A stretch of 26,206 nucleotides of DNA from the NCBI GenBank assembly GCA_947085205.1, contig CAMTVO010000041.1, positions 1 through 26,206 of the forward strand, in the 5' to 3' direction. Shown piece after piece: positions 1 to 26,206 of this stretch (its first letter is position 1; every line of letters starts with the position of its first letter). The position numbers and the translations under genes are program-made. This DNA comes from an uncultured Nitrospiraceae bacterium (GTDB lineage Bacteria; Nitrospirota; Thermodesulfovibrionia; Thermodesulfovibrionales; Dissulfurispiraceae). The notes under the pieces were generated by a model that had not been told where the DNA came from, did no database searches, and saw only the letters and a list, made by a program, of their open reading frames with translations.

Positions 1-239
1 CTTATTATTGGCTCTATATCATCAAGATGTTTAAGAGGATTATCAGACTGACGGACCCTGATGTTTCAGTTGCCTCTTATTATTGGCTCTATATCATCTA
101 TAGCAGAGGACATGACTGCCTGCGATATGATAGTTTCAGTTGCCTCTTATTATTGGCTCTATATCATCCTTAAAAAGGGAGGTGAAAGATCAGTTTTTGT
201 TGGGTTTCAGTTGCCTCTTATTATTGGCTCTATATCATC
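1..239 (-). CRISPR. CRISPR array (truncated by window start): 3 full + 1 partial 36-bp repeats, 3 spacers
   Basis: Identical repeat GTTTCAGTTGCCTCTTATTATTGGCTCTATATCATC (+) at 63-98, 133-168, 204-239, partial at 1-23; unique spacers of 39, 34 and 35 bp (24-62, 99-132, 169-203). The minus-strand repeat GATGATATAGAGCCAATAATAAGAGGCAACTGAAAC ends in GAAAC and the non-coding leader-like region lies to the right, so transcription is inferred on the minus strand. Confidence 0.98.
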
Positions 240-458
240 CCACCCTCTGTAAATCCAGTATTATCAATACGCTATTGGCATATTTCCGCCCCGAGTAACT
301 TTGAGCACCCAAAGCGTTCATTTTAAGCCTTCAATAAGCTTCCAAGTTGTCAAAGAGCAAGTAATTTCAAGCGCCGCCTGAGATTCTATTCCAAAAACAT
401 AACATTTGCATCTGAATTCAACTCGTTAACTCACTAAGCTTAAGCTATTTCTTTAAGT
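240..458 (-). promoter_or_regulatory. CRISPR leader
   Basis: AT-rich non-coding 219 bp between the cas6 stop and an intact repeat; contains a one-mismatch IHF-like site TATCAATACGCTA (262-274). Confidence 0.75.
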
Positions 459-1409
459 TCACATTTCTCGGGCGGTATTTTCAATTATCTTATATCTCCC
501 GAACCCGCTTGTTGTGTGCTGGCCTACACCAATAATCTCGCCGAGCTTAAGATAGGGGTAAAAAGGGTCCAGGTTTCCTGACGTAATGAATATCCCTACC
601 TGTCCCCCCATCTTTATAGATTTTCTTTGTCTCGATGAATTTCTCTCGTAATCATTCCATTCAGTATGGGACTCCATCCGAATCTGTTGTGCAAGCGAAA
701 TCAAGCAGCTTTTAATATGCTCAATCTGTTCTTTGTCAAAGAGAATACCATCGCAGTACAGATTGTTCAGGTTAAGGACCCTTTTTATCAATAGTTTGAA
801 AAATTTCTCAAAAGACAAACCCTTGTAGTATAATCCCGCGCCTTTTTCCTTTATCTTTACAGGCGTAAGCAGTTCCAGCAGATGTTCTCTTGTTTTTGCT
901 TTTTCATTGGACATGCGGGAAAACTCTATTTCTGAAGTTGTCACATCCACCACGAAGAACTTGCCTCGCCCTCCGCCGATTCCTTGCATGCCGAGCCTTT
1001 CAATAACTTTTATGAATCTATATATCTGATTTGCAGCGTTGCCTATCAAAAACAGATCCAACCGGAATTTCTCACCTCTGATATAGGCGCTCTTCATATC
1101 CAGCGCAGGATGCAGCACATATGGCCGGGGTGGTATTCGGCCTTCGTTGTTGCCGAAACATTTGAAATAAATGCATGATTCCTTTTTTTCACAGTGTTTG
1201 CAATCCTCTCCTTCATCTTCACATCCCATGTCCCATAATACCTTAGCGCCGATTCCACCCCTCCATCTGTCACCTTTCATGTCATCATCCCCAAGATATA
1301 TCCTGTCCATAGGTGACAGAGTGAATGCCAGCTTCAGCATTCTGAAACCTGAAAGGGACTGCTTCAGGTAGTCGAGGTTATCTGTTTCTGCCGCTGCTCT
1401 TGAATTCAT
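459..1409 (-). CDS. cas6: Cas6 crRNA-processing endoribonuclease (RAMP)
   Basis: C-terminal G-rich loop GVGQHTTSGFGRY, internal GIGGGRGKF, PPRPYVL motif, N-terminal Cys cluster (CEDEGEDCKHCEKKESC); adjacent to the array. Confidence 0.93.
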   Translation of the reverse strand: MNSRAAAETDNLDYLKQSLSGFRMLKLAFTLSPMDRIYLGDDDMKGDRWRGGIGAKVLWDMGCEDEGEDCKHCEKKESCIYFKCFGNNEGRIPPRPYVLHPALDMKSAYIRGEKFRLDLFLIGNAANQIYRFIKVIERLGMQGIGGGRGKFFVVDVTTSEIEFSRMSNEKAKTREHLLELLTPVKIKEKGAGLYYKGLSFEKFFKLLIKRVLNLNNLYCDGILFDKEQIEHIKSCLISLAQQIRMESHTEWNDYERNSSRQRKSIKMGGQVGIFITSGNLDPFYPYLKLGEIIGVGQHTTSGFGRYKIIENTAREM

Positions 1410-1414
1410 CTTAT

Positions 1415-1660
1415 TTAATCCGGACTGTGGTTAAATATAACCACATCGCCAGTAACCGGGCTTCTGTATATCAGCTTCCTTGCCTTTCCATGCAGGGCAT
1501 GGGCGATTTTGAGATACAACCATACCGGCGCTGCGCCGGTAAGTATAATATCATTTCCTTCTCCGGCAATTTCTTTTGCCTTCTGGACATAAGAGTCAAG
1601 CTCGGAGAGCTTGGCAGAGGTGGTTGCTGCATAAAGGGTAGAGAGGTCTATACGAATCAA
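1415..1660 (-). CDS. csx3: Csx3 (Crn3)-like ring nuclease
   Basis: Small protein with IILTGAAPVWLYLKIAHALH, resembling the Csx3 G-x-x-P-x-W-L-Y...H motif. I place the start at TTG 1660, which overlaps the upstream TGA (TTGA); the ORF track start is 1675. Confidence 0.78.
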   Translation of the reverse strand: MIRIDLSTLYAATTSAKLSELDSYVQKAKEIAGEGNDIILTGAAPVWLYLKIAHALHGKARKLIYRSPVTGDVVIFNHSPD

Positions 1661-2457
1661 TGTTTGATACCCCAAGTAATGTCATATTCATGGACTTTGT
1701 AGTCACGAGTGCTGACATACTGAATGCGGCGACCTTCACCCAACCCAATAATACCGCCCATTACCCCGGGTATTTTCTGCCCACCGGTAACATCCAGAAT
1801 AATGTCTTTATAAGAATAACCTTCGTTGTTTAAAGCGTCATAAAGATTATCTAACGCATCAAAAAGATCAACGGCGTCTTCAAAGTCAACGCCACGGTAA
1901 GTTGGGTCGTTGCTGATGGGTAAAACAATTTTATCCGGTGCAATACCTGAGGATGCAGCCATCACTATGCGAAAGTTATCCACTTGCCGCCATGTACCAT
2001 CCTGCGCTGTACCGGATGAATCTTTTGAAGGGATAACAACGACCTTATCCAGTTTATCAGCACCCAACGCCTTGATTGCCTCAAACGCCATACGCCATGC
2101 TCGCATTTTTTCCGGATTAGTTTCTCTTTCAAGGCCGGGAGTTGGCGGACTAAGAAACCATATCAATATCTTAGCTCCGCTGGCAGCACGTTGTTTGATG
2201 CTGGGGGCAATAGACGGCGCTTTGGAAAGAAAGCGTCCAACTATGAGAGCGATAACAAAAACGGGTAACAAACCCCAGAGTGGTGGTTTTTCCGGGCTAA
2301 TGAATGCCATCAGAGCATCCCCGAACCAGCCAATAGACGCAATGATAAAAACTGCAACCAAAATCGTTCCTGTTGAAGCGGCTCCGCCAAATATTGCTCG
2401 CATAGCCTCAATGCCGCCATAAAAAGCAGTCTTTTTATCTTGAAAACGTCCAAGCAT
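1657..2457 (-). CDS. Transmembrane-CARF effector (Cam1-like architecture)
   Basis: Two N-terminal hydrophobic segments (TILVAVFIIASIGWFGDALMAFI; LWGLLPVFVIALIVGRFL) followed by a Rossmann-like CARF domain (LIWFLS, GVDFED, IILDVTGGQK, IQYV); AGGAGG RBS; inside the cas operon. Confidence 0.82.
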   Translation of the reverse strand: MLGRFQDKKTAFYGGIEAMRAIFGGAASTGTILVAVFIIASIGWFGDALMAFISPEKPPLWGLLPVFVIALIVGRFLSKAPSIAPSIKQRAASGAKILIWFLSPPTPGLERETNPEKMRAWRMAFEAIKALGADKLDKVVVIPSKDSSGTAQDGTWRQVDNFRIVMAASSGIAPDKIVLPISNDPTYRGVDFEDAVDLFDALDNLYDALNNEGYSYKDIILDVTGGQKIPGVMGGIIGLGEGRRIQYVSTRDYKVHEYDITWGIKH

Positions 2458-2550
2458 ATTATATCCTCCTATATTTTGATTATATGTTTGTTGGTTTCGG
2501 TAATTCTACAACATCCATATACCCATATCCTACTGCTGTCTTTGCGCCGT

Positions 2551-3723
2551 TTATAGCAGATATTTCAACACCTTCAGCGTGTTCTGATAGTCGCTATCTT
2601 TTTCAGGCTTCTTGGCGATGCTTTTCTCTTTCCAAACCGTAGCAGCCTGCATTAATCCCCTGATCTTTTCAGCAACCTGCTTTTTATCATTTTCATCCGG
2701 CCAGTGGTTTTCCTCCAGTTTTTTAAGGAGAAGAACATAGTCTTTCATATTTGGGTCATGCTTTTCAGCCAGCAGTTTAGCTATGCTTCTCTCAAATGGC
2801 GGTAAATTCTCTATTTCTCTCTGCCTCAGCAACTCTTCCTCTCTTTTTTGCAATATTTCCTTTTGATGTAAATATTCGCCTTCCAGCCTCTTTGTATCTG
2901 CTTCATCCTTAGTCATCCTTCCATAGCCCACTGCTGTCTTAGCGCCTGCGCCAAGCCATTCCAAAGCATCTTTGAGTTCTTGAAGAACGCTGTCCAAATT
3001 AATGTTGCAACCTGGACGCGCCGAAATTGAGAAGAGGAAACTCTGTCCCGGGGCAACCGCCAGAAAAGGCACCGGCACCGGATTATGCCAATCGGCGGGC
3101 ACATTGGAGCCATCGGGGTTTGGAACACCACCACCCTCTTCATACCACTCGTCGTAATGCGGCGTCATCACATCTGCCTGCAACTGAACAGGATTTGTCG
3201 GTATCGCATCAAAAAATATGAGGTTCCCAACAGCAGGTTCTATCTTATTCGTTTTATCCTTTAATTCTTTAAAAGAAGGGCCAAACCAGTCGCGCAATTT
3301 TTCTGCTTTTTTGTCTTCATCAAGCTTTTCAAATTCGCTTGACCACTGCTCGCACCAAGCGCGCAGCAGACCTTTCACAGCCGCGCCTGTCAGGTATGGT
3401 ACTCCCAATGTGGGATGCCATGCAAAGCCGTTCTCTACAGGGTGATTTATGCCCATGCCAGTAACGAAGTGCCAATCGGTTTTTGCAACAATACTCTTAC
3501 CCCCCAATGAATCTATTAACTCCATTTGACGCATCACAAATTGGCCAACCTTTTCTCCCCCAAGAGGTGATAAAGTGATTTTTTTTATCCACTTGAGTTT
3601 AGCTCCGGGCACAGCCCCATTTGGATCATATGCATCAAAGAAACGATCATACCACAGGCCAGCATGCCCTCCAGAAGGATAGTTATCCGGTGGATTAAAA
3701 CCGTTATATAAAGGTGAGCTCAT
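2551..3723 (-). CDS. cmr6: Type III-B RAMP protein Cmr6
   Basis: HFVTGMGINHPVENGFAWHPTLGVPYLTGAAVKG, DVMTPHY, NPVPVPFL and GAGAKTAVGYG motifs. Confidence 0.96.
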   Translation of the reverse strand: MSSPLYNGFNPPDNYPSGGHAGLWYDRFFDAYDPNGAVPGAKLKWIKKITLSPLGGEKVGQFVMRQMELIDSLGGKSIVAKTDWHFVTGMGINHPVENGFAWHPTLGVPYLTGAAVKGLLRAWCEQWSSEFEKLDEDKKAEKLRDWFGPSFKELKDKTNKIEPAVGNLIFFDAIPTNPVQLQADVMTPHYDEWYEEGGGVPNPDGSNVPADWHNPVPVPFLAVAPGQSFLFSISARPGCNINLDSVLQELKDALEWLGAGAKTAVGYGRMTKDEADTKRLEGEYLHQKEILQKREEELLRQREIENLPPFERSIAKLLAEKHDPNMKDYVLLLKKLEENHWPDENDKKQVAEKIRGLMQAATVWKEKSIAKKPEKDSDYQNTLKVLKYLL

Positions 3724-4121
3724 TGTGTATCTCCTTCCTCGCTCTTTAAAAATGCCTTGGCAAATTTCTTAAGCCAGTCAAGGTAAGCCAAGGCTTCTAT
3801 CTGCGCCATACGATAGATATGCTTATCACAGTTTGTTATACACTGAACGATATGCCCTTGTTGCCCGTGAAATGGACGGCCTTCCTTCTTGAGCCATTCC
3901 TCAACAGCCTTCAAAACGTCCCGATGTTCAGACTTTTTATTGGCTATATAAAAAGCACATGCCTGACCAAAGCCATTCATTAATATCATTGGACCGAATG
4001 AAGCCACATAGCTGTTGAATCTTTTTTGTTCATCATCTTTTCCTGTAGTCTTAGCCTGATATGCTGTAATGCTGTCGAGTGCATGTTTAGCCCTCTTCTG
4101 GGCGATCGTTGGTTGACTCAT
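3720..4121 (-). CDS. cmr5: Type III-B small subunit Cmr5
   Basis: 133 aa helical protein: QKRAKHA, GPMILMNGFGQACAF, EALAYLDWLKKFAKA; between cmr4 and cmr6 with ATGA overlaps. Confidence 0.95.
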   Translation of the reverse strand: MSQPTIAQKRAKHALDSITAYQAKTTGKDDEQKRFNSYVASFGPMILMNGFGQACAFYIANKKSEHRDVLKAVEEWLKKEGRPFHGQQGHIVQCITNCDKHIYRMAQIEALAYLDWLKKFAKAFLKSEEGDTQ

Positions 4122-4975
4122 AAACTAACCTCCGTCACCCGGCACCAGCCCATCCCTACGGTCTCGTTGCCGCCGATTTGAAGATAGGGTTTATCACCTG
4201 AAAACATCCCTGTAACGTGACTGAGTACTGTCGCCGCATCCATCCCATTACTACTGCGGGAGGGATTGGCTAAAAGCATTGTGTAGAGTAGGGTATCAGG
4301 CGGCAGAGTTTCTTCATACCAGAGTGCGCCGGGGATCACCGTCTTCTTAGTATTGGTATTGTCAATGGCTATATGTGGTGTTACTGCCGTGGCCGTCAGG
4401 CTAAAAGCAGCAAAGTCCTCATTTTGCATGATTGCCAGTTGCTGCTTCAGTTGTTCCTTGTCCATTCCAAACCCGACAAGAACATCTATAAGATCATTGA
4501 TATTTTCTTGTACCTGATTAAACTGATACTCTTCTAAGAAAATCGCGGTGCCGCCGCTTCTTGTAACTACGGCCTCGGGCTTTGTAGGTGGTATGTTAAA
4601 CTCTATAGGTTTGCCGACCAGTTGCATATCTCTTTTTAATCGTTCAAGCACCGCAGGGCAGGTGACCCATTTAAAATGACTTGTTAGTGATCGTACCGGC
4701 AGCAATAACAGACGGGCATCGGTAACTGCTATCGCTCCGGCATGATCAGACGCCTTATCATTGGCACCTGGCCCAAAAACATCCTTAATCCACGGAGGAT
4801 TTCCGCATCGCGTCTCAGCATGAGAACGCAGCGCCCCTTTCATTGCCGAACCATAAACACACGGCCAGCCGGTGTGCGCCTCACGCTGAATGGGCAGATC
4901 CACGACTCCTGTATTTTGACCTGTACCTGCGTGAATAGATGTTTCTGCCCGAAGTCCAAGAATTGTTTTTTCCAT
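4118..4975 (-). CDS. cmr4: Type III-B RAMP backbone nuclease Cmr4
   Basis: SIHAGTG, VDLPIQREAHTGWP (catalytic-type Asp present), LLLPVRS, LWYEETLP, LQIGGNETVGMG. Confidence 0.97.
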   Translation of the reverse strand: MEKTILGLRAETSIHAGTGQNTGVVDLPIQREAHTGWPCVYGSAMKGALRSHAETRCGNPPWIKDVFGPGANDKASDHAGAIAVTDARLLLLPVRSLTSHFKWVTCPAVLERLKRDMQLVGKPIEFNIPPTKPEAVVTRSGGTAIFLEEYQFNQVQENINDLIDVLVGFGMDKEQLKQQLAIMQNEDFAAFSLTATAVTPHIAIDNTNTKKTVIPGALWYEETLPPDTLLYTMLLANPSRSSNGMDAATVLSHVTGMFSGDKPYLQIGGNETVGMGWCRVTEVSL

Positions 4976-5012
4976 AGATTTTCTCCTTTATTCTAATCTT
5001 GCAATATCTTAT

Positions 5013-6113
5013 TTATTTCCATAGACCAACGGCTATCTCACCGTAGCCAAACTCAGTCCGATTGCCGATTTTCTTTCCATGTAGTGCATCGATTGCCTGT
5101 GTAATATCGCCTGTAACTTCCACGAAATAGCTGCTGCCCGACGGAACTAAAGATTTCAGCGGCTTGGGTTTGGGCTTATTTCCTGCATAGTCCCAGCCTC
5201 CTTCCCGCACCGGTTTGCCGATACAGGCTGATTTTAGACTCAGGTTCTCTCCATACTCTGTATTTATAGCAGCCCAATCAGGTTCAGGCTTACCACTAAA
5301 ATCGCCATGTGTCAGGAGTGTCAGGATCAACCCTTTTTCGCAGCCTGTCGGATGAGGAGTCACCGGAAAAGTAAGTTGTGCGCCGTTATTAGACAATTCC
5401 GCCAACCGCCCTTCGCCGCCAAAACGGGTCAGTATTTTCTCCGGCAATGTAACACTATCTGGTAGGCCATTTACATTGATACCGAAAGACACCTTATCAT
5501 CAAGCCACAAGTGGCGGACGAAATAGAGAAGCCCTTCCTCTACCGTGCTCCGTTGGTTGTTGCGGCCAATACCGGCGCGGTTTTCATCGCTAACCAATTC
5601 TGATGCTTTGATACCGCCTGTCGGCAGACCGCCTCCGAGAACGATATTGAAATCCGTTTCATTCAGCCAAACATTTTCCGGCAGCTTGCCGCCGTCAAAT
5701 TTGCCTGCAACCTCCGGCAATGCCACATTGTCTATATCGCAGGTTACAGTCCCGCCGGGTTGCAGGTGCGCCCATTCATATTGATTATCATCAAGTTTAT
5801 AAAGCAGGTGCAGCGGCGCAGGATAAAGTCGCCTGCCATCCTGTAAAATAAAAGGGCCTGAAAAAGAGAGGGGAGCAAGATTGTCAGGAGCGCCGATCAC
5901 CTTGCGAAGAGAGTTATCAGGATTTTTCCCGTAATCCTTCCAGTCCAAGTTCACTCCAATTGTTTCGCCAATGGTGTTGCGGAAAGAACCGATTAATGTC
6001 TGGGCAGGCGGAGGAAACTGCGAGTTGAGAAATCCTCCCTCACTGGCGTTAAACGGCTTTGCTTCACGAAAGAAGCAGGAATCTACTGGCTTAAAACTCC
6101 AGAGTATGCTCAT
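5013..6113 (-). CDS. cmr3: Type III-B protein Cmr3
   Basis: PVDSCFFREAKPF, FPPPAQT, FGGEGR, GGWD, VPSGSSYF, FGYGEIAVG motifs. Confidence 0.95.
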   Translation of the reverse strand: MSILWSFKPVDSCFFREAKPFNASEGGFLNSQFPPPAQTLIGSFRNTIGETIGVNLDWKDYGKNPDNSLRKVIGAPDNLAPLSFSGPFILQDGRRLYPAPLHLLYKLDDNQYEWAHLQPGGTVTCDIDNVALPEVAGKFDGGKLPENVWLNETDFNIVLGGGLPTGGIKASELVSDENRAGIGRNNQRSTVEEGLLYFVRHLWLDDKVSFGINVNGLPDSVTLPEKILTRFGGEGRLAELSNNGAQLTFPVTPHPTGCEKGLILTLLTHGDFSGKPEPDWAAINTEYGENLSLKSACIGKPVREGGWDYAGNKPKPKPLKSLVPSGSSYFVEVTGDITQAIDALHGKKIGNRTEFGYGEIAVGLWK

Positions 6114-7966
6114 CTCTCCACCCCCTTCTGCGCCAAGAAGCGTAACAGCATAGCGGCCTCTGCGCCATAACTGCCGTCGGCTTTTTTGCAGAGCGGCAGC
6201 AGATCTGCAATGCGCGCCTCTGGTATCCTATTTTTCTTATCTTCTTTAGTAAGTACGCCGCTTGTAGCATATTCGGCGACAAGAAGTTTTTTTATCTCAT
6301 CGTCACTGAAGCCACTGCCGCCTTTCAGCATCTCCAATCGCTCTCGGATGCGATAAAGGGACTTGCTGGCGTGGCCCGGCTCATCATCTTCGGATTGCTG
6401 GAATTGCCGCGTTAGTTTCGCAAGTTTTTGTACTGCTCCGCCCGCATCATCCCACCTCATAGACCATGTCAGTTGAATGCCGCCTGGTTTCCAGACTCGC
6501 ACAGCTATGGCGTCTCTGCCAGTCTTATCCTTGGCCACATCGTCCAGAAGCCGATGGCTGTCTTTTAAGACAGCGGTCAGGGGGATCTTCATGTGGGCAT
6601 AGATAATTGCCCCCGAAATACTGGCTTTGGGATTACCCACGACATTAAAGCCCTGTGAGTTGAAAGCCTCGATGTAAGCCTCCCGCAGATTAATGGCACA
6701 ATCCAATGCGTCTTCCAACGGCAACAGAGCCAGCACATCGTCGCCGCCAGCATAGACCAAAAAACCGTTATTCTTCTTTACAACGGCAGAAACTTTATTC
6801 GTAAATTCTTCCAGAGCCTTGCCCACTTCATTTGCTTTGCCTGCCGCTATGGCAGCGCCCAGATTGTCGCCGTCCATAAGCAACACGGCATAAAAAGGGG
6901 TAGGATACCCAAGTTTCCGGCCAGGTTTTATTTCGGTTTTGGATAGTTCTGATAAGGCGTTAAGCGCCTTTTTGGCTTTGTCGGTATCAAATTCTTTATT
7001 GTTTTCCAGTTCCGAACGAAAAAATACCCGGCCATCAAGGCTGGAAAAACGGAATTTCAAACTCCTTGCATCAACTTTATTATCAATGCAATGAATTGAA
7101 GTGGACCATTCTCCATAATCAACCAGTTTATTTGCGCTGTCATGGAAGTTTTTAAGTTTATCGTCCGGTGCATGTTCAATCGCTTGTTCCAGCCAGTGAA
7201 CGGCAGCCATGTAGGAGGTAGAGGGGACTCCAGTTGGGAGTTTCCATTCTTTATGTATTGCCTGCCATACGTGCACAAACCGTCGTTTGATATAAGCTAT
7301 GGCGCACAGCCGTTCATTGTCACGCAGTTCCAGAGGGTTTGTAATATTCTTCCGCACTTTCTCCCAAAACATCTTTTGACCATGTTCGCCTGGAGCCTCC
7401 ACACCGGAGAGTTCCTGCCACTCACCCATCATGGTGCATTTATCACCCTTTTGTTCGGGCGGATAATGACTGCGCCAGTTTTTTCGCCTGTCAAGCAGAT
7501 TGGGATTGTTTTGCTCCGCTGAAACACAAACCCAACTTATTTCCCAAAAGTTTTTAATCTGCTCATTCCATAGATTTTTCTGTTTTACCGTTGCGATACC
7601 TGCCAGTTCCTTATTCCATACAGCATCGGCAATTTTTTCCCATGCAGCTCTTACAGCACCGGCGACTTCATTACCTTTAAAACCAGCAGGTACGCTTGCC
7701 GAGAAGCGATTGGGGATAGTGCCGATGGTAGGTGGTTCTTTTGCCGATTGATTGCCTTCGACCCATTGCAGCAAAGCATCATTTGTTACATCCGGCAGGG
7801 TGATCACTCCGTGCTGCTCACGGACAGACTTCATAGCATTGGCGATCAAATACGACAGGATGAACGACCCTGCCCAAAAATCACGTGTCCTTCTGGCCTG
7901 AGAAACAAAACCTTGAACGGGGCCGAGGGTAAAATGGAAGCGATGAGTATGGTTTTGTTGATTCAT
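6110..7966 (-). CDS. cas10: Cas10/Cmr2 (type III-B), no HD nuclease domain, intact cyclase motif
   Basis: Begins directly with LGPVQGFVSQARRTRDFWAGSFILSYL (Cmr2 N-terminal motif); LLMDGDNLG and YAGGDD Palm motifs; only 618 aa. Confidence 0.97.
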   Translation of the reverse strand: MNQQNHTHRFHFTLGPVQGFVSQARRTRDFWAGSFILSYLIANAMKSVREQHGVITLPDVTNDALLQWVEGNQSAKEPPTIGTIPNRFSASVPAGFKGNEVAGAVRAAWEKIADAVWNKELAGIATVKQKNLWNEQIKNFWEISWVCVSAEQNNPNLLDRRKNWRSHYPPEQKGDKCTMMGEWQELSGVEAPGEHGQKMFWEKVRKNITNPLELRDNERLCAIAYIKRRFVHVWQAIHKEWKLPTGVPSTSYMAAVHWLEQAIEHAPDDKLKNFHDSANKLVDYGEWSTSIHCIDNKVDARSLKFRFSSLDGRVFFRSELENNKEFDTDKAKKALNALSELSKTEIKPGRKLGYPTPFYAVLLMDGDNLGAAIAAGKANEVGKALEEFTNKVSAVVKKNNGFLVYAGGDDVLALLPLEDALDCAINLREAYIEAFNSQGFNVVGNPKASISGAIIYAHMKIPLTAVLKDSHRLLDDVAKDKTGRDAIAVRVWKPGGIQLTWSMRWDDAGGAVQKLAKLTRQFQQSEDDEPGHASKSLYRIRERLEMLKGGSGFSDDEIKKLLVAEYATSGVLTKEDKKNRIPEARIADLLPLCKKADGSYGAEAAMLLRFLAQKGVER

Positions 7967-9138
7967 GGCAGCACCACCTGTTTGCTTGAAAAACGATTAG
8001 TAACTACATTTGGTGATTTCCTGTCTTTGCCGTCTATGAAATCTGTAATCACTGTCCAGTCAACATTTGCTGGAACAATATTGTTACCAGCTTTTATTTT
8101 TTCGTTGATTGGCAAGAATTGAGCACGCAAATAAATAGAAACTCCCACAAACAAATTTGTCCCTAACTGATGCACATGGAAAAATAGCGGGCTGGAACGG
8201 CGTTCATGATCTTTATTTTCAGATTTGACTTTTAGAGAGTCCCCCTGTCCATAATCATGAGGCAATCCAAAGGCTACTCGTTCTGGATGATTCTCTGGAT
8301 ATAGTGGCCCCCTTTGATATCTCCACTCATGATCATTGAAAAAATTCTTTTCCGATGGATTGCCGCTTGGAAGAATATTGTTGTTTATTGTCCTACCCCA
8401 GCTGCGATAATCCAATATTGCTTTCCCAAAATCATCTAATACAGAATATGGGGTGTTCCCAGAAAGCAATATATCAATTCTTGATTTTTCCGAGAAAGCT
8501 GTGAAAGGTGGTTCATTGGCTGTAAGTGGAAGAGGGAACAATTCTTTGATTTTAGTTTTGTATTCCTCCTGAGTCGTCGGTGCTGCCCAGATTGTTTCCT
8601 TCTGATACTTCTCCTGATTGCGAATGATTTCATATAAGGCAATACTCCCCATACCATGACGGGAGCGACTACCAAGTCCTCCAAGCAATCCAAATACTTT
8701 GACTGCCCTTAGTATACTATCTATATCTGATTGAACTGCTCTTGGATGAAACCGTAAAATAATTTCAAATTCTTGTTCTGTAGGCAATGCGTTTCTTCCA
8801 CTAAGTCCCATTCCGGCTAAGTATTTACTGCCTCCAGTAAATACTGGATTCGTTGGTGTCATTTTGACATGATTTACCGACAACAAAAAACATCCCTGTC
8901 CGCTTCCTTCGCCATCGGTTGCACTGCCAAATAACCGCGCCTCCTCAGCGTGCAATGTCGGCAATGCCGAAGCATCATCGGCTCCTGTAGCACCACTGAT
9001 ATTCCCCCAGTTCAGCGCCCGCCACCAGAAACGCAACGCTCCCTTAAATGACGGTGGCCTGATACCCTCTGCCTCATGGTTTGCCCCACCGAGAAACATA
9101 GGGGTTACAATCCTGTAGATTGCCGTTACCGTTTGCAT
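7963..9138 (-). CDS. cmr1: Type III-B RAMP protein Cmr1
   Basis: VTPMFLGGA, IRPPSFKGALRFWWRAL, LGGLGSRSRHGMG, AFGLP, RRSSPL motifs. Confidence 0.96.
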   Translation of the reverse strand: MQTVTAIYRIVTPMFLGGANHEAEGIRPPSFKGALRFWWRALNWGNISGATGADDASALPTLHAEEARLFGSATDGEGSGQGCFLLSVNHVKMTPTNPVFTGGSKYLAGMGLSGRNALPTEQEFEIILRFHPRAVQSDIDSILRAVKVFGLLGGLGSRSRHGMGSIALYEIIRNQEKYQKETIWAAPTTQEEYKTKIKELFPLPLTANEPPFTAFSEKSRIDILLSGNTPYSVLDDFGKAILDYRSWGRTINNNILPSGNPSEKNFFNDHEWRYQRGPLYPENHPERVAFGLPHDYGQGDSLKVKSENKDHERRSSPLFFHVHQLGTNLFVGVSIYLRAQFLPINEKIKAGNNIVPANVDWTVITDFIDGKDRKSPNVVTNRFSSKQVVLP

Positions 9139-9151
9139 ATCTTCCTCCCCA

Positions 9152-9562
9152 TCACTCCCTTATCCTCTCCCTCACCCCATACGGGTCACTTATACCCTTA
9201 AAAACAACCGCTGCTTCACCTTCTGCTGCTGAAATCATTATAACTGTTCCTATATTCAGGATTCTCTCAACAATCCCCTGCCTGACATTTATCGCCCTGA
9301 TATGTCTCAATTGCATCTCATTGGTATCCCTTGCAATCAATCCCACCCTCATAATAACGCTGTTGTTTGTAACAGTGAACTGGTATCTATACCTTGATAT
9401 TGCCGCACCTCCGACACATAATAATAAAAGGAGCAGACCGGCGCTAATATTTTGCGCCGAGAATGAAAAAATTAAAAGCACAAGTCCAACAAGATAAAAG
9501 CCTATATAATTCAGCCACGAAGGCCGCCCCTGATAAATAATTTTTTCATCAGCATTATTCAT
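9152..9562 (-). CDS. Membrane protein with bacterial PH-like domain (bPH_2 / YdbS-YdbT-like)
   Basis: IIYQGRPSW, two TM helices, then FTVTNNSVIMRVGLIARDTNEMQLRHIRAINVRQGIVERILNIGTVII-like pattern typical of bPH_2 proteins. Confidence 0.82.
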   Translation of the reverse strand: MNNADEKIIYQGRPSWLNYIGFYLVGLVLLIFSFSAQNISAGLLLLLLCVGGAAISRYRYQFTVTNNSVIMRVGLIARDTNEMQLRHIRAINVRQGIVERILNIGTVIMISAAEGEAAVVFKGISDPYGVRERIRE

Positions 9563-10307
9563 TAAAGTTCAGAAGGGAGCCCCCGTAGTTTTCTTTTGAA
9601 AGACTTGCCCCGCACTCCTTGAAATATCTGAGCCAGAAGTTCTGGATAGCAAAGAATCTGTCGCGGTTTTCTGCTGTTGCGCCTGTTACATAGACTTTTA
9701 CATTGATTAAATCAGGGAGCATGTGTTTCTTCTTTTCATTCGTTATGATTTCAGCTATCCTTTTTCCTGTAAGATTCTCCCTTGCAAAATTGTAATCCTT
9801 GGATTCTTCAATCATATCGGACATTATAACCAGTATATACCTGTCTCGTTTATAGCTCTTAAAAACTTTCTCTGCTATATGTAAGGAACTCAAAATGTCT
9901 GTATAGGGGACTTTGACATTTTGAGTTAGAATAGTCTTTTCGACATTATTGATTATTTTGTCTTTTCTCTCCGTGTGCCTTTTCTTGAGCATCTTGTCCT
10001 TAAGCGGGCCTCCTTCAAGAAAAGAAGGCTTCTCAAACTCTTCTTTTACCGGAAGCGTAGATTTAGTGATGGATGCTTCAGCTATTCTGTCTGCGACTAT
10101 AACATCACCCGGATTAATCTTGTTCAGGACAGCCTTGAAGTCTTCAAGATACCGCTTTCTTATCTCTCCTTTTTTTGTGCTGTCCGAAATATCAAAAAGC
10201 ACAAAAACAACCTTACTCTGGTGCTCAGCGCAGTATGCCAGAACCGGGAAGATTATAGCCCCCAGTATAAAGACAATGTAAGGTATCCGCTTCAAAAGAT
10301 TTTTCAT
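9555..10307 (-). CDS. Exported/membrane-anchored vWA-like protein
   Basis: Signal-peptide-like N-terminus (MKNLLKRIPYIVFILGAIIFPVLAYCA); VFVLFDISDS (MIDAS DxSxS), YTDILSSL (MIDAS Thr), LVIMSDMIE (MIDAS Asp). Confidence 0.78.
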   Translation of the reverse strand: MKNLLKRIPYIVFILGAIIFPVLAYCAEHQSKVVFVLFDISDSTKKGEIRKRYLEDFKAVLNKINPGDVIVADRIAEASITKSTLPVKEEFEKPSFLEGGPLKDKMLKKRHTERKDKIINNVEKTILTQNVKVPYTDILSSLHIAEKVFKSYKRDRYILVIMSDMIEESKDYNFARENLTGKRIAEIITNEKKKHMLPDLINVKVYVTGATAENRDRFFAIQNFWLRYFKECGASLSKENYGGSLLNFNE

Positions 10308-11404
10308 TGTTCTTTCCCGCCCGGATGTTGTCCTCCTTCCAGATCATCGGTTATGCCGCAATCCACATCAAGTTCCTGCAATGAATGAGGAATCTCTATA
10401 GGTGGATAGTTTTTAAATGATTTAGGGAGATCGTTCCTGCGTCTCAGATTGTGTGCGCGATATGCTTCTATTACCCTTTTATGTATAGCTGTGATCTCAC
10501 TAACCATAGACTGGTATTTTTCAAAAGTGCGTTCTCTCAGTGCCTCTATCTTGACAAGCACCTCAGCAGCCTCATCCACCCTTTCTTCAGCCTTAATTAC
10601 ATCTCTGCTATCTTTTTGAAGCCTGTTTCTTGCATCTTCAAAATCTTTCCTTGCTCTTTTGAGATTAGGGTGCGGGTCATGGGCAAGATAGGAGGCAGTG
10701 GCAGCTACACCAAAGATGAACAGTTGTATAAAAATGAATACTATTGTGACAGTTGTAGGGTCCATTTGCATGCCCAAGACCTTTTGAAACTCTGACGCTT
10801 CAAAGAACTTTTCTCTCAGGTAAGCGATTGCAACAATCACTCCTACAAACAGCACTGAATTAACACCGGCTATAATGCTACTTTTCTTATTAAATTGTTC
10901 CCTGATAAATATTCCAAGGAAATGCGAAGCCATAGGAAGGGCAATACATAGGGCTGCCGCAAAAAGATAGGTAAGCAGGCGGTTTTCTCCAAGGATATCA
11001 AATACAAAGGCGGTAAGTGGAAATTCGCTTAATCCGATAACTATTATGAGAAACCAATATGCTTTATGGCTGAAGTGCGGATAGGTAGAACTTTCTCGCT
11101 TTTTCTTTAAGGCAGCTTCATAATCCTGAAGCGCTTCGCCGTGTTCGCCCCTCTCTTTATTCAGGTCTTTGAGCGCATCTATATATTCCCTTTTTGCACT
11201 GCAATAGTCTCCTTTTAGTTTTCTGTCTTCGTTATCCCATTTTTGGGCAACACGCCTAATATTCTCATCAGCAATCAGAATAAGCTGCTTTTCGTATGGA
11301 CAGTGATCTTCCTGGTCGACCGTTGGAATGTTCCTTTTGCCGTCTATTCTGCCGTACATCCATGCGCCAAAATATGTGTATGAAATCCAGCTAAGCAATC
11401 CCAT
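10304..11404 (-). CDS. Hypothetical four-TM membrane protein flanked by coiled-coil regions
   Basis: 366 aa; four hydrophobic segments in the middle third, charged helical regions on both sides, C-terminal YRAHNLRRR; GGGAGG RBS; ATGA overlap with the vWA gene. Confidence 0.8.
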   Translation of the reverse strand: MGLLSWISYTYFGAWMYGRIDGKRNIPTVDQEDHCPYEKQLILIADENIRRVAQKWDNEDRKLKGDYCSAKREYIDALKDLNKERGEHGEALQDYEAALKKKRESSTYPHFSHKAYWFLIIVIGLSEFPLTAFVFDILGENRLLTYLFAAALCIALPMASHFLGIFIREQFNKKSSIIAGVNSVLFVGVIVAIAYLREKFFEASEFQKVLGMQMDPTTVTIVFIFIQLFIFGVAATASYLAHDPHPNLKRARKDFEDARNRLQKDSRDVIKAEERVDEAAEVLVKIEALRERTFEKYQSMVSEITAIHKRVIEAYRAHNLRRRNDLPKSFKNYPPIEIPHSLQELDVDCGITDDLEGGQHPGGKEQ

Positions 11405-11575
11405 GTATCCTCCCTTGTCCGGTTATCTTGTATTTTTACCTCGCAAAGCAGGGAACAGCTCTGTTTCCCCGGCTGTTAACTTTATCTTTCCAACCGCCCA
11501 TATTGCTACCACACTGCCTTTCTGAATTACAATGTTTTTTAAACCTGCCCCTTTTACTTCTTATCACAATCAGGG

Positions 11576-12757
11576 TTAACTGTCAATACGTATCTTCCCC
11601 TTCTCAACCCTCACCCCATATCTGCTGTCGGCATATCTTTTAACCGTTGCCACCTGGTAGTAAGGCAGGAGTGTTTCATCGTGGAGTTGTTCCTTTATTG
11701 TCCTGTTGATCTTGCTTATATTTCCCCTGAGGACTTCAGGCTTAATGCCATCTTTCCATTTGCCGGATAACTCTTCGCCCTTCAATGGCTTTCCCCCGTA
11801 GATCTTGTCATAATCCTTTGCCATAGCTTCAAGAGCCGGTTTACTTGCGAGATCTGATAACACAAAGAAGCAGTCTGCGCATTCAAGACAATAGGGCCTG
11901 TCAGGATATTTACAATGTTCAAGTTTTTGCCGCAGAAAGGCCGCATAAATCATTAACTGCACGGGAACCATTTCTATAAGAGTTTCCCCAATATAGATAG
12001 TCCTCGCAAAAAGGTCAACTGTCAATTCAGGCTGGATTGTCGCTGTGTCCCACTCCCGCTGTCCTTCGGAAATAAGTTCCCTGAATCCTTTTCCCTTTAG
12101 TGAAAGTTTATTCCCAAGTCTGATGAGAGGCAGTTCGGCAAGCTGAATCTCTGCGTTATCAGTGTTCAGTTGTTTTATAGAGCCATCGGGACACCGTCTT
12201 TCGATAACCGTGTTTTTCTTTGGTTTGTAAAAGAAGTGCGGGTTTGTCTCAAAGTCGGATGAAACCAGGACATGGTAAAGCCGGTCCCATGGCCGGCCAA
12301 AGAGCTGCAAGGCGCTGCCGATGTAAAAGCTCATTGTCTTCCGCCCGCCAGCCAGCGAACAATGCAGTCTTGCGGATTTATCATGGGCTTTTTCCATGAT
12401 AAGCGATGTGATACAGTCTCCCAGAGCCTCATTCTCGGCTTCATTGCGGATATCATCAAGCTCCTGCCCTGAGGGGTCTTTCACAATGATAAATGAATCT
12501 TCCTTCAGTTCCAAAGCCGGTAGACTGTATTCGTCGGCAAGCGCTTTTAAAATTCCCTTTTCGATCAGAGTTTCTTTAATGCATCTCTTTCCTGTGCTTG
12601 TGGTGATTATATACATTTCATCTGGATGAACTTGCGGATTCTTTTGAGAGAGGGCGTAGATAGTTTCGGTGATTATCTGCGGCGTCGCACCCGCAACAAA
12701 GATAAAGATTTCTCTGAATTCCTGTTTCAGCATGGCGAACCTATAGTGCTCGCACAC
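11576..12757 (-). CDS. NE0113-family CARF protein (often annotated Csm6/Csx14-like) with Cys cluster and winged-helix-like C-terminus
   Basis: GATPQIITETIYAL, LDDIR, SLAGGRKTMS, DRLYHVLVS are NE0113 CARF motifs; C-terminal LRGNISKINRTIK...YGVRV resembles an OmpR-type winged helix; no HEPN R-x4-6-H motif evident in the C-terminal region. Alternative ATG start at 12733. Confidence 0.85.
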   Translation of the reverse strand: MCEHYRFAMLKQEFREIFIFVAGATPQIITETIYALSQKNPQVHPDEMYIITTSTGKRCIKETLIEKGILKALADEYSLPALELKEDSFIIVKDPSGQELDDIRNEAENEALGDCITSLIMEKAHDKSARLHCSLAGGRKTMSFYIGSALQLFGRPWDRLYHVLVSSDFETNPHFFYKPKKNTVIERRCPDGSIKQLNTDNAEIQLAELPLIRLGNKLSLKGKGFRELISEGQREWDTATIQPELTVDLFARTIYIGETLIEMVPVQLMIYAAFLRQKLEHCKYPDRPYCLECADCFFVLSDLASKPALEAMAKDYDKIYGGKPLKGEELSGKWKDGIKPEVLRGNISKINRTIKEQLHDETLLPYYQVATVKRYADSRYGVRVEKGKIRIDS

Positions 12758-12989
12758 CTGTCACATAAAAGCATCGTAATCCCCCCTGCTACGATGGGAT
12801 ACACAGAAAACGTCCTCACTATTAAATAACATCCCCGAACATTTATCAAGTCCGCAAATCTCATCAAGAGTTTTTTTTGCAGACCATCTGTGCCTCGATA
12901 GCTTCTATCGCTTCATCGTAATTCACATTCCCATTTTAGCTAAGCGCGGTCTCATAAGGAAGAAAAGAAATATTTCTGAAATATTTTGT

Positions 12990-13168
12990 ATTCAGCCTTT
13001 ACATATCCGCCGATAGGCAGATTGCAGTATGCCTCATACGGCGTCCTGTCGTCCAGCGATGAATGTGGACGCTCCTCTTTGTCCTGCTCATTACGGTGAA
13101 TCCTCCTTCGCTTGGTCGTATATTTTACCGACTTATACGATTGTCCAGTTTTCGGGGTCCACCTCTCA
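12990..13168 (-). mobile_element. Internally deleted IS3-family remnant
   Basis: Minus strand starts TGAGAGGTGGACCCCGAAAACTGGACA (IS3-type terminal IR), then AAGGAGG RBS and ATG (13091) MSRTKR, joined to a frame encoding ERPHSSLDDRTPYEAY, the IS3 OrfB C-terminal motif. Left boundary approximate. Confidence 0.72.
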
Positions 13169-13771
13169 TTACACTTCAATCTGAAAAGAACGTTTTATAA
13201 AAATATCCATCTGACACCTGCCTCCGCCATTTTGCACAGCATTCAATATCGCTTCGCTTTTCCAGACGATCAGTTTTAACTCTTCAATAATTTTTACCAA
13301 GTCCTTGTCATCCGGCTGCTTATCTTCCATAGCCACCTCAAATTTGTCCAAGAGACGATTGGCTTTTTTAAGCAAGATTAACAGCGGAGAGTCGTCTCCT
13401 TTTGGTTTACTTTCCGGTCGGCCATCCTTTAAAGCAATGTCAGTAAGCATGCCTACAGTTATATCGCCAATCATGGCCTTACCCATGGTCTCAACTGTGT
13501 CCATCGAATGAAAGTTCAAATAAAGTTGCCTGTATTCTGCAATCTTGGACGGAGTGACGAGCTTGCCGCGAGCCTTGAATATGTCCCGCGCCAGCCTTTT
13601 GAAAACGGCCTCCTTATCTTCAATGTGATCCACAATCGTGTTTACCTTTTCACCGATCCTGAGCGCCAGCGATATCTGTTGTTTCTCATGCCGGCTCTCT
13701 TCTTCAAAAAGTGCTATGCATTCTTTTAAAGCATCCACATACTGCAATTCAAAGTCGCTATCAGCTTTCAT
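13169..13771 (-). CDS. Hypothetical protein, N-terminus resembles DUF1016 N-terminal (YhcG-N) domain
   Basis: AGGAGG RBS before ATG 13771 (track start 13813 overlaps the recombinase); LRIGEKV...VFKRLARDIFKARGKLVTPSKIAEYRQLYLNF resembles the DUF1016_N helical pattern. Confidence 0.6.
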   Translation of the reverse strand: MKADSDFELQYVDALKECIALFEEESRHEKQQISLALRIGEKVNTIVDHIEDKEAVFKRLARDIFKARGKLVTPSKIAEYRQLYLNFHSMDTVETMGKAMIGDITVGMLTDIALKDGRPESKPKGDDSPLLILLKKANRLLDKFEVAMEDKQPDDKDLVKIIEELKLIVWKSEAILNAVQNGGGRCQMDIFIKRSFQIEV

Positions 13772-13781
13772 GTCCAACCTC

Positions 13782-15596
13782 CTAAGCAATGAGGACATTG
13801 TCGGCGCCTGCAATGTATTTGATGTTAGACGCCAGAACGATTCTGCACTTGAAAATACGACTCGTATAGAATCTATATCCCGCGGATATAGATTGTATAC
13901 GAGGGTCTCTTTTTCCTATCAAATCCAAAACATAACCTATTGTTTCTTTAATATTTTCTCGTATTTCTACATCTATAAACACCTCCTCCTTGCAATTTAT
14001 TACAATGGTGTCCACGATATAATAAAGGGTCTCTCTCGTAGTTGCCGGGTTAAGAAGTCCGTCTATGATTTTCAGAAAATAGTTTTCCATATCTTTAGCT
14101 GTAAGCAGGTCTGCTATATTCATGCTTTCAACATCGCTGACCCGATAAAGCAATAGTTCGTTTTCCAATTCTGTTTTGCGCTTTTCATTTTCGAGCAGAA
14201 GTCTTTCCACCGTCTCTGTGTTTTCAATAGTAGGACTGGATAAAATGAGATTAGCGATATTATTTAGGCGCTGCTTAACCGTCTCAACCTCTTTTTCTAT
14301 CTCATCTCTCTGCCTGCCTCTAATGGCATCATTCATTATGTCTCCGAGGGAGTAGTGGATTTCCTCTGTTATTAAGGATAAGGTGTTCTTATTTATAAGC
14401 TCCCGGCAGAGTGTCGTAATGATAGCTTCCTCAAGTGCTTCTTTTTTTATCTTGACCGTGTTCGAACAGGCGTTGTTGCCGCTGTTATGATTTCTGGCGC
14501 AGCCGTATTTTGCATATTTGCCGCCTGAGACTATCCCGAAAGTTCCTCCGCAAGCGCCGCATACGGCTATACGGGTGAGAAGATTCTCTGAATACAAATG
14601 CTTTGCTCTGTGATATACACCGTCTGTTTTATCCTTAATCTCTCTCTGACGTTTTTTAACAGCTGCCCATATCTCATCGGAAATAATCCTGAGTTCCGGC
14701 TTTTCGACCACTGCCCATTTATCAGGAGGATTTATAACAGCCTTGGGTTTGCCTGTTTTCGGATTTTTTTTGTATGTGGTCCTGTTCCATACGTATTTGC
14801 CTATATATAGTTCATTATTCAATATCCCTCGGAAGCTTTTTTTGCTGCCGAGTAGTGTGGAAACGCACCAGTGTTTTCCCCTCGGGGGTTTCGGACTATC
14901 TGTCTCGATGAGTTCCCTGTTAAAAAGGTTCACTATGCGTTTGGCAGACCAACCTTTGATGCCGAATAGCGTATAAATTCTTCGCACAACTTCAGCTTCT
15001 TTATTATCTATTTCTATTCTGTAACCATCGGCTTTAGGAGTTCCGTACTTGTCGGTTTTCCCTGAATACTCCGGCTTGGACATGTAGCCGTAATGACTTC
15101 CTCCACCGCTGAACCCTCTTATCACCTGGCTTTCGACGCCGTCATGTGTTCTAACGCTTATTTTTTCCAATAACATTGAGTCGGTCATACCGTGGAGCGC
15201 TATGATCGTTTTTGAATCTGGATTTTTGGTATCAATGTTTTGTGATACGTAATACACATAGATGTTGTTGAATGTGAGATCTTCAAAGACCTCCAGCGCT
15301 TCTCTTGGATTTCTGGCGACACGTGATGTGTCATAGACTAATATGTATTGGAACGGGACATCTTTTTTCTGGGCTACCTCAAGAAGTTTTTTTAGGCCAA
15401 GTCTCGGTGCTATGCTGCTACCTGAAAGTGCTTTATCGTAATATATGTGGTCTTCCATTACGAACCAACCTTTTGATGCGGCAAACTCCTTGAGTATACG
15501 TATTTGGTCCTCAATACTCCGTTCGTTTTGGTTCTCGCTGCTATACCTCGCATAGATGGCGCAAGTGATAAGAATTATTTCTTTTTTGTTTGTCAT
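13782..15596 (-). CDS. Large serine recombinase (resolvase + recombinase + zinc-ribbon domains)
   Basis: AIYARYSSENQ (catalytic Ser), DTSRVARN, YGY, ILNNELYIG, RIISDEIWAAV, CGACG...YGC...C zinc ribbon, coiled coil. Confidence 0.95.
   Translation of the reverse strand: MTNKKEIILITCAIYARYSSENQNERSIEDQIRILKEFAASKGWFVMEDHIYYDKALSGSSIAPRLGLKKLLEVAQKKDVPFQYILVYDTSRVARNPREALEVFEDLTFNNIYVYYVSQNIDTKNPDSKTIIALHGMTDSMLLEKISVRTHDGVESQVIRGFSGGGSHYGYMSKPEYSGKTDKYGTPKADGYRIEIDNKEAEVVRRIYTLFGIKGWSAKRIVNLFNRELIETDSPKPPRGKHWCVSTLLGSKKSFRGILNNELYIGKYVWNRTTYKKNPKTGKPKAVINPPDKWAVVEKPELRIISDEIWAAVKKRQREIKDKTDGVYHRAKHLYSENLLTRIAVCGACGGTFGIVSGGKYAKYGCARNHNSGNNACSNTVKIKKEALEEAIITTLCRELINKNTLSLITEEIHYSLGDIMNDAIRGRQRDEIEKEVETVKQRLNNIANLILSSPTIENTETVERLLLENEKRKTELENELLLYRVSDVESMNIADLLTAKDMENYFLKIIDGLLNPATTRETLYYIVDTIVINCKEEVFIDVEIRENIKETIGYVLDLIGKRDPRIQSISAGYRFYTSRIFKCRIVLASNIKYIAGADNVLIA
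13861..13903. repeat. 43-bp near-perfect palindrome inside the recombinase 3' end
   Basis: CTCGTATAGAATCTATATCC-CGC-GGATATAGATTGTATACGAG: 20-bp arms, one mismatch. Confidence 0.9.
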
Positions 15597-15719
15597 AACC
15601 TGAAATTAACAGATATGAAAAAGGAATAATACAGTTTCGAATCGCTTCGATTCTAAAATGAAAGCTAATATACATGATGATATTGATTTATTGAGATATT
15701 TTCCGTTATATTTTGCAAC

Positions 15720-16916
15720 ATGAAGGAACGATACGGTTGGGATAAGTATAAGAAAGAGGGATTAGCAGAGATGGAGAGGGTCAAGTCTTTTATGGTTTTA
15801 CCCAAAGACGAAGCCATAATAGATTTGGTCGAAAGATATATCAGATTATATAAAGATAAAAAAATTTATAAAAAAGACGACATAAGCGCAGTAATACTTT
15901 ACCAAACCATCGTTGAAGAAACTGCACAAAAAAGAGCCAAGAAATACTTAGAAGCAAAAGTTACTGAATCCAGGGACAAAGACTTGTTGCACCTGCTTGA
16001 GAAAGAATCCGTGAACAAAGCGACAAAGGTTTTCCTTAAAAGTGCTAAAACGGACAAAAAATTGAGAGAGGAACTTGAAAAACCTGCACAAGACAAAGCC
16101 TCTAATCAAGCCAAAAAACTTAGATCGTTTTTAGAAGATTTTTATAATTCAGCGGAAGGGAAGAAATCTGAATATAGACTTTTTTTCGTCTCTGATGAGA
16201 GAGACTATAGGCTTGGGATTAAGAAGGCAGATATATTAGGCAAGACAAATAAAGAAACTGGCACTAAACTCCCAGAGTTTGCACATATTAAAGAAATACT
16301 TCTAAGCTTTTTCAAAATCTATCCTGAAGCATGGGCAATGCCAAAGCGCTTGGTAGCCCGTTCGACTGCATCGAAAACGTTTAATTGGGATACAATAGCT
16401 ATTTTCTTATTGTCTGCAACATTAGTTGTATTAATGTCTCGTTCTTTTTTCAGTAGTTACAAATTTTATGTTGAAACTGCGAACATTCATCCAGTTTTAA
16501 CCAATTTTCTACTCGCACGGCTTGGAAAAATCGAGAGGCCATTTGACAACATCCTTTCCTTTGAGTTGCTTTTTTATATATTCAGATTTGCTGTAATAAC
16601 GACGATAATCCCATGGCTTATATATACAAAAATATTTAAGGGAAGCGCTTCTGTTTATGAAATAATGAACCTCCAATTTTATTTTCTATCATCATGGATT
16701 CCTGTTTTTGTTTGGGTAGGATTTGCTGATATTAAACTGACTTTCCTGAATGCAGACGCAACTCTTTTAAGACTCTTTACGGCTCTACTTGGACTATGGG
16801 TTCTGTATACATACTACAAATGTCTCTATCAATTATCAGGCTTTACTTGGAAAAAGGGCATTTCCCCTTATATAATCTATATCCCTGTCCATTTGTGGTT
16901 CATAACCATACTGTGA
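15720..16916 (+). CDS. Hypothetical membrane protein (charged N-terminal half, about 5 C-terminal TM helices)
   Basis: 398-aa AT-rich ORF; hydrophobic segments start at TIAIFLLSATLVVLM; no family recognised. Confidence 0.7.
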   Translation: MKERYGWDKYKKEGLAEMERVKSFMVLPKDEAIIDLVERYIRLYKDKKIYKKDDISAVILYQTIVEETAQKRAKKYLEAKVTESRDKDLLHLLEKESVNKATKVFLKSAKTDKKLREELEKPAQDKASNQAKKLRSFLEDFYNSAEGKKSEYRLFFVSDERDYRLGIKKADILGKTNKETGTKLPEFAHIKEILLSFFKIYPEAWAMPKRLVARSTASKTFNWDTIAIFLLSATLVVLMSRSFFSSYKFYVETANIHPVLTNFLLARLGKIERPFDNILSFELLFYIFRFAVITTIIPWLIYTKIFKGSASVYEIMNLQFYFLSSWIPVFVWVGFADIKLTFLNADATLLRLFTALLGLWVLYTYYKCLYQLSGFTWKKGISPYIIYIPVHLWFITIL

Positions 16917-17035
16917 AATGAACTGCTCATGGAAGCTAAAGCCCTTGGTAAACTCTGATGTTCAAAAAAGTTTATCCGGATAGAAAACGGATAGATAAAA
17001 CTACAGCTCTATCTATTGAAATCAATAGATAATTT

Positions 17036-17380
17036 TGGTGGAGGCGGCGGGAATCGAACCCGCGTCCGAAAGTACTGCTCTCAAGCTTCTACATGTTTAT
17101 CCTACCTATTTAGTTTCGGATACCGGATTGCCGGCAGGCAGGCCTGCCGGTATCCTATCCCTTAAATTTCCCATCAGAATTAAGGGCATCATCTGATGGC
17201 AGCCTGCTGTCCGACGCTTTCTCCAAGGCACAGGCAACCTTGAAGGAGCGTGCTGCTATTGGTTAAGCAGCGAGTGCCAGTTCGTTGTTGGCGTTTGTGT
17301 TTTTTCCACCTTTTTACGTGGTGATGGAGCCACGACATGCCACTTGAGCCTCATAACCCCCGTCGAGCCCTATCGCCCCC
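17036..17380 (-). ncRNA. ssrA: tmRNA
   Basis: Minus strand 5' GGGGGCGATAGGGCTCGACGGGGG, 3' GGTTCGATTCCCGCCGCCTCCACCA; tag ORF ANNELALAA* at 17292-17263; next to smpB. Confidence 0.97.
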
Positions 17381-17395
17381 GGTTGAGACATTTTT

Positions 17396-17404
17396 ATTAT
17401 AACA
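17396..17404 (-). promoter_or_regulatory. Extended -10 promoter element for ssrA
   Basis: TGTTATAAT on the minus strand, 15 nt upstream of the mature 5' end. Confidence 0.6.
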
Positions 17405-17497
17405 TATTTAGGGATATTGCACATAAGGCAGGGCATGGTATTGGAGCGGCTTTTTCCGTTGACTGCGAGGACATGGATGTCTGAGCAAGCGAAAACC

Positions 17498-17551
17498 ATA
17501 GTCGATAGTCGATAGTCCAGATCTAACTTCTGACTCCTGACTCTTGACTAT
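17498..17551. repeat. Two facing heptamer tracts between smpB and ssrA
   Basis: ATAGTCG ATAGTCG ATAGTCC followed by TAACTTC TGACTCC TGACTCT TGACTAT; AGTC/GACT cores are complementary. Confidence 0.7.
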
Positions 17552-17580
17552 TTAATGCCGTGTCCTGTCTTAAAAAAGAG

Positions 17581-18024
17581 TCAGCGATTTTTCATCGCTT
17601 TTTCTATCGCCCTTTTTGCTTCCCGTTCTTTTATCGCCTCCCTTTTTTCATAAACCCTCTTGCCTTTTGCGAGGCCTATTTCAACCTTTGCATACGGGCC
17701 TTTGAAATATATTTTCAGCGGTATTAGTGTGTATCCCTTTTGCTGTATCTTGCCTTTAAGTCTTTCTGTCTCTTTTTTGTGCAGGAGGAGTTTTCTTGTT
17801 CTCAGAGGTTCGTGGTTCATGATGTTTCCATGAGAATAAGGACTTATATGGCAGTTGAAAAGAAAGACCTCGGAGTCTTTAATCAACACATAGCTGTCTT
17901 TAAGATTGGCCTTGCCGTCTCTTAAAGACTTAACCTCTGTGCCTAAAAGCTGAATGCCCGCTTCAGCGGTCTCCTCGATGCTGTAGTCGTGATATGCTTT
18001 TCTATTCTGGCATACGATTTTCAT
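17581..18024 (-). CDS. smpB: SsrA-binding protein SmpB
   Basis: [45 protein letters not shown]. Confidence 0.99.
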
Positions 18025-18128
18025 GCTCTTATGATAGCAGTATTTTTATTAAACTTTAAAGCATTGTCTCTACATATGCAAATCGTATATAATTTCAGTT
18101 CAGCTACAAATAAGGTGCGGAGGTTTTT

Positions 18129-18554
18129 ATGAAGAAGTTTTTGATTTTGGCGTTTATAGTGTTTGCTTTTGTTGCTTCATGCGGTAAAAAAGAGGTCAAA
18201 AAGGTATCCGAAGATTCAAAGATAGCAACAGAGGCATTCGCTCTTGCCGAGACAATTAAAGATGCATATATAAAGAGAGACCTCAAGGTTATCGAGCAAA
18301 ATACTACAAGGGAAGGCTTCAGGACAATCAGCAGTGCAATGAAAGTATTTGATTCCTCTGATCTGGCCTTTACTCCTGTATGGGTTGAGATAGAGGATAA
18401 TGTTGTTCATCTCAATGTTTCATGGAAAGGCACATGGAAGAAGGCCGGAAAGACCACAGAAGAAAGAGGAATGGCAGTGTTTGTCTTGAAAGGCAGACCT
18501 CTTAAGGTAGATAACATACTGCGGGCAAATCCTTTTAAATATCCGGTAGATTAA
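18129..18554 (+). CDS. Hypothetical lipoprotein
   Basis: GGAGG RBS; signal peptide with lipobox FVASC. Confidence 0.8.
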   Translation: MKKFLILAFIVFAFVASCGKKEVKKVSEDSKIATEAFALAETIKDAYIKRDLKVIEQNTTREGFRTISSAMKVFDSSDLAFTPVWVEIEDNVVHLNVSWKGTWKKAGKTTEERGMAVFVLKGRPLKVDNILRANPFKYPVD

Positions 18555-18596
18555 TATTTCCAATTACCTTTTTTCGTCGGCATAAGGGGATTGTTT

Positions 18597-18800
18597 TTAT
18601 TTACATGAGCTGCATGAGCCAGAACTGCAGGAAGAACAGCCCGAGGATGTGGGGTTTTCAACCCCGCTCATTCCGAAGACAGAGAATTTCTTTTTAATTT
18701 TTTTAGACTTGCAGTTAGGACAGGTCGCCTCCTGACCGCCGAAGACGAGCTTTTCAAATTCCTGTCCGCACTTATCGCATATGTATTCATAAATAGGCAT
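18597..18800 (-). CDS. FmdB-family zinc-ribbon protein
   Basis: MPIYEYICDKCGQEFE...CPNCKS and a Cys/Ser-rich tail. Confidence 0.92.
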   Translation of the reverse strand: MPIYEYICDKCGQEFEKLVFGGQEATCPNCKSKKIKKKFSVFGMSGVENPTSSGCSSCSSGSCSSCK

Positions 18801-18924
18801 GTTTGCTCTCCTGTTGTAAACTGGACTGTTTTTTATTATAACATGGCGCTTGAATTATTGAGAAAAATCCTTTAAAGTTTAAGTGATTTGTATGAAAATT
18901 AATGGTCATTCTGTGGAGGGAATC

Positions 18925-19170
18925 ATGGGAGTAAGTAAGGGGCAAAATCTTCAGGACAGCTTCTTAAACCAGTTGCGAAAGGAAAAAGTGCCTGTCGTTG
19001 TGTATCTTACAAACGGCGTGCGATTGAAGGGCATAGTCAAAGGCTTTGACAACTTTGTAATCCTGCTTAAAGAGGCAAGCGAGCAGCTTATCTACAAGCA
19101 TGCCATTTCCACAATTGTTCCGGAAAAGAGCGTAGATATTAGGATTGAGAGCGCAGAGGCCAATAGCTAA
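18925..19170 (+). CDS. hfq: RNA chaperone Hfq
   Basis: [29 protein letters not shown]...FDNF...[13 protein letters not shown] 18925 follows GGAGG. Confidence 0.97.
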
Positions 19171-19186
19171 CGGGAGGTATTAAACA

Positions 19187-19852
19187 ATGCTGAAGACAAT
19201 GAGAAAACACGCGAAGTTATTTTATGTACTTTTTTTTATCGTGATACTTTCTTTCATATTCTGGGGGGTAGACCCTGTTGATAAGCCTACCGGAGTCAGC
19301 GTTGCAGAGATAGGCAATGAGAAGATTACTGTTGAGGAATACTGGCGGGCATATGAAAATGTAAGGCAGCAGATCATGGAGGTTTATAAAGGAAAGCTTA
19401 CCGAAGAGGTCGAAAAGAACCTGAAGCTCAAAGAGACGGTGCTGAACAATCTCATAGAGGAGAAGGTTCTTTTGATTTCTGCTGCGGAAATAGGGATAAG
19501 GGTGACAGACAAAGAGCTTCAGGACGCTATTGTGAATGACCCTCGATTCATGAGGGACGGCATTTTCAGGAAGGATGTGTATTTCAGGACACTTGATCTC
19601 AACAGGCTGACGCCGGAGATGTTTGAGAACTCGATGCGTCAGCAGATCACGCTTTTGAAGATGAAGAGGCTTATCAGCTCTACCGTTGATCTGAATCCTC
19701 TGGATTTAAAGGGTGTTTCGGGAGACGACAAAAAGATTGCCGAGATAAGGCAGACCATATTGACGGATAAGACAAATGCTGCTATAAAGTCATATGTTGA
19801 CAGTGCAAAGCAGAGGATGAAGTTTAAGGTCAACATGGAACTCATCTCTTAG
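19187..19852 (+). CDS. SurA N-terminal domain protein (PpiD-like, no PPIase domain evident)
   Basis: MLKTMRKH + TM anchor SFIFWG, VAEIGNEKIT, LNNLIEEKVLL, GIRVTDKEL. Confidence 0.85.
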   Translation: MLKTMRKHAKLFYVLFFIVILSFIFWGVDPVDKPTGVSVAEIGNEKITVEEYWRAYENVRQQIMEVYKGKLTEEVEKNLKLKETVLNNLIEEKVLLISAAEIGIRVTDKELQDAIVNDPRFMRDGIFRKDVYFRTLDLNRLTPEMFENSMRQQITLLKMKRLISSTVDLNPLDLKGVSGDDKKIAEIRQTILTDKTNAAIKSYVDSAKQRMKFKVNMELIS

Positions 19853-19858
19853 AGATTT

Positions 19859-19888
19859 TTGCCCTCCCAGCTAAAGAAATGTTATAAT
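19859..19888 (+). promoter_or_regulatory. Putative sigma70 promoter of the guaB operon
   Basis: TTGCCC-N18-TATAAT with extended -10 TG. Confidence 0.55.
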
Positions 19889-19897
19889 TTCGATTAA

Positions 19898-22940
<3,043 letters not shown>

Positions 22941-22941
<1 letters not shown>

Positions 22942-23840
22942 TGGATATAAAGACTTACCTCAAAGAAAAAAAAGCACTTGTAGATTCATTTCTCGAATCA
23001 TATTTTTCTGCACCTCTTACGCCTAAGACTCTTCATGAGTCTATGATATATTCTCTTTCAGCAGGCGGAAAGAGGATAAGGCCCATTTTATGTCTTGCAT
23101 CGTATGAGGCGTGCGGGGGTAAGGCTGAGGATATAATTCCCTATGCCTCTGCCCTTGAGTTCATACACACATACTCATTAGTCCATGACGACCTTCCTGC
23201 CATGGACAATGATGATTTAAGGCGCGGCAAACCCACTAACCATAAGGTTTTTGGCGAAGGCATGGCAATCCTTGCAGGAGATGCCCTTTTAACAGAGGCA
23301 TTTTATATGCTTTCCAATAATTCAAATAAAAAGCCATCAGCTATCAGCCATCAGCCATCAGCCGTATTGCGGGTCATCCGCGAGATAGCTATGGCATCAG
23401 GCGCTCATGGCATGGTTGGAGGTCAGGCACAAGATTTATTATCCGAAGACGCAGAACCTGATGCAAAGACCCTTTCCTTTATCCACAGCCACAAGACCGC
23501 TGCGCTTATAACAGTCTCTGTCCGCTCCGGGGGTATACTGGCAGGCTGCAGTGATGAGAAATTATTCGGGCTTACAAAATATGGTGAAAATATAGGATTA
23601 GCCTTTCAGGTTGTTGATGATATACTTGATGTGGAGGGCGAGGCAGAGGTAATAGGAAAGCCTAAAGGCTCTGATGAAAAGAAGAAGAAGATGACATACC
23701 CCAAGCTTTATGGGATAGAGAAATCAAGAGAAAAGGCAAGGGAATTAATTCATAATGCAATTGGAGCATTAGAAGTATTTGATGAAAAGGCAGAGCCTCT
23801 AAGGGCAATTGCGAGGTATTTACTTGAAAGGAAAAGTTAA
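22941..23840 (+). CDS. ispA: Polyprenyl (farnesyl) diphosphate synthase
   Basis: GGKRIRP, HTYSLVHDDLPAMDNDDLRRGKPTNH, FQVVDDILD; upstream of dxs; ATG 22941 overlaps the guaA stop (TAATG). Confidence 0.95.
23332..23363 (+). repeat. Heptamer tandem repeat AGC(C/T)ATC x4 + AGCC inside ispA
   Basis: Seen directly; encodes PSAISHQPSA. Confidence 0.9.
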
Positions 23841-23882
23841 GGGTCAACAGGTATGCATACCCGCTGTTTTTTGGAGCAGAAG

Positions 23883-25796
23883 ATGTTGATAGAAAACATT
23901 AAATCTCCGCAGGATTTAAAGTCCCTTAAGATTGAAGACCTTAATGCGCTTTCAGAGGAACTGCGCAATATAATCATTGAACGTGTTTCAATAAACGGTG
24001 GACATTTATCGTCTAACCTTGGGGTTGTTGAATTAACTATTGCCCTTCATTATGTATTTAATTCGCCTGATGACAAGATTGTGTGGGATGTGGGGCATCA
24101 ATCATACCCCCATAAGCTTTTGACAGGAAGATACAAAGATTTTCATACCATTAGACAATACAAAGGAATATCAGGATTCCCGAAGATTTCGGAAAGTCTG
24201 CATGATGCCTTTGGAACAGGACACAGCTCTACATCTATATCCGCAGCGTTTGGAATATTGGAAGCAAGGGATATCCTTAAGAGATTTCAAATTTCAGATT
24301 TCAATTTTCAAATTCCCAATAAGGTAATTGCTGTTATAGGAGACGGCGCTTTAACATCTGGTCTGGCATTTGAAGGTCTTAACCATGCAGGGCATCTTAA
24401 AAAAGACCTTATCGTAATCCTCAATGACAATGAGATGTCCATATCTCCTAATGTGGGTGCAATGTCTGCCTATCTTAACAAGGTGCTTACAGGAACTTTC
24501 TATAAGAAACTCAAAAAGGAGACAAAAGCTATTTTAGAAGGCATTCCTAAAATCGGCGGGACTGTTGCAAAGATTGCAGAAAAGGCAGAAGGAAGCGTAA
24601 AGGGATTTTTCCTTCCCGGCGGCCTGTTTGAGGATTTGGGATTCAATTATCTTGGGCCGATTGACGGCCACAATATACCATTACTTGTCGAGACATTGAA
24701 GAGCATTCGAGATGCCAACGAACCGACCTTCATTCATGTAGTGACAAAGAAAGGCAAAGGATACAAGTTCTCGGAAGAAGACCCCTGTATTTATCACGGA
24801 GTAGGACCTTTTGAGGCTGATACAGGAATACAAGGTTCCCCTGCCCCATGCACCTCGCTGCTTTCATACAGCGATGTGTTCGGCAATGCGCTTGTTGAAA
24901 TTGCTGAATCTGATAACAGGATTGTTGCGATTACAGCTGCAATGAAGGAGGGTACAGGCCTTGCCCCATTTGCAGAGAAATTCCCTGACAGATTTTATGA
25001 CGTAGGCATAGCAGAACCACATGCAGTCACCTTCGCAGCAGGCCTTGCAAGCCAAGGATTAAAGCCTGTTGTGGCAATATATTCTACATTCCTCCAGAGG
25101 GCATATGACGAGATTATTCACGATGTCTGCCTCCAAAATCTTTCTGTTGTATTTGCCATAGACAGGGCAGGCATAGTAGGTGAAGACGGGGCGACACATC
25201 AGGGCTTGTTTGATATATCTTTTCTAAGGCATATCCCAAATCTCTTGTTTATGGCCCCAAAAGACGGGCAGGAATTGAAAGACATGCTTAAGTTCGCAGT
25301 TCAGTATAATGGCCCTTCAGCGATAAGGTATCCGAGGGGGAAGACAGGGGATAAGAGGATAAGAGGTTCGGAGGATAAAATAGAAATGGGGAGATCTGAA
25401 GTCTTGACGGAAGGTGATGATGTAGCAATTATTGCTGTGGGTAATGCAGTGCATCCATCATTGAAGGCGGCAGAGATGTTGAAGGGAGATGACATAAATG
25501 CCTGCGTTGTAAATGCACGGTTCATCAAGCCCCTCGACGAGGATTTGATAATAAGTCTTTGCGGGAAGGTAAAGAGAATAGTCACAGTCGAAGAGAATAT
25601 GCTTGCAGGCGGCTTTGGCTCCGCGATTTTAGAGTGCCTCAATAACGCCGGCTTGCACGATGTTAAAGTGAAAAGGATAGGCATAGGCGACGAGTTCGTA
25701 GAGCACGGCAGCCAAAAAATTCTCAGGCAGAAATACAGGCTTGACGAAGAAGGAATATATAAGACCGCAAAAGAGTTTCTGAGCAAAGCCTCGTAA
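23883..25796 (+). CDS. dxs: 1-deoxy-D-xylulose-5-phosphate synthase
   Basis: GGHLSSNLG, WDVGHQSY, GDGALT...NDNEMSI, IYSTFLQRAYD, DRAG; ATG 23883 after GGAG preferred over track start 23853. Confidence 0.98.
   Translation: MLIENIKSPQDLKSLKIEDLNALSEELRNIIIERVSINGGHLSSNLGVVELTIALHYVFNSPDDKIVWDVGHQSYPHKLLTGRYKDFHTIRQYKGISGFPKISESLHDAFGTGHSSTSISAAFGILEARDILKRFQISDFNFQIPNKVIAVIGDGALTSGLAFEGLNHAGHLKKDLIVILNDNEMSISPNVGAMSAYLNKVLTGTFYKKLKKETKAILEGIPKIGGTVAKIAEKAEGSVKGFFLPGGLFEDLGFNYLGPIDGHNIPLLVETLKSIRDANEPTFIHVVTKKGKGYKFSEEDPCIYHGVGPFEADTGIQGSPAPCTSLLSYSDVFGNALVEIAESDNRIVAITAAMKEGTGLAPFAEKFPDRFYDVGIAEPHAVTFAAGLASQGLKPVVAIYSTFLQRAYDEIIHDVCLQNLSVVFAIDRAGIVGEDGATHQGLFDISFLRHIPNLLFMAPKDGQELKDMLKFAVQYNGPSAIRYPRGKTGDKRIRGSEDKIEMGRSEVLTEGDDVAIIAVGNAVHPSLKAAEMLKGDDINACVVNARFIKPLDEDLIISLCGKVKRIVTVEENMLAGGFGSAILECLNNAGLHDVKVKRIGIGDEFVEHGSQKILRQKYRLDEEGIYKTAKEFLSKAS
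24282..24316 (+). repeat. Degenerate heptamer tract inside dxs
   Basis: AGATTTC AAATTTC AGATTTC AATTTTC AAATTCC; encodes RFQISDFNFQIP. Confidence 0.8.
25349..25380 (+). repeat. Degenerate octamer tract inside dxs
   Basis: GGATAAGA GGATAAGA GGTTCGGA GGATAAAA; encodes DKRIRGSEDK. Confidence 0.7.
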
Positions 25797-25880
25797 AGCG
25801 CCCTTCACCGCGGGCAATTATGGTAATTTTCACATCCCATTTTTCATGAAAATTGATATAATTCTCCTATAACTGAAGCA

Positions 25881-26084
25881 ATGGGGGATGAGATGCGATA
25901 TTTAATGCAAATTATTCTCGTAGTTGTTTTCAGTATATTCCTGTTTGCCGGATTATCCCACGCTGAAAAAGTAACCTTTGTAAAAGAATACACATATCAG
26001 GCAAGCGATTTTGACAGCAGGCACTCAAGCAGGACGATTGCCCTTATTACATCTTGCGAGGTTATGCTGAGTGAACTTACATAA
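25881..26084 (+). pseudogene. Truncated exported-protein gene
   Basis: Signal peptide (…GLSHA) and about 27 mature residues to RTIAL, then runs into IS21-derived sequence and stops. Confidence 0.55.
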
Positions 26085-26206
26085 TATTTCTTGCGGCTGT
26101 AGCTCAACACTACTTCGTGAATGTAGACTTTCACTGTCTTGCCTCTAACCGGCAATTGCCACTCTTTCCAATCATACTGTATCTGTTTGCCAGGGCCGGT
26201 CTCTAC
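26036..26206 (-). mobile_element. IS21-family transposase (IstA) fragment, cut by the window end and truncated at about 26036
   Basis: My minus-strand translation from 26206: VETGPGKQIQYDWKEWQLPVRGKTVKVYIHEVVLSYSRKKYYVSSLSITSQDVIRAI, with ETxPGxQxQxDW and LxYSR IstA motifs; frame stops at 25997. Not in the ORF track because its start lies outside the window. Confidence 0.8.

Follow-up and report, generated by a model that had tools for sequence, protein, structure and literature searches.

Gene organization of the locus

The window analyzed here is a 26,206-nt stretch of DNA from an uncultured Nitrospiraceae bacterium. As the original prediction had placed them, three co-oriented genes on its minus strand, here called A, B and C, lie between an NE0113-type CARF gene (NE0113/CARF5, 11576-12757, minus strand) and cmr1 (7963-9138, minus strand). 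Gene A (10304-11404) encodes a 366-aa inner-membrane protein with four TM helices at the tip of a coiled coil, gene B (9555-10307) a 250-aa protein with an adhesin-type vWA domain, MIDAS residues and a predicted N-terminal export signal, and gene C (9152-9562), an optional member, a 136-aa protein with two TM helices and a bPH_2 domain. The tight linkage described earlier is present in the sequence: A and B overlap by 4 nt (ATGA), B and C by 8 nt (ATGAATAA), and the 13-nt spacer between C and cmr1 contains GGGGAGG ahead of the cmr1 ATG. The claim that there is no room for a promoter holds from A to cmr1 but not upstream of A, where 171 nt (11405-11575, minus strand) separate the CARF stop from the A start. 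This gap, which lies in a block 79% identical to locus L061, is a possible promoter region; a consensus scan of its coding strand returned neither a promoter nor a terminator.

The type III-B core cmr1-cmr2(cas10)-cmr3-cmr4-cmr5-cmr6 occupies 2551-9138, and the same strand carries a 2TM-CARF effector of the Cam1 type (CARF8 TM, 1657-2457), a Csx3/Crn3-like ring nuclease (1415-1675) and cas6 (459-1409), which gave reciprocal matches to PADLOC-typed Cas6. The CRISPR array (1-239) comprises three full 36-nt repeats and one cut by the contig end. Cas10 keeps the GGDD motif, and no HD motif was found in its first 80 residues. A serine recombinase gene and a tmRNA adjoin the locus; no att duplicate of the tmRNA 3' end was found in the assembly.

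The CARF gene is a head gene common in type III loci of the class. Its product has four invariant Cys residues in the C-terminal part, and the only winged-helix lead for this tail was a weak match to KdpE (E 0.25), which a 15-sequence profile did not recover. Among A-B loci, NE0113-type CARF genes were seen in L061 and the G013 cluster. Because the same CARF type heads 18 of 40 cas10 regions, including many type III loci without the trio, it is unspecific, and we rejected it as a dedicated regulator of the trio.

Features of the A, B and C proteins

Hydropathy analysis of A gave four TM segments (about residues 113-137, 142-168, 173-196 and 216-241), and in the predicted model (pLDDT 92.7) residues 36-105 pair with 247-321 as an antiparallel coiled coil, in agreement with the earlier description of a 4-TM coiled-coil protein. 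Charged and polar residues are conserved within the TM bundle; E127 is kept in 130 of 132 relatives, the other two having Asp, and R197 in 130 of 132. A belongs to a large unnamed family with 1602 clusters at 50% identity. No Pfam, NCBIfam or PADLOC model matched A or B. Membership of A in DUF4407 (PF14362) was rejected by HMM search, which gave no match to A at E up to 0.5 and none at the A gene in five A-bearing genomes; nor was DUF4407 among the 25 listed of 62 families for 132 A members. Foldseek returned no match to A at E 0.001, VIA matched only generic coiled coils (best Z 11.4), and neither reported a significant match to a solved pore-forming fold; these searches neither assign the fold of A nor mark it as new.

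For B, the AF2 model (pLDDT 91) had only vWA domains among its top Foldseek matches (E 5e-7), and VIA aligned it to vWA with Z 15.2 and rmsd 2.5 over 163 positions. Across the 69 aligned relatives, D39, T136 and D164 never vary; S41 is kept in 66 and S43 in 68, with Thr in the other three and one, respectively. These results uphold the assignment of B as a vWA protein with MIDAS residues. The export signal proposed for B was also recovered by hydropathy as a single N-terminal hydrophobic segment, so that B is likely exported, judging from its sequence. A loose pattern detected a lipobox-like N-terminus in 27 of 69 B relatives, the B of the window not being one of them. As a check for phage origin, viral contigs were scanned with B and gave no relative; separately, a single weak plasmid match was obtained (26%, E 3e-4).

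C matches bPH_2 (PF03703) at E 9e-15, with 55.1 bits against a cut-off of 22, and has two TM segments by hydropathy, which agrees with its labeling as a TM-PH protein. Its profile found no match among PDB sequences. A PADLOC search for CARF or SAVED detected neither in A, B or C of the window, and none of the three has the nucleotide-sensor domain that marks cOA-activated effectors.

A and B form a conserved gene pair

A and B occur together in 78 of 88 loci, with A preceding B in 58 of 59 scored loci and the genes often overlapping, while only 13 of the 88 have C. The trio was correctly recognized as an apparently undescribed envelope module, and the module recurs in type III loci, but its core is the A-B pair. 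In one protein, P0196, the two are fused, with a TM linker between the parts and the vWA part matching at E 4e-87. A second candidate, L057, was discarded since the A profile gave no score to the N-terminal half, and therefore only P0196 counts as a firm fusion; no longer protein (768-2190 aa) scored as an A fusion, which is weak evidence. The distances of A and B correlate (rho 0.58 over 70 pairs; none of 999 shuffles was as high). Prediction of an A+B complex scored 0.00 twice and weighs neither way. A is intact without B in L147 and L148, and in L148 it adjoins restriction-modification and TIR genes.

The 88 loci comprise 28 linked to cas genes, 29 cas-free (flanks of 4 kb or more without a cas gene) and 31 without assignable status. 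On the tree the cas label forms clusters, changing 5 times against 15.9 in shuffles, and one clade of 19 loci contains 15 cas-linked, no cas-free and 4 unassigned loci, two cas-free A-only copies having later joined this count. The cas-free clades have long been kept among housekeeping genes and across whole lineages, for example in 19 of 28 genomes of one family, where weak A-profile matches (E 1e-4 to 1e-7) were set aside as noise. Overall, the spread of the module is patchy (3/201, 5/301 and 1/251 genomes), and remnants or broken copies were seen in L030, L032, L050, L052 and L053. Within the class, A is present in 6 of 251 genomes and a Cas10-palm match in 48 of 151, which argues that pore effectors usually work without the module.

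The module is linked to type III CRISPR loci with membrane effectors

When homologues were scored for adjacency to defense genes, all 21 typable loci among the 28 cas-linked ones were type III (A, B or D) from several phyla, and the neighbors scanned at these 21 loci included no type I core gene. This operon-level linkage to cas10 systems recurs across distant genomes. The predicted CRISPR link therefore stands as a recurrence in type III loci, though not as an exclusive one, 29 of the 88 loci being cas-free. Several loci have the module immediately in front of cmr1 or cas10, a position that, together with the 13-nt spacing between C and cmr1, would fit direct tethering of the Cmr/Csm complex to the membrane by the module; we regard such a tether as very improbable.

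The proposed tie to a TM-CARF-type effector is supported, as part of a wider link to membrane effectors. In the 21 type III loci where A or B occurs, 14 encode one (6 Cam1-like, 6 CorA and 2 Mem_01, which is Cam3-like); among the control cas10 regions the count is 8 of 38 (Fisher p 0.0008). That value should be read in light of kin that are not independent, of controls drawn from a single class with many kin, and of test loci that come from several phyla. Restricted to the class or named Nitrospirota, the comparison is 5/7 versus 8/38 (p 0.015). The published survey gives a baseline of at most 147 of 1113 loci (Cam1 52, CorA 53, Csx23 4, Cam2 26 and Cam3 12; PMC11229360). The module and the effector are immediate neighbors in L003, L005 and L012 (CorA), L107 (Mem_01), and L132 and L133 (TM-CARF). 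L032 and L107 have A proteins 90% identical, yet the former is III-B with CorA and the latter III-A with Mem_01; similarly, L001 and L005 (A 70% identical) are III-D with Mem_01 and III-B with CorA. The link between the module and membrane effectors thus survives cassette swaps. Unfused A-B occurs in both cA4 and SAM-AMP loci. Within the DNA fetched, Cam1, CorA and Mem_01 were not found in the remaining 7 of the 21 loci. Of these, four are cut off by contig breaks, one is decayed, one carries A-SAVED, and the last has a SAVED4-TM gene some 24 kb away.

A and B could instead be an old envelope pair carried in type III islands, or an independent defense pair, with no tie to Cas10 signaling outside the SAVED clade. 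The 29 cas-free and 31 unassigned loci, the patchy spread, the broken copies and the recombinase and tmRNA next to the locus are all consistent with such a passenger. It is made improbable by the exclusive type III status of the typable loci, the position of the module inside operons, the clustering of the cas label, the excess of membrane effectors and the SAVED4 fusion described below. A functional tie of the A-B module to type III immunity is, in our judgment, likely.

SAVED4-fused relatives of A

The statement that no CARF or SAVED motif is present holds for the three proteins of the window but not for the family, as six A relatives carry a C-terminal SAVED4 domain of the CalpL type (PADLOC E 1e-14 to 7e-23, 6/6). 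The fused domain aligns to CalpL structures (9eyi, E 8e-5; 8b0r, E 2e-4), and its Atlas leads (0.83-0.85) are all SAVED. The fusions form one clade nested in the CRISPR clade. A scan of 251 genomes for further fusions with genomic context gave 1, that of L004 itself, where B is kept beside A-SAVED. S571 and H574 are invariant in 6 of 6 fusions and lie in the same loop as S395/H396 of CalpL, out of HMM register; because their spacing differs from that in CalpL, ring-nuclease activity is only putative. The fusion, with its putatively exported partner B, is a candidate for a new membrane effector under cA4 control.

These fusions bear on the main rival, in which A itself is a pore or membrane-damaging effector. 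In the fused relatives, SAVED filaments formed on cA4 would cluster and open A; in unfused loci, A would amplify the depolarization caused by Cam1, CorA or Cam3, with B as a plug, cap or assembly partner. The six SAVED4 fusions, the cA4-dependent filaments reported for CalpL SAVED (bioRxiv 2024.05.08.593097), the membrane action described for the TM-plus-sensor effectors Cam1, Csx23 and Cap1, the conservation of charged and polar residues among the TM helices and the restriction-modification and TIR neighbors of A in L148 all point this way. The long-kept cas-free clades among housekeeping genes and, as a weak test, the lack of a significant pore-fold match point the other way, and the presence in L147 and L148 of an intact A but no B speaks against B as a needed antidote. 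We consider this reading rather unlikely.

Integrin I-domains have a MIDAS that is switched to a gripping state by an inside-out signal. By analogy, a cytoplasmic signal passing through the coiled coil and TM bundle of A might switch the MIDAS of B to grip a phage receptor, pilus or ejection protein and so block entry. The retention of B in SAVED-fused L004, which argues that B is not only a sensor, the intact MIDAS, the distant relatives in a Tad pilus operon (L058) and the pilus-tip vWA adhesins among the fold matches of B are consistent with this. However, those adhesins score level with numerous unrelated vWA domains, the clade linked to Tad is a very distant one, and the excess of pore effectors would be left unexplained, so we hold an entry block to be quite improbable.

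Comparison with known systems

CBASS Cap14 is a SAVED-TM effector protein, and CalpL is a SAVED4-Lon protein. SAVED4 is likewise the C-terminal domain of the six A relatives, although not of the A in the window; it sits there on a 4TM coiled-coil protein paired with a vWA protein, not on Lon or a bare 2TM. Zorya ZorA/ZorB and Kiwa KwaA share a multi-TM protein, a long cytoplasmic tail and a partner with a periplasmic domain. Their likeness to A-B is one of topology only, the A-B partner being a vWA and not an OmpA-like domain, and PADLOC gave A and B no match at a meaningful E-value.

The type III membrane effectors described are Cam1, Csx23, CorA and Cap1, with Cam2 and Cam3 as candidates (PMC11229360; PMC12642688). 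A resembles them in being a membrane protein encoded in type III loci. A-SAVED is laid out like Cam1, Csx23 and Cap1, as TM plus sensor, and C as TM plus a small domain. However, these effectors are single genes with a cytoplasmic sensor, whereas A-B combines a probably exported partner with a long coiled coil, lacks a sensor domain in most members, and co-occurs with them instead of replacing them. Altae-Tran et al. (2023) listed the CRISPR associations "transmembrane_vWA + DUF4407" and "DUF4407 + other protein" (PMC10910872), and entries with a TM vWA gene of ~801 nt and a ~1107-nt gene, CRISPR-linked and uncharacterized, resemble A-B by size and description. In contrast to these, the A of the window does not score with DUF4407 by HMM, and the relevant table rows and passages name no SAVED fusion, bPH_2 partner or membrane-effector link. 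vWA domains also occur in conflict systems (vWA-MoxR ternary and GAP1-N2/tubulin), some GAP1-N2 systems having a TM extracellular-vWA protein (Kaur et al. 2020, PMC7159879), but there is no MoxR, GTPase, tubulin or GAP1 gene in the window and no conserved cluster of them among the neighbors of 65 loci. C shares bPH_2, TM helices and a proposed protective role with YdbS/YdbT and Psp-type membrane protection (PMC8144471); the window contains no YdbT or PspA partner, and the five closest relatives of C in the class (52-63%) are all in type III loci.

Proposed function of the module

Our preferred reading, with a probability of roughly 35%, is that A and B form a complex across the inner membrane that serves as a damage-limiting second tier of type III immunity, switched by depolarization or by cA4. 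A would bind B, with B outside and the coiled coil of A inside, as the TM linker of P0196 suggests. The trigger at this locus would be the loss of membrane potential that the Cam1-type TM-CARF pore effector brings about, and in the SAVED-fused relatives cA4 directly; since the A of the window has no sensor domain, its trigger is a guess. The E127/R197 pair, located within the membrane or at its edge, may sense or conduct protons, which would account for unfused A-B in both cA4 and SAM-AMP loci. The output would be protective, in that an arrested cell could recover once Csx3 clears cA4, and C may contribute as a YdbS-type envelope-stress protein. A protective output is suggested by the cas-free clades kept across lineages and by the protection against amylocyclicin reported for YdbST (PMC8144471).

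Several observations speak against a damage-limiting arm. The SAVED fusions characterized in the cited work are effectors (PMC11229360; bioRxiv 2024.05.08.593097), which favors a toxic output over a protective one. Most loci lack C, which is akin to YdbS only through a shared Pfam domain; A persists without B in L147 and L148; neither Cam1, CorA nor Mem_01 was found in the DNA fetched for 7 of the 21 type III loci; and the module is rare.

It is also possible, if doubtful, that A relays cA4 (through a SAVED filament) or the depolarization by Cam1, CorA or Cam3 to the periplasmic MIDAS in the fashion of integrins. If this relay is true, type III immunity would have an arm reaching outside the inner membrane, and unrelated pore effectors, like cA4 and SAM-AMP signaling, would for the first time be seen to have a downstream partner in common, the module. 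This two-gene module follows three unrelated membrane effectors through cassette swaps, and it offers a direct handle on the fate of the cell, death or recovery, after depolarization by Cam1, CorA or Csx23.

Organisation of the locus and of its proteins

The ORFs of A (366 aa, 10304..11404), B (250 aa, 9555..10307) and C (136 aa, 9152..9562) on the minus strand, their overlaps and the ribosome-binding site agreed with the original prediction. Along this strand we found CARF (NE0113), a 171-nt gap, A, B, C, cmr1-6, 2TM-CARF, csx3, cas6 and the array. The window Cas10 retains GGDD and no N-terminal HD motif was seen in it, which makes signalling the likely mode of action of the locus. The C-terminal part of the NE0113/CARF5 protein (11576-12757) has four invariant cysteines and weakly resembles a winged helix; the protein may act as a regulator that responds to cOA, and this type is the head gene in 18 of 40 cas10 regions of the class to which this genome belongs.

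A serine recombinase and a tmRNA upstream of the cas locus suggest an island. The flank at 13782-17380 holds the large serine recombinase, a membrane-protein gene of low GC (15720-16916, 0.355) and the tmRNA, which suggests that the island sits at ssrA. Contig C15 carries a second recombinase (44% identity). With the markers used, only one cas locus was detected in the 1.89-Mb assembly (90% complete), in which cas1 and cas2 were not found; about 1.2% of the genome lies within 10 kb of this locus. Taxon-named close relatives of B are for the most part Nitrospirota.

In the AF2 model of A (pLDDT 92.7), four hydrophobic helices tip a long antiparallel coiled coil. A matched none of the Pfam, NCBIfam or PADLOC models, an ESM Atlas search returned unnamed clusters only, at 0.97, and a profile search gave 1602 clusters at 50% identity, 283 of them at E 1e-30. 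Among 132 aligned members, the membrane part keeps E127 (130 Glu, 2 Asp) and R197 (130), and a distal patch is conserved (G18, D21, G22, P27, R290, Y315, N319, R323). B is a vWA domain with every MIDAS residue and a predicted export signal, and C is 2TM plus bPH_2. The termini of A would lie inside and the vWA domain outside, because A has no signal peptide, the SAVED fusion of some of its relatives is cytoplasmic and an A-B fusion carries a TM linker.

The view that the trio is not a described type III accessory held in open-licence PMC and bioRxiv full text, where no account of an A-B(-C) module was found. Nearest in print, in the available part of Altae-Tran 2023 (PMC10910872), are vWA systems that include transmembrane proteins and lie close to CRISPR loci; the Table S3 rows 'transmembrane_vWA + DUF4407' and 'DUF4407 + other protein', compared by description only, have gene sizes similar to the module. 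Unlike that label, A fails the DUF4407 HMM, and the label may rest on remote homology; the module was possibly flagged once before, without analysis. The terms vWA, Willebrand and PH domain are absent from the main text of Hoikkala 2024 (PMC11229360) as available, the excerpts of Kaur 2020 (PMC7159879) place TM-vWA proteins in tubulin/GAP1 systems only, and Cap1, from the accessible part of PMC12642688, has an architecture unlike A-B.

A and B form a pair and C is optional

We assembled 88 distinct loci (L numbers; P numbers are A-relative proteins) after removing 12 fetched regions, of which 11 were duplicates and one had neither A nor B. The set omits short loci with 1.5-kb flanks and six matches from a 167-genome sample, and extends family f26 for just 4 of 19 positive genomes; 60 loci came from scanning with B, so sampling is biased toward close kin of B. 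Both A and B occur in 78 of the 88. The other ten comprise five at contig edges, two B remnants (L050, L053), one possible fusion (L057) and two with A alone (L147, L148); P0196 is a firm A-B fusion. C was present in 13 loci, ten of them cas-linked and one a broken copy (L001). The predicted trio therefore stood as an A+B pair, and C fell away as a fixed member. For C, the five closest relatives in a 251-genome set of the class are each encoded at a type III locus, and one of these loci (L130) has no A-B. An unnamed small hydrophobic protein (about 100-117 aa) is found repeatedly next to A-B-C or next to C alone (L002:7330-7683, L009:8365-8691, L013:9412-9765, L053:348-701, L130:1362-1655) and is possibly a fourth optional member.

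Distribution and link to type III CRISPR

The 88 loci split into 28 cas-linked, 29 cas-free (at least 4 kb required on both sides) and 31 too short to call. All 21 loci with core genes are type III, of subtypes A (L107), B and D, and the remaining seven cas-linked loci carry only cas6, cas1, cas2, RT or CARF genes. On the A tree, loci with the cas label group together (9 changes vs 16.6 shuffled; second run, 5 vs 15.9; quick and FastTree methods), a clustering that near-copies inflate. The window A groups with L061 and L062, adjoining the main CRISPR clade, its exact placement being weakly supported. Cas-free clades comprise Leptospirillum, Armatimonadota-like, Gemmatimonadota and one further group, with housekeeping genes around and one copy inside a Tad pilus operon. 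Distant Gemmatimonadota relatives of A-B lie downstream of an ATPase gene (L056, L058, L059), L058 within a Tad/Flp pilus operon. The module is rare, occurring in 6/251, 3/201, 5/301, 20/167 (one unpublished genome included) and 1/251 genomes of five samples. That A-B is a passenger in these loci seems unlikely.

Among the A-B loci themselves, the pair often adjoins RT-cas1 adaptation genes (L006, L008, L014, L028, L032, L050, L096), a placement for which a link to RNA spacer acquisition would be a candidate reading. At L016:1988-4399 an 803-aa CARF7-HD protein lies upstream of A-B-C, with CYTH-RelA genes downstream on the opposite strand. L053:348-6766 holds a second operon, which encodes a multi-TM protein, an exported vWA-like protein of a different kind (1901-3025), an AAA ATPase and a radical SAM protein; it lies upstream of the B remnant, of C and of a type III-D locus with CorA.

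Association with membrane effectors

A membrane effector was found in 14 of the 21 type III loci: Cam1-like TM-CARF (window, L010, L050, L061, L132, L133), CorA (L003, L005, L012, L014, L032, L053) or Mem_01 (L001, L107), which we infer to be Cam3 from its match to the description in the available part of PMC11229360. As a control, we searched the Cas10 palm in 151 genomes of the class and fetched 40 regions, omitting Cas10d-sized matches, weak matches and some short contigs; removing two from the A-B-bearing genome G013 left 38. None of these 38 had A or B, and eight had a membrane effector, one fragment and one Csx23-like gene included. The differences (14/21 vs 8/38, Fisher p 0.0008; 5/7 vs 8/38, p 0.015, for the seven loci that belong to the class or to named Nitrospirota) are overstated by these p-values, since kin are not independent.

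Cassette swaps are the stronger argument for the link. In L032/L107 (A 90% identical) and L001/L005 (70%), subtypes and effectors differ and both loci of each pair carry a membrane effector. Across C, B, A and the CARF gene, the DNA of the window is 79% identical to that of L061; the likeness breaks at the C/cmr1 boundary (window 9157, L061 8019) and returns at csx3, with a different cmr1-6 plus TM-CARF cassette and Cas10 at 25%, and reads as a clean example of core-module exchange. As the messenger is cA4 for Cam1 and SAM-AMP for CorA (PMC11229360, as available), the module is, on these swaps, independent of both Cas complex and messenger. Its acting as a Cmr tether is highly improbable. The Cas10 of L061 (8923-10749) has GGED instead of GGDD, despite cA4-type effectors in the locus.

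A SAVED4-fused branch

Six A relatives (L004, P0168, P0180, P0188, P0198, P0208) have a C-terminal SAVED4 domain of the CalpL type and form one well-supported clade within the CRISPR clade, which makes the fusion a single event and not six. Gene context is known for L004 alone: B, A-SAVED, cmr1, cas10 with GGDD and CARF-RelE. In the available part of bioRxiv 10.1101/2024.05.08.593097, CalpL SAVED is described as binding and degrading cA4 and as forming filaments; by analogy, the ligand of the fused SAVED4 would be cA4. G013 has three clustered type III systems (B, D, A); a SAVED4-TM gene (L163:13426-13911) is part of the cluster, and A-B is found at its far end beside a cas6-RT-cas1 fusion.

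Possible function of the module

A change at the membrane is one trigger common to Cam1, CorA and possibly Cam3, and A-B may thus be read as a complex responding to depolarisation, with the SAVED fusion as a later short-cut to cA4. We tentatively favour damage control as the output, its direction being inferred, because of long cas-free retention, intact A without B, the window ring nuclease and the YdbS-type partner, whose role is taken from one table row of PMC8144471. The main rival, somewhat less likely, is that A-B is a pore or amplifier, in favour of which SAVED fusions are effectors; a block to entry is quite unlikely. Whatever the output, the probability that the CRISPR-clade module has some functional link with type III immunity is about 0.8. 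One branch of the module is fused to SAVED, and the module shows a marked preference for loci that carry membrane effectors. It is a genuine type III accessory, as yet uncharacterised, that builds on an older envelope pair.
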